64,000 nucleotides of DNA from Ascoidea asiatica JCM 7603 (taxonomy: Eukaryota > Fungi > Ascomycota): contig BCKQ01000014.1 in the NCBI GenBank assembly GCA_001600695.1, positions 46,611-110,610 of the forward strand, written 5' to 3'. The position numbers and the translations under genes were made by a program. Within the stretch, counting starts at the first letter, position 1. Each line of letters starts with the position of its first letter. Positions 1 to 64,000 of the stretch are shown here, piece after piece. The notes under the pieces were generated by a model. That model saw only the letters and a program-made list of their open reading frames with translations, was not told the origin of the DNA and searched no databases.

Positions 1-3000
1 GATCGACTTCACACAAATCCTTAATTGATTTGATGGTTTTGATCTGAGTTTCAGTTTTATTAAGTTCATCAATTTCCATTAATGTCTCATTTGCTTTTTC
101 ATCAACCAAATCAGTCCTTCTTGATAGTAAATCAGGAAGCACATTTTGTTTTCCATGCTTATATTGAATATCACAATCATAATGTTCAATGATTTCAATG
201 AATTTCCTAACTCTTTTTCCAGGATCTGATTTAGTTCTAATATATTGAAGAGATTCATGATCGGTTCTAACAATAATTTTGCATCCTTCAATATATTTTT
301 GAAAATGAATCAATGAATGAACAGCAGCTTAAAGTTCTCTCTCTTGAGCAGAATACTTTTGTTGTGTTTTTGGAAATTTTCTTGATTCAAAAGCAACAGG
401 ATATAATTGGATCTTTCCAGTGTTCTCATTTTTATAGGGTTGGAGTAATACACAACTTAAAGCAAAGTCAGAAGCATCAGTTTCTAAAATTGGAACTCTC
501 TCAGGATCAAATGCTTTTAAAACAGGAGCAGTAGTTAATGTTTTTTTCATTGATGTAAAGCATTCGATTTGTGAAGGTTTTAATTCAATTTTTCTTCCTG
601 GTTTAAGAGAGCCAGCCAATAAATCTGTAAGTGGGATCATTTGTTGAGAAAAATTTGAGATAAAGTTTCGGTAATATGAGCATAAGTTAATGAAACCTCT
701 TATATCAGTAATTGATTTTGGTAATGGCCATTTTAAGATTTTCTCGATCTTTCTAGGATCAGTTTTGATTCCTTCTGAGGAAACAATATGTCCTAAAAAT
801 TTGACTTCTTTGCAAAAGAATTTTGACTTCTTCACATTTAATTGAAGTTTTTCTTTTCGAAGTTGAGTAAGGACCTCATTCACTTGATCAATATGATCTG
901 CATTAGTATGGCTGTAGATAATTATATCATCATCATAAACCATAACATAAGGTAGGTGGCCTAGAATTTTCATCATAAATTATTGAAAGGTATAAGTACC
1001 ATTGACTAAGCCAAAAGGCATGACATTGAATTGATAATGACCTGAACTGGAAGAAAAAGCAGTTTTAGCTTTACTATCATTATCTAAAGCAATTTGGTAA
1101 AAGCCATTTTTCATATCCAAACAAGTGAAGCATTTACCACCATTGAGTTTATTTAGGCAAATATCAATAGATGGCAAAGGAAAATAATGCCTAAAACTAA
1201 TAGCATTTAATTTCCTATAATCAACGCAAACTCTATAAGTTCTATCATCTTTTGGAACAAGAACTAATGGAAAGTTCCAACCAATTTTAGTTTCAGAAAT
1301 TAATCCAGCTTCTAGATTTGAGTTAACAAATTCATCAATGAATTTTTGTTGAAGAGGACTATAGTTGCAACTTCCAATATAAATTGGTGTTTCAGAAGTT
1401 GTTTCAATAGTGTGTTTAAACAGTCTTTCTGGAGGTAATCTTGGAGTTGAATCATTCAAGTAAGAGTATTTCTTAAGATCAAACACGTGTTCCTCATTTG
1501 ACTGTGATGTTGAGACATAAAATTTTTCTAATTCATCAACATTTTCTGGACTCAAAATACACTTTTTATCTTGGTTAAAAAGCATAATTGAAAATCTAAC
1601 ACTACCTTTTGGACAAAATTTATGGTCGTAGAGAACTCTACTTCCAATAGTAATATCGAAAGCTTTTGTTGAACTTTCTGGCAAAACAGCACATTTAATC
1701 TCAATTAAACCAAAGTTTTCAATGAATAGTGGTAAAATGACATCATTCTTGACTATCATTGTCCCTGTAAGGCCATGGATTGTTGTAGGCTTACGCTGTA
1801 GCATTTTGATTTCCAAGCCTTTTAAGGATGATTCAAAAACATAGTTGGATTCAGCACCAGTATCGAAAAGAATTTTCATCTTTTTATCATTAACAGAAGA
1901 ATTGAAATATCTATTAGGAAACTTTTTGTTGTTGGTGTTAATTAATCTAAAATGTTCATCGTCAGAAAATGATTCTGAGGTCAGTTCCAGCTCTGACTTT
2001 TCAGATTGGTCTTCCTCCACTCCTTCTTCAGAAATTCTGTAACTAGACTTCTTGTCATATTTGTTTTTGTATCTAGAATTGGAATCACCTTTTGATTTAC
2101 TTTTTGCAGCTCCGGTTTCAGCAATTTTTTTGTATTTTCTATACCAGAAACAAGTATTTCTGAAATGTCCTGGGAGATGACAGAAATCACAAGTTTTGGT
2201 TGTGGAACGAATTGCATTGAAGTTTTCCTTTGAGTTTGAATCAATAATTGATTCAAGATTATTGAACTTATAAATATCATTGTCAATAATAACTTCATTT
2301 GAAACAGCTGTAAAAACATCTGTTGAAGTGAACAAGTTAAGTAATTTGTTGAACAATTCAATAGTTGTTTTGGATGGGAATTTTGTTTCCCATTGAATTT
2401 GATGAGGAAATTCATTTTTAATTCAAGAAATAATTGTTGATCTCATGAAAGTACTAGAAACAGCATTTAAAGGAAGACTTTCATAAAAATGTCTAAATCT
2501 TGTAATATAATCAACAAATTTTTCATTTTCAGAGGGTTTAATTTCTTTGAATTGTTGAATTAAAGCTCTATAATTTCGATCTGTGTCTATATCTCCGAGA
2601 ATGAAAGCACTGGAAGCAGGCTATGAAGGGTTTTTTAAACCATTTCTTGCAATGGTTCTAATGAAATTAATCCATTCTAAATTCATAGATTCTGGAATAT
2701 AGTTATAAAGATTTATACCCCATAAATCATATCTTAACCTATTCATTTTGAAGTAAGTCTCAATAGATTGTAATTTTAGAATTAATTTTCTACCTTGTCT
2801 ACCTTCAATAATTAAATTTTGTTTTAATTTTGGTGGATTTGAAGTACCATCCATACCAATACCAGTAGTATCTCTGTTTATTGCCATACCTGGCCAAAGT
2901 AAAACACTTTCAACCTTCGGATTCTCCCAAGCAGCAGACTCGATCTTTATTTCATCAGATTTAATTTGATTGAGATCATATCTCCAGTTATTTACCTCAT

Positions 3001-3553
3001 TCAGTTCAGTGAATATGTTCTGGTTATTTTGTTTGGGTGCTTGCAAACCTTGTGCAACCTTTTGAACTTTTGGAGCAGCAGCTGGTATAGTTGGTGATTG
3101 AAGAATTTCTTCTTTGATTTTGTCTTCTGCTTCAAAAAATCTAGTGTTATCAACATCATCAGTAGTAATCACAGTTGCATGAGCAGCAACATTTTTATTA
3201 GCTGTAGCACTAGTTGTGTCTGAAGCAGAAGCATCTTCTTCTTTAATTTCAGCAACAGAATCATTAATTGTAGAAGTTTTGGATAAAGAAGATCCAGTGG
3301 ATTTAGGCATATCTTCAATAAAATCTATGTTTGATGTTTGATTTGTAATAGTAGATCTGAAATCATCAAAATGCTTACTCTATTTTAGAGTATTGAAATC
3401 TTGATTTTTAAATCTTTCACTAACATCGGATCTTAGTTTTTTGATTGATTCATTAACTGATGGAGTTTGTTTATACATTTTATTAAATGTAATTTCATTT
3501 AAGGCAATGTGGTCATTAAATATTTTGGATAAAGATTTAATAGATTCAGTCAT
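1..3553 (-). pseudogene. gag-pol polyprotein pseudogene (single frame)
   Basis: ATG at 3553 is in frame with ORFs 2621..3310, 980..2356 and 329..976. Manual translation across the gaps shows only in-frame stops at 3380-3382 (TAG), 2621-2623 (TAG), 2423-2425 (TGA), 980-982 (TAA) and 329-331 (TAA); the frame stays open to position 1. Confidence 0.9.
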
Positions 3554-3799
3554 GATTATTTTTTTTCAGTTACAATAGTGTTGACTATTTTTAGTTATGT
3601 GAACCAAAAAATTATTTAGTTTTGGAATTTTTGTTTTTTTTTTTTTTTTTTTAAGTTGAATTTAATAAATTATTATAATTAAAAAAAAACGAATAGAAAG
3701 TGATAGTAGTTGAAGTATTAGTAGTATAAATAATTTGAAATAGAAAGTAATATTAAAGAAAATATATTAGTAGATTCTTTTCTTGTCTTAACGCTGCCA

Positions 3800-4681
3800 T
3801 ACAAACTGAAATTTGTTTAAATTTTTACCTTTCAATGAGTAGAAGACTAGGATTGCAAACCATGAGATAACCGAGTTTGGATTAAATCACTTTAATTCAC
3901 TAATTAACACTAAGAATCCTAAAGCTAAAGAAAGTGTTCTATAAGGGCGACAAGTGTCCTAAAAAATATAGGAGGGAAATAGATGTCAGAGGATTAATCA
4001 CTTTTCAAGATCCCTTGCTTGTTAGTATAATAATAGGAAACTTACTGTCGTACTCAGCTTTACCTTGGAAAAATGTAAACAATAAAAAAATACAATAATA
4101 ATTATTTTTAATAAGGAATTGATATTCCAAATTTATTAATATATTTGATTGTAGTTAGACAAAATATCTAATTGTTCCTAAGAAGATATCTAATTCAAAT
4201 TATAAACAATTGTTAATTAAAATATAAAATATATAAAAATTATATAAAAAATATGGGAGGTAAGTGCCCTGTTTATATTAGTGGAAAATAGGAGCGGGTA
4301 ACCCATCTTAACAATAAATTTGTAAATTTAGTATGTGAAAGTTCACTTCCCATACTTAAGAAAAGAAATAAAATAAAGTATTGTTCTAGAAGACACTACG
4401 TCATTCTAAGAACAAACACGAAGATTCCAGTACATTCGAGATGCACACAGAACTTCGAAGAAAGAATAAATAATGCAGACCCAGAACGTTCTAGTACATT
4501 TAACATGCACACGGAAGTTCTGAGAACGCAATAGAATGTAGTCGTAGAACAATCTATGCAGTCTTAGAAAGTCTAAGAATAGCCTAGAATATTCGAAGAC
4601 AATTCCAATAAAAGAATAAAATGATTAACAATCACTACGGTATTGTCTCTGGGACGGAACAGCGGGATGGGGATAATCACA
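3800..4681 (-). repeat. probable 5' LTR (boundaries uncertain)
   Basis: Non-coding region upstream of gag. The minus strand starts TGTGATT at 4681, has a TATA-like TAATATAAAC near 4280 and degenerate internal repeats at 4380-4600. TGGCAGCG (near 3792-3799, minus) is one mismatch from the Ty3 tRNAi-Met PBS TGGTAGCG. The second LTR is outside the window. Confidence 0.45.
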
Positions 4682-5254
4682 ATCCTTCCGTGTTTCGGGA
4701 AGTAAAAAGCCGTAAATACGTGGCGGTTCTAAAATTAGTATCCGGTCCGTAAAAGGAATGGAATTATTGGATAATATTATGTTCCGTGCAACACGGTCCA
4801 AAAGGTAAACCCAACAACGTGCTATTCACGTGAATATTGCCTGATATACATGAGACCTAATAGATGGGGTTTCTCTGCTTTCCAATGCACATAACTGTTT
4901 TATGGTGCTTCCCATTTCAGTCCAGCCGTGTGGGTGTGCCTTCAATATTTTTTGTGTTATTTCTGGAGCGAGACTCCCCGAGTGTGTTTTTCTCTGGCGA
5001 CTCTGCGAACGCGTGCGGCGGCCTGGCACTGCTCCACTGCTGGAATATTCCACTGAGATATTCGAGTGAAATATTCCACTGAAGGAGATCTCGAGCAAGC
5101 AACGAGTAACACAGGGAGTGAGTTGGTTACGATGGTAAATAATATCTGAGATAAATCTGCTCATCGCCAAGTACTACTTACAGCAGTGGTAGCAGTATTA
5201 GAGCTTGTTTATTGACTACTCGACTAAATCTCCTTAATATTGATGATAATAGTC

Positions 5255-5370
5255 TCAATTGGAATAAATGATTGGAATAAATGATTGAAATAATTGAAAC
5301 TGTTGAAATGATTGAAATAATTGAAATCATTCGAATGATTTGATTGTTTGAAAATGATTTGAATGATTCT
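5255..5370. repeat. degenerate minisatellite (TGAAATGAT/TGGAATAAATGAT units)
   Basis: ggaataaatgattggaataaatgattgaaataattgaaactgttgaaatgattgaaataattg... Confidence 0.6.
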
Positions 5371-5685
5371 AATCGCTAATAATACTGGCTCTCAGATATA
5401 TTTCTGAATATTCAATAGCTTCAATCTCGAATAATTTTCAATTCTTATTCAATTATCAATTATCAATCATTAAATAATTTTACAACTCGGTTCAATTTGT
5501 TGCTCCATTCTTTTAAAATTCTTAAAATATTAATACCCTTTTTTTTTTTTGATTATGTTTGTTACTCTCTTAACAATGTTTTAAATTAATTCTGTTATTT
5601 ATTTTTTAACTTGCTGTTTTCTAATCCCATTATTTCCCGAATTTATCTTTCTTTGTTGTTTTGTCTTTTTTCGTTTTTTTTTTTT

Positions 5686-5697
5686 TGAAATCTGGGG
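5686..5697 (+). promoter_or_regulatory. Mig1/CreA-type glucose-repression site upstream of xylitol dehydrogenase
   Basis: AT-rich flank followed by CTGGGG (SYGGGG) about 330 bp before the ATG. Confidence 0.4.
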
Positions 5698-5857
5698 AAA
5701 TTATCAATTTCTCTTTATATTAATTCTTCATTTTATTTTATTTACTATCAGTTCTTTTTTTAATATAAATTCAATTAAATCTCCTCTTTTTTCTATTTCC
5801 TTTTCATTTATTTTCTTATTTATTATTCTTTATTACTTATTATTTATCTCATCCATA

Positions 5858-5899
<42 letters not shown>
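5858..5899. repeat. (TAT)n microsatellite
   Basis: Direct reading. Confidence 0.85.
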
Positions 5900-6024
5900 C
5901 CATATACTGTAATACTGTACTAATACATAATTGATTATACTGTATACTAAAATTTATTATATAATTACTTCTTTTATATATTTAATAATTATATTAAACA
6001 AAATCAAATTATATTAAAACTAAA

Positions 6025-7113
6025 ATGTCTTCAACTCTAAAAAATTCAAATCTTTCAGTTGTTTTGAAAAAAATTGGTGAAATTAAAATTGAAGAAACTC
6101 CAATTCATAATTTAATTGACCCTCATTATATTAAAGTTCAAATTAAAAAAACTGGAATTTGTGGTAGTGATGTTCATTATTATACTCATGGTTCAATTGG
6201 TTCTTTTATTTTAAAAAAACCAATGATTTTAGGTCATGAATCAAGTGGTATTGTTGTTGAAATTGGTTCTGAAGTTCCAAAAGATAAATTTATTATTGGT
6301 GATAGAGTTGCAATTGAACCTGGAATTCCTGGTAGATTTACTGAAGAAACTAAATCTGGTAATTATAATTTATGTCCAGAAATGGCTTTTGCTGCAACTC
6401 CTCCAATTGATGGTACTTTATGTCGTTATTATAATGTTCCATATGATTTCTTAGTTAAATTACCTGATAATGTTTCTTTTGAAGAAGGTGCTTTATTAGA
6501 ACCTTTATCTGTTGGTGTTCATTCAAATAAATTAGGTAATGTTAAATTTAATTCAAAAGTTATTGTATTTGGTGCTGGTCCTGTTGGTTTATTAGTTTCA
6601 GCTGTTGCAAAAGCTTTTGGTGCAACTTCTGTTTTAGTTATAGATTTATTTCAATCAAAATTAAATATGGCAAAAGAATTAGGTGCAACTCATATTCATT
6701 GTTCAATTGATGATAAATCAAAATCTGAAAATGATTTAATTGATTTTTATAAAAAAACTTATTTTGAAGCTGATACTGTTATTGATTGCACTGGTGTTGA
6801 ACCTTGTATTAGATTAGGTGTTTCTTTATTAAAAAAAGGTGGAATTTTTGTTCAAGTTGGTATGGGTAAAGATGATGTTAATTTCCCAATTGCAAAATTA
6901 TGTGAAAAAGAAGCTGTATTAAAAGGTTCTTTTAGATATTGTCATGGTGATTATTATGATGCTGCTTATTTAATTGCAACTGGTAAAATTAATGCTAAAT
7001 TATTAGTCACTCATAGATTTACTTTTAAAGATGCTATTAAAGCTTTTGACTTTGTTAGAGATGGTGGTGATGCTGTTAAATGTATGATTGATGGTCCAAC
7101 TGATGAAGATTAA
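6025..7113 (+). CDS. XYL2: NAD-dependent xylitol/sorbitol dehydrogenase (MDR family)
   Basis: GICGSDVHYY, LGHESSG, GDRVAIEPG, GAGPVG, GSFRY. The structural-Zn loop (EPGIPGRFTEETKSGNYNLC) lacks three Cys, as in yeast XDHs. Confidence 0.93.
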   Translation: MSSTLKNSNLSVVLKKIGEIKIEETPIHNLIDPHYIKVQIKKTGICGSDVHYYTHGSIGSFILKKPMILGHESSGIVVEIGSEVPKDKFIIGDRVAIEPGIPGRFTEETKSGNYNLCPEMAFAATPPIDGTLCRYYNVPYDFLVKLPDNVSFEEGALLEPLSVGVHSNKLGNVKFNSKVIVFGAGPVGLLVSAVAKAFGATSVLVIDLFQSKLNMAKELGATHIHCSIDDKSKSENDLIDFYKKTYFEADTVIDCTGVEPCIRLGVSLLKKGGIFVQVGMGKDDVNFPIAKLCEKEAVLKGSFRYCHGDYYDAAYLIATGKINAKLLVTHRFTFKDAIKAFDFVRDGGDAVKCMIDGPTDED

Positions 7114-7565
7114 TCTCTTTTTTTTTATTATTGTTTTTTTATCTAATCTTAATTTTTCTTTAACGCTCTTATATAACTTTTTTATTTATTATTTCTAAAT
7201 AATATTGTAATGCATTTCTTTTTCTATTTTAAATTTCAATTTAGTCAAATCTAAAAATAATAACTAACAATAATTTTTTTAATTCATTGTCAATCATTGA
7301 TTAAAGTTAAAAAATATCGAATGAGTAAATTACAGCACTGTTAATTATTATTATTTTAAAACATTTTTAAGATCTAAAGAAATTAGTTAGTATTTTCAGA
7401 TTTTGAATTATCGAGTAATTTACTCTTTTTTGTAAAAGTTTATAAAGTAACTAACTATATGTGACTAACATGCGAATAAATAAAATTATTTTTTAAGATA
7501 AAAAAAAGAAAGTATAAAATATTTTAAAAATGTCTAAAACCAATAACATAAAATCATTTTCTATA

Positions 7566-10500
7566 TTACCAACCGGTTGGATTGAAATTTCTATTATAAT
7601 TAACTGGAGATTTATTTTCAAAATTTAATTTATCACCATTGATGAAATTATTTTTATTATTAAAATGATCATCCATCAGATAATATCTTTTATGACCATC
7701 ATTGTTTTCCTTTCTTTCTGGAGATAAAGAAGTCCTTTTATTATTACTGTTACTACCATTACCATTACGATTACCATTATTATTACATACATTTCCAATA
7801 CTACTTAATGGAAGTCCTTTAACAGGACTGGATTTATTACTCATTGAAAAATTATCATTCTTCAAAGCAGGTAATCCATTCATATTTTTTTTTAAATAAT
7901 CATTTGAATTGTTATTTTCTTTTTCATATTTACCTGGCATATTGTTTTCATTGAAAAAAAATTGTCTGGAAGGAGAAACTGGTGATGTCATTGTTGGAGA
8001 ATAGTTACCACCACAATTAGAAAAAATCTCATTATTTCCATTACCTCCAGTGGCAATTTTGAAAGAATACTGAAATGGAGCACCTAATATACTGTTTCTT
8101 AAAGAGTTTGAATTTCTTTTTTGATTTGGACTTTTGAAAATACCTGAAAGTGACGAGTTTACAGGGTTTACAGATGCGGATCCTTTGATAATAAGCATAT
8201 CTTTTTCTAAAATTTCTCTGTCAATAATCATAAATTCATGGTTTCTCAAAAAGGAGGTCAACAAACTAGTTGCTAATTTCAAATTTTCACTCATTGTTTC
8301 ATTATTTTCATAATAACTGAAAAATATTTTATGACAGGGAACTTCGGAAATGTCTGAAATCGATGGGTCTGATTGACCCATAGTTTGAACCTCAATACCA
8401 AATTTTATTTTCAAAGGAACAACAATTTTTTCTAAGAACTCATCATTATCTTCGGAACAAATTTCTTGAAATCTTGGAGAAAAAACAATTTTGAATTCAT
8501 AATCTGTTGGATAAAATGTTTTTAAAATTTTTGCTGCATCCTCTGAATGATTATCATTCCCTCTAATCTCAACAGTAGTAAAATTTTCTGGCTCAGCTGT
8601 TGGAAAATTAATATAGGTACTAGTTTTTCTTTCGATATCGGAAATTATTAAATTATTTGAGTTATATTTAGAAACAATTAACCTCCATTGAGATCTAGAT
8701 AATCTAATAAAAGTTGTTAAATGCATCTTTAAACACTCATTACATAAACTATCTAGCTCCTTTTGAGCTAAGGGAATTGACTTTCCATTCTTGGAAGGGC
8801 ATCTAATTATGACATTTTTATGTCTTATAAAACTGAAAACATTTTGCTCAAAGTCATAAGTGTTTGAAAATTTTATGAAGACATTAAATTTTCTCATAAT
8901 TTGTTGAATTGTCAAACCACCAGTTCCAATAACCTGTCTATGATAAGCCTCAGGTATGAAAAAATTAAATTCCGAAGGTAGTTCATCTTCCAATAGTTGA
9001 ATAGCAGTTGAAGAAGATGAAAAGTCATTAGCAACTAAATTTACAAGAAAATTATACTCGTTAAATGGAACAAACCGAATTATTGAATTAGTATTGTTCA
9101 TAATTCTAATCATTTTACCATTCTTTTTTCCAGAAATAAAATCCTTTTGATTATTTGATAACTCAATCTTATAATGAATTTGAATGTTATTAGGAATATT
9201 GAAATAATTTGAAGATTCAAATAACTTTATACATTCCTTAACGTCTGACCTTAATCCAACAATTGAGAAAGAAGAATTAAAATTACTTAATATTCTTGTC
9301 TTGGTTTTCATTGCAATTTCATTTAAAAATTTATAAATATTAAGCTTATCATGTTCAACTGATTGAAAAAGCTTACAACTAACCTCATAAATTTCTGTTA
9401 ATAATTTCATAATAGAATCAAATGTATCATCAACTAATTTAACCGAGCCAGCCTGAACTCTAATAATACAATTATTTTCATATCCCAAGGGACTTAACTG
9501 AATAAAAGAACCATATTTAAGCATAATTGAGATTAACTTTTCTTGAAAATTATTGATTAAGTAATCGTTCTTGAAATGTGAGATAATTGTATCCTTGAAA
9601 AATATTTTATCTTTGATATTTTCTAAAATATTTTCTAATAAATGCTTTGCTAGAATAACTTGAGGTTTCTTTCCTGAAACATATAATTTAGATAAGGCTG
9701 AATTTAAATGAGAAACGGAACTTAAGCTCGAGTTTAGTAAATTTGGTAATAAATGAGGTAAATATAATTTAGTTCCAGATTGGTTTGCAATATTCTTAAG
9801 ATTACTGAATTGTATTCCAGCCAAAATAGGTATCAAAGAAAGATCTATCTCGAGGGAATCAAGATATAAGCCTTGCATATCATCTAATAATAGTCTAACT
9901 TTAATCTCAGCAATATTTACATTGTTTGAGTCCCCAAGAATATAAATATGTGAATTCATGGAATCAGATGTATTATTAATTGAGCTACCATCAAACTTTA
10001 AACTAGAGTTAGAAAGAATAATTTCAACATTACAAAAGGATGAAATTTCATTTAAGGATTGAGCAAAAGCTCTATAATCTTCAGTAGTCTTAAGATTAAC
10101 AGAAGAATTTTTAATGACGATTGATTTATGAATAACAGAAGAATAAAGTTGTAGAATTTTTCTTTTATATTCAGAGATTAATTTAACATTTGAACTTTGA
10201 AGAAAAACAGAGTACGCATATTTTGAAAATACTTCATTTTCATTAATTTGAATATTTATTTGTTTGGTAATAATATTGGAATCTTCGGCAAGATAATTCA
10301 ACGAATCTTTGAATGATGATAAATTGTCGATAATCGAAAAGTTTTGAGTATGATTTGAGGCCAATTTCCAGATATTATTGGAGGTTTCAAAGATTATTGA
10401 GTTTGAATTTAAAGGCTTTATTAAGTAGTTATATTTCATAGGAATAACTGTGAAAAAATCATTTAAAGGTTTAGAAACATTTCTCGTGTAAGAAAATAGA

Positions 10501-10589
10501 TTAGAATTAAAATTACTATCTATTAAATTCTCTTGAGTAACAGCTGAATTCAAAGAATTGGAGGCTGAATATGGACTAATTGTGATCAT
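7566..10589 (-). CDS. multi-KH-domain RNA-binding protein (YLL032C/Mug60-like)
   Basis: DFISGKKNGKMIRIM and PEAYHRQVIGTGGLTIQQIMRKFNVFIKFSN KH-type loops; 1007-aa ORF. Confidence 0.8.
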   Translation of the reverse strand: MITISPYSASNSLNSAVTQENLIDSNFNSNLFSYTRNVSKPLNDFFTVIPMKYNYLIKPLNSNSIIFETSNNIWKLASNHTQNFSIIDNLSSFKDSLNYLAEDSNIITKQINIQINENEVFSKYAYSVFLQSSNVKLISEYKRKILQLYSSVIHKSIVIKNSSVNLKTTEDYRAFAQSLNEISSFCNVEIILSNSSLKFDGSSINNTSDSMNSHIYILGDSNNVNIAEIKVRLLLDDMQGLYLDSLEIDLSLIPILAGIQFSNLKNIANQSGTKLYLPHLLPNLLNSSLSSVSHLNSALSKLYVSGKKPQVILAKHLLENILENIKDKIFFKDTIISHFKNDYLINNFQEKLISIMLKYGSFIQLSPLGYENNCIIRVQAGSVKLVDDTFDSIMKLLTEIYEVSCKLFQSVEHDKLNIYKFLNEIAMKTKTRILSNFNSSFSIVGLRSDVKECIKLFESSNYFNIPNNIQIHYKIELSNNQKDFISGKKNGKMIRIMNNTNSIIRFVPFNEYNFLVNLVANDFSSSSTAIQLLEDELPSEFNFFIPEAYHRQVIGTGGLTIQQIMRKFNVFIKFSNTYDFEQNVFSFIRHKNVIIRCPSKNGKSIPLAQKELDSLCNECLKMHLTTFIRLSRSQWRLIVSKYNSNNLIISDIERKTSTYINFPTAEPENFTTVEIRGNDNHSEDAAKILKTFYPTDYEFKIVFSPRFQEICSEDNDEFLEKIVVPLKIKFGIEVQTMGQSDPSISDISEVPCHKIFFSYYENNETMSENLKLATSLLTSFLRNHEFMIIDREILEKDMLIIKGSASVNPVNSSLSGIFKSPNQKRNSNSLRNSILGAPFQYSFKIATGGNGNNEIFSNCGGNYSPTMTSPVSPSRQFFFNENNMPGKYEKENNNSNDYLKKNMNGLPALKNDNFSMSNKSSPVKGLPLSSIGNVCNNNGNRNGNGSNSNNKRTSLSPERKENNDGHKRYYLMDDHFNNKNNFINGDKLNFENKSPVNYNRNFNPTGW

Positions 10590-11386
10590 TTTGCAGAATT
10601 GTTAAATGCTTTGAGAAAGTGAAAGTAAAGAGTTTGAAATAAAGGTGATTGAATATTTATAATTGAAAATTTGAGTAAGGATATTGAAATCTTTGTATCA
10701 GGATATTAGGATATTAGGGTATAGAATTAGGTATTTTTATATGGTATATTATTAGAATATTATGAAAGATTAACAAATCTAGAAACTTGAAATATTTTAA
10801 TTTGACAAATATTTTAAAAAGGTATAAATGAAAAAAAGAAAGCAGTAATTAGGTATTAAAATATTAAAAAAAAGGAAATCAATGAAGGACAAAAATGAGC
10901 TTAAAGTTTGAATATTGTACTTGTTTTGAAAAATAAAGATAGCATGTATATTTGAAAGTGATTAAATGAATAAGAAACTTTTTTGATAAAACATATTTTG
11001 AAACTTTGAAGAATCGATGAGCTACTTATATTTAAATTCAAGTAAGCAAAATAAGAATAAAAAAAACTTGAATAGGAACTGGACATAATCCCTTTTAGCA
11101 AACTCCAGTCAAAATCCAGAGTGCTGTTATTGTTCTTTCCCAATGCGGATGTTTTTGAAGGAAAAGGTCAATATTTACCTTTTGCCAAATGCGTAATTTT
11201 TCAAGAGACCAAAAAACCGGGACTCCTCATTTCTCATAGAACTACCATTCATTCGGAAATTTTTGGAAATTTCTTTTGTGGTTAAACCAAGATAACATTT
11301 TATTCAACAACTCATGAGATAACCATATTGAGCCAAATTACTCAGTGATATTCATTGGACCAGCTATTGAAACCATCAACCTATGC

Positions 11387-13210
11387 TCATAAAGAATACT
11401 CTAGCCACTTAGGTGCTTTTTTAGACAACTTCAGTGAAGAAACAAGAGTAGGAGAAGAATTATATGGTAGAACTCCATATGGTGTCATCTTCCAATTCTC
11501 AATTGAATCAAAGAAGAAAAAATTTGTTTTTTTTTCGGAACTTGGAATAGTTGAATCTTCAGCTGTTTCAGATGTATTTAATTTTACTCTTTTTCTTAAA
11601 TTTTTTAGCTCATTCATTAACTCATCTTCCTTATTTAAATTAGAGTTCAATAGATCATTTTCCATTTCAGAGGATAACCGTTTATTGATCATTTCACTAT
11701 TACGATTATTATTCGTATTATCAAGTATTGTATCCTTTGAATTCAATGAAGTTTCAAAATTCTTTTCTTGTGAAGTTAATACTGAATGTTTGACCTTGAA
11801 CTTATATAGTTCAATCAAAGTTTTCAATTTTTTTGAAATTTCATTGAATTCACTTGTTTTCATCTTCAATTTATTTTCAATGTTAGCATTTGTATTATGA
11901 GCTATTAATGATACTTCTATGTAATCTAGAAGTTCAGAATTGTAATCAGTCTCGAAATCTTGCAAGAAATCTAGAACATTATTTATATCTAGCCAGTATT
12001 TATTTTTATTAAAATTTAAATGATCTCTGTTAAACTTTGATTTAACTCTAGAATAAAATAAATCAGTTGAACCTGAATCAATAGGTATTTCTTTCAAAAA
12101 TAATTTAAGATATTTTATAGAGTAATTGATTTCAAGTTTTGATTGAAATCTAAAATTCATTATTGGAAGCGGAATTTTAGACAAATTTACATCTGTGAAA
12201 CATAAGTATTTTTTAAATAAATCTCTTTCATAGTTGATAGCTTCCTCAGGTATACTGAATTTTTGAAATGAATTATATTTGATTAACATTATTTTGAACA
12301 AAAGACTGAAAAATTTAGGGCCAAGTTCAGAGGTATTAAATAAATACTCCATTAAATTCAAATTTAGCATTTTCATTTGGCTGAATGGAATTTTTATTTT
12401 TTTATTTTTAATTATGGATTTATTAGGTATGAGAAAATTTTGAAAAATCAAGAAATTTGCTAATATAAATTGATTTAAAATTAAAAGATTATCTGTGTTT
12501 TGATTGAAATGAACGAAATAATTAATATTATCTAAAGATTTCCAAAACTTTTTTCCCAGCTCACTTGTATCACCAATTTTGTAAATCTTTTTAATATTTA
12601 TTTTTTTTATATTTCTATAATTCTTTAAATCTTCTTTTAAATTATTTATTTGCGTATTATATTCAGAAGTCCATAATATTGAAGACTTTTCTTTCGAGCT
12701 AGATTTTTTTCTATTTAATTTTTCCATAATCTTCTTTGTAGTATAAAATGACCAATAATTATCATAAATCCAAGACAAAGCTTTAATAGCGATTTCTTCT
12801 AATAAATTTATATCTGGTAAGTAATCATGAGTTGCCATATGCCTTATTTCAACGAAATAATTAGGTAAATTATTATTCTTAGCCAAGGTTGACAATGGTA
12901 TAGCATAAACTGATTGCTGTAAAGGATCTAAAATTCCATTAACAAATCTTATTAAAGCCATAGAATACGATAACTTTATTGCAGTCTGATTTCTATTTGG
13001 ATCATTTTTATCATTGGATAATATTGCAGAGGTTAACTGGGCAGTTGATTCAATAGAATGAGGCAATTTGCATCTAACCCTTAAAGTGTTAACTGTTGAA
13101 ATAGCTTTACATCTATTATCGTTTTTTTCACTGAAATTATAAAACCAGTCTTTTAGCTGAACAAGATCTTTCTCATCTCTCCAAGCATTGATTCTAGCAT
13201 TATTTGACAT
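11387..13210 (-). CDS. LAS1: pre-rRNA ITS2 endonuclease Las1 (HEPN)
   Basis: AWRD..L, LPHSIESTAQL, LSYSMALIRFVNGILDP, HEPN motif EIRHMATHDYLP, C-terminal WKMTPYGVL. Confidence 0.93.
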   Translation of the reverse strand: MSNNARINAWRDEKDLVQLKDWFYNFSEKNDNRCKAISTVNTLRVRCKLPHSIESTAQLTSAILSNDKNDPNRNQTAIKLSYSMALIRFVNGILDPLQQSVYAIPLSTLAKNNNLPNYFVEIRHMATHDYLPDINLLEEIAIKALSWIYDNYWSFYTTKKIMEKLNRKKSSSKEKSSILWTSEYNTQINNLKEDLKNYRNIKKINIKKIYKIGDTSELGKKFWKSLDNINYFVHFNQNTDNLLILNQFILANFLIFQNFLIPNKSIIKNKKIKIPFSQMKMLNLNLMEYLFNTSELGPKFFSLLFKIMLIKYNSFQKFSIPEEAINYERDLFKKYLCFTDVNLSKIPLPIMNFRFQSKLEINYSIKYLKLFLKEIPIDSGSTDLFYSRVKSKFNRDHLNFNKNKYWLDINNVLDFLQDFETDYNSELLDYIEVSLIAHNTNANIENKLKMKTSEFNEISKKLKTLIELYKFKVKHSVLTSQEKNFETSLNSKDTILDNTNNNRNSEMINKRLSSEMENDLLNSNLNKEDELMNELKNLRKRVKLNTSETAEDSTIPSSEKKTNFFFFDSIENWKMTPYGVLPYNSSPTLVSSLKLSKKAPKWLEYSL

Positions 13211-13517
13211 TTTACCAGTACCACTTTAATTCAGAAGTTTCTATCTTCAATCTTAGACTGGTCCAGAAAAAAGTTCTAATGAAAAAAATGAAGTTCCCTT
13301 TTACTGTGTCTTCACTATTTTTCTATACTTTTAATTATTGCTTCATTATCTTTTTTATTCTCTTTTCACTTTGACTTTCTTTAAAGAGGAATTAACTACT
13401 GTAGAGTTGCATCCCAGTTTAAAAGGTAGTATGTTAAATTTGTCTGGTGGTGTTATGTATATATAAGCATTACGTCTCATTAAAAGAGGGTTTGCGGTTT
13501 TTTTTTTACAGTATATG

Positions 13518-13599
13518 TAGGGCTTCTCTAATTTGTAGTGAATATACAGTCACGAGAGAACCCTACCAATTTTTTTCCACTCTGCGCCAAAATTTTTCA
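13518..13599. promoter_or_regulatory. divergent ribosome-biogenesis promoter (LAS1 / snoRNA host)
   Basis: TAGGGCT (13518-24) and AACCCTA (13559-65) are Tbf1-type sites typical of snoRNA promoters; CAGTCAC Homol-D-like at 13547; RRPE AAAATTTTTCA at 13589-13599. Confidence 0.55.
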
Positions 13600-13829
13600 C
13601 CTTTTTTTATTTTTTTTTCACTTTCTGACAACTTTCAAGGACTATAAAAGTATCCTGTTTTCTCTTTCTTAAAAATTATTTCAACTATTAATATTGTTAA
13701 ATTTGTTAACTCTATTGATCAATGGCTTTAGATTTCAATATGTATACGTCTTGAGCTTGGCTCTTTATTTCAAAGTATGTTTCTCTTATTTTTTGTTGCT
13801 ATTATAGATGTTTTTTCCTTGATGATAAT

Positions 13830-13982
13830 AAATTCTTAGATGATGATTTCGTCTGTCCACTTCTTTTTCCAATGTCCTATTCGCCCATGACGATTTTACG
13901 AAGAACTTGTCTCTGATAAGAAGTAATTCTTTTCAAATTGAGACTTATACTTGCCAGTATTTGACAACTCTGATTCGAATTT
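13830..13982 (+). ncRNA. SNR190: box C/D snoRNA snR190 (intronic)
   Basis: Box C ATGATGA 13840, box D CTGA 13970, terminal stem AAATTC/GAATTT. Internal blocks CTTCTTT, GTCCTATTCGCCCATGACGA and CTTGCCAGT resemble S. cerevisiae snR190 as recalled. It lies just upstream of U14, as in S. cerevisiae. Confidence 0.82.
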
Positions 13983-14111
13983 ATTATCATTCAATAGATG
14001 CTTTTTTCATCATTTTTTATTTAAAAAAATAATAAGTACTAACCTCCTTTAATAGATAATTTTAATGTATGTTTTTAATTCAGTATTTCTTTAAAAGAAT
14101 TTAGTATATTG

Positions 14112-14228
14112 AAGCTTGATGTGATGAAAACTTTTGTGAACATTCGCAGTTTCCTCAAGAGTCCACGCTAGAACCTAAATAGTGGACAGATGTTTGTTTT
14201 ATCCTTCCTTGGATGTCTGATTGAGTTT
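14112..14228 (+). ncRNA. SNR128: U14 box C/D snoRNA (intronic)
   Basis: Box C GTGATGA 14121, domain A ACATTCGCAGTTTC, Y-domain stem GTCCAC..GTGGAC, domain B CCTTCCTTGGATGT followed by box D CTGA 14217-14220. Confidence 0.95.
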
Positions 14229-14815
14229 TAATATTTTCTACTTTTGATGGTTATATGGTCCATGTTCTTTTGTTAAAATCTTACTAACAATTTCCTTAGT
14301 TCTTTATAGTTAATATTTCAAAAATAAAAAGCTTTTTTCTTAACGATTATACAGTAGATATTTAATTAATTGAATCGTTTTTCAACCGAATGATGTAGTT
14401 TTTATTAGTTTTTTTGTTCGTTAAACATTTTGTAGAAATTGGCTATTGTGAACGAAAATTATATGTATATAAGTAGGTTGATTTTTAAATTTTTTTTTTA
14501 TTTTATTTTTTAGTGAACAAATTAAATTAAAATAATTAATTGAATATAATATGAAAGTACAAGCAAAAAAAACAAGAAAAAAAAAATGAAAAGCAGTATG
14601 AATGAAAAGAAAGAACAAAAAATAATGGAAAGGAAAATTAAATTTTATGAGAAAAGCTCAATGAAATAAGAAAATAGTTGAAACTTAGATAATAAAGAGA
14701 AATGAAGATTTAAAGAAAAGTAAATATATATTGGAGATTAATATATTTATTCTATTAGTTTATCTTCAGTATCTCTCCCATGATTAATATCTTTTTAATT
14801 AATTAAATTTTTTTT

Positions 14816-15316
14816 TTATTTTCTTTCAATACAGTCAATACAGAAATTATGAAAGCAGGAAACACAAAAACTATCACACCATTGAAAAAAAGGTCTAACT
14901 AAATCTTCTTTATCAATATCATCAGTTAATTCAAATAAATTCTCAGTTTCACATCGACAACATCTCCATATAACATTACCATCTCTAATTAATTTTTTAG
15001 TTTTGGAACGAGTAGCTGGATATTCTTCTCTTGAAGGATATTTATCTTTTTTCTTTTCAGCTGATTTTGTAGTTGCTTTCATTCTATAAAGTTTTCCATC
15101 AATCATTGTTAATTTTCCATCATATTTTTCAGTAGTTTTTTCTAAAGCTTCCTGTTGTTTTGAAGAATCAGCAGAATCTAAAGAATTTGAATTTGAACTA
15201 TTTGTTATTGTACTCATTGCTGCATTAGAACTTGAATTATTACTATTATTACTATCTACTAAACTTCTCCTACTGCTTGATTTTTTGCTATTAACCCTTA
15301 TATTTAGTAAACCCAT
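14816..15316 (-). CDS. orphan protein, Ser-rich N-terminus with C-terminal Cys/His zinc-ribbon-like motif
   Basis: 166-aa ORF with native codon usage; WRCCRC...WCDSFCVSCFHNFCIDC. Confidence 0.7.
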   Translation of the reverse strand: MGLLNIRVNSKKSSSRRSLVDSNNSNNSSSNAAMSTITNSSNSNSLDSADSSKQQEALEKTTEKYDGKLTMIDGKLYRMKATTKSAEKKKDKYPSREEYPATRSKTKKLIRDGNVIWRCCRCETENLFELTDDIDKEDLVRPFFQWCDSFCVSCFHNFCIDCIERK

Positions 15317-16074
15317 TGTAATTTTAGATATTGAATTATTGAAGTTTTATAATTATGTATTTTTTTAATTCCAATTTTAGGAGATACAAATAAAACTGAA
15401 GATTGAAGATTGAAATAAAATGAATTCAAAGTGAATTAAAAGGATTTTTATACAGTAATTATCTCAATTGATTTAGTTATTTAAGAAGTTTTAGTAATTT
15501 AGGTTATTTCAGTTATATAAGAGGATTTGATGATTTTGATTATCTTAATGATTATAGTTAAAGACAATTATTTGGAGATTTATTTATAATAAAATTTGAT
15601 TAAATGAATAAAATAAGATGATTAACAGTAAGATAAATGTAATTGTAATCAGAGTAGTTGTAGAATACTTGTAGTGTGGTGTAACTATCAAATGACTATC
15701 AAATATTTCTTTATTAAAGAGATACAGTGTATGAGAATAAAAAAGAAGGAGAAAAAGGAAATTATATTAATAATAGTAATGGTAAAGCTAATTAGGTTAA
15801 TAAAATTAATTATTAATGATATTACAGTATAACAGTGGACAATTAGATAGTTAAAGGATAATTCAAAAATTGTACTTTACACACACCATAGTGAGACAAA
15901 ATTTGTAGTTTATGGGTTTAAAAAGTTAGGCAAAAATCAATAATTATCACTGCAGAGAAATATTGAAAGACACGAATTTCAATAGATACTTTGCTAGTTA
16001 AGTAACAGTAACAGTAACAGTAACTAAGTATGATAGTATTCTTGCATTTGATATTCGATATTCGATAGATATTA

Positions 16075-16150
16075 TCTTGATAGTGATATTGATAGTGATA
16101 ATGATAATGATTATGATTATGATTATGATAGTGATTATGATAGTGATAGA
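16075..16150. repeat. hexamer tandem repeat (GATAGT/GATTAT/GATATT)
   Basis: Direct reading; it explains the spurious His/Tyr ORF 15918..16154. Confidence 0.75.
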
Positions 16151-19100
16151 GCAATAAGTAGGTGAGTTACATCTGCATTGAAAAAAATAGCACTGTGGAA
16201 ATGCATTGAAGAATATTTCCCAAAGGTGCTACGCTACCAGAGCAGTAATAGTAGTAATATAGCAGTATTATAGCAGTATATCCTATCATGGGCAATTTCT
16301 CTTACAGATTAGTCTCTGGCAATACGTAGAGCCAGTACTACTCCATGTAGCAATACGGTGAATTCGAAATCAGACTAACGTTATCTACAGTAGGATGGTG
16401 AGTTGCCTGTAAGATTTTTTTGTTTTATTCCTCTGCAGCAAGTAAATTACCGTATTCTTTATATTTATTATTTCATTATTATTTCATTATTATTTATTCG
16501 TATCCTTAGTTTGTAACGTTTCAATTTCATCAGCATTTCATAATGGTTTTCCTCTCCGAAATTAATTACTTCTGTAGTATTTTCTTTTTCATTTAAAAAT
16601 AAATTGTAGACATTCATAAACAATCTCAAGTAATGTTTGAAAATGAACAGAACTACCTTTTGATTTGTCGTCGATGTTTTGATAGCCATTTATCTATCAA
16701 ACGTAAATTGAACTCAATTGTAGTTTATCAATATTATTAGCCCGCTTAAGATTCATTGCACTCATTAAGTTTACAGTTTTGTGGTCGTAGTAAATTGAAA
16801 AGAAGTTTTTTTCTTTTTCGTTATTTTCTTTCAAATCTTTTTTCAAATTTTTTCTTAAATTCATTTTATTCTGTTTCTTTCAGTGGATAAGAAGATCAAT
16901 TTACACTCGCTAGTTGTTCTTTAGCTATTTATTCTTTAGCTAGTGAAATTTAGGTCTATTTTGACTAGTCCCAACCCAATTCATATTAATCGTTGACACC
17001 TTCAGAACGTTAATCAAATCAGTAACGTTACATTATTGTGCTATAAAGTTATTAATTAGTGAAAATACTGCAAGAATGTTTCCAACGTTTTTATATTTGT
17101 ACAATTGAGATTATTTATCGTTAACATGGAATTGGTTGTTTCCGTTTCCTTTTCAGTTTCCGCTCAGGATTTTGTATCAAACACTTGTGCCAATCGGTTA
17201 AGGTTGACCGTTTCGGTTGAGTTTGGCTTCCAAAAGAACAAAAACGTTCAAATTAACAAGCCTCTGATTCTAGGTTCTGCCAAAAGAGGCTGGTAAACCG
17301 TTTCCTAACCCAGAAAAAAGCAAAATGATTAAACAAAACGTTACTAGCGCTGCCCACACTCACGCACATTGTCGTCTGACATTTTCCTTATCAGTGGTCA
17401 AAACATCTCCAGCCCACGGATAAACTATGTTTTTGGTAAACACTCGCCACATTAAATTTTAATATTACACGTGAAGATTTTCCGGTTTTGTGTAAATTTC
17501 AGAACTGAAGTGGGAAACATCGGATAAGTTATAGAAAACCCTTGTGTATTTGGCTGCTGTTGAGTTTCCGAAAAGTTCAGCTACTGTGCTCTACCTAGAC
17601 CTGTTTTTCATTACACCGAGGCTTTCCTCGTTTCAGAAGATTTTACCAATTTAAAGCGTTACCATAACAGCAGTAGGGGATGTCCACTTTTTATTCAAAA
17701 CGCTATTTCAAATATTAAACTTCTAATTTCAACGTAGTTTCAATTGTCAACGCACTTTGATTGCAGCAAGCACTTTTTTAATCCACGCTCTTTCGGTTTT
17801 CTGCAATTTATCTTTCCCACGCATTATTGATTATAAATATTTTCGTGGGTCATGATGCGCGCGGGGCCTGATTTTTAGATTCCCGTGAAATTAATTTTTG
17901 GAACAGGCCTATATTAAAGCCCCGATAAAACTCCTCATTGTTAATTCATTTTGTTTAAAGACTTTCCAATAGATTTAATTATTTTAAGAAATTCCCAAAA
18001 TTTACGTTCATATTATTCTTAATTATTCTCAAATTCAAATGTATATTTCTTTATATGAAAAGTTTCTATTAGGATTTCAAAGTAAGTTTAAAGTAATTTT
18101 AAGTTCCTACAGTTGTGCTTCTAACTTCATAACTTTTGAAATCCATTTCTTTATAAATCTTCTCAATTACTCATAATTTGATATCTTACCTTTTTTTGAC
18201 AAAAAAAAGTTAACTCCTTTTTCTGTATGTTAAAAGAGAAACCAATTATGTTCTGTTTTTTAGAAACTCTAAGACTTTAAAGCTTTTAAATAAAAGAGTA
18301 TTTTGACTTCTTTTAGTTTTTTTTTCCTTATTCATTAATCTATTCTGGGAAATCTAAATTTATCTATATACCTTCTAGGTTTTCTTTTAATTATTTAAGT
18401 ACTAATTTATACAGTTTTTATTTTCATTTTTTTTTATTTGAAAGCTTTACTAACTCAATCAAACTTCTAATTTTTTTTTTTTTTTTTTTTTTTGTTTAAG
18501 CAAAAGTTAATTCAAAGAAAAAAAATTATTTATTAAAATATGAATTAATTATTTTCAAATTTACTCATAATAATAAAACTTTTAGTCAATAATAAAGGAG
18601 AAGCTTATCCAAGATCACTCATATTATATTTCTAGAACCGCTTTTAAATATTTATTTTACTGATTGAATTAAGATACAGCATTTTTTGAATTACTATTTC
18701 AAATATTCATTACTTTTTTAATATGTTGGTTTATTACTTTTTCAATTTTCTTTTCTTTTCTATCTTGCCTTTTTTTTTTTTTTTTCAATTCAATTAAAGG
18801 TTTGAAAAATGGTTCTTAGAAAAGGGTTCTAAAAAACAATTACATTAACAAACTTAATTTAAATTATTTTACTGTATCTCAATTTATGTCAACAAAAGTA
18901 GTTATAGCTTCAACTAGAAGTGAAAATTATTAAATATAAAATTGAAATAAGTTGAAAGAATAAAGGGGAAAAAAATTTATTATTTATTTCAATATCAAAA
19001 CTTGTACATTATTTAAAATTGAATCTTTAAAACTTCATTATTCTCTTTTTCCTTTGATAAAAAATCAATTCATTATTATGAAAGTAAATTTAAATTTTTG

Positions 19101-19168
19101 TTTTTTTTCCTAATGTTTGATTGTACCTTTAAAGAAATACTTTTACAATTAAGAATTTAAATTATCTA

Positions 19169-19546
19169 ATGAGAATATCAACTCGACATTTTAAAACAAT
19201 ATTTTCAATTATAATTTTTGGATTAATTAAATTATATATATATTATCTTTACCATACAATAGCAAAGAATAATTTTAGGAACTTCTTATCCTCTTTTCAA
19301 ATGATTTCTTTTTTAAAATCGTCAAAAATAATTATAGATATTGATGAAGATGAATCAATTACTTTTAATGAACAATACTATACTTGTACTTTATTATCAA
19401 TGGGATTTAGGAAATATTCACTTTTTTGTGATGAAATTGATGTGCAACAATGTTTAGAATCTGTTTTTTGTAATGATTATGGCCAAATAGCTATTAAAAA
19501 TAATACTCCAATTGATTCATGTTTTACTCTTTGTCAATGTTCATAA
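19169..19546 (+). CDS. small secreted/type-II-anchored Cys-rich protein A
   Basis: Basic N-terminus, hydrophobic segment (IFSIIIFGLIKLYIYYLY), C-terminal C-x7-C-x5-C-x16-C-x3-C-x-C; TATA-like ATATAAAA near 18934. Confidence 0.6.
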   Translation: MRISTRHFKTIFSIIIFGLIKLYIYYLYHTIAKNNFRNFLSSFQMISFLKSSKIIIDIDEDESITFNEQYYTCTLLSMGFRKYSLFCDEIDVQQCLESVFCNDYGQIAIKNNTPIDSCFTLCQCS

Positions 19547-21740
19547 TTGTATTGTATGAAATACTTTAGTTTCTCAAATTCATATATATTTTTTATTAAT
19601 TTTTTAGGGGAGGTTTTATGGGGTATTTTTATGGGATATTTAGGGATTCATTTAGGAATTTTTTTCTTCAATTTTTTTTCAGTACCAATGCATATTTCAC
19701 GATATATAATCTTTATATTTTATCTGAAATAAATATCATTATTATTATTATCATTACTATTATTATTATTATTATTTGTATATTTGAGGATTTTTGAAAG
19801 TGAATTGAAAAAGGCCCTTTTTATTTGCTAAAACCTATGAAGGAAAAAAAGTATCTGTTAGTACTGAATTTATTCATTTTCTTTTATTACTTAAGCCTAT
19901 AATAAAAAGGTTAAAATCTGAATTTTTTTAACTAAAGCTCAATAAAAGATTCATACAAGAAAAAATAACTCAGAAGAAAAAAAGAAAAGAGGAAAAGACT
20001 TTACTATTTTAGAGAATTAAACAAAATTTTGGAGCTATCATTTATGCTATAGTTAATGAATAACAACTGAGCCAATTTTAATGTGTTTGTAGAGTTCAAC
20101 TAGAAAATTTACATTCAATATGGTGTATAAAATAATGCATTCACTTTTTTCTGACTGAGAAAAGAACTCGGGTTTTCTTGAAGAGTATAATATAATACTC
20201 CGATTATCTTCTCTGCTTTTTTTTTGAGTTTTTAAGAAAATATTATCGTTTAAGATTTTTAAATAGCAGTTTAAAATTCCTGCTAGGAGACAAATAAGAT
20301 TTGTATTGATGGAAACTTAATTATTAAATTTATATCCATAAAAGAAAATCAAGCAATATGGCTGAATTCGTTCCCTTATTGTTAAATAAAGATTGGTTAA
20401 TTTACCAGAATTTGTTATAGATTTTATTTGGTATTTCGACTATAAGACAACTTGGATATTATATCGCACTTAATTAAGGAAATTTGCTGTATTTGGGAAT
20501 TGATTCTGAAAATTATTAACGACCTAATATAACTTAGCAAAGTAAGGATACTCCATAGATCTAAGAATGAAAGTTTCTATAACTTTTTTTTTATCATTAA
20601 TTTATCGATGTAGCTAAAATATTGGAATTCATATTTATCTATTGTTTTAATTTAAATATTTTATATTCAACTAATCCATAAAGCATTTTAAATTCTTCCA
20701 AGTTTGAATTGATTTACTAAATATTTTAAGGTTTTTCGTAAATAATAAAATATTCCTTTTTTAACAGGTCTAGATGTTTTATAAAAAAAGCATATGCATC
20801 CCTTGCCGAAAAAATGCTTTAAACTTTTTTATCCTGATAAAAGGAGTGTAAAAAAAAATAAATAGTGTATTGTGGCTGGTTAAGGTTAAGATTCTATTTA
20901 AGTACAAACTGTATCTCAATGCATCCTTATTTAGTCAGCTATAAAGCATAATTAACTTTATTGCGGCTTTCTAATTCGGCTAAAAGCATTAGGTGTCAAA
21001 AAAATGTTTATACCTACATATGTTTTTTAATTTCCATATTTGGTTATTTCCGAGGGTTTTTTTCCGGTATTTTTGGTAAATAGATATCCGGCCGGTTTGC
21101 TTCCGGCCCACTGTGGTATTGAAGCTGATATAAACATAAAGTGCCTGACTATAATTGTCTAGCCATGACCTGGTCCTGTTTAATGCAAAAACCTTGAATA
21201 AAAAGGAATATTTTTAAAAGCAAACCATGACGTCGTTAAAAAAAAACATAATATAATAAATTCCTTATTTGAATTCAAATATGGCAAGAAGCAAACAATG
21301 GCTTTCAATCTCGGATACTGTATAAAAACCAGAATTTCAAAAAAAAAACGTCAAGAAAGCTAAGAAATTGTAAGAGAGATTTTATGCTTCTTATCTATTT
21401 TTGAAAGAAGAAGAACTTTTTATTTTTGATGCCTTTGTGATATTGGTATAGTGATATATTCAATTTGAATTCTTTTCAGAATCTTTCTAGTAGATTATTT
21501 TTTTTCAGATTTTTTTTTTTATCAGTTTTCAAGAAAATTCCTATCTCTACTGAGTAAATGAAGATTGATATTGAAAAAAAAAATGTGTTGAAACTTACCA
21601 GAAGGATTACATCTATAGGCGTTATAAAAAGAAAGATCGATCTTAATTTGATGAAAGGTTTTTATTAATCGAAAAAATAATTGAGAAATACTTATCCCTT
21701 TTTGTTATGTCTTCTAAACATAAAAAACAGTTAAATGTAG

Positions 21741-21935
21741 AAAATAAAATAAAATAAAATAAAAGAAAAGAAAAGAAAAGAAAATAAAAGAAAGTAGAAA
21801 AAAAGTGAAGAAAAAAGAAGAAAAAAAAGAAGAAAAAAGAAAAAAGAAGCAAAATGCGTCAAAAGAAAATAAAAAAACAATAAAAAGAAAATAAAAAGAG
21901 AATAAAAAGAGAATAAAAAGAGAATAAAAAAGAAT
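21741..21935. repeat. purine-rich low-complexity tract ((AAAAT)n, (AAAAG)n, repeated AAAAGAGAATA)
   Basis: Direct reading; source of the poly-Phe ORFs on the minus strand. Confidence 0.8.
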
Positions 21936-22216
21936 GGGTTACCATAAAAAGAATAAAGTCGAGTTGAAATGTAAAGGAACCTCAAATAAAACTTTTTTTT
22001 TTCAAGACGATATAATGATAAATATGATTTTCTAAAACTATAATATATGAGATTGTATATGGTATTTTTTTGAAAAAAGTTTTAAATATTACAGATGTAA
22101 AACATGTAAAACCAAGTAAGCAAAAATAAAATGAAGTAAAAATGAGAAAATTTTATTCAAAAAGAATATTATTGAAAATAAAAGTATATGGTAATGCATT
22201 GTGATCTTGAAAGAGT

Positions 22217-22858
22217 TCAATCAAATAAGTACACCTTAGGGCAAATACAATGACCAGAACAATAAACGATAAGATTTCTCCTAAAGCCACTTAAATGAAT
22301 AGGAGTTAACTCACAGTCAGTATCACATCTTACATAAGAATAACATCTTGAATCATCACATTCAATATTGGAGCAGTAAAATTTTCTTCTTCTTGGTGGA
22401 TTTGTTTCTTGAACAGTTTTTTCATTTGATGTTAATGTAGCTGATATGCTTGATTCAAAAGTGGATTCATTTTCAGCCTTATTTTCTTTCATTTTTTCAT
22501 ATTCAAACATATCACTTATCAGATATTCTTTAAATTGAGGAAATATTGAATCCTGTGTTTTATTATTTGAAGCTATATTTGAATTAGTATACTTTACATC
22601 ATCATATTGGCTAATTTCTGAAGACTTTTTAAACTTTTGAATTGAACTATTATTAAATGATTTTTGAATAAATGAAGAAAAATCTTTTAGAGATTTGATT
22701 ATACTATAATTTGTTATATTAGTATCCGAATTATAATCATTTTGAGAAACATTTGTAATTTTATTGTATGTTATTGTTGAAAACAACAATAAAGAGAAAA
22801 AAGTTGCCAAAAATTGAAAAAAAAATATTCTATTCCTAGTTTTATTTTTATTAACCAT
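22217..22858 (-). CDS. secreted Cys-rich precursor B (prepro-peptide architecture)
   Basis: Signal/anchor IFFFQFLATFFSLLLFSTI, pro-region with six N-glycosylation sequons (NVS, NIT, NYS, NNS, NKT, NES), RRRK, then an 8-Cys domain ending C-x3-C-x-C. Confidence 0.75.
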   Translation of the reverse strand: MVNKNKTRNRIFFFQFLATFFSLLLFSTITYNKITNVSQNDYNSDTNITNYSIIKSLKDFSSFIQKSFNNSSIQKFKKSSEISQYDDVKYTNSNIASNNKTQDSIFPQFKEYLISDMFEYEKMKENKAENESTFESSISATLTSNEKTVQETNPPRRRKFYCSNIECDDSRCYSYVRCDTDCELTPIHLSGFRRNLIVYCSGHCICPKVYLFD

Positions 22859-24572
22859 ATTGAAATACTTATATCAACCTATTTAAAATAACAAAAATAC
22901 GGAAGAAATATTGAGGATTGAATATTTTAGGATGGGAAAATAATTTTTCTAATCTATAAACAATTTTTATTTCAATCTTGATTTATTTCTTTTTTTTTTT
23001 TGATAATTGTATATTTCTATTGAATAATTTTATAAAAAGTGAATTTGGATTACCAATAAAATTTATTTAATGTTAAGAGAGTAAAAATTTAGCTTGATTC
23101 TATTTTATACAATAAAAAGTTTAGAGTAAAATTAAATAACTTTTCCATTTAAATGTTTTTCCAGTTGGGAAAGTAAAACTGACGAGAAGGCAGTTTATAT
23201 ATATAATTCTTTTGGAGTAAATATTAACTTTTGTTTCCTGGAAAGCTGGTTAATATACAGTATATAAAAGGTTTACCCAATAATATTCTATAATAGTAGT
23301 ATAATAAATTAAGAGAAACTTTACTTTGTAATAGAACTCTCTAGAGTCTTCTAGAAGAAAAAAATCTCATTTTTATGAAAAAATATAAGTATTTTTTGAA
23401 GAAATATTTCTGAGTTTATATATATTGATCATTCTAATGCTTATACAAATTTTGAAAGGCTGACTTTACTCAATTTTAAAAATTTTAAATAAACACATAC
23501 AATTTTCTCAGTGGAAAAAAATTGAACTTTGCAGGCCAAATTTCCCTAGAAAATGGTCATTTCAGGCAGTGCTGAGGTAAGTCCGTAGTCACAGAAACCT
23601 AATAATAATCTGCATATAAACCATGAATCTTAATAAAGCTACTAACAAAACAAATAGCATAAGTACTATTTTAACTTACCAATAATTGTAGAAATAGTAA
23701 CAATAATAGTGAAATAAAATCCAAAATTAACTAACCCATGAAGAAAATAGCTATAATGGGAATAACTTTAGGCAACAGTTTCTTTTGTATTTGTTATACA
23801 AATGTAATGGAAATAGTCCCTATTGACAGGAATCCAGACAGTGTTGCAAGCGTATGTATTCTTTATATGGTTGTTAATATGTTATTATGAAACAATACTA
23901 ATACATAATAGGTTCAGGTGTAATATCACACAAATACCTTTTGATTTCACAATTTTTAAAAATATATGTGGAGGTTTGATACACTTCGTCTCATAAATGG
24001 TACCACGAGATTATTGGTAACAATATTACATTATTATTATTACAACAATGAAAAAGGTAATTGTTTTTTTACAAAATAGAACGGAAATCTATTTATTCTA
24101 ATGAGTTTTGGAACTTGGAAATCGCCCGAGAACTAGAATATTTGGCTATGATTTTGAATAAAAATTATCAAATTTTTAAGCTTAAATCAAATTTAGCCAT
24201 CTTTATACAGAAAGTTTATCAAAAAAATGTTAGAATTCTGAGTAAAATTATGGACAACTTTACCATTCAGTTTTTTAATATGTCTGCAGTAGAGTAGAAA
24301 AGGATTCCTGGAGTATTTATTCTCATTTAGCTTCAAAAAATATTACAAATCAATCCTAATTTAACTTTTCACCCAAATAACTAAATTTTTGATGATAAAA
24401 AAATTAATCATTCAACGAATCATCTCAGCTTTTCTTTGGTTTCATATCTTAAGATATTTAGAGTTTCATATCATTATTTTTTATATTAATAGGGTGATAT
24501 AATTGGAATCACCTAGTTCAAATTCTATTTATTGGTAATGGTATCGTAAGAGTTTAATTTCGATATAAACAC

Positions 24573-24592
24573 ATGTAATCCATGGATTACAT
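24573..24592. repeat. perfect 20-bp palindrome ATGTAATCCATGGATTACAT
   Basis: The sequence equals its own reverse complement. Confidence 0.9.
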
Positions 24593-24823
24593 AGATTGTA
24601 TCTTCCCTACTTATTTCTATTATCTATTTATTTAATTTTTTTTGCAGGATTATTATTATTGGTACACTAATAAGCTTTCAAGCCGTTGAATTAGATGGAG
24701 ATATAAGATAAGGTTTTGCAGATCCACGTCCCTACATGCAGGCAGTTATTCTTTGGACCGAAAAGAACTGGACGGATATCACGGAACTGTTTAAATGCTC
24801 TCCTGTGCGTTTAAGGACACGCT

Positions 24824-24872
24824 ATTCTCTTACGAGTTCGGAAAACTTCCTTTCCGAGACCCGTAAGAGAAT
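24824..24872. repeat. inverted repeat/hairpin (about 20-bp stem, 6-nt loop)
   Basis: ATTCTCTTACG-A-GT-TCGGAAA [ACTTCC] TTTCCGA-G-AC-C-CGTAAGAGAAT. Confidence 0.85.
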
Positions 24873-25753
24873 CCCAGAACAATTAAAAGTGTGTGGCTAA
24901 GTTTTCAATATGCCACAACCTGATTTAACAAGAGAATCTCCGGGGTGCTATAACTGTTATCACCTGACGATATTTATACTAAAGCTTTTTTACTTTATTA
25001 AAGTATAAAAAATAATTAATGACTGAGGTTATCATTTGATTGAGGTTCAAAGAAAGCTATAAGCGCCTAATCATATGAGAAGAGAGAGTTCTATGTTCAC
25101 TTTGGGATCTTTTAATTCGAAGTCATAGCTCACTTGACCGTTCCTTTGGTTCTGTGCCTCCAAAAAAAAAACCAATGATGATAGTGGAATTTTATCACAA
25201 ATAGATTTTGCAAATAGATTTTCTACTTCAAAGTTACTTAAGTTTTCAAGTTTTGTAATAAAATATCTGAGTTTCAGAAAATATGAAAATATTTTGTGTA
25301 TGTTATTTTTCTACTTATTTTTACTATTTTTTCACGCAACAATAACCGAAAAGCTTTCGATGATTTTAGCTTTTTTTCCTGATAAAGCAGGTTTTCTTTT
25401 CAGGCACCAAATAAAAAAGAGATAACAGCACGGATTGAAACCATGAAAAGTTTTTCTCAAAGATGTTTTAAGGCTGGTGCAGAATCCATAAAAGCCGCTT
25501 ATGGAAATGAGGCGCAGCTGAATATCAATAGGACACATTTATCAGACGTGCTTAAATTTTAGGACAAGCCAAATTTTGAAATATGTAAAGTAAACTTTTA
25601 AACATTACTGCTATTTGTTAATTTGAGTTTGAATATGTGAAAAGTTTTGTGAAGTGATTCTTTGAAAGTACACTCCCAATAAGTCTTGGGAAGAACATAA
25701 AATCTTTTGATCAAGAGAGAATTGTGAATAAGATTACTCGATTGCCTAAAATA

Positions 25754-27088
25754 ATGGAACAATTGAAATTTCTTCCTGAAAGTTTGATTGAAGAAATAGA
25801 TAATGAATCTGAAAGTGATAATGATCAATTACAAGATTTTAAAAACAAAAATGTAAATAAAGAACAGATTCAAAATCAGCTGCTTGATTTAAATGAGAAA
25901 TATAGTTCATTGACTTTTAATTCAAAGCAGCATATCAATTATTTCAAAATGTGTTTAAATTTCTTGCCTACATCTGTGCAATCTAATGATACAAATAAAA
26001 TGTCATTAATATATTTCAATTTAGTTGGTTTGGATACATTAAATTCTGTTCATGAAGTTAAGAAATTATTTAAAAATGAAAAAGAAAGGGAAATTATGAT
26101 AAATTTTGTATATAAACATTTGGTTTCAACTGGTGAAGGTTTTAGAGGTTCAATGACAAATAAATTATTAAATGAAGAAAAAATGAATAAAAATGAATAT
26201 AATTATGATCCTGCAAATTTAGCTCAAACATATTTTGCATTATGTATTTTATTAATCTTAAAAGATGAAAATATAACTAAAAAAATTAATAGATATAAAA
26301 TAATGAGTTATGTTAAAAAATGTCAATTACCAGATGGATCATTTAAACCAATTTTAGATACTTTTGGGAATCCATTTGGTGAAACTGATTTAAGATATTG
26401 TTTAATTGCTACCTCAATTAGAAAAATATTAGGATTTGATAAAATTAATGATAATGAAATTATTGAAAAATATGATTTTAATACTGAAAATTTATTTGAT
26501 TATATAATTTCATGTATTAATTATGAAGGTGGAATTGGTGGAGAACCAGATTTAGAACCAAATTCAGGTTTAACTTTTTGTGGATTAGCAGCAATTGAAA
26601 TGTTAGGTAAAATTTCTGATTTTAAAAAAAATAAAAAAAGATTTAATAATTTTATAGATTGGTTAGTTAAAAGACAAATATGGTTTAATCGTTATAATAA
26701 AGAAGAATTAATTGAATATGATTTATATGAATATGATTATGGACATTTTCAATTATGTGATAATGGTGGTTTAAATGGAAGAACAAATAAATCAGCAGAT
26801 ACTTGTTATGCATTTTGGAATATTGGATCATTAAAATTATTAAATCTTGAAAATTTAATTAATCTTAAAGGTATTGAATTATATCTTTTAGATCAAACTC
26901 AAGATAAATTAATTGGAGGGTTTAAAAAAAATAAAGAAAGTAAAAATAGTGACCCTTTACATAGTTGTTTAGGGATTTTAGCTTTAAAATTATTAAATAG
27001 TAAATTTGTTGAAGATTTAAAAGATATAGATGTTAGTTTAGTAATATCTAAAGAAGCTGTTGAATTCATGTTAAATTTAAACTGGTAA
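25754..27088 (+). CDS. CDC43: geranylgeranyltransferase type I beta subunit
   Basis: KQHINYFKMCLNFLP, ANLAQTYFALCILL, ETDLRYC, GLTFCGLA, NGRTNKSADTCYAFW, DPLHSCLG. First ATG is at 25754 (the track start is a GTG). Confidence 0.9.
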   Translation: MEQLKFLPESLIEEIDNESESDNDQLQDFKNKNVNKEQIQNQLLDLNEKYSSLTFNSKQHINYFKMCLNFLPTSVQSNDTNKMSLIYFNLVGLDTLNSVHEVKKLFKNEKEREIMINFVYKHLVSTGEGFRGSMTNKLLNEEKMNKNEYNYDPANLAQTYFALCILLILKDENITKKINRYKIMSYVKKCQLPDGSFKPILDTFGNPFGETDLRYCLIATSIRKILGFDKINDNEIIEKYDFNTENLFDYIISCINYEGGIGGEPDLEPNSGLTFCGLAAIEMLGKISDFKKNKKRFNNFIDWLVKRQIWFNRYNKEELIEYDLYEYDYGHFQLCDNGGLNGRTNKSADTCYAFWNIGSLKLLNLENLINLKGIELYLLDQTQDKLIGGFKKNKESKNSDPLHSCLGILALKLLNSKFVEDLKDIDVSLVISKEAVEFMLNLNW

Positions 27089-27448
27089 ATAAAGGTAATT
27101 AAAGTAAATGAATGAATTATTTTATATATATAATAATAGTGTAATATATCTATATAAATATATAAAGATATTTTAGATGTTTTTATATTTTTTTTTAACA
27201 TTATCAGTAAAATTTAGATTTTTTAAAATCTAAAAGTCGAAACTTTATACTAATCTTAAAAAGAGGAATATCAAAAACCCATACCATAATAAAAGAAACC
27301 TTAAGTAATGTGATATATTTACTATTATTATTTGACTTCATAATCAAAAAGCAGAACTTATCAAATTATAACAAAAGTTCATTGCTCAAATTTTTTTTAG
27401 TTATAAATTAAAAAAACTTAATAGCCATTAATAGAACAAGTGAATCAT

Positions 27449-27985
27449 TTATGGTTTCAGTTCTTTTGACATAGACCATTCATTTTCTGAATTTATTTGT
27501 GCAACTTCTTCTGGAGTTAAATCTTGTTTTATATTAAATTCTTTTCTTACTTGATCCGGAGTTTTATTTCTCAATTTATCAGCAATTACTTTTGAACCAG
27601 ACATTAATAAAGGTTTAATATTAAGATAATTTGCAGCTAAAATCATACTATATAAATTATCCTCTTTTTCCAAAGTTTTATAGAATTGTTTATCCCATCT
27701 ATCTAAAGGAATTGAACGTTCGTCATTTTCATTATATTCAGGTAAAATATGATCTTTATGATAATCTCCCCATTCAATGATTTTTTCTAGAATATAAGTA
27801 TTGACATTACTCAATGGAATTTCAAGATCTTCTTCATTATTACTTTCACCAAAATCATCCTCATCATCATCTATACAAACATCACCTATAATGTTCTTCA
27901 AAACAACTGATCGTTCTACAATTTTAGTATCAACTTTAAAACAAGCTCCTTCCGAAGATATCAATGTAACTTGAGTAACACCCAT
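27449..27985 (-). CDS. SKP1: Skp1-family protein (divergent)
   Basis: VTLISSEG, IPLSNV..ILEKIIEW, WDKQF, ILAANYLNIKPLL, KTPDQVRKEFNI..D.TPEE...I..ENEW. Confidence 0.88.
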   Translation of the reverse strand: MGVTQVTLISSEGACFKVDTKIVERSVVLKNIIGDVCIDDDEDDFGESNNEEDLEIPLSNVNTYILEKIIEWGDYHKDHILPEYNENDERSIPLDRWDKQFYKTLEKEDNLYSMILAANYLNIKPLLMSGSKVIADKLRNKTPDQVRKEFNIKQDLTPEEVAQINSENEWSMSKELKP

Positions 27986-28760
27986 TATATAAGAACAAAA
28001 AAATAAAGAAATTCTCTCAGCTGACTAAATACCCTATTCGATTTCACTTGAATTGATCTATTTCTAAATATATCTGTGATAAATTGAATAAGAAACTGAT
28101 TAAAACTAAACAAAACTAATCAAAACTAATCAAAACAGGATAAAAACAGGATTAAAACCTATTTTTGCAGTGAGCAAACAAAACAAGCCAAAACAATTTA
28201 ATTCCCAGCAAGAATTGTTGTGGCGCTAAGTGGCGGTGTCGTTTAGCCACGCCTTGACTAATAAGGAAGTTAGTTTTGTGGTCGTGGCTGTGCGTGGCGT
28301 GTGCTGCAATTGCTGAAACTTCTACGGCTGTGAAAAAAGGTGATAGGAAATAATGGTATTAAAGATATTGTAAATGGAGAGAGACTGAGAGTTATAACAC
28401 ATATAATGAACTAAGGATAAGGTTAAGGGTAATAAAACAAGAGAATAAACAATAATAAATGTATATGTGAGAAGACAAAGCAGACTGAAAATCAAAGAGA
28501 AACAAAATCTAGAAAAAATTTGACTACCAGCACTTTTTTTCTATTAATTTTTCAAAATTAAAAAAGGCACTAATAAAAATAAAAAAACAGGATGCATAAT
28601 AACCTTATGAAATTTAAATAATTTATTCATTCAAAGTATTTAAGTGAATTTCTATTTTGAAAGTTTATAATTATTTATTTTTTTTATTTAATTATTTAAT
28701 TATTTATTTAATCAAGTCAACAAATTGAGATTTTTTTTTTTTTTTAGTTCATATTCATAT

Positions 28761-30311
28761 TCATATTGTAGATTGAGAATAAGCATGACGACTTTGAACT
28801 TGTATTGAACCTCTTTTTTGTGCACTAGAAAAATTTAAAAGAGAATTAGGATTTGAAGAATCTGGTGTTATGATTTGAGATTTAGGTCTTCTTTTTCTTC
28901 TTCTATTATTTCTTTTTTTCTTATTCAAATTATTAATATTTGAATTACCATTAATCATTGAATTTCTATTTGAATTTGAATAATTAGAATTTGAAAATCG
29001 ATTTCCATTTGGAGATCCAGAATCTTTTGAATTATCATCATCTGAATCTAATAAATCATCATTTTCAAAATCAAAATTTGTACTAGGACTTCCAATTGCA
29101 ATACTTTCAGGATTATGAATTTTACTCAAATCTTTTGAAGTATCAACTGATAATTTATCAAATGTTAAAGATAGATCTTTTAATTTTGCTTGAGCTTGTG
29201 ATTGAGCTTTTAATAAAAGTTCAGTTTCATTTGTAGAACTAGAATTAGAATTTGAGTTCGAACTAGAACTAGAACTAGAACCAGAACCAGAACTATCTTT
29301 TTTTGTTTCACTGTTATTATTATTATTATTATTATTATTATCACTATTACTATTATTTGATGGAATTATTTTTTTAATTTTTTTATCATTAGAATTATTA
29401 TTTAATGAAACAGATGGAGTCTTTAAATGATTTCCATTTGGAATTGTAATTATTGAAGATAATGGAGGTAAATCTAATTTAATTTTAATTCTAATTTCTT
29501 CAAAAACTTGACTACATTGTTGTATTATTAAATCATTTTCCATACCATGATTTTGAGCATTTGAAGCTAATAATTTTAAACTTTCTATAATTGATTCAAA
29601 TTTTTCATTATAAATATCAACTAAAAATTTATAATTTTTTTCATAAATATTATAATTTTTTGATAAATTTTTATCAATTGAATTATTTTTAAGATTATAA
29701 TTTGATATGAAATTATTAAATTGTTTTGATAAATTATTAAATTGTAAATTATAATAATTTTTAATTTCATTTTGAGATGTTAAAATTGTATCATAAGCAA
29801 TTCTTAATCTTTGTATTTCAGAAATATTTATTTTTTCATTTTCTAATAATTTTTTATTTCTAATTTTTAAATTTTTTAAATTAAATTTAATATCTTCATT
29901 TAAATTCATATAATTTGATAATTTAGAATCTAAATCATTAATTCTTCTCTGTTTTCTATCTAATAAAGCATTTATCATATCATTATCATGTTTTGAATTT
30001 GCTAATTGTTCTATAGCTTTATTATAATTTTTTTTCATTAAATCATGATTTTTTTTTAAATCTTCTTGATTTAGTTTTGATTGATGTAATTCAATTCTTA
30101 ATTCATCAATTGTTGATTGAAGAGTATCTATAACTTTTGAAGTACCACCTTTTTTTGAAATATTATTAATACTAATAGTACTATTTAAATTATTAATACT
30201 TGTACTAGAATGTAAAGGAGAAGCAGTAGGATTTGGTGAATTACCAAATCTTCTTACAGTACCATTAGTAGTAGTATTATTAAATAAATTTTCTTTATCC
30301 ATTATTTTCAT
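28761..30311 (-). CDS. SHE3: mRNA-transport adaptor She3-like coiled-coil protein
   Basis: SKVIDTLQSTIDEL...QLANSKHDNDMINALLDRKQRRINDL matches the Candida-type She3 coiled coil. The start could be Met at 30302. Confidence 0.75.
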   Translation of the reverse strand: MKIMDKENLFNNTTTNGTVRRFGNSPNPTASPLHSSTSINNLNSTISINNISKKGGTSKVIDTLQSTIDELRIELHQSKLNQEDLKKNHDLMKKNYNKAIEQLANSKHDNDMINALLDRKQRRINDLDSKLSNYMNLNEDIKFNLKNLKIRNKKLLENEKINISEIQRLRIAYDTILTSQNEIKNYYNLQFNNLSKQFNNFISNYNLKNNSIDKNLSKNYNIYEKNYKFLVDIYNEKFESIIESLKLLASNAQNHGMENDLIIQQCSQVFEEIRIKIKLDLPPLSSIITIPNGNHLKTPSVSLNNNSNDKKIKKIIPSNNSNSDNNNNNNNNNSETKKDSSGSGSSSSSSSNSNSNSSSTNETELLLKAQSQAQAKLKDLSLTFDKLSVDTSKDLSKIHNPESIAIGSPSTNFDFENDDLLDSDDDNSKDSGSPNGNRFSNSNYSNSNRNSMINGNSNINNLNKKKRNNRRRKRRPKSQIITPDSSNPNSLLNFSSAQKRGSIQVQSRHAYSQSTI

Positions 30312-31290
30312 CCACTTTGTTTTTCCTTTATAAATATTGAAAAATATTAATCTATAGAATATGAAATAAACTTTTAAATGAAAAATTAGAAAAGAATAAA
30401 TAAGATATTCTTTACTCTATAATTCTAAATTCTTTTCCGATAAAATGAAATAAATCAGTGAAAAGAACAATAAAAAAAAAAAATGAAATCGAAAAACCCC
30501 CTTAATATTTCAGAACTATTACACTTGTAAAAGAATGTTATATTATAATGATGATGATATTTCAATAAACCAAGAAAAAAAAAAAACCTAGAAGTAGCTA
30601 AGTATCTACAGTATATTGTTATAACTTTCCTATTAAGATTATTGTTACTATAATTTTGCTCTGGACAGGAATCTAAAACAATGAATCTTAAATATTTAAT
30701 GTTGACTAATATGAATATAAATATGAATATGATATAGCAACAATACAAAAAAGTATCAATTCCAGTAAAACAGTTATCAATATCTCAATGATTGAATTCT
30801 CCTGGATGGTTTCTTGAATGAAAATGAAGTAGATATTTGATATTGATTCTGGTGTTGATTCTGATCTGAGGTATCTCAACGTCTGTTTCGAAAAAGAACA
30901 CACACTCTTTTTGGCTTGGAGTGTTTGAAGCTCAAAAGAAATGAATTTGCAAAAAGAAAACAAACGAAATTGTGAAATTGCCCAGAAAGGGAAGCGGTTA
31001 CCCGGCCACAGCAAACCCACAGCGCTGGCTCGGAAAGAAACGTTGGGTGCCGCAGGCCGAGGCAAGAGACGCGCTCGGCCGCAGCTCATCCGGTTTTTCT
31101 GAAACAATCCACAAAACTGGCGCCGCGTCATTTCGCAGGGGCTGTTTTCTTTATTTATCCGAAGATTCCAGGAGTGAAATAATTCTGGATTTTGTATTGT
31201 TCTATAAAATCATGGGCAACGTCAAACATAAATTCATAATTTTTTTTATTTTTTTTATTCTTTTTATTCTTATTATTCTTATTATTCTTA

Positions 31291-34200
31291 TTAGAATAGA
31301 GATTTAAATTCACTGATCAATTTCTTTAAATAGAATTCTCTGACATCAGGAGGAAGTTCTAAAACTTCAGGACTTTTGAATAATTGATCGAATTTCTTGA
31401 TAATATTTTTACCTTGATCATAAACTTCTAAATCTTTATTTCCATAAACATCTTTTCCAATTTTTGAATAAAATTTATCTTCAAGATCTTTCCAAAAAAT
31501 ATTCAAACTAATTGATGGTAATTTATTTGAATTATCAAGAACTTTTGTAGCATGTAACCACATTCTAGGTAAAAATAAAATATCTCCTGGTTTTAAAATT
31601 TCATCATATTGATCTATTTTAAGATTATTATAAAATAAATCATTATTTTCATCAAAAATATCTTCAATAATTGAACTTGATGATCCAATAGGAAATTTCA
31701 ATTGATTTAAATATTTTGAAGGATATAATCTAAGTTGTTTATATCCAACAATTTGACATAATAAATTAGCTGTAACATCGTAATGTAACCAAATTTTTGT
31801 ATCTTTTGAAGTGATTCTTAAAATTGATGAAAATTCTTTATTATCATATATATCTTTAAATATTTCATTTGGCATTTTAAAATCATTACAAATTTCTGGA
31901 TAATCTTCTTTGAATTTTGTAGCTTTATTTCTTGGATTACTTAAATTTAAAGCTCTTAAATAATATTTATTTTTATCATTAGTTTTTGGATTAAATATTT
32001 TAGAAATTGCATCTGACATTTGAACTGTTTTATAATTGAAATTTTTTTTATTAAAATTTAAATTCATATCTTCACTTTCATGAATTACAACTTTTTTATT
32101 ATTTTCTGAAAATTTTTTAATTAAATAATCTACATTTTTCCAATTTTTAATACAATCTCCTATATTACAATATTGAAAAATTATTGGTTTATTTTCTAAT
32201 AAAATATTTTCCCATTTTTCTTTATTTAATTCATTTATATTCATTCTTGGAATTGAAATTTTATTTGGTTTTTCTTTTAATAAAAGATTATTATTATTAT
32301 TAATATGTTCTGGATCTATTTCATTAAAATCTGTTTCTAATTTAATATTATTAAAAAAAGTTATTTCTCCATTTTCTTCTTTAGTAATTAAATTTTTTTT
32401 GAGACTTATATTTTCATTATCAATTTCTTTTTCATTTGATTTCAATTTTAATATTAAAATATCATTCCAAACAGATCCAAAAGAAAAACAAACTGCACCA
32501 CCAGCTAATAAAACTTTATATTCTTCATTAAATTCAACAGCATTAAATCCAACTAATAAAGGTATAGATTCCCAAATATTTTCTGGAATTAAAACATTAT
32601 TAATTTTTAAAATATCTTTATTATTATTTAAAATAGAAATATCTAAAATTGAATTTTTTCTATCAAGTAAATAATTATCAGAAACTCCACCAATTAAAAA
32701 TAAATTAATATTACCTTTATTTATTTTTTTTGAAATTAATTTTCCACCATATCTACAAAAATTTTTATTAGTATATAATAATTTTAAATAAATTTGATTA
32801 TTAATAATATCAACTTTAAATGAAAAAATTTTTAAAGATAAATTATTATTTTTATCCATTCCACCTAAAATATAACCAATTTGATTAATTTTATCAAAAT
32901 ATAAAGATGAAGAAAAAATTCCATCAATTGAAAAATTATAATTCATTGAATACCATTTATTTTCATTTAAAGAAAATCTAAGAAATAATGAAGAATTTTT
33001 ATCTTTATTACCACCAAATATAATAATATTATTATTATCAAATTTAAATGAAGAATGTCTAAATCTTGTATCAGGTAATGAATTTAATTGTTTCCAAGAA
33101 TATAATTTCAGTTGATTATCTTTGATATTATCTTTAATATTATTTTTAATATTATTTTTAATTTCAGATAAAATCCAAGTATCTTTTAAAAAATTTCCAG
33201 GTGATAATCTACCACCAGTTAAAAGAATTTGATTATTATCTAAAGATAATATTGAATGACATAATCTTTGAGTTGGTAATGGATTTTTATTATTTTTTAA
33301 TAAATTAAATTCAGATTCATTAGATGAAGATAATGAAGTTGAAAGTAAAATAGAATTATTTAATCTACTTGAATGAAAACCAGAATTTAATAAAATTTGA
33401 TTTTTTGTAATCATTGAAGAATCAGAAAATTTTCTTTGTAAATTTTTAGATAAATTTTTTTGTAAATAAAATTCAATATCATTTGAAAAATTATTTGAAA
33501 TATTATTTGAAATATTATTTGAAATATTATTTGAAATAATTTCATTTTTATTTTGAATGAAATTAAAATCATTTGGATAAATATTAATATTATTATTATT
33601 AAAATGTAAGATAAAATAATGTTGAGAAAATAAATAAAATTCTTCCCATTCATCAAAAGGTTCAATTAATTCAATTTTAATTTTAATTTTATTTGAAATT
33701 AATTTATTCCAATAATTTAATAAATCATTAATTTCTATATTAATTGAAGAATTTAAAAAATTAAGATTATTAAATCTATTAAATTGTTGAATTAAAGATT
33801 TATAACCATTAATATTTGAAATTGAATGAATATTAGTACCAATATTATTAAAATGATTAATCATTTTTTTTGAAAATGGATGATTTATACCACTTGGTAA
33901 AATTTGTTCTAATAATAAAAAATGAGTTTTTGAAAAAGGTAAGAAATTTATTGAATTAGAAATAATTTTATTTGAATTTTCTGGTTTCATATAAGTTATT
34001 GCAACTTCAGATAAAAAAATTTTAATAATATTTGAATTTGAATTTGAATTTGAATTTGAATTTGAAGTTGAATGAATATTTAAAGAATTTAAAATTGAAA
34101 TAAGTAAAGAATTATAAGAATTTGAATCATTTAAATTACATTTTGCAGCTAAATAAGAATTAGTTTTAAATAAAATTTGAGAATTTGAATTTAATTGATT

Positions 34201-34773
34201 TATATTATCATTTGAATTATAATTAATAATTTTTGATAATTGAATTGAATTTTTTATAATTTTTATTTTTTTTTTAATTAAATCTTCATAATCAATATCA
34301 ATAAATAATAAATTATTAATATTTTTATTTTGAAAATGATTTAAAAATTGAAAAGGTAATGGATCAAAACCACAACCAAGATTAAAAATTATAATTTTTT
34401 TAAATTCATTATTATTATTATTTTGATTTAAATAATGATTAATAATTGAATTTAAAGAATTTTTAATTGCTAACATTCTTAGAAGATAACCTCTATTTAT
34501 TATTGGAGATCTTCTTTGAGGTTTTTGAACAAAATATTTAAAATAATCATTTTTAATATTATTTTCAATATTATTTTCAATATTATTTTCAATATTATTT
34601 TTAATTTTTAAAGTATCAGCGGTTGAATAAAGAATTGAAGAATATAATCTTTCAACAGATCTTTTTGAAACTATTGAAGAATTATTTGTACCTTGAATTA
34701 AAGAATCCGAATCATTTTTTTTTTTCTTTTTATTTATATCATTTTTTATAATTAAATTATTTGATTCATTCAT
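31291..34773 (-). CDS. PPM2: tRNA wybutosine-synthesis protein 4 (LCMT + kelch + C-terminal JmjC)
   Basis: IQGTNNSSIVSKRSVE, RRSPIINRGY, NLGCGFDPLPF, EPFDEWEEF, kelch GGR repeats, GGAVCFSFGS; JmjC WLHYDV...PRMWLHAT. Confidence 0.93.
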   Translation of the reverse strand: MNESNNLIIKNDINKKKKKNDSDSLIQGTNNSSIVSKRSVERLYSSILYSTADTLKIKNNIENNIENNIENNIKNDYFKYFVQKPQRRSPIINRGYLLRMLAIKNSLNSIINHYLNQNNNNNEFKKIIIFNLGCGFDPLPFQFLNHFQNKNINNLLFIDIDYEDLIKKKIKIIKNSIQLSKIINYNSNDNINQLNSNSQILFKTNSYLAAKCNLNDSNSYNSLLISILNSLNIHSTSNSNSNSNSNSNIIKIFLSEVAITYMKPENSNKIISNSINFLPFSKTHFLLLEQILPSGINHPFSKKMINHFNNIGTNIHSISNINGYKSLIQQFNRFNNLNFLNSSINIEINDLLNYWNKLISNKIKIKIELIEPFDEWEEFYLFSQHYFILHFNNNNINIYPNDFNFIQNKNEIISNNISNNISNNISNNFSNDIEFYLQKNLSKNLQRKFSDSSMITKNQILLNSGFHSSRLNNSILLSTSLSSSNESEFNLLKNNKNPLPTQRLCHSILSLDNNQILLTGGRLSPGNFLKDTWILSEIKNNIKNNIKDNIKDNQLKLYSWKQLNSLPDTRFRHSSFKFDNNNIIIFGGNKDKNSSLFLRFSLNENKWYSMNYNFSIDGIFSSSLYFDKINQIGYILGGMDKNNNLSLKIFSFKVDIINNQIYLKLLYTNKNFCRYGGKLISKKINKGNINLFLIGGVSDNYLLDRKNSILDISILNNNKDILKINNVLIPENIWESIPLLVGFNAVEFNEEYKVLLAGGAVCFSFGSVWNDILILKLKSNEKEIDNENISLKKNLITKEENGEITFFNNIKLETDFNEIDPEHINNNNNLLLKEKPNKISIPRMNINELNKEKWENILLENKPIIFQYCNIGDCIKNWKNVDYLIKKFSENNKKVVIHESEDMNLNFNKKNFNYKTVQMSDAISKIFNPKTNDKNKYYLRALNLSNPRNKATKFKEDYPEICNDFKMPNEIFKDIYDNKEFSSILRITSKDTKIWLHYDVTANLLCQIVGYKQLRLYPSKYLNQLKFPIGSSSSIIEDIFDENNDLFYNNLKIDQYDEILKPGDILFLPRMWLHATKVLDNSNKLPSISLNIFWKDLEDKFYSKIGKDVYGNKDLEVYDQGKNIIKKFDQLFKSPEVLELPPDVREFYLKKLISEFKSLF

Positions 34774-35395
34774 TTTTATATATTAAAATTGATAAGTTTA
34801 TTTAAAAATAAGTATTAAATGTTTTAAATTATTTGTTTATATTGTATATAGTAAAATGATTTCAATTGAATTAAATGCGGTGATTAAGATTTTGGAAGAG
34901 AAGAACCGTAAAAGCGGATTCAGAGCTCGGCACTCGGCGTTTAACACCAGTAAATTTAGAATTAATTTAGAATTAATTTAGAATTGAAATTGAATTGGAA
35001 TTGAAATAAAGAGAAAGAATCAAAAAGTAGAAGCAAGAAACGAGTTGAAATAAAGAAATCAAGGAATTGTTTGATTACATCTTGCCAAGTTGATAAAGTA
35101 TTAAAAGAATATTATTTACAAAGCGAGATTCAACAAGAAATCAAAAAGACTTTTGCGTCTGAAGAAGCAATTGGGAAAGTGAACAAAAACCAATTTCAAA
35201 AGACTCGAAGCTTTGGCCGTTGCTCAATCAGCTGACTTTGCTGCCTTTGCTGCTTCTGCTGCTTCTGGTGATTGTTTTGAATTTGGGCACTGATTTGCAC
35301 CACAAAAACAACAAACACAAGAAGAATGTAAAAAGTAATGGCGGTTGGAGAGCTCAGGTCGGGCAGAGGCAAGTCTCGTGCCTTTACGGTGAGCC

Positions 35396-35403
35396 TGTGA
35401 CTG
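35396..35403 (-). promoter_or_regulatory. Homol-D-like box (CAGTCACA) in GC-rich RPS19/PPM2 divergent promoter
   Basis: TGTGACTG on the + strand; this motif is known from fungal ribosomal-protein promoters. Confidence 0.4.
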
Positions 35404-35557
35404 CTTTTTAACAAGCACACGCTTCAATAAGAGGTTACGGTCTGAGATATTCACTGTACTAGATGGCAAGCGGGTAATACTGTGGCCAGTGCACTCACCT
35501 TCTGATAGTTCGTTCTAGCAGTTCCCGGGCTGCGTAACCACTGCTTTCTTGATTTCT

Positions 35558-35583
35558 GGCACTGGGCACTGGGCACTGGGCAC
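35558..35583. repeat. (GGCACTG) x3.7 tandem repeat in RPS19 promoter
   Basis: ggcactgggcactgggcactgggcac. Confidence 0.8.
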
Positions 35584-36108
35584 CCAGCTCTATTTTATCA
35601 TGGACGCGCAGTTGTTGCGCTTGTTCTGCGCTGTTTCCCAGCGAGTGTTGCTGGTTAACTGCCCACTGCGCGCATTAAATCTCGAAGACCGCGCAAAACA
35701 ACTGCCCCTGCACGCATTGCTTTTCTTTCGCTCAGTGTTTTATTTTCCTCCGAGCGCAACGCGTGCTGTTTCTGTGTTTCCTTTGCCTGCCACGCTTGAC
35801 CACACCACAAAACGCGCGCTTTTGTATCCACTGCCTTCGTTTCCTGCGCTGTTCCAGCCTGGTTCTATTCTCTCTCTCTATTCTCTCTCTTTATTCTTCT
35901 CACTCTCTGTTTTTACCCTGCTCTGTTTCTGTTCTTCCAACACGAATTTTCAAAATTTTAATATTTCAAATTCATTCAATTATTATCATGATCAATATAA
36001 TTAAAATTAATAATATATTAGAATCAAGTCTCAAAGGATCCAATATCTTTAATAATTAAATATCCCATCACATATATAATATATACATATATTTAAAAAT
36101 ATTTCAAA

Positions 36109-36759
36109 ATGGCAGGTGTATCAGTTAGGTAGGTCCTTTTCAATTTTTAAATTTCATTAAATGAAAATTAATTGTTAAAATTATGAAAAAAAAAAGTAGA
36201 ATTAAAGAAAATTTATCATAATAATTTGATTATAAAAATGAGTAGAGTGATAGAAATGAAGAATGAAATAAAAGAGTAATAATTGACTAAATTTAACTGA
36301 AGTGAACTAAACTAAAGTAAAGTAAAGTAAACTTATGAAAGTAGAAATTATATAATATTTCATATCTATTGAAAAATAAGTTATAATTAAAGAAAAATAA
36401 TCGAATTTAATCATATTTTATAACTAAAAAAATAATGAATTACCTAAAAAATGAAATCTATTTAAAAATTTATGTTCAAATAATGTACATAATCTATATA
36501 TTAATAATTAATAATTCAATAATTGAAATATTATAATAATATATTATAATCTTTAATAACTTTCCAATTTAGTTAAATTATTCTTTTCCATTATTATTGA
36601 AAAGTATTTACCTATTTATTCAATATCTATTTCAATCCTCTTTAAATACGTATTTTATTCCATAAAAATATACTCATTTCATAATAAAGAGTATGAATTC
36701 TTTAAAATCAATCATTAAATCAATCATTAAATCAATCATATTTCTTCATTCTCATTAAA

Positions 36760-36791
<32 letters not shown>

Positions 36792-37345
36792 TTCAATCAT
36801 ATAAAATAATTGAAATAATTTACTTTTTCATTCATATTTAATTCAATTAAAACATTTCTCATTTCATTTTATTTTATTCAATTTTACTAACTTTATTTTC
36901 ATTTTCATATAGAGACGTTCCAGCTCAAAGTTTTATTAATGCTTATGCTCAATTTTTACAACGTCAAGGTAAACTTGAAGTTCCAGGTTATGTTGATTTA
37001 GTTAAAACTAGTGCAGGTAATGAATTACCACCACAAGAAGCTGAAACTTGGTTTTATAAACGTGCAGCTTCTGCTGCTCGTCATATTTATTTAAGAAAAC
37101 ATGTTGGTGTTGGAAAATTAAATAAATTATATGGTGGTGCTTCAAATCGTGGTGGTAGACCTTCAAAACATCAAGATGCTTCTGGTTCAATTAATCGTAA
37201 AGTTTTACAAAGTTTAGAAAAAATTGGTGTTGTTGAAATTTCTCCAAAAGGTGGTAGACAAATATCTGAAAATGGTCAAAGAGATTTAGATCGTATTGCT
37301 GCTCAAACTTTAGAAGAAGAAGATGATGAATCTGATGATGAATAA
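36109..37345 (+). CDS. RPS19: 40S ribosomal protein eS19; exons 36109-36128 and 36913-37345 (missed by ORF track)
   Basis: Spliced product MAGVSVRDVPAQSFINAYAQFLQRQGKLEVPGYVDLVKTSAGNELPPQ...WFYKRAAS..RHIYLRK...GQRDLDRIAAQTLEEE. The 784-nt intron has GTAGGT, TACTAAC 36885 and TAG 36910-12. Confidence 0.97.
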
Positions 37346-37768
37346 TTTATTATCAATCAATCAATCAATAAATCATTCAATAAATCAATCAATAAATCAA
37401 CCTAATCTAATATAATAAATATTTTAATAAATTTAATGTTATATATTTAAATTAATTACTATATTTATTCTCTTTCAAATCCGTTGAATTAATGAACTAC
37501 GGATCCGATTCCGCATTAAAACGGTTTTAAGGATTTTTTTATTTGATTACCAACCTCATGGGTCTACCAATCCCATGGGTCTTTAAATTTATTTTTTATT
37601 GAAATAATTGAAAATATTGAAAATATTGAAAATATTGAAATAAATAAATAAATAAATAAATAAATAAATATATGAAAGAAATAGATGAATATTTTATAAA
37701 ATCAGTAATTTTATTTGATAAAACCATTCAATTATATATATAAAATCCTTTTTTTTCTTTTTTTTTTA

Positions 37769-39133
37769 ATGTCAAAAGAATATTTAATCCTATTAGCTCA
37801 GTCAAATACTAATTTTAGAATTCCAGAATTAGAATCTTTAGCTGATTTATATAATTTACCAAAAATTGATTTTTCAAATCATTGTGAAAGTAATCCATTT
37901 TTAAAATTAAATTTAAAAAATGATAATTTTGCTAAAAAATTAATTAAACGTTCAATATTATCAAAAGGTATTTATGAATTTTGGGCCAAAGGTGAAAATT
38001 TAGAAATTTTACATAAAAATATTAAAAAAAATATTAAAAAAAATTTTAATAATATAAATTTAGAAAATTTTAAAAATTCTTCATTTAAATTTGAAATTAT
38101 TAGTTATAAAGGTAAAAAGTCTAAAAAAGATCAAATAAAAATTATAGAATCTTTTAATTATCTTAATTTTAATGGTAAAATTGATTTAAAAAATCCAAAT
38201 GAAATTTTTACAATCATTGAAGATTATGATTCAAATGATAGAATTAATGATAGAACTCCATTTAAATTTCCAAAAATGTTATATTTTGGTAGACAAATTC
38301 AATTAAGTCCAAGAACTTTAAATATTTTAGATAAATATGATTTAAAAAAAAGAAATTATATTGGTACAACTTCTTTTGAACATGAATTATCTCTTGTAAC
38401 TGTAAATATTGGTCAAGCTTCAAAAAATAAAATAATGTATGATCCATTTGTTGGAACTGGAAGTTTTTTAGTTGCTGCTGCCAATTTTGGTGCAATCACA
38501 ATTGGTTCTGATATTGATGTAAGAACTTTAAATGGTAAAAAAAATAAAAATATTGAATCAAATTTTAAACAATATAAAACTCAATTACAATTCATTGATA
38601 TTTTAACAATGGATTTTACTCATAATTCTTTAAGAAAAAATTTTATAATTGATTCAATAATTTGTGATCCACCATATGGTGTAAGAGAAGGTTTAAAAGT
38701 TTTAGGTACAAATAGACCTGATAGATTTGAAGGTAAAGAAAATTTAATTATTGATGGTGAAAAATCTTTTCTTAGAAGAGATTATGTACAACCAAAAAAA
38801 TCATATGAACTTGATAGATTATTAAATGATTTATTACAATTTTCAAGTGAAAGATTACCAATAAATGGAAGATTATCATTTTGGATGCCAACAGCTAATG
38901 ATGATTTTGAAATTAATCAAGTTCCTCAACATGAAAGTTTAAAATTACTTTATAATTTAGAACAAACTTTTAATAAATGGTCTAGAAGATTATTAGTTTA
39001 TGTTAAAATAAAAGAAAATTCAAAAGATTATTTACATAATAATATGAAAATTGAAACTAGTAAACATATAGGAAATTTCAGAACAAGATATTTTGAAGGT
39101 TTTAAACCAACAAATTTAAATAATAAAGATTAG
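37769..39133 (+). CDS. TRM11: tRNA m2G10 methyltransferase
   Basis: FRIPELESLADL, KYDLKKRNYIGTTSF..ELSL, YDPFVGTGS, ICDPPYGVRE, KWSRRLL. ATG at 37769. Confidence 0.95.
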   Translation: MSKEYLILLAQSNTNFRIPELESLADLYNLPKIDFSNHCESNPFLKLNLKNDNFAKKLIKRSILSKGIYEFWAKGENLEILHKNIKKNIKKNFNNINLENFKNSSFKFEIISYKGKKSKKDQIKIIESFNYLNFNGKIDLKNPNEIFTIIEDYDSNDRINDRTPFKFPKMLYFGRQIQLSPRTLNILDKYDLKKRNYIGTTSFEHELSLVTVNIGQASKNKIMYDPFVGTGSFLVAAANFGAITIGSDIDVRTLNGKKNKNIESNFKQYKTQLQFIDILTMDFTHNSLRKNFIIDSIICDPPYGVREGLKVLGTNRPDRFEGKENLIIDGEKSFLRRDYVQPKKSYELDRLLNDLLQFSSERLPINGRLSFWMPTANDDFEINQVPQHESLKLLYNLEQTFNKWSRRLLVYVKIKENSKDYLHNNMKIETSKHIGNFRTRYFEGFKPTNLNNKD

Positions 39134-39561
39134 TAAAGATTTATAAAATATATTGTGTATATTTTATTATATTATATTATATGAATCTTAAAAAAAGAAA
39201 AGAAAAAAAAAAAGAATTTCAAAATATTAATATTAATATTAATATTAATAGATATGAGATGGATAAACACAAGAGCATAATATGCAAATGATCAAATATA
39301 AACAATGAAACAAATAAGAGCATAATAAGAGCATAACAAAAGGTGTAGTAAAAAGGTATTGTGAAAAATAAATAAAAAAAAGAAAAAAAAAAAATTAAAA
39401 ACAGAGAATTATGATATAATAATTATTATTATAAATGAAATGATCCAAAAATGATTGAAAAAAAAAAGTCTAGTTAAGAAATATAACTAATAATGTTTAA
39501 TGAATTTGATATTATGATAATGTACAAGATTTAAAATGATTAAATGAATTAAAGAGTTATT

Positions 39562-40422
39562 TTAACAACATGAAGATTTATTAGGTTCTGAAGGATTTGA
39601 AATATCAATTATATTATCTTTATTCAGGTTATAATTATCCAGAGAATCAGAACTATGTTTTGAATGAAAATTATAAGAAGTTGAAGTTGAATTTGAATTT
39701 GAATTTGAAATTGAAGATGAAGGTGAAATATTAATTTGTGAATCAGAATAATTAGGATCGGAAGTAGTTGAAGTTGTAACAATTGTACTTATTAAAGTTC
39801 TAAATAATAATTTTGCATCTTCTAAATATCTTGCACTAACTTCATAAAAGCCATAAATTTTAAAATTTTTATTATTATTTAAATAAATATTTAGATCAGA
39901 TAAATCTTTTTGAAATACTTGTCTTTTATTATTATCTTCTAAAACTTTATCTCTTTTATTACCAACTATAAAAAATACAATTTTTTGAATATTTGTTGAA
40001 TTTTCAATACATTCTTTAATCCAATGATTTTTTAATTGATTAAAAGATTCTTTATTTGTAATATCATAAACTAATAATATACCATTAGTATGATTATATA
40101 AAGATGGAGTTATAGTTCTATATCTTTCTTGACCAGCAGTATCCCACATTATAACTTTAAATAATTTACCATCAACATTAACTAATTTTGCTTTTAAATC
40201 TATACCAATTGTAGTTTTTAATTGATCTTGTTGAAATTCTTGATCACAATATCTTATTAATAAAGCAGATTTTCCAACATTTGTTGAACCAATTATTAAA
40301 ATTTTTAAATTTGGAATATGTTCATATAAATTTGAAGAAGCATCATCAATTAATATTGAATTTCTAACTTGATGTTTTGATTTTCTTATAAGATGAGAAG
40401 AAGTTGGTGAAGGTAATATCAT
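39562..40422 (-). CDS. Rab GTPase, Rab18-like
   Basis: GSTNVGKS, TTIGID, WDTAGQE, RTITPS (Rab18-type TPS), NKRD, SAR, C-terminal CC prenylation motif. Confidence 0.8.
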   Translation of the reverse strand: MILPSPTSSHLIRKSKHQVRNSILIDDASSNLYEHIPNLKILIIGSTNVGKSALLIRYCDQEFQQDQLKTTIGIDLKAKLVNVDGKLFKVIMWDTAGQERYRTITPSLYNHTNGILLVYDITNKESFNQLKNHWIKECIENSTNIQKIVFFIVGNKRDKVLEDNNKRQVFQKDLSDLNIYLNNNKNFKIYGFYEVSARYLEDAKLLFRTLISTIVTTSTTSDPNYSDSQINISPSSSISNSNSNSTSTSYNFHSKHSSDSLDNYNLNKDNIIDISNPSEPNKSSCC

Positions 40423-41108
40423 TATATTTAAATGGAAATAAGAATGTAAATGGAAATGGAAAAGTAATCAAAATATAATGAGATCCTAAATCTTAAAAAA
40501 TATATATTATGAAATGAAAAACTTGAAAATTTGGAATAGTTTCAAAAATAAACAAACTCCAACAAATGACAAATATTGAAAATATTTTGATATAATTATT
40601 TTTAAGCAACGAGAATACGTCAGTTTTAACAAATTTTAAGTTGAATATTGTAAATATTATTGATTATTGTCTGATTTCTTAGAAAATAGATAATTGAAAA
40701 GTACGCCTGGATCTAAAATTGAGGATTCTGAATGTGTACCAATGTCTTTTTCTTTTAGAATCAGTTCTCACCACAGTTTCTAGAAATAGAATTAGTGGTT
40801 TGTATGCTTTGAATAGGTATTCTTTTCAGACACTATCAGAATATAGAATCAGTCAGTATATATAATCAAAATAAGAGTGTAATAAAGCTCTTCTTTGCTC
40901 TTATCTTCTCTTCCTTCTATCTTCTTTCGTATCTTCTTTTCTTTCATTCCTCTTTCTCAGTTTCTTCTTTTGCACCTTCTTTTCAATCCTGGACTATTCC
41001 AGAGGTTAGCCGGATGAGCCGCTACCACGCACCCGGTTTTCTTCCGGTTTTCTTTTAGTTTTTTTTCTGCAACACAGCCAAAACTCCACTTCACGCCAGC
41101 AAGAAACA

Positions 41109-41201
41109 GCCTGGCTAGCATAATCGGTAGTGCATTTGACTCTTATACTCAGCACAAGAAAAGTTATCAGAAGGTTGCGGGTTCGAGCCCCGCGTCGGGC
41201 C
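41109..41201 (+). tRNA. tRNA-Lys(CTT) with 20-nt intron (41146-41165)
   Basis: Acceptor GCCTGGC/GTCGGGC, D arm GCAT-AATCGGTA-GTGC, anticodon stem TTTGA/TCAGA with CTT at 41142-44, T arm GCGGG-TTCGAGC-CCCGC. Confidence 0.95.
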
Positions 41202-41208
41202 TTTTTTT
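41202..41208 (+). terminator. RNA polymerase III terminator (T7)
   Basis: Run of seven T immediately after the tRNA. Confidence 0.85.
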
Positions 41209-42104
41209 GGATTTTTTTCTGTTTTTTTTTTTCTTTTTTTAAGGTTTTCCAGTTTCTGCAGCCCCATTTCAGTTCAGGTATTCTTTCTGTCATAGTGCGT
41301 GCAGCTGCCGCTACCGTTTTTTTCATCTTTTTCCAAAAACTGGATCAATTTTTGCTGCTTCAGATTTTACTTCTCAATCTTTATTTTATGAAAAAGTCTG
41401 AGATTTTACTCTGATTTTGTCAATTATTCTAGAAATATGCTGACAAGTTGTTTAATTTTCACTTTACTATTGGAAAAAAACAAATGGTCACCTTTTTGTT
41501 TAATTTTCTCTTATTTGACAATTCTATAAACATTAACAGTTAACATATCTCGATATTTTAGATTTACTCTGGTAAGATACATTATTATTATTTATAATCC
41601 GTTATTAGTCTTTTTTAAAAAGGCTCTTTTTTTCTGTTTATTTGAATTCAATCTTCGTTTATCAATTATAAAGTTTTAAACGATTCAATTTATTCAATAT
41701 TTTTATTCAATGTCTCAAAACTAATGGTACAAAAACTTTTAATAAAATAATCAATTTTAATTTCAATATTTCTGATAATTTGATTTTTTGAAGGAGTTAA
41801 AAAATCATTCAGAAATCATCCTGATTTGTATAATGTTTGATAAATTGAAAAAGAAATGATGTTTTTTTATCTTAAATTTTTATTATATTCGACATCTTTA
41901 CAACTTTTCCGCAGCCAATTTTATATATTATTTTATTCAATTTCCTCATACTTCTTTCTTTAGCTTGACATTTTTAAAACACTTTTATTAATTTTATTAA
42001 ATCTAAATTAATATTAATTATTACTAATTTCTTTAATTTCTCTTTTTTCATTCAATATTTGCTTTAATGAAAATAATCAAATCAAATCTCATTAAATATT
42101 AATA

Positions 42105-43568
42105 ATGTCAATCATTGCTTATCATACTTATATAATAGATAATTATCTTCAAAAATTTTATAAAATTAGTGATTTAAATCATTGTAATTCAAATTATCCA
42201 ATTTTACCAAGATTAAAAGACCAAGCTTTATTATTAACTATTTTTAAAATTGATAAAAATTATAATTCAATTTCAATAATTTTAGGTAAATCTTCTTTAG
42301 AAAATTTAACTGAAATAATTTTTAAAGATTCAATAATAAATTATTTGAATAAAATTAATTATTTAAATATTAATAATAAATTTAATAATAATAATAATAA
42401 TGAATTAAATATTAAAATTATTTTAAAAGAATTATTATCTTTAAAAAATTTCTTAAAATTATCAAAACAATATAATATGGAATTTTTTATACCTCAATTT
42501 CAAAGAAATGATAGAAATTTTGAAATTTTAATGATAAAAATTTTTAAAGTTTTTATTGGTGCTTTAATATTAGATGATTCAATTGATAATTTAAAAAAAT
42601 TTTTTAATAAAATTATTCAAAATAATTTAAAAGAATTAAATTTAATTGATGATAAAGTTGAATTAATGGATTTAACAATAAAAAATTTATTAAATCCATT
42701 TAATATTAAACCAACTTATTCATATAAAATAATTAGAAATGATTATGATAATATTAAAAATATTTCTGTTAATTGTAAATTATTTAATAAAACTTTATCA
42801 AATGCAAATGGTTCTGATTTAAAACAATTAAGATTAAAATCTGCAAAAAAATTAATTGATGATCAAGATTTTACTTTAAAACAATTAAATGATTATTTTG
42901 ATTCTTTAAGTATAAATTCAAGTAAATTATTATTAAAAAAAAAATTAAATTTTAATAATATTAATCCAATATTATCTGATCAAAATTTTTCAAAAATTGC
43001 TCCAACATTACTTAAACATAAAATTCATACCAAAATAAAATATAAAGTAATTGATAATAATAACTATTCCAATAAGGATTCTAGTATTGATTTAAATGAA
43101 GACTATAATGACAGTGATAATGATACTAATAATAATAATAATAATTATTATAATAATAAATTCTTAAGTGGTCATAGTAATAGTATCAGTCATAATCAAA
43201 ATATCAATTACTCAAAAAATAATATTCCAAATCGATCTCATAGTTTAAGTGGTAATTCTTTTGATTTATCAAAGTCTAATAATCCAGATTTTGATTCAAA
43301 TTCAAAACCCAATCTGAGATCTAATCCAACAATTGTATTATGCTATGCAATTCAAGAAATACCTTTAGGTTATGGTTATGGTTTTAATTATGAAGATGCA
43401 GTTTCAAGAGCTGCAAAAACAATATTAAAGAGAGAAGATATATCTGATTTTTCAACATATTTGACAAAAAGTAATTTATATTATAATGGCCTATCTATAT
43501 CTTCATCTTCTATAAACCTGGGAAGTACAAAATTGGATGAAGAAAGACAGGAAAACTTCTCGTTTTGA
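42105..43568 (+). CDS. RNase III family (Rnt1/Dcr1/Cdl1-like) protein with two dsRBD-like regions, predicted catalytically dead
   Basis: YPILPRLKDQAL (cf. WPPKLPEI.D..), ILGKSSL (cf. FLGDSVL), KIFKVFIGALILD (cf. DVFEAYIGAL.LD), dsRBD ends SNANGSDLKQLRLKSAKKLI and LGYGYGFNYEDAVSRAAKTIL. Confidence 0.7.
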   Translation: MSIIAYHTYIIDNYLQKFYKISDLNHCNSNYPILPRLKDQALLLTIFKIDKNYNSISIILGKSSLENLTEIIFKDSIINYLNKINYLNINNKFNNNNNNELNIKIILKELLSLKNFLKLSKQYNMEFFIPQFQRNDRNFEILMIKIFKVFIGALILDDSIDNLKKFFNKIIQNNLKELNLIDDKVELMDLTIKNLLNPFNIKPTYSYKIIRNDYDNIKNISVNCKLFNKTLSNANGSDLKQLRLKSAKKLIDDQDFTLKQLNDYFDSLSINSSKLLLKKKLNFNNINPILSDQNFSKIAPTLLKHKIHTKIKYKVIDNNNYSNKDSSIDLNEDYNDSDNDTNNNNNNYYNNKFLSGHSNSISHNQNINYSKNNIPNRSHSLSGNSFDLSKSNNPDFDSNSKPNLRSNPTIVLCYAIQEIPLGYGYGFNYEDAVSRAAKTILKREDISDFSTYLTKSNLYYNGLSISSSSINLGSTKLDEERQENFSF

Positions 43569-44818
43569 AATTATTGTTTCATTGTTAGATACTTTTTTTC
43601 TTTCTTGAAAATTGCCAAAAAATTGTATAACTTTCAAAAAATAAATAGATTTAAAATTATATCCAGATTCTCTCACCTTGATGTTTAGTAGAACCCATAA
43701 AAATCAAAATTGATCTTATTATTGTACAACATAATCCTCCATTCAACTTTTTGAAATCATTGAATCTAGGGAAATTATCAATGATCAAAGTACTTGATTT
43801 ATTTCCTTAAAAGATACTCTGGAAATGTGAAAAATTATTTACAACACAAGTTACTTTGAAATGAAATTACCCTCAAATAAAAGTAGTTTTAACTTGATTG
43901 AGAATGACACAGAATTTACTTCACTTAAAGTTAGTCATTAACAATATTCATTATGTTTTTATAACTATTCTATCAATTTGGAATATGATTGATTTATGTA
44001 AAAAATAGAAGAAAACAAGCGTCTTAAATGTCGATAGAAAGGGTTCTGAGATATCTGAGGCATCCACAGAATTCGTCTAAAGAAAAATCTAGTAGTATTA
44101 TGATTTGACTTATTTACATCTGTTTTGAATAAAAGCATCAAATCATCAAAGGAAACTAACAATAGAAGTTTCTTCCACTTTCAAAGAATTGTTTCGTGTT
44201 TAAATTGATTTTCTATGAAAGTATTTTGATGTCCTCGGAAATATTGAGAGCCGTTTCAGTCATTTGAAAATGTATTCACAAACCGAACAATGAATTTTTC
44301 AGAGCTTGCACTTTCTACCAAATGGCTATGCTCAAGATATTGACGAGCTTGCTATTTTTATTCCATTCAACTTCATAACATTTATTCATCATTCTTAAGC
44401 TCTTGAAGATCAATCATCAAGATCGTAAATCTTGGTGCATTTAGGCCATTTTTTTATTTTCGATCTCATTCATTGGAATTGTTAGGCTTTATTCGTTCTT
44501 CAGTATCAAGAGATTGATATTTCAATATCAAATTATGACAAATTTAATATTTACCATATCTCAATTCTACAGTACAAATACTGTAAATCAAAATCAATAA
44601 TAGTAAAAGCAAGTCTCAACACATGAGATGTTCATAATGAATTTTCTTTTTATTCAGAATATAAATTGATTCAAATTTCTTCTTCCTTTAGATTGTTTAT
44701 TAATTTTAAAATTATCCTAAAAATTATTTATAATTATAACTATTTATAATTGGAATTAAATCAATTCCTCTCAGTCACTCCTTAAACTTATTTTTTTATT
44801 CCTTGGAACTTTCTAAGA

Positions 44819-45847
44819 ATGAAGTTTCAATTAAGCAAGGCTCTTGCCTTTGCTTCCTCTTGTCTTTTAGCATCAGCTGCTGTATTAGACAAACGTGCAA
44901 CATATCCAAATCCAGGTACTCTTAGCGGTGTTGCAACTGCTGGTATTCATGATCCATCAATGATTTATTATAATAAATATTATTATGTTTTCAACTCCCA
45001 TGATGGTTTATGGTCTGCAAGATCATCAAGTCTTAGTGGAAAATGGACCAAATTTGGTCAAGTTTTATCTTCTGGTTCAAGTTCAATTGATAATTCTGGT
45101 TCTGATGATCCATGGGCTCCAGATGTACATTTAGTTGGAAGTACATTTTATTGTTTTTATGCTGTTTCAACTTTTGGAACTTTAGATTCCTCAATTGGTT
45201 ATGCAACTTCAAGTGATTTAAAAACTTGGAAAGATAAAGGTGCTGTTTTAACATCAAGTTCAAGTGCATCTGGTGTTTTATCTTCAACAAATGCAATTGA
45301 TCCAAATTTATTGGTTGTTGGTAGTACTTATTATTTACAATGGGGTTCATTCTGGTCTGATATTTATCAACTTAAATTAAGTTCTTCTATGAAAGCTACA
45401 ACTTCTGCAATTTCTGCAGCTAAACAACTTTCTTTAGATACTGCAAGTACTCATTCAGAAGAAGGTTCTTATATTCACAAAGGTACCAGTGGTTATTATT
45501 ACTTATTGGTTTCAAAGGGTCAATGTTGTGACTACGAAAGTTCTAAACCAGCTTCCGGTGGTGAATATAAAGTTATTTATGGTAGATCAAAAAGTCCAAC
45601 TGGTCCATTCCTTGATAAAAGTGGAACTGATATGGTTAATGGTGGTGGTACTACTCTTATGGCTTCTCATGATGATGTCTATGGTCCAGGTGGAGGAGGT
45701 GTTTTCTACGATTCTGTATCTGGAAAAGATGTTCTTTACTATCATTATATTGATACAACTGTTTCTTATAATGATGGTTACAAAAAATTAGGTTATAATT
45801 ATATCACTTATTCTAGTGGATGGATGGTTCTTTCTCAAACCGCATAA
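44819..45847 (+). CDS. secreted GH43 endo-1,5-alpha-L-arabinanase-like glycosidase
   Basis: Signal peptide plus KR pro-site; GIHDPS (base), WAPDV, NAIDP (modulator), WGSFWSDIYQ, EEGSY (acid), GQCC, GRSKSPTGPFLDKSG, YGPGG, LYYHY. Confidence 0.9.
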   Translation: MKFQLSKALAFASSCLLASAAVLDKRATYPNPGTLSGVATAGIHDPSMIYYNKYYYVFNSHDGLWSARSSSLSGKWTKFGQVLSSGSSSIDNSGSDDPWAPDVHLVGSTFYCFYAVSTFGTLDSSIGYATSSDLKTWKDKGAVLTSSSSASGVLSSTNAIDPNLLVVGSTYYLQWGSFWSDIYQLKLSSSMKATTSAISAAKQLSLDTASTHSEEGSYIHKGTSGYYYLLVSKGQCCDYESSKPASGGEYKVIYGRSKSPTGPFLDKSGTDMVNGGGTTLMASHDDVYGPGGGGVFYDSVSGKDVLYYHYIDTTVSYNDGYKKLGYNYITYSSGWMVLSQTA

Positions 45848-46187
45848 ATATTGAACAAACAATTTATGAATTTTGTCTCATTATTTTATATAATATAATT
45901 TATAATCAATTTATGTTTCTATGAATTTTTGTAAATTATTATTATCATTATTATCATTTAATCGTAGATTTATTTTTTTGATAATGCATCTACTTATATT
46001 AATAATTTTTTTTTGATTGCTTTGTAGTTTTTAAAACTAGGTTTAAATTTGTTTAGAAATTAACTAAATAATATATGAGAAAAAAATATTTAAGATATCC
46101 AAATCAGTTAAAAATTAGTTGAAGAAAAAGAGAATAGAGTATATAAGAATATCTATAAAAATTGGAAAGAAGCAACAAAGAATTGTT

Positions 46188-47915
46188 CTATTTATTGAGG
46201 AGAAAAATTTTCCCTTCATATGCTCTCAAGGTATCACCATCATCAGCATCATCATAATTTGATAAGATAAGAGAAAAATTTCCTTTCAAATGTTTTTTAA
46301 ATGAAAGTGATTTTTCACTAAAATTTAAAGCAACATATGCTTGAGATTTTTCAGTTTCCTTTGAAAAAATAAATAAATCATCATCACTTGAATCATATAA
46401 TTCAAAATTTGATCCATAAACTAAAATATCTTTATATTCCTTTCTAGTTTTTAATGCTTTTTTCCAAAATGATAATAAAGAATTTGGATCATCTATTTGA
46501 GATTCAACATTAATATCCTTATAATTTTCATTAACATCAATCCAGGTTTTATTACCAGTTGTAAAACCAGCATGAGGATCATTTGACCATTGAACTGGAG
46601 TTCTTGCATGATCTCTTGAAAGTAAATGAACACCATCTTTAAATTTTTTCATTTTTTCAGCATCTCCAGTTTTTTTAATAATATTATAATTATTTATAAC
46701 ATCAACATCTTTGAATCTATCAATGGTCCAATTTTTTGTATTTGTCATACCAATTTCTTGACCTTGATAAACAAATAAAGTTCCAGTTAAAGAAATTTCC
46801 ATTAAAGATAATAATTTTCCAGAAATTGTACGATATTTAGGATCATCATTACCAAATCTAGTAATACTTCTTGGTTGATCATGATTTTCAAGATATATTG
46901 TAGACCAAGCATCAGTTCCTTCAATATAATCAAAACTTGCTATTATTCCTTTTTTCCATTCTTCTAAAGTAAAAGGAGCTAAAAAATATCTAAATTCAGG
47001 TGTTGCACCAAGACTAGTATGTTTAAAATTAAATAATTCATCAATTTCTTTATTTGAAGCTTTAGTATAATCTAATAAAGTTTTATGATCACCTTCACCA
47101 ACTTCACCAACAGTCATACAATCATATTTTGCAAAAGTTTCTTTATGCATTTCTTTAATAAATTCATGAATTCTAGGACCATTAAGTGTACATGGATTTG
47201 GATGTTGAAAAGGTTGAGAAGGATCAGAAATTGGAGCATCAGGTAAACCAGGAACTTTTGAATATAAACCAGCAGTATCAATTCGAAAACCATCACAACC
47301 TTTATCTAACCAAAAAGTTATAGCATTTGAATAAATTTCTTTTCTTGTTTCATCATTTTCCCAATTTAAATCAGGTTGTTCAATTGCAAATAAATGTAAA
47401 TAATATTCTTGAGTTAATTCATCCCATTCCCAAGCAGAACCACCAAAATGAGATTTCCAATTATTTGGAGGAATTCTATTACCATCTTTATCAAATTTTG
47501 CAGGTCTCCAAAAATACCAATCTCTTTTAGGATTTGATTTTGATTTTCTTGATTCTTTAAACCATTCATGTTGATCAGAAGTATGATTAATAACTAAATC
47601 AAGAATAATTTTCATACCTCTTTGATGAATTCCATCAATTAAATCACCCATATTTTTTAATGTACCATAAGGAGGATAAATATCTTGATAATTTGATATA
47701 TCATAACCCATATCAATTTGTGGACTTGCGTACATTGGCGATAACCAAATAATATCAACACCAAGATCTTTAATATAATCTAATTTTGAAATAATTCCAG
47801 GTAAATCACCTAAACCATCACCATTTGAATCTTTGAATGAAGATGGATAAATTTGATAGATTGAAGCTTCTTTCCACCATTTATGTTCAAATTTTGTAAC
47901 TTTTGTTTTAGTCAT
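46188..47915 (-). CDS. GH13 alpha-glucosidase (maltase type)
   Basis: WWKEASIYQIYP, DLVINHTS, GFRIDTAGLYSK (T-A-G signature of maltases), TVGEV, YLENHDQPR. Confidence 0.96.
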   Translation of the reverse strand: MTKTKVTKFEHKWWKEASIYQIYPSSFKDSNGDGLGDLPGIISKLDYIKDLGVDIIWLSPMYASPQIDMGYDISNYQDIYPPYGTLKNMGDLIDGIHQRGMKIILDLVINHTSDQHEWFKESRKSKSNPKRDWYFWRPAKFDKDGNRIPPNNWKSHFGGSAWEWDELTQEYYLHLFAIEQPDLNWENDETRKEIYSNAITFWLDKGCDGFRIDTAGLYSKVPGLPDAPISDPSQPFQHPNPCTLNGPRIHEFIKEMHKETFAKYDCMTVGEVGEGDHKTLLDYTKASNKEIDELFNFKHTSLGATPEFRYFLAPFTLEEWKKGIIASFDYIEGTDAWSTIYLENHDQPRSITRFGNDDPKYRTISGKLLSLMEISLTGTLFVYQGQEIGMTNTKNWTIDRFKDVDVINNYNIIKKTGDAEKMKKFKDGVHLLSRDHARTPVQWSNDPHAGFTTGNKTWIDVNENYKDINVESQIDDPNSLLSFWKKALKTRKEYKDILVYGSNFELYDSSDDDLFIFSKETEKSQAYVALNFSEKSLSFKKHLKGNFSLILSNYDDADDGDTLRAYEGKIFLLNK

Positions 47916-49931
47916 TTTGATATAAATAAAAAATTGATTTGATTTAAAAAGAGTATATATATTAGAAATTATAAATTAATGTAAGAATTGATAAGACTTA
48001 TAAATTAATTAAATGTTAAAATTTTTAGATTTTGGAAAGAAAAATTGAAAGCTTTTGAAGAAAATCGGAATAGGTTTTATACTATTTTTTCTTCAAATTT
48101 CAGATATATAATATAATAAATAATGTTTGATTGAAATGAAGTGAATATGTTTTAATTACTTTTTTCTGGATATTCTATTATAATTTTAAAAAATATTTGG
48201 TAAATGTGAAAAACAGGGGGAAAATACTTGTAAAGAAGAAACGACTTACTTGTATACTAATAGGCTAAATAAACTTGAAAGTATAATGTTATCAGTATTT
48301 TTAGAGGTATTTTAGTAATTGTGTTTTCTTTGAAGCAATCTTTTCAATAAAAAGTATTCTTTTGGTATTGAAGTTTAAGCTATGGTCTTGAACTTATATT
48401 AGCTAAAAATTATTTATCAATGATGCTGACAGAGTCGATTGAATTTCAGCTCAGAATTTAAAACACATCGTGGGCTATCGGCTCATGGAGAAGAACAGTG
48501 ACTTTATTTATTCGAAAAGCCGAACCCAAAAATTTATATGTGTAACTTTGCTTGGATCTTACACGTACTCTTAAAGTAGAATTGTGGGGAGCTTTTTCTC
48601 CACAAGATACAAAACAAGATATAATTGCACTTTATTTCAACTGTATTTGTAAAGCTTAATCGATTTCCCCCTTCAGACATATTTCTAAAATGTTTCTTGA
48701 TTTATGTTTGATCAAGATTTCAAGTGGTGTTCTGAACTAAAATTTCAATTAACCATTGAATATCAACTATTATGCTACAATCTTTATCTTCTATTTGTGA
48801 CTTCCCTTGATATTGCATGTACATTTGCATAAGCCATGAGTGTAATGAGAGTCAGTATTTCCAAAATGCAAATAGCCAGCAACAGTACAAGAACAAGCAA
48901 ATTGGGGCAAGAAGAGCAGAAAATCGGATTATTTCGCTGACTCCACAAAAAGAGATTTATCCGCATCGGGGCTTTCTTCAAAAAAGGGTTTTTAGCAGGG
49001 GCTGAACCTTACCAATAAGAGCGGGCAAGGGGTAGGAAGCTTTGCGGGGTGCATATGGCTGGGCATGATTTGAGAGTACACCCATCGAGGCTTTCCGTAA
49101 GCAAAGCTTATTTGAGTTTATTCCCTGGTGAGAGATCCGATGCAATAATAGAAAAGTTTCCGATCAATTTCCAAATGAAGTTTCAAATGATACTCAAACT
49201 AAGTCTAACTCATATCCAAGTGGGTCCGGAATAAGTTCGAGATTATTTCTGGAAGTAGAATATATTATTCAGTGAGTAAATATAGCCCAAATTTACTATT
49301 CACTACATAGAATAAGATTTGGAAATACCCTACTACTTAATGACGTCTCTGGAGTTAAATTAATATTTGGCAAATTCTCTTCGATATAAACAGACCAAGT
49401 TTTTTTTTTCAAATACCTTGATAAAAATAACATCTTTAACTATGCTTACGAGTTATTTTTTGAAAGTCATTTCTTTTAAGATTGCTTTTACATAAAATCT
49501 TAAATGATATGCATATTTTGCTTAAGGAATATTTCAATGATGAATCCACATTTACGTTCACCATACTTTAAAACTTTAATTTAATTTTCAGCGTAATTGA
49601 TATATTTCCTTAATTTATAGCAAAGATACGTCAGTGAAATTTAAATGAAAAATTAACTGAATAAATGAACATTTTCTTTTGCTGTTGCTGTTGCTTTTGC
49701 ATATTTTTTAAAAATGGTTAAAATTTTGATTGAAAATTTCTTTCTTGGTTCATTGATAAGTAATATTTTGTAAAAAAAAAGTATTTAAAATAAACATTTT
49801 CCTTTTCTTTTTTCCTTTTTCTTTTTTATTCATTTCTTTGATTATTCCTCTACTATAACTTTCAAAATTTATTATATTATTCAACCCAATATTCTCTTAT
49901 ATTATTATTATTTATTTATTTCTAATTTACA
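47916..49931. promoter_or_regulatory. bidirectional maltase/permease promoter with Mig1-type sites
   Basis: Divergent gene pair as in MAL loci; ATTGTGGGG (48581-89) and TTTGCGGGG (49041-49). Confidence 0.6.
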
Positions 49932-51683
49932 ATGTCTAATAAATATAATAGTAATGACTTTACTGAAGAACTAAAAAAGGTTCCAAGTAATTCTCATATT
50001 GAGAATATAGATACTAAATCTGATTTAAATTCTAACGATAAGACTGTTGAAACAAATGAATTATTAACAAAATTTCTTGGTTTATCAGAAGATGCAAAAG
50101 ATGCTGATTTGAATGAAAAAACAATGCCTTTAATTGAAGGTTTAAAAACTTATCCAAAAGCTGCTTTATGGTCAGTTGTATTATCATCTGCTTTGATAAT
50201 GGAAGGTTATGATACCGCTTTACTAAGTTCATTATATGCTTTACCTGCTTTTGCAAAAAAATATGGTGAATTAAATAATTCTACTGGAGAATATGAAGTT
50301 TCTGCTGCTTGGCAAACTGGACTTTCAATGTGTACAAATGTTGGTGAAATTCTTGGACTTCAATTTGCTGGTATAATTGCTGATAGAATTGGTTACAGAT
50401 TTACTTTAATTTATTCTTTATTTTTGGTTATTTGCTTTATATTTATTTTATTTTTTGCCCCAAGTTGTGGCGTATTAGCAGCTGGTGAAATTTTATTAGG
50501 TATACCATGGGGTTGTTTTCAAACATTAACAATTTCTTATGCCACTGAAGTTTGTCCATTAGTTTTAAGATTTTATTTAACAACTTATATTAATGTTTGT
50601 TGGGTTTTAGGTCAATTAATAGCTTCTGGAGTTTTAAAAGCTTATTCTGAAAATACAACAGATTTAGCTTATAGAGTTCCTTTTGCAATTCAATGGATTT
50701 GGCCAGTTCCAATAATAATTGGAATTTATTTTGCTCCAGAATCTCCATGGTGGTTAGTTAGAAAAAATAGATTAGAAGATGCTAAAAATTCTTTAAAAAG
50801 ATTAATCACAGTACCAAAGAATAGTTCATTACCATCAAATGTTTTAGCTTCTTTAGTTTCTAGAATGCAAATCACCATTGAAAAAGAAAATATCATCAAT
50901 AGAAATGCCTCATATTTGGAATGTTTTAAAGGAATTGATGCAAGAAGAACTAGAATTGCATCTTTAACTTGGGTTGTTCAAAATGCTTGTGGTAATTCAT
51001 TAATGGGTTATTCAACATATTTTTATGAAAAAGCAGGCCTTAGTGTTAGTTATGCATTTGATTTTACTATTATTCAATATTGTTTAGGTATTGTTGGTAC
51101 ACTTTTATCATGGGTAATGTGTAAAAAACTTGGTAGATTCGAAGTTTATTTCGGAGGTCTTTTTATTCAATGTATATTATTATTGATTATTGGAGCATTA
51201 GGATGTGCATCCGGTTCAGCAGTTTCTTGGGCTATAGGAAGTTTATTATTAGTTTTTGTATTTGTTTATGATGCAGGAGTTGGACCAGTTTGTTATTGCA
51301 TAGTATCTGAACTTCCTTCAACAAAATTAAGAACTAAAACAATTGTATTAGCTAGAAATTTTTATAATATTATGGGAATTGTTAATGCTGTTTGGACACC
51401 ATATATGTTAAATTCAACAGAATGGAATTGGGGAGCTAAAACAGGATTCTTTTGGGCAGGTATTAGTGCTATATTTCTTGTTTGGATGTGGATTGATTTA
51501 CCTGAAACCAAAGGTAGAACTTTTGCTGAACTTGATGAATTATTCAACCAAAAAGTCAAAGCAAGAAAATTCTCAAAAACTGAGGTTGATCCTTATAATT
51601 CTCTTGAAAACAAATTAAATTCCAGTCAAATTGAAGGAATTGTTCATGGTGGGGAGATAATGTCTTCTGAGAAAGAAGTCTAG
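49932..51683 (+). CDS. alpha-glucoside/maltose:H+ symporter (Mal31/Agt1 family)
   Basis: LKTYPKAALWS, LIMEGYDT, GIPWGCFQTL..SYATEVCP, PFAIQWIWP, APESPWWLVR, DLPETKGRTFAELDELF. Confidence 0.96.
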   Translation: MSNKYNSNDFTEELKKVPSNSHIENIDTKSDLNSNDKTVETNELLTKFLGLSEDAKDADLNEKTMPLIEGLKTYPKAALWSVVLSSALIMEGYDTALLSSLYALPAFAKKYGELNNSTGEYEVSAAWQTGLSMCTNVGEILGLQFAGIIADRIGYRFTLIYSLFLVICFIFILFFAPSCGVLAAGEILLGIPWGCFQTLTISYATEVCPLVLRFYLTTYINVCWVLGQLIASGVLKAYSENTTDLAYRVPFAIQWIWPVPIIIGIYFAPESPWWLVRKNRLEDAKNSLKRLITVPKNSSLPSNVLASLVSRMQITIEKENIINRNASYLECFKGIDARRTRIASLTWVVQNACGNSLMGYSTYFYEKAGLSVSYAFDFTIIQYCLGIVGTLLSWVMCKKLGRFEVYFGGLFIQCILLLIIGALGCASGSAVSWAIGSLLLVFVFVYDAGVGPVCYCIVSELPSTKLRTKTIVLARNFYNIMGIVNAVWTPYMLNSTEWNWGAKTGFFWAGISAIFLVWMWIDLPETKGRTFAELDELFNQKVKARKFSKTEVDPYNSLENKLNSSQIEGIVHGGEIMSSEKEV

Positions 51684-52328
51684 AGTTTATATATAGTTTT
51701 TTTTATTTTTTTCTGTTCGTACGATTTATGCCTTTATTTTTATATACAAATTCAACTTATTTTCAATTAAAAACTAGTATTTACTTCAAGCTCATAAAAG
51801 ATCAAAACAATATTCAATCAATAATTGACTTCTAGAATTGACCCTCGAGAAGTCAAAAATTATTATTTCCTGAATTGGCATTATTCAGGTTGGAAGTATT
51901 GCAAGATAGTCGGAACCCCGTAAACGATAAATCTCCTCAAAATATTTGGGTCTTCTTTTTACTTCTACTAAAATCAGCGGGCCAAATGAGTCTCGTGACT
52001 TGTGGCGCATTAAAACATGCAGATGGGAGTTTCGTAACCGAGTTTTCCGTTAATTGTTTTGCCGCTTAACAAAGTACCGATATCGAGGAAACTAACTTTG
52101 CTGGAACTTTTTTATTAAAAGTACCATATTTGTTGATTAAAATAGCATTGAAGTTCATGAAAAAAAATATTAAATTCATTGACATAATTGTGTTTATTCA
52201 ATTGATTTTAAACCATAAAGTACTCCAATTAACAATCATAAAATCCTTTAGCTGGTGAAAAATTCCATAACTTTTGATTTCTCTTTTATTCGTTATCTCT
52301 ACTTTAATTCTCTTAAATCTTTTTTTTA

Positions 52329-55046
52329 ATGGATTCCTCTCTGGCATTTCAATTTGGGTTGGAAAATAGTAATGATTTTCCAAACAATAAAAGACAAAGA
52401 GTTTCAAAAGCTTGTGTTTATTGTAGAAAGAGAAAAATCAAATGTAATGGTTTAACTCCTTGTTTAAATTGCAAAAATCATAATGAACTCTGTGATTATA
52501 CAATTCAAAAATCTAAATCAAAAAAAAATGATTTAAAATCTGATATGGATAATCTAAGATCTGATTTTGAGTCGAAATTTGATAACATTTATAATATTTT
52601 AAATACATTGGTAACTTCCATGGGAAAAACTGATAATCTTTCTAATCAATTTACTTCTCTTAAAAATATTGGCAAAAATGATATCAATAATATCACCAAT
52701 ACTATTAATAATGATATCAATATAGATAATGATAATAATAATAAAAGGAATGGCAACAATAATAGTAATAAAAATGGTAATAACGATTCAAATAGGACTA
52801 ATAATACCAATAATAGTAATCCATCTAGTGTTGATACTTTATCTGATTACTATAATAGTAATGATGACAGTGATATTATTCAGAATAACTCTAGTGTCAC
52901 ACCTTCTCCCTTGGAAACAGATATAGATGGTTACGATCATCATCGTATTAATAAAATTGAAAAAAAAGCCTCTTCTTTTAGAGATTTAACAATGAGTAGA
53001 AAAGCAAGAATGTCAAAAGATCTTTCTTTTCAATGTGAACAATTAAAAAAACATGAATCAAAGTTATGGTTGAAAGCATCAACAATATCAAATCCTGCTA
53101 GGTTTCCAAAAATTGAAATTATTAAATTATTAATTGATATTTCCTCTTTAGCTCATTTCTCCTTTTTTAATGTTTCATCTAATCAAATAACTTCTCTATT
53201 TGAAGATTATTTTATAATTGCAAATAATTATTATCAGTCTGAAAAAAATTCAGAAATTGATATTGAACTGATAGCAAATGCTAAATCTCCAAAATTATCT
53301 TATGGTGATTTTTTGCTTATGAATATCTTTTTAGCTTTCACTGCTTCTATAGCATCTGAATTACTAATTTGTAATTCTAAGAGAAATATACTTCAAAATT
53401 TATTATCTCTTTATAACTTAAATCTTAATTTGAGTGATTTTGAAAAATTAATGGATGATCATTATTGTAATGCAATTTTCTATTTCCATAAAATTTCTTC
53501 AAATGGAGATGGCTTAAAAGCAATTCAAGGTATAATTTTATTATTGTATTATTCTGATACAATTTTATCTGCAGGTGCAAATAACTTATTATTATCAACT
53601 GGTATAAGATTAGCTCAAGCTTTATGTTTACATAGAGAAGACTCTTATTCAAAACTTTCATTCAAAGAAGTTACTTTTAGAAAATATCTTTGGACTAATT
53701 TATATTGTTATGATAATTCAATGAAACTTGCTAAACCTCAAATTATTCATGAAAGTGATGTTAATTCAGTTAATGAAATTTGCTTACAAAATTATGTTAA
53801 AAGTTCTTTGGATCCAATTTTATTTCAACGAAATTATTCTAAAATTCAATTATCTAGAGATAAATTAAGTACTTATGAAAAGATGAAAAATAAAAATGAG
53901 CTTTTAGCACGTAAAAGTCATAGAGGCTTTGAAACAGTTTTAGAATATTATTATGCATTACTTGCTAAAGTAAATTCAAAAGCTTATAGTCAATTATATT
54001 CTGTTAATGCATTTGAAAATAAAACTGATGAAAATATAATGTATTCTATTGAAATGTTAAATAATGAATTAGATGAATGGAATGATAGTTTAATTGATAT
54101 ATTTAATTGTAAAACTGAATTAAATGAAAATATATTAAATGATTATGGTGAACCGAATGATCAATATATATTTAAAGAAAAATATTTTGCAGTTGCTGAA
54201 TTAAAGATAAAATATTATTATAGTAGGATGATTATAAATAGATTCACTCTTAGTTTTTCAATGAAATATAAACAAGGATCTAATATATCTAGTAAATGTG
54301 GAGAAGAAGTTGAAAAATTAGCTGGAATAAGTATCAAAGCGAATCGTGAATTATTAAATTCTCTTTTGATTGTATGTCGAACAGCAGATATACCTAGAGT
54401 AATATTAAATTATTTCTTATTTTATGCTTCTATAGGGTTTGAATCATTATTCAATCATATAGAATATAATCCTAATAGCGAAGATCTTAAAATATTGATA
54501 AGAGTTTCTATAATGTTTTTTGAAATTTATCAAGGAGAATTTTTCAAAAATGATTATATCAAGACAATTACATTATTAATTCGAGAATCAATGAAGTTTA
54601 TAATTTCTAATTACCAAAAGTCACAAAATGACAAAGAAGCAAATGTGATGATAAATCTTTATTTTCACAAAGAAAAAGAATCTAGAGCTTCTTCTCTTTT
54701 TGAAATTGAAACTACCAATACTGATAATATCCCACAAGAAGAGTCCAAAACAAATATTATAACAGATAGCAATAACACTGATTCAAATGGTGGTTCTGTT
54801 ATTCATAAATTTTTAAATAATCAAGTTAAGTTAAAAGATGTAAATCAGGTTCAAATGCCATTAAATGAGTCAAATAATATTAATATTGACGGATATACTA
54901 TGGAAAATCTTGATTTTGGTGATTGGAATAATCCTGATTTTGTAAACTCATTCAGAAGCGATGCATTACTTGAAGAATTCCTTATGAGCCAACCAGGAAT
55001 ATATTTCAATATTAATCAAGACAACTCTTATGACACATTTTCATAA
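52329..55046 (+). CDS. Zn(II)2Cys6 transcription factor with fungal middle-homology region
   Basis: KRQRVSKACVYCRKRKIKCNGLTPCLNCKNHNELC; GIRLAQALCLHR...RKYLWTNLYCYD. Confidence 0.93.
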   Translation: MDSSLAFQFGLENSNDFPNNKRQRVSKACVYCRKRKIKCNGLTPCLNCKNHNELCDYTIQKSKSKKNDLKSDMDNLRSDFESKFDNIYNILNTLVTSMGKTDNLSNQFTSLKNIGKNDINNITNTINNDINIDNDNNNKRNGNNNSNKNGNNDSNRTNNTNNSNPSSVDTLSDYYNSNDDSDIIQNNSSVTPSPLETDIDGYDHHRINKIEKKASSFRDLTMSRKARMSKDLSFQCEQLKKHESKLWLKASTISNPARFPKIEIIKLLIDISSLAHFSFFNVSSNQITSLFEDYFIIANNYYQSEKNSEIDIELIANAKSPKLSYGDFLLMNIFLAFTASIASELLICNSKRNILQNLLSLYNLNLNLSDFEKLMDDHYCNAIFYFHKISSNGDGLKAIQGIILLLYYSDTILSAGANNLLLSTGIRLAQALCLHREDSYSKLSFKEVTFRKYLWTNLYCYDNSMKLAKPQIIHESDVNSVNEICLQNYVKSSLDPILFQRNYSKIQLSRDKLSTYEKMKNKNELLARKSHRGFETVLEYYYALLAKVNSKAYSQLYSVNAFENKTDENIMYSIEMLNNELDEWNDSLIDIFNCKTELNENILNDYGEPNDQYIFKEKYFAVAELKIKYYYSRMIINRFTLSFSMKYKQGSNISSKCGEEVEKLAGISIKANRELLNSLLIVCRTADIPRVILNYFLFYASIGFESLFNHIEYNPNSEDLKILIRVSIMFFEIYQGEFFKNDYIKTITLLIRESMKFIISNYQKSQNDKEANVMINLYFHKEKESRASSLFEIETTNTDNIPQEESKTNIITDSNNTDSNGGSVIHKFLNNQVKLKDVNQVQMPLNESNNINIDGYTMENLDFGDWNNPDFVNSFRSDALLEEFLMSQPGIYFNINQDNSYDTFS

Positions 55047-55825
55047 ATATTATTTTTTAGATTATAAAAAGAAAACTTATTTTGTAACATATTTATTGGA
55101 TAACAAATGAGGTTAAAATACGAAAAACAAAGGTTATTATTTACATTATAAATCATTTTCTGGTTTATTTTTTTCAAAGATGGGCTAAATATGATTTCAA
55201 ACTTGAATCTTCAAATAGTCAAATTTGATAGTTTTTCTAATCGCAGCCACATTAAATTTGTCAGAAGCCAAGTTTGAGAAACGAAGTATTATTCGATGCA
55301 ATGTGTGGTTTGTTGTTTAGTGAAATAATCATAAATATAGGTTTTTAAATGAAGTACTTTTATATATTCCAAAAAATCAATAAATATATTCAAAAATCAG
55401 AAATGATTAATAAGAATTAACAATCGTAGAAAATAAGGTTAAGGTTGCAGATAATCAAGGGTGCCAGACATATAAAATCGGTGAAGGTTGGATGCAAATC
55501 CCTAGTTAAAAGTTATTTTATGCCTTTAATTTTAATCGACTTTTGATTTCAAATCTCGCAGCTTTTTGATTGTTTGTCTTTGCTTTTAGCCCTTCTCTGA
55601 CTATCGATTTCTTTGGAAGCAAATGGAACTTAATTCAAAGATATATGCTTTGAAAGAGCAAATGCTGATATCAATTAGTAGGAGAGATTTTGCTAAAGCA
55701 AAAGATATAAATTCTATCATAAATCTTCCTTATTTTTTGTCTGCTTTATGAGGAAAACAAAACTTTTGAAAAAGATTTTTCAAACTAACTGAATTTTATT
55801 TTATTTTATATTGAATTTGAACAAA

Positions 55826-57334
55826 ATGTCCATATATAATATCAATGAAAGTATGAGTAATAATCGCACCAATGATATTGAGTTTGATTTATTGGAAGGG
55901 ATAAAAGTAATCCCAGTGACTGAAGGGAGTACTTTTCATGAAATAAATAATGATCCTGTTGAAGATAAAGAAGGTAAAGATTCTAATGAAAGAGTTTCAT
56001 TGATGGCAGGTTTAGATGGGGATTCAATACAATTTCCAGAAGGTGGTTTGAGAGCATATTTAGTATTATTTGGATCATTTCTTGGATTATTTACATCATT
56101 TGGATTATTCAATGCATCTGGTGCAATTCAATCATATGTTCAACTTCATCAATTAAAAGATTATTCAGTTTCATCTGTTTCATGGATTTTTTCGATTTAT
56201 TGTTTTATTTCCTTTGCAGCAAGTGTTTTTAGTGGATATTTATTTGATTCAAAAGGTTCAAATTTTCCAATGATTATTGGAGCTACATTTTCAACTTTAT
56301 CATATTTTTTATTAGGTGAATGTAAAAAATATTATCAATTTCTATTATGTTTTGGAATTTTAAATGGAATTGGTACAAGTTTTTCATTTAATGCATCAAT
56401 AGGAGTTGTATCACATTGGTTTTCAAAAAGAAGAGGTATTGCAATTGGTATTGCAACAATGGGAGCATCTATTGGAGGTGGTATTTTTCCATTAATTTTA
56501 AGTGATTTATATCCTAGAATTGGATTTAAATGGTCAATGAGAATAATTGGTTTCATTGTTTTAGGATGTCAATTTTTATCAACAATTTTAATAAAAGATA
56601 GAATTAAACGAAAAAAAATTACAGAAATTTTAATCAATGAAGAAAATAATAATGAAATTAATAATGAAAAAAATAATAAAGTTAAAAGAAAAGTATTAAA
56701 CTTTTTAAAAAATATTTTTATAGATAGTTTCAATTTTGAAAGTTTTAAAGAAATTAGATATGTTTCATTTGTATTTGCCTTATTATTTGTTGAATTATAT
56801 ATATTTCTAGTATTATCATATTTATCATCATATGCAATAGCAAAAGGATTTAGTGATTATGAAGGATTAATGTTATTAACAATAACAAATCTTTGTGGAG
56901 TACCAGGTAGAATTATACCAGGATATTTAGCAGATAAATATGGTAGATTTAATATAATTTGTTTAGTTACAATATTATCATCATTAACAATATTTATAAT
57001 ATGGTTACCATTTGGTAAAAATTTAAATGCACTTTATACATTTTCAGGAATTTGGGGATTTACATCATCATCAATAATTGGATTAATACCAGCATGTTGT
57101 GGACAAATTAGTAAAACTGAAGATTTTGGTAAAAGATATGGTACAGGATATTTTATTGCAAGTTTTGGATCATTAATTGGATTACCAATTGGAGGAGCAA
57201 TAATTGGTAATTCAACAAATTCTAATGGATTTTCGAATTTTGTTATATTTACTGGAATTATAAGTATTTTAAGTTTTATTTGTTTATGTATATCAAGATA
57301 TTGTTGTGCAGGAATAAAGATTTGTAAAGTTTAG
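55826..57334 (+). CDS. MFS monocarboxylate-porter-family transporter (Mch4/Mch5-like)
   Basis: FPEGGLRAYLVLFGSF, SHWFSKRRGIAIG, GRIIPGYLADKYGRFN, CCGQISKTEDFGKRYGT. First ATG at 55826. Confidence 0.92.
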   Translation: MSIYNINESMSNNRTNDIEFDLLEGIKVIPVTEGSTFHEINNDPVEDKEGKDSNERVSLMAGLDGDSIQFPEGGLRAYLVLFGSFLGLFTSFGLFNASGAIQSYVQLHQLKDYSVSSVSWIFSIYCFISFAASVFSGYLFDSKGSNFPMIIGATFSTLSYFLLGECKKYYQFLLCFGILNGIGTSFSFNASIGVVSHWFSKRRGIAIGIATMGASIGGGIFPLILSDLYPRIGFKWSMRIIGFIVLGCQFLSTILIKDRIKRKKITEILINEENNNEINNEKNNKVKRKVLNFLKNIFIDSFNFESFKEIRYVSFVFALLFVELYIFLVLSYLSSYAIAKGFSDYEGLMLLTITNLCGVPGRIIPGYLADKYGRFNIICLVTILSSLTIFIIWLPFGKNLNALYTFSGIWGFTSSSIIGLIPACCGQISKTEDFGKRYGTGYFIASFGSLIGLPIGGAIIGNSTNSNGFSNFVIFTGIISILSFICLCISRYCCAGIKICKV

Positions 57335-57349
57335 AAATTATCATTTCAA

Positions 57350-58573
57350 TTACTTTTTCAACATATTTTCTGAGATATTTTCTATAGATTTATTATTGTT
57401 ATTGTTATTATTAATAGTAGTAGTAGTAGTATTAGTATTATCTTTAGGTTTATTAATGATTGAATCATTAGTTATTTGATTATTTATAATATTTTGAATA
57501 GATTTTGGTATTAAAGAGATATAATTTCTAGGTACATAACCAATTTTACCATCTCTTGATCTACATTTATACCAAGATTTTTTTTGTTTTTCTTCGATAT
57601 CATTATTATCTTTTTCATCTTTTTCATTTTTATCATAATCTAAAATTGCTAATAAATCATTTTTTTTAAAAGGTAAATCAATATTTGAATTTTCTGGATT
57701 ATAATCATATAAAGCTTTACAAAATTGAATATTATTTGGATCAAATTTTATTGATTGACTATTAACATTATTATTATTATTATTATGTGAAGATAATAAA
57801 GAAGATTTAGTCATTTTTTTTGATAATTTTGAAATTAATTTTGTTAAAAGGTAAGGTAAAGCAAAAGAAACTAAGATGAAAAAAATTAAGGGTTTCAAAG
57901 AAATTTTTTTACTTTTAATTTTATTTTTATTTAAGACAGAATTTGAATTATTATTTGATAAAAATTGATTAAATTCATTAATTGATAAAGATTTTTTAGA
58001 TGATTTTTTTGATTTGAATAATTTTGATTTAATAAAATTTAAAGAGAAAAAAGATAAGAAATTATTAAATAAATTTTTAAATTGATTAAATAATTGTATA
58101 AAAGAATTATAATTTGAATATGTTGAAAGATAAGTTGATTGTAATAATTGAGAAAAAATTGTGAAAGAAGTTATAATTGATTGAAAAGAACCAAAAATTA
58201 TTTGAGAATTTTGTAAGAAATTATTCATTTCATCATTATTCATTTGATTTTGATTTTGATTTTGATTTTGATTTTGATTTAAATTTTGATTATTATAATT
58301 CATATTTCCATAGTTACTCATACCATAATTATTATTCATTCCATAACCACCACTACTACCATAACCGCCATAACCACCATATGAACCATATGAATTCATA
58401 CCTGAATAAGTATTATTGATATTGGAAGTATTAGATAGGTTATTGATATTATTATTTGATGTATCAAAGTTTCTTTCAGGTAAAGGAGGTGGTATATTTG
58501 ATGTATTTGATGTATTTGAAGAAGTATTTTGATCAGGGGTTATTGAATCTGAATTATTTTGAGTTACAGTCAT
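57350..58573 (-). CDS. PEX13: peroxin Pex13
   Basis: PPPLPER, YG-rich region, FSQLLQSTYLSTYSNY, KPLIFF..FALPYLL TM segment, SH3 FCKALYDY...WYKCRSRDGKIGYVPRNYI. Confidence 0.93.
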   Translation of the reverse strand: MTVTQNNSDSITPDQNTSSNTSNTSNIPPPLPERNFDTSNNNINNLSNTSNINNTYSGMNSYGSYGGYGGYGSSGGYGMNNNYGMSNYGNMNYNNQNLNQNQNQNQNQNQMNNDEMNNFLQNSQIIFGSFQSIITSFTIFSQLLQSTYLSTYSNYNSFIQLFNQFKNLFNNFLSFFSLNFIKSKLFKSKKSSKKSLSINEFNQFLSNNNSNSVLNKNKIKSKKISLKPLIFFILVSFALPYLLTKLISKLSKKMTKSSLLSSHNNNNNNVNSQSIKFDPNNIQFCKALYDYNPENSNIDLPFKKNDLLAILDYDKNEKDEKDNNDIEEKQKKSWYKCRSRDGKIGYVPRNYISLIPKSIQNIINNQITNDSIINKPKDNTNTTTTTINNNNNNNKSIENISENMLKK

Positions 58574-59164
58574 TTAAAAAACTCTTAATTTTGATTATGA
58601 GAATATAATTTAAGAAAATGATTATTGAAAGTTATACGTTTTTCAAATAAGATTTTGATATGGAAGTGAATAGGAATATAGATGGATAAATAGTAGAATA
58701 TGTTTTGAAGAGAAGAGAAGAGTGTGATATAATTGATTTGATTAAATATCAAAGGATGTATTTATCAAATTGGATATATATTTTATCCAAATCACTTAAA
58801 AGCAGGCTAAATCAGCTTAAATCACTGGAGAAGTGAACGAGTGTTTGTTTTACCAGATGCGAACAAGAAATGCTACCCTCACCGCCACAAAAGCCATTGT
58901 CGCCACCGCTGGAGCTTCTCCGCTTTCAGAAACTGAAACCACCACAAAAGTACTGCAAAAGTACCGCAAAAACACCGCAAAAGTAACAATAGCACCCCAT
59001 GATTATTTTAAATTGCAAAAAGTGAAAGGAACGCACTTTGACACGCAACAAATGCACGTGGGCTATAATTTTATATCCGCATCCGGGCTTTTTATCTGTC
59101 ATTTCCTTGTACGGATACCTCTTCAGGGCCGGAAGAAGCCCAGATTCTCCAGGCTGCAACTAGT

Positions 59165-59238
59165 TCTACTGCTGTTGCTGTTGCTGTTGTTGTTGTTGTT
59201 GGTGTTGCTGCTTCTGCTTCTGCTTCTGCTTCTGCTGT
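59165..59238. repeat. (CTGTTG)/(GTT)/(CTTCTG) compound microsatellite in PEX13-VMA9 divergent promoter
   Basis: Direct reading. Confidence 0.75.
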
Positions 59239-59363
59239 GTGATCTTTCTTATTTGTATATAACAAGCCAACTGCCACTGCTTCCTTGCCTTTGCTGTCCA
59301 TAGAGTCAATTCCATCGTCTTTCTCAGTATCTCTTTATCTCGTTATCTCGTTATCTATTCACA

Positions 59364-59899
59364 ATGGGAGGGTATGTTTATCTTCTATTACTTTTGAAAT
59401 ATATATTTCAATATTATTACTAACTTATTCAATTATTCAATTATTCAATTATTTATATATCATCAGTTGGACTGTTATTATTGGTTTTATACTTGTTGTT
59501 GTTTTATCTATTTTATCTTGGATATTTGCTCCAAAACAAGATCAAACGTATGTTTACTTAATTTTCAAATATATAAATTTAATTTTCATTTTCATCTTCA
59601 ATTTACAATCTCAATTTCAAATTTACTAATATTTCTAAATCATTTAAAAAAGTGTCTGGAGAAGTTCTATAATATTATGCTTATCAATGTGTTATTTAAT
59701 GTGGGCAATAACTTATCTTTGTAAGTATTATTTTTTTCATTTGATATCAATTTAATCTGCTATATTTACTAACTAACTAACTAACTAACTAACTAAATAA
59801 TTCAACTTTTTATCTCTTGTTTAATCATAATTTATAGGTCAATTACACCCTTTAGTAGCTCCAAGACGTTCAGATTTAAGACCAGAATATGCTGAATAA
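59364..59899 (+). CDS. VMA9: V-ATPase V0 subunit e, 4 exons: 59364-59371, 59467-59547, 59653-59720, 59838-59899 (missed by ORF track)
   Basis: Spliced 72-aa product MGGWTVIIGFILVVVLSILSWIFAPKQDQTVWRSSIILCLSMCYLMWAITYLCQLHPLVAPRRSDLRPEYAE; introns GTATGT..CAG, GTATGT..TACTAAT..AAG, GTAAGT..TACTAAC..TAG. Confidence 0.95.
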
Positions 59900-60298
59900 T
59901 CTAATTTAATTCAAATTAACTAACTTATTATATTGTGTTTCTTAATTCCTAATTCAATTCTTAATATACATAAAAATATATACTTATAAATACAAATAAA
60001 TATAATATATAATAATTCATATATTCCTTGTAAAATTGAACCATTTCAATACTATATTTATCGTTTAATTATTAATTTGATCACGAGATTCACCTCTGAG
60101 TTTTGAAATAATTACTCATATCACTTATCCATCGGTATTAATCTACAATAACTTCAGCGCTTAAATTAATTAAATTAATCATTATTTAATGTTATTTCAA
60201 TTTCAAAACATAGATATATCAACAAATAAATTGAAATATATAGTTTAAAATTAAATTGTAATCTAATGAATTATAAATGAAATTTAAATGAAATATAA

Positions 60299-63200
60299 AT
60301 GGAATCTAAATCCTATAAACCAAATTCTTATCTTTTAGGTTTATTCCTAATAATTTCAACAGATCAAAAAAGTAATTTAATTTTTCATTATCCTCCAATT
60401 CCAAGAATTTATGGTAATGAAAAAATAATAAAATTAAAAATTGAAAAAGATGATATTTTAGATTCTGATTCAAATAATGATTCAAATAATGATTCAAATA
60501 ATGAAGATGATGATGAAGATGATGATTATGATGATGATGACGACGAGTATGAAAATAATGTCAAAGATTATAATCAAGATCATCAATATGATAATAATGA
60601 TGATAATAATAACGAAGGATATAATGATAATCAAATAAATTTAAGTAATAATGATTCAAATTCAATTTTAAATAACATTATTGATTCAAATGATGAATTA
60701 AATAATATAAATGATGATGAATTAATTTCAATTTTAAATTCAAATTCAAATTCAAATTCTAACTCAGATTATGATTATGATTATAACTCAGATTATAATT
60801 CTGATTACAATTCTGATGATAATTCTGATAATTCAATTAATTTAAATCATAATCATAATCATAACCATAATCACATTCAAAATAATCACAATAATCATAA
60901 AAGTCGAAATCGAAATCATACAAAAATTCATAATAATAATCACAAAATTAATCAAACTAATATCAACCTCAATCATAATAACAATAATAATAATCAAATA
61001 AAATCAAATTTAAAAGATCTGAGAGTTTTAAATTATTCTTCTTCTTCTTCAAATATAATTTCAAAAGATGATAAATATTTATTTAATAAAACTAAATCAA
61101 GAAAAAAAGCTTTAAATAAAAAAAAATTAAATCAAAATAATCAAAATAATCAAAATAATCAAATTAATCAAAATATGCCTACTAATTTTAAATTAAATAA
61201 AAATATTAATCAAAAATTTAAAAATAATAAAAATTTAAATTCAAACTTAAATACAAATTTCAATTCAAATTTCAATTCAAATCTCAATTCAAACTTATCT
61301 TCAAAAAGAAATTCTCCAAATTTTTTACCATTTTCAAATCAAAATCAAAATCAAAATATTATTTCTCCACCAAGTCTTTTAAATTTATCAAAAGCAAATT
61401 CAAATTCTCCTTTACATAATTTGAAACTGCCTTTAACACAAAATTCAAATAATTTTTCAAATCAAAATTCAAATAATTTTTCAAATCAAAATTTAAATAA
61501 TTTATCAAATCAATTTAAATCTTCATTAATTTTAAATAAAAAAAAAATTTCAAATGTCAAAAAATCTAAAAAAAAAAATAGTTTAAATGTTTTAAATAAG
61601 GAAATTGAAAAAATCTTTAAAATGGATTTACCTTCATTAATTGAAATTATAACTCCATCAATAAATCTTTGCAATAAATTTTTTGAAATTTCTATAGAAA
61701 ATATTACTTTTTTATCACATCCAAAAACAATTAATGAAAATAAAAATTGGATTCCAATGAACATCTTGAAAAAAAAAAAAATTGAAAAAAAAAATTCATT
61801 AAACTTTAATAAATCAAAATTCAATTCAATCAATAATATTAATAATAAGAAAGATTATAGAAATTTTAATAACAATAATAATTATTCTGATACAGAAAGT
61901 GACTCTGATATTACTTCAAAACCAGAAGTTTTGAAATTAGATTTTATAAAAAATGAAAACTGTCCCTTAATAGGTTTTAATTTGGTATTTGTAATGGCTC
62001 CACCAATAATAAGTCATAATCAAGTTTTATTAGATATGTATAATAATATTGTAACAAAATTTGTTTTAATTTTATCTAAAGAACAAGAAAAAGATAATTA
62101 TGTTTGGAATGAATCTCAGATAATTAATGAAATTAGAAATAAATATATTAATTCCCAATTTAAGAAAAATAAAAATAATTCAAAAAAAAATTATTCAAAC
62201 AATTTCAACAATGATAAATTTAGTATAAAAACATCAGATTCTTGGCGGGATAATAAAGAATTTACAATAAAAAATTTTTATCAAGAAGTTATGGAAAAAT
62301 CAATGTTGGCAAGAGCAATACGTGATTGTTATGAACAAATTTCAAAATCAGAAATTTGTGAATTAAAATTAAGAGAAAATAAAAACTCATATTCTTTACA
62401 GATTCCAATAATTACAAGTTATAAACATTTACCAGAAGAAACAGAAATTATTATTCCAGAATCATTCTTATCATCAATTAATGTTAATTCATTATTAATA
62501 TCTAAAAAAGTTGTAAATAAGTCAAAATTAGTCAGAGAAAATAAAATCAAAGAAGAAATAAATAATAATAATAATGAACTATTATCAAATAATCATGATA
62601 TAAAATCAGTAAGTCTGACAAATTATACACGTGATAGTAAAAGAAAAATGAACGTAAAAAATTTAAATGAAAATGATATTGATAATAATAATAATAATTT
62701 AAATGAAGACGAAGAAGATTCAAATTTTGAGAAAGTTAATTTATTAAAAAATTGTCAATTAAGATATTTTGCGTTACTTTTATTAGATAGTAGAGAAAAT
62801 ATTATTAAGGAATTAAAATATCATTCAGATTTTATTCAAAATATAAGACCAACAAAAAATTTATTAAAAATTGCATCAGATAATAACTTTTTAATTGAAC
62901 AATGTGAAGAAATTGCGTATCATTTAATATTTTGGAGAAAAGCTAGAATAATTTTACCAATTCATAAAAATAATAATTTTTTAATATCACCAATAAGTCC
63001 AATAAATTATATTAATAAAAAATATAATGAATTATTTAGAAATGAATTTCCATTATTTTCAAATTTAGGAGATTTTTTAACAAATTTTAATGAACCAATA
63101 TCATGTTCAAAATTATCAAATAAATATTCGGGTAGAAAAGAGATTTATGTTAATATATTAAAATGGTTAATGCAAAGAGGTATAATTATGCAATTATTAA

Positions 63201-63850
63201 CCTATGCACAAATTAAAATTACTCCAAGAATTAAAACATTAGTCGAAGAAGAAGAAGAAGTTCATAATAGAAGAAAAAGTAATCAAAGTAATTCAAGTAT
63301 TAATAATAAAAAATTAAATAATGATAATTCAAATAATAATAGTACAATTATTCATAGAAGAAATAAGCTGATGTTAAATAGTAATGAAACAAATACTAAT
63401 TCAAGTAATATTAACAATAATTTAAATTTTAAACCAATGAAAAAACAAAGGTCCATGTCAGCAATTAGCAGAAGTGGATTTAATCTGAATTGGGGTGGAA
63501 ATATGTCAGCAATTGAAGAAGATCCATTTAATTCTTCAAGTACATCAGTTAATGAATTAGATAATTATGAGCATTATTATAAAAGATTTGAAGATGAACA
63601 TCCTTCAATAATCTCAGAACCTGATAAACCAACATTATTAGAAAAAAAATGGATACGAAAATTAATTGAAATTAAATTTAAAAAAATGGACTATGTAAAT
63701 CAAAAATTAATATTTGGAAAGATTTTAAAATATCTTAATGGAGTTAATCCTTTAGAATTAATCTCAATTCGAGAAGGAATTCGAAAAAAAGAACTTAATA
63801 AACTTATGGAAATCTTAGGAGAAAATATAGTCATAACTAAACATTGGTAG
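60299..63850 (+). CDS. NPR3: SEACIT/GATOR1 subunit Npr3
   Basis: N-terminal LLGLFLIIST...IFHYPP, FEISIENITFLSHP, FNLVFVM, EQEKDNYVWNE, HLIFWRKARIILPI, C-terminal ISIREGI...LGENIVITKHW; large Asn-rich insertions. Confidence 0.92.
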   Translation: MESKSYKPNSYLLGLFLIISTDQKSNLIFHYPPIPRIYGNEKIIKLKIEKDDILDSDSNNDSNNDSNNEDDDEDDDYDDDDDEYENNVKDYNQDHQYDNNDDNNNEGYNDNQINLSNNDSNSILNNIIDSNDELNNINDDELISILNSNSNSNSNSDYDYDYNSDYNSDYNSDDNSDNSINLNHNHNHNHNHIQNNHNNHKSRNRNHTKIHNNNHKINQTNINLNHNNNNNNQIKSNLKDLRVLNYSSSSSNIISKDDKYLFNKTKSRKKALNKKKLNQNNQNNQNNQINQNMPTNFKLNKNINQKFKNNKNLNSNLNTNFNSNFNSNLNSNLSSKRNSPNFLPFSNQNQNQNIISPPSLLNLSKANSNSPLHNLKLPLTQNSNNFSNQNSNNFSNQNLNNLSNQFKSSLILNKKKISNVKKSKKKNSLNVLNKEIEKIFKMDLPSLIEIITPSINLCNKFFEISIENITFLSHPKTINENKNWIPMNILKKKKIEKKNSLNFNKSKFNSINNINNKKDYRNFNNNNNYSDTESDSDITSKPEVLKLDFIKNENCPLIGFNLVFVMAPPIISHNQVLLDMYNNIVTKFVLILSKEQEKDNYVWNESQIINEIRNKYINSQFKKNKNNSKKNYSNNFNNDKFSIKTSDSWRDNKEFTIKNFYQEVMEKSMLARAIRDCYEQISKSEICELKLRENKNSYSLQIPIITSYKHLPEETEIIIPESFLSSINVNSLLISKKVVNKSKLVRENKIKEEINNNNNELLSNNHDIKSVSLTNYTRDSKRKMNVKNLNENDIDNNNNNLNEDEEDSNFEKVNLLKNCQLRYFALLLLDSRENIIKELKYHSDFIQNIRPTKNLLKIASDNNFLIEQCEEIAYHLIFWRKARIILPIHKNNNFLISPISPINYINKKYNELFRNEFPLFSNLGDFLTNFNEPISCSKLSNKYSGRKEIYVNILKWLMQRGIIMQLLTYAQIKITPRIKTLVEEEEEVHNRRKSNQSNSSINNKKLNNDNSNNNSTIIHRRNKLMLNSNETNTNSSNINNNLNFKPMKKQRSMSAISRSGFNLNWGGNMSAIEEDPFNSSSTSVNELDNYEHYYKRFEDEHPSIISEPDKPTLLEKKWIRKLIEIKFKKMDYVNQKLIFGKILKYLNGVNPLELISIREGIRKKELNKLMEILGENIVITKHW

Positions 63851-64000
63851 ATTAATCTAATGAACATTCACTGAACATTGAACTTCTCTTAAACTTAAAT
63901 CTTTCTATTTTTGTAATTAAAGGGACTAAAAATGAATAAAAAAAAACTAAAAATCAAAAAAATTGAAGCTTTCGAAATAGAGTTTGACCAAACGCGTTCT

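What the first reader, a model, noticed from the sequence alone, without database searches (positions are those of the whole stretch)
19169..22858. Convergent pair of related orphan Cys-rich secreted precursors: candidate new toxin/defensin-like or signalling-peptide family
Seen: both proteins have a basic N-terminus, one hydrophobic segment, a polar spacer and a C-terminal Cys domain. They share the spacing C-x3-V-x-C ... C-x3-C-x-C (A: CLESVFC...CFTLCQC; B: CYSYVRC...CSGHCIC), and both contain GFR[K/R]. B has six N-glycosylation sequons in the spacer and RRRK directly before an 8-Cys domain of about 55 aa. A has RK before a 6-Cys domain. Known: glycosylated pro-region + Kex2 site + small disulfide-rich peptide is the layout of yeast killer toxins, pheromone precursors and fungal antimicrobial peptides. 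Inference: a duplicated, fast-evolving secreted peptide family (antagonism or self/non-self recognition) in a gene-poor accessory island. The internal RR in B could give a two-chain mature product.
Basis: partly seen in the sequence, partly recalled or inferred. Interest (0 to 1): 0.8.

Follow-up and report, generated by a model that had tools for sequence, protein, structure and literature searches.

The report
Ascoidea-only cysteine-rich membrane protein pair
Two small neighbouring genes of an Ascoidea yeast are real and are kept, side by side, in a second Ascoidea species; each encodes a membrane-anchored or secreted protein ending in a small cysteine-rich domain of an undescribed family, one of which is unusually well conserved, so a fast-evolving toxin is unlikely.

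Summary
Both ORFs exist as described: A is 19169-19546 (+), 125 aa; B is 22217-22858 (-), 213 aa. The genome is very probably Ascoidea asiatica NRRL Y-17576 (20.3 Mb, 71 contigs).

**Real genes.** Each has one syntenic, convergently arranged orthologue in A. rubescens (B' XP_020047165.1, A' XP_020047164.1). All 8 (B) and 6 (A) C-terminal cysteines are kept.

**Conservation.**
- B's last 55 residues are 48/55 identical and the final 23 are invariant. The best 55-residue windows of four neighbouring genes reach 33-42/55.
- In that domain dN is 0.11 and dN/dS about 0.07, with ordinary synonymous divergence.
- B's spacer is almost randomised (dN 0.99). A's domain evolves faster (dN/dS 0.36).

- RRRK is DNRK in A. 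rubescens.
- The sequon excess is not conserved (7 against 1).
- The island is syntenic, not accessory.
- The domains are acidic to neutral.
- Similarity between A and B is only marginal: hhalign P 0.009, 15 of 400 shuffles reach the score, and HMMER sees nothing.

**No relatives or fold.** Nothing turned up in 1.84 billion protein representatives, Pfam, PDB sequences, or metagenome and viral scans. AlphaFold2 gave pLDDT 42.

**Best reading.** These are genus-restricted type II or secretory proteins that display a disulfide-bonded C-terminal binding module. Function is unknown.

The parts
19169..19546 (+). Gene A: single-exon CDS, 125 aa plus stop
   Evidence: ORF list. Orthologue P0002 (A. 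rubescens XP_020047164.1, 172 aa) lies at the syntenic, convergent position. P0002 searched against the whole 20.3-Mb genome finds only this ORF, E 0.0028.
19196..19252 (+). A: N-terminal hydrophobic segment (about residues 10-28), a signal anchor or signal peptide
   Evidence: Best 19-aa Kyte-Doolittle window is 1.74 at residue 10. The orthologue scores 3.08 at residue 12.
19406..19543 (+). A: C-terminal 6-Cys domain (F80-S125), beginning FRKY. Pattern: C-x7-C-x5-C-x16-C-x3-C-x-C
   Evidence: FRKY, CD, D, C, V, C, D, G, N and the last three Cys are all invariant against A. rubescens. dN 0.49, dN/dS 0.36.
22217..22858 (-). Gene B: single-exon CDS, 213 aa plus stop
   Evidence: ORF list. Orthologue P0001 (A. 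rubescens XP_020047165.1, 201 aa) matches at E 3.4e-28 over 99% of the query. It is single copy in its own genome.
22772..22828 (-). B: N-terminal hydrophobic segment (residues 11-29), preceded by four basic residues. Predicted topology is N-in/C-out.
   Evidence: Kyte-Doolittle 2.06 at residue 11; orthologue 2.20 at residue 13. The charge distribution is read from the sequences.
22394..22771 (-). B: variable polar spacer (residues 30-155)
   Evidence: dN 0.99 and dN/dS 0.68 for residues 1-158. There are 7 sequons here against 1 in the orthologue.
22382..22393 (-). RRRK (residues 156-159); only the RK is conserved
   Evidence: The alignment shows RRRK opposite DNRK.
22220..22384 (-). B: conserved 8-Cys C-terminal domain (K159-D213). 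Pattern: C-x4-C-x4-C-x5-C-x3-C-x17-C-x3-C-x-C
   Evidence: 48/55 residues are identical and the last 23 are invariant. Of the 55 codons, 29 are identical, 19 differ synonymously and 7 differ non-synonymously. dN 0.11, dS 1.53. This is the only stretch of the 10-kb region conserved at DNA level.
19547..22216 (.). 2.67-kb spacer between the two 3' ends; no conserved element found
   Evidence: blastn and tblastx against the A. rubescens locus give only low-complexity matches. There is no Rfam match. 20700-21400 is unique in the genome.

Best explanation
A and B are two genuine single-copy, single-exon genes, so far found only in the genus Ascoidea.

**Proposed mechanism (inferred).** Each protein enters the secretory pathway through an N-terminal signal anchor. 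For B the charge distribution clearly favours N-terminus in, C-terminus out; for A the orientation is less certain. A poorly constrained polar stalk carries a compact C-terminal domain into the lumen or to the cell surface. There its cysteines (8 in B, 6 in A) form disulfides.

**What is shown and what is not.** The domain is the functional part, and this is shown by selection. In B it is kept almost unchanged while the stalk is randomised. That pattern fits a binding module that recognises a conserved partner: a receptor, another surface protein or a wall component. It does not fit an arms-race toxin.

The boundary motif RK followed by F or Y is shared by all four proteins. It may be part of the fold, or it may be a site where a basic-residue protease other than Kex2, such as a yapsin-type one, releases the domain. 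Neither release nor the partner is shown.
For: **Real genes.** Orthologues sit in A. rubescens at the same place and in the same convergent orientation, between the prenyltransferase beta/Skp1-like genes and the zinc-ribbon gene.

**Protein-level selection on the domains**
- B domain: 48/55 identical, dN 0.11, dS 1.53, dN/dS 0.07.
- Synonymous differences occur at 19 of 48 identical-residue codons (0.40). Neighbouring genes show 0.40-0.41, so this is neither a recent transfer nor DNA-level constraint.
- The best 55-column identity windows of four neighbouring ortholog pairs are 33-42/55.
- All 6 domain Cys of A are kept despite 30% overall identity.

**Topology.** Each protein has one hydrophobic segment, at residues 10-30. 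In B and B' it is preceded by 3-4 basic residues.

**No described family.** Pfam gives nothing even at E up to 10. PDB sequences give nothing. An exhaustive HMMER search of 1.84 billion representatives returns only P0001.
Against: - No signal-peptide or topology predictor could be run. A's flanking charges are nearly balanced, so its orientation is open.
- No expression or peptide evidence was available. The A. asiatica proteomics paper has no supplementary files held.
- The AlphaFold2 model of B's domain is unusable (pLDDT 41.9), so disulfide bonding and fold are inferred from Cys parity and topology only.
- 8 Cys plus 2 His could equally bind metal if the domain were cytosolic or in the mitochondrial intermembrane space.
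- No partner is identified.
Confidence: 0.55

Rival explanations
1. One reading: both are prepro-precursors. A glycosylated pro-region is removed by Kex2 at a dibasic site, releasing a small disulfide-rich toxin, defensin-like or killer peptide used in antagonism.
For: - The layout is signal, spacer, basic site, Cys domain.
- B's last six Cys follow C-x5-C-x3-C-x17-C-x3-C-x-C, which resembles the CxxxC...CxC signature of cysteine-stabilised alpha-beta defensins and scorpion toxins. That resemblance is recalled from my own knowledge and is a lead, not a test.
- RK is conserved before both domains.
Against: - RRRK is DNRK in A. rubescens, so no KR or RR site is conserved at the junction. From my own knowledge, Kex2 needs Arg at P1, and RK would put Lys there.
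- The sequon excess is not conserved.
- B's domain is under strong purifying selection, unlike typical toxins.
- The domains are acidic to neutral (pI 4.2-6.9).
- No defensin or toxin Pfam family matches even at E 10.
- A lacks the upstream CxxxC.
- No chitin-binding-protein or immunity genes lie nearby, unlike zymocin-type loci.
Confidence: 0.12
2. The Cys/His-rich C-terminal domains bind metal (zinc or copper) on the cytosolic side of a membrane or in the mitochondrial intermembrane space. In this model the proteins are N-terminally anchored, like Sco1, Cox11 or Mia40-type proteins.
For: - B's domain has 8 Cys plus 2 conserved His, including CSGHCIC.
- It contains two Cx3C motifs 17 residues apart, a spacing reminiscent of small Tim proteins (recalled from my own knowledge).
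- The architecture of N-terminal anchor, divergent spacer and highly conserved C-terminal Cys domain recalls yeast Mia40 (own knowledge).
- A's flanking charges do not fix its orientation.
Against: - There is no Pfam hit to zf-Tim10_DDP, CHCH, SCO or any zinc-finger family.
- B's hydrophobic segment starts at residue 11 with 3-4 basic residues before it and about one after it. That favours an ER type II orientation and leaves no room for a matrix-targeting presequence.
- A's domain has no conserved His and only 6 Cys.
Confidence: 0.12
3. A and B are ancient paralogues, one of which gained or lost a disulfide pair, and they act together as a heteromeric pair.
For: - They share the same architecture, the same taxonomic range and adjacent positions in both species.
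- An ungapped block is shared by all four sequences: RK, [FY], x12, C-x3-V-x-C-[DN]. It includes a common D, and is followed by [RK]-x-N and a terminal C-x3-C-x-C.
- hhalign gives P 0.0086.
- B has exactly two more Cys than A.
Against: - hhalign probability is only 4.7%, and 15 of 400 composition-preserving column shuffles do as well.
- BLASTP and HMMER see nothing.
- The whole region is syntenic, so adjacency in both species carries little weight.
- The complex prediction could not be run: the tool was unreachable.
Confidence: 0.3
4. One or both ORFs are chance open frames in AT-rich intergenic DNA.
For: - A is only 125 aa.
- Its ESM Atlas recognition value is low (1677).
- There are no expression data.
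Against: - Both frames are open in two species whose housekeeping proteins are only 43-59% identical.
- Every domain cysteine is conserved.
- dN/dS is below 1.
- The A. rubescens A protein finds only ORF A in the whole genome.
- By my own estimate, stops make up about 9% of codons at 25% GC, so a 213-aa ORF is essentially impossible by chance.
Confidence: 0.03

Closest known systems
Yeast prepro-toxin and pheromone precursors processed by Kex2 (K1/K28, HM-1, alpha-factor type)
   Same: N-terminal hydrophobic signal, polar spacer, basic residues just before a C-terminal product. The product here is small and Cys-rich, as in HM-1.
   Different: No conserved KR or RR site, no conserved glycosylation, no sequence match, no repeats. 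B's domain evolves slowly rather than fast. The hydrophobic segment (19-21 aa) looks more like an anchor than a cleaved signal.
Cysteine-stabilised alpha-beta (CS-alpha-beta) defensins and scorpion-toxin-like peptides, e.g. plectasin and charybdotoxin (pattern recalled from my own knowledge)
   Same: B's last six Cys have the order and roughly the spacing C...CxxxC...C...CxC, and are followed by residues with strong beta-strand propensity.
   Different: No Pfam match. The loop is 17 residues long. There are two extra N-terminal Cys. The charge is acidic to neutral. A lacks the CxxxC. The fold was not predictable (pLDDT 42).
Type II (signal-anchored) Golgi and surface proteins with a stalk and a luminal domain
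   Same: Short basic cytosolic N-terminus, one transmembrane segment, a variable stalk, and a conserved C-terminal luminal domain.
   Different: The 'head' is only 46-55 residues and is built around cysteines. It has no enzymatic family signature.
Zymocin-like killer toxin loci derived from cytoplasmic linear plasmids (PMC11848437)
   Same: AT-rich, lineage-restricted secreted-protein genes in budding yeasts.
   Different: Per that paper, those loci carry chitin-binding-protein and immunity genes and evolve rapidly, and the Ascoideales examples are plasmid-borne. None of this is seen here.

Membership tests
Kex2-processed toxin or pheromone precursor | Conserved dibasic KR or RR site at the pro/mature junction | tested here: not met
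   RRRK in this genome is DNRK in A. rubescens. Only RK followed by F or Y is shared.
Kex2-processed toxin or pheromone precursor | N-glycosylated pro-region | tested here: not met
   There are 7 sequons here (3.5 expected, P 0.037) but 1 in the orthologue (2.4 expected). Glycosylation itself cannot be tested with these tools.
Kex2-processed toxin or pheromone precursor | Cleavable signal peptide | not testable with these tools
   Only hydropathy could be computed. The hydrophobic runs of 19-21 aa favour an uncleaved anchor in three of the four proteins.
CS-alpha-beta defensin or toxin | CxxxC ... CxC cysteine signature | tested here: inconclusive
   Present in B (C178-x3-C182 ... C204-x-C206) and absent in A. 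A pattern match alone does not establish the family.
CS-alpha-beta defensin or toxin | Sequence-profile or fold match | tested here: not met
   No Pfam family at E up to 10 and no PDB sequence match. The AlphaFold2 model is too poor for a fold search.
Small Tim (twin Cx3C) and CHCH intermembrane-space proteins | Pfam zf-Tim10_DDP or CHCH profile match; soluble helix-loop-helix | tested here: not met
   No Pfam hit. An N-terminal membrane segment is present, and the low-confidence model shows strands only.
Zymocin-like killer locus | Toxin gene beside chitin-binding-protein and immunity genes | tested here: not met
   The neighbours are a prenyltransferase beta subunit, a Skp1-like protein, She3, Las1 and a zinc-ribbon protein. 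The criterion comes from PMC11848437.
A and B as one protein family | Statistically significant sequence or profile similarity | tested here: inconclusive
   BLASTP E 1.7. hhalign P 0.0086, probability 4.7%. 15 of 400 shuffles reach the score. HMMER finds no cross-hit. A shared ungapped block RK-x13-C-x3-V-x-C-[DN] is present.

The most novel reading that the evidence does not exclude
B's 55-residue, 8-cysteine domain is a new disulfide-rich fold. In this reading it serves as a genus-specific extracellular signal or recognition ligand: membrane-tethered, or shed at the conserved RK boundary. A would be its diverged paralogue and partner. That would make the pair a previously unseen cell-cell communication or recognition pair in budding yeasts.
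Probability: 0.12. Interest if true: 0.6.

Novelty: new variant of a known kind. Interest (0 to 1): 0.35.

Why it matters
Small lineage-restricted Cys-rich secretory proteins are common in fungi and are usually assumed to evolve fast. B is unusual in combining two properties:
- no detectable relative outside one genus;
- a domain more conserved than the catalytic cores of neighbouring housekeeping genes.

That points to a specific function under strong constraint in Ascoidea, a little-studied filamentous yeast lineage associated with beetles and sap. It also gives a short, well-defined domain for structural and binding studies.

For the scan, the result corrects an attractive but mostly unsupported 'killer-toxin precursor' reading.

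Tried and rejected
**Searches that found nothing**
- Pfam on the full proteins and on the domains alone, up to E 10. The only hits were two chance matches near E 0.05.
- PDB sequence profiles.
- ESM Atlas.
- Metagenome and viral contig scans with the B domain.
- Paralogue searches in the organism's own genome. Only a weak non-domain match for A turned up, at E 0.11.
- Rfam on 15-26 kb.
- Conserved non-coding elements between A and B: only low-complexity matches.
- Shared promoter motifs for Ste12, Ndt80, Mcm1, STRE, Hac1 and others in 800 bp upstream of all four genes.

**Structure and complex prediction**
- AlphaFold2 on the B domain gave pLDDT 41.9. I therefore ran no fold search, because the matches would be meaningless.
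- Complex prediction for the A and B domains was unreachable six times. There is no verdict on binding.

**Other dead ends**
- A zymocin-like origin was rejected after reading PMC11848437.
- Prenylation of A's C-terminus was considered. It ends CQCS here but CSCH in A. rubescens, so the motif is not conserved, and the domain is probably luminal.
- No supplementary proteomics files are held for PMC6041473.
Full report
**Setting**

The window is about 25% G+C. It carries ordinary budding-yeast genes:
- Las1, a KH-domain protein and an alcohol dehydrogenase;
- a prenyltransferase beta subunit, a Skp1-like protein and She3;
- further along, a JmjC/Kelch protein, a Ras-like GTPase, GH43, a MAL-like cluster, Pex13 and Npr3.

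The assembly has 20.3 Mb in 71 contigs. The Ascoidea asiatica NRRL Y-17576 assembly is listed as BCKQ01000001-BCKQ01000071, which is also 71 records (PMC6041473). The only database relatives of the two genes come from Ascoidea rubescens. The genome is therefore very probably A. asiatica. In this lineage CUG is decoded as Ser, or as Ser/Leu. A has no CTG codon. B has one, at codon 113 in the spacer, so the code does not affect the domains.

**The observation**

Both ORFs and the quoted strings are present.
- A (19169-19546, +) has a hydrophobic segment at about residues 10-28. It has RK at 81-82 and six Cys after it (87, 95, 101, 118, 122, 124), plus C73 before it.
- B (22217-22858, -) has four basic residues in its first ten and a hydrophobic segment at 11-29. 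A polar spacer follows, then RRRK at 156-159 and eight Cys between 162 and 206. The protein ends at residue 213.
- GFRK in A and GFRR in B are both present but not at equivalent positions. One lies before the first domain Cys; the other lies inside the long loop.
- B's spacer has 7 sequons against 3.5 expected from its own composition (P 0.037).

**Are they genes?**

Yes. A word-indexed search of 5.8 billion proteins with B found one relative: A. rubescens ASCRUDRAFT_150948 (P0001, XP_020047165.1, 201 aa, E 3.4e-28, 99% coverage).

Its locus (L004) is syntenic. In order it carries the Skp1-like gene, the prenyltransferase beta gene, the B orthologue, and a convergent 172-aa gene (P0002, XP_020047164.1). 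Further on lies the orthologue of the zinc-ribbon protein at 14816-15316.

The 172-aa protein is the A orthologue.
- It shares FRKY, CD, D, C, V, C, D, G, N and the terminal C-x3-C-x-C, that is, all six domain cysteines.
- Searched against the whole 20.3-Mb genome, it finds only ORF A (E 0.0028).
- A's C73 is not conserved.

All four genes are single open frames. The two A. rubescens genes were called as single-exon models.

**Selection**

The two species are far apart. Identities are 43% for the Skp1-like protein, 52% for prenyltransferase beta and 59% for the zinc-ribbon protein.

Against that background, B's last 55 residues stand out.
- They are 48/55 identical and the final 23 are invariant.
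- The best 55-column windows of four neighbouring pairs reach 33-42/55.
- In these 55 codons, 29 are identical, 19 differ synonymously and 7 differ non-synonymously.
- The fraction of identical-residue codons that differ synonymously is 0.40. Neighbouring genes show 0.40-0.41.

The conservation therefore reflects selection on the protein. It does not reflect a recent transfer or an overlapping DNA element.

Nei-Gojobori estimates (dS is saturated at about 1.4-1.5):

| Region | dN | dN/dS |
|---|---|---|
| B domain | 0.11 | 0.07 |
| Rest of B | 0.99 | 0.68 |
| A domain | 0.49 | 0.36 |
| Prenyltransferase beta | - | 0.23 |
| Zinc-ribbon protein | - | 0.17 |

B is thus a nearly free-floating stalk carrying a tightly constrained head. 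A's head keeps its cysteine scaffold but changes its surface.

**What fails in the precursor model**

- The RRRK before B's domain is DNRK in A. rubescens. The only basic feature common to all four proteins is RK followed by F or Y. From my own knowledge, Kex2 wants Arg at P1, so RK is not a canonical site. Yapsin-type aspartic proteases, which act at basic residues and can substitute for Kex2 processing (PMC2515848), remain possible. That is inference.
- The sequon excess is not conserved: 1 sequon in A. rubescens against 2.4 expected.
- The RR inside B's domain is conserved, but it sits in the invariant 23-residue block, so it says nothing about cleavage.
- The domains are acidic to neutral (pI 4.2-6.9), unlike most antimicrobial peptides.
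- The 10-kb gene-poor stretch is equally present and collinear in A. rubescens. It is not an accessory island.
- Apart from the B domain and weakly the A domain, nothing in the stretch is conserved, and nothing matches Rfam.

**Are A and B related?**

This is not established.
- BLASTP gives nothing.
- hhalign of the two ortholog pairs gives a collinear 43-column alignment: score 16, P 0.0086, probability 4.7%.
- 15 of 400 column shuffles of the A alignment, which keep its Cys content, reach the same score.
- HMMER profiles of each domain do not rank the other among 1171 ORF fragments.

In favour, a four-sequence alignment shows an ungapped block: RK-[FY]-x12-C-x3-V-x-C-[DN], with a shared Asp. 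It is followed by [RK]-x-N and the terminal C-x3-C-x-C. B also has exactly two more cysteines than A. I put common ancestry at roughly 40%.

**Relatives and fold**

- An exhaustive HMMER search of 1.84 billion cluster representatives with the B-domain profile returned only P0001.
- A profile of the A pair returned only P0002 in the word-indexed search. A was not searched exhaustively, so its restriction to the genus is less secure.
- Pfam, PDB sequences, the ESM Atlas, and metagenome and viral scans are all blank.
- There are no paralogues in the organism's own genome.
- AlphaFold2 on the two-sequence B-domain alignment gave pLDDT 41.9. I did not run a fold search on it.
- Unannotated yeast assemblies could not be searched with these tools. 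'Ascoidea only' therefore means 'no relative in the protein collections available here'.

**Mechanism**

*Shown.* There are two conserved genes. The constraint is concentrated in the C-terminal Cys domains. All cysteines are invariant. Each protein has one N-terminal hydrophobic segment.

*Inferred.*
- B, with 3-4 basic residues before the segment and about one after, inserts N-in/C-out.
- The stalk and domain are luminal or extracellular.
- The even number of domain cysteines (8 and 6) forms disulfides.
- The near-invariance of B's head argues for recognition of a conserved partner. This is a binding or signalling module, tethered or shed at the RK boundary, rather than a toxin in an arms race.

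*Rivals.*
B's C-x5-C-x3-C-x17-C-x3-C-x-C does resemble the CS-alpha-beta signature, but only as a pattern recalled from memory.
- A metal-binding cytosolic or intermembrane-space domain: about 0.12.
- Chance ORFs: about 0.03.
- A paralogous, cooperating pair is compatible with the main reading: about 0.3.

**Comparison with known systems**

A zymocin-type origin was checked in the literature and rejected. Such loci sit beside chitin-binding-protein and immunity genes and evolve fast (PMC11848437).

The closest functional analogy is a type II stalked protein with a miniature disulfide-rich head. The closest formal analogy is a prepro-peptide. Membership in any named family was either tested and not met, or was inconclusive.

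**Verdict**

This is a real, undescribed, genus-restricted pair of small Cys-rich secretory-pathway proteins. The novelty is moderate (a new family of a familiar kind) and the function is open.

Noticed in passing
whole genome (G000): The assembly has 20.3 Mb in 71 contigs. This matches the 71 records BCKQ01000001-71 of Ascoidea asiatica NRRL Y-17576 listed in PMC6041473. Neither A nor B of this genome is in the 15-billion-protein collection, so this genome's proteins appear to be unannotated there.
   Followed up: partly
window 14816-15316 (-): A 166-aa protein with a C-terminal Cys/His zinc-ribbon-like motif is 59% identical to a 154-aa A. rubescens protein at the syntenic position (L004:16561-17025). 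It is therefore a real conserved gene.
   Followed up: partly
window 329-2356 (-): Two adjacent ORFs carry reverse-transcriptase and RNase H pieces, split by a stop. This looks like a broken retrotransposon at the window's start.
   Followed up: no
window 46188-55046: A MAL-like cluster: a GH13 alpha-glucosidase (46188-47915, -), a sugar transporter (49932-51683, +) and a Zn2Cys6 regulator (52329-55046, +). A GH43 gene lies just upstream (44819-45847).
   Followed up: no
window 21720-21990: A long purine-rich (GAAAA-like) low-complexity tract lies downstream of gene B. A similar tract occurs at L004:14790-14910 in A. rubescens. The similarity is probably compositional only.
   Followed up: no
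window 21060-21180: A short GC-rich patch (CCGGCCGG...CCGGCCC) lies in the otherwise AT-rich spacer between A and B. It is unique in the genome, has no Rfam match, and is not conserved in A. rubescens.
   Followed up: partly
L004:15170-16150: A GC-richer stretch in the A. rubescens locus has several overlapping ORFs on both strands, one of them annotated as a 74-aa gene. No counterpart was detected in the window.
   Followed up: no
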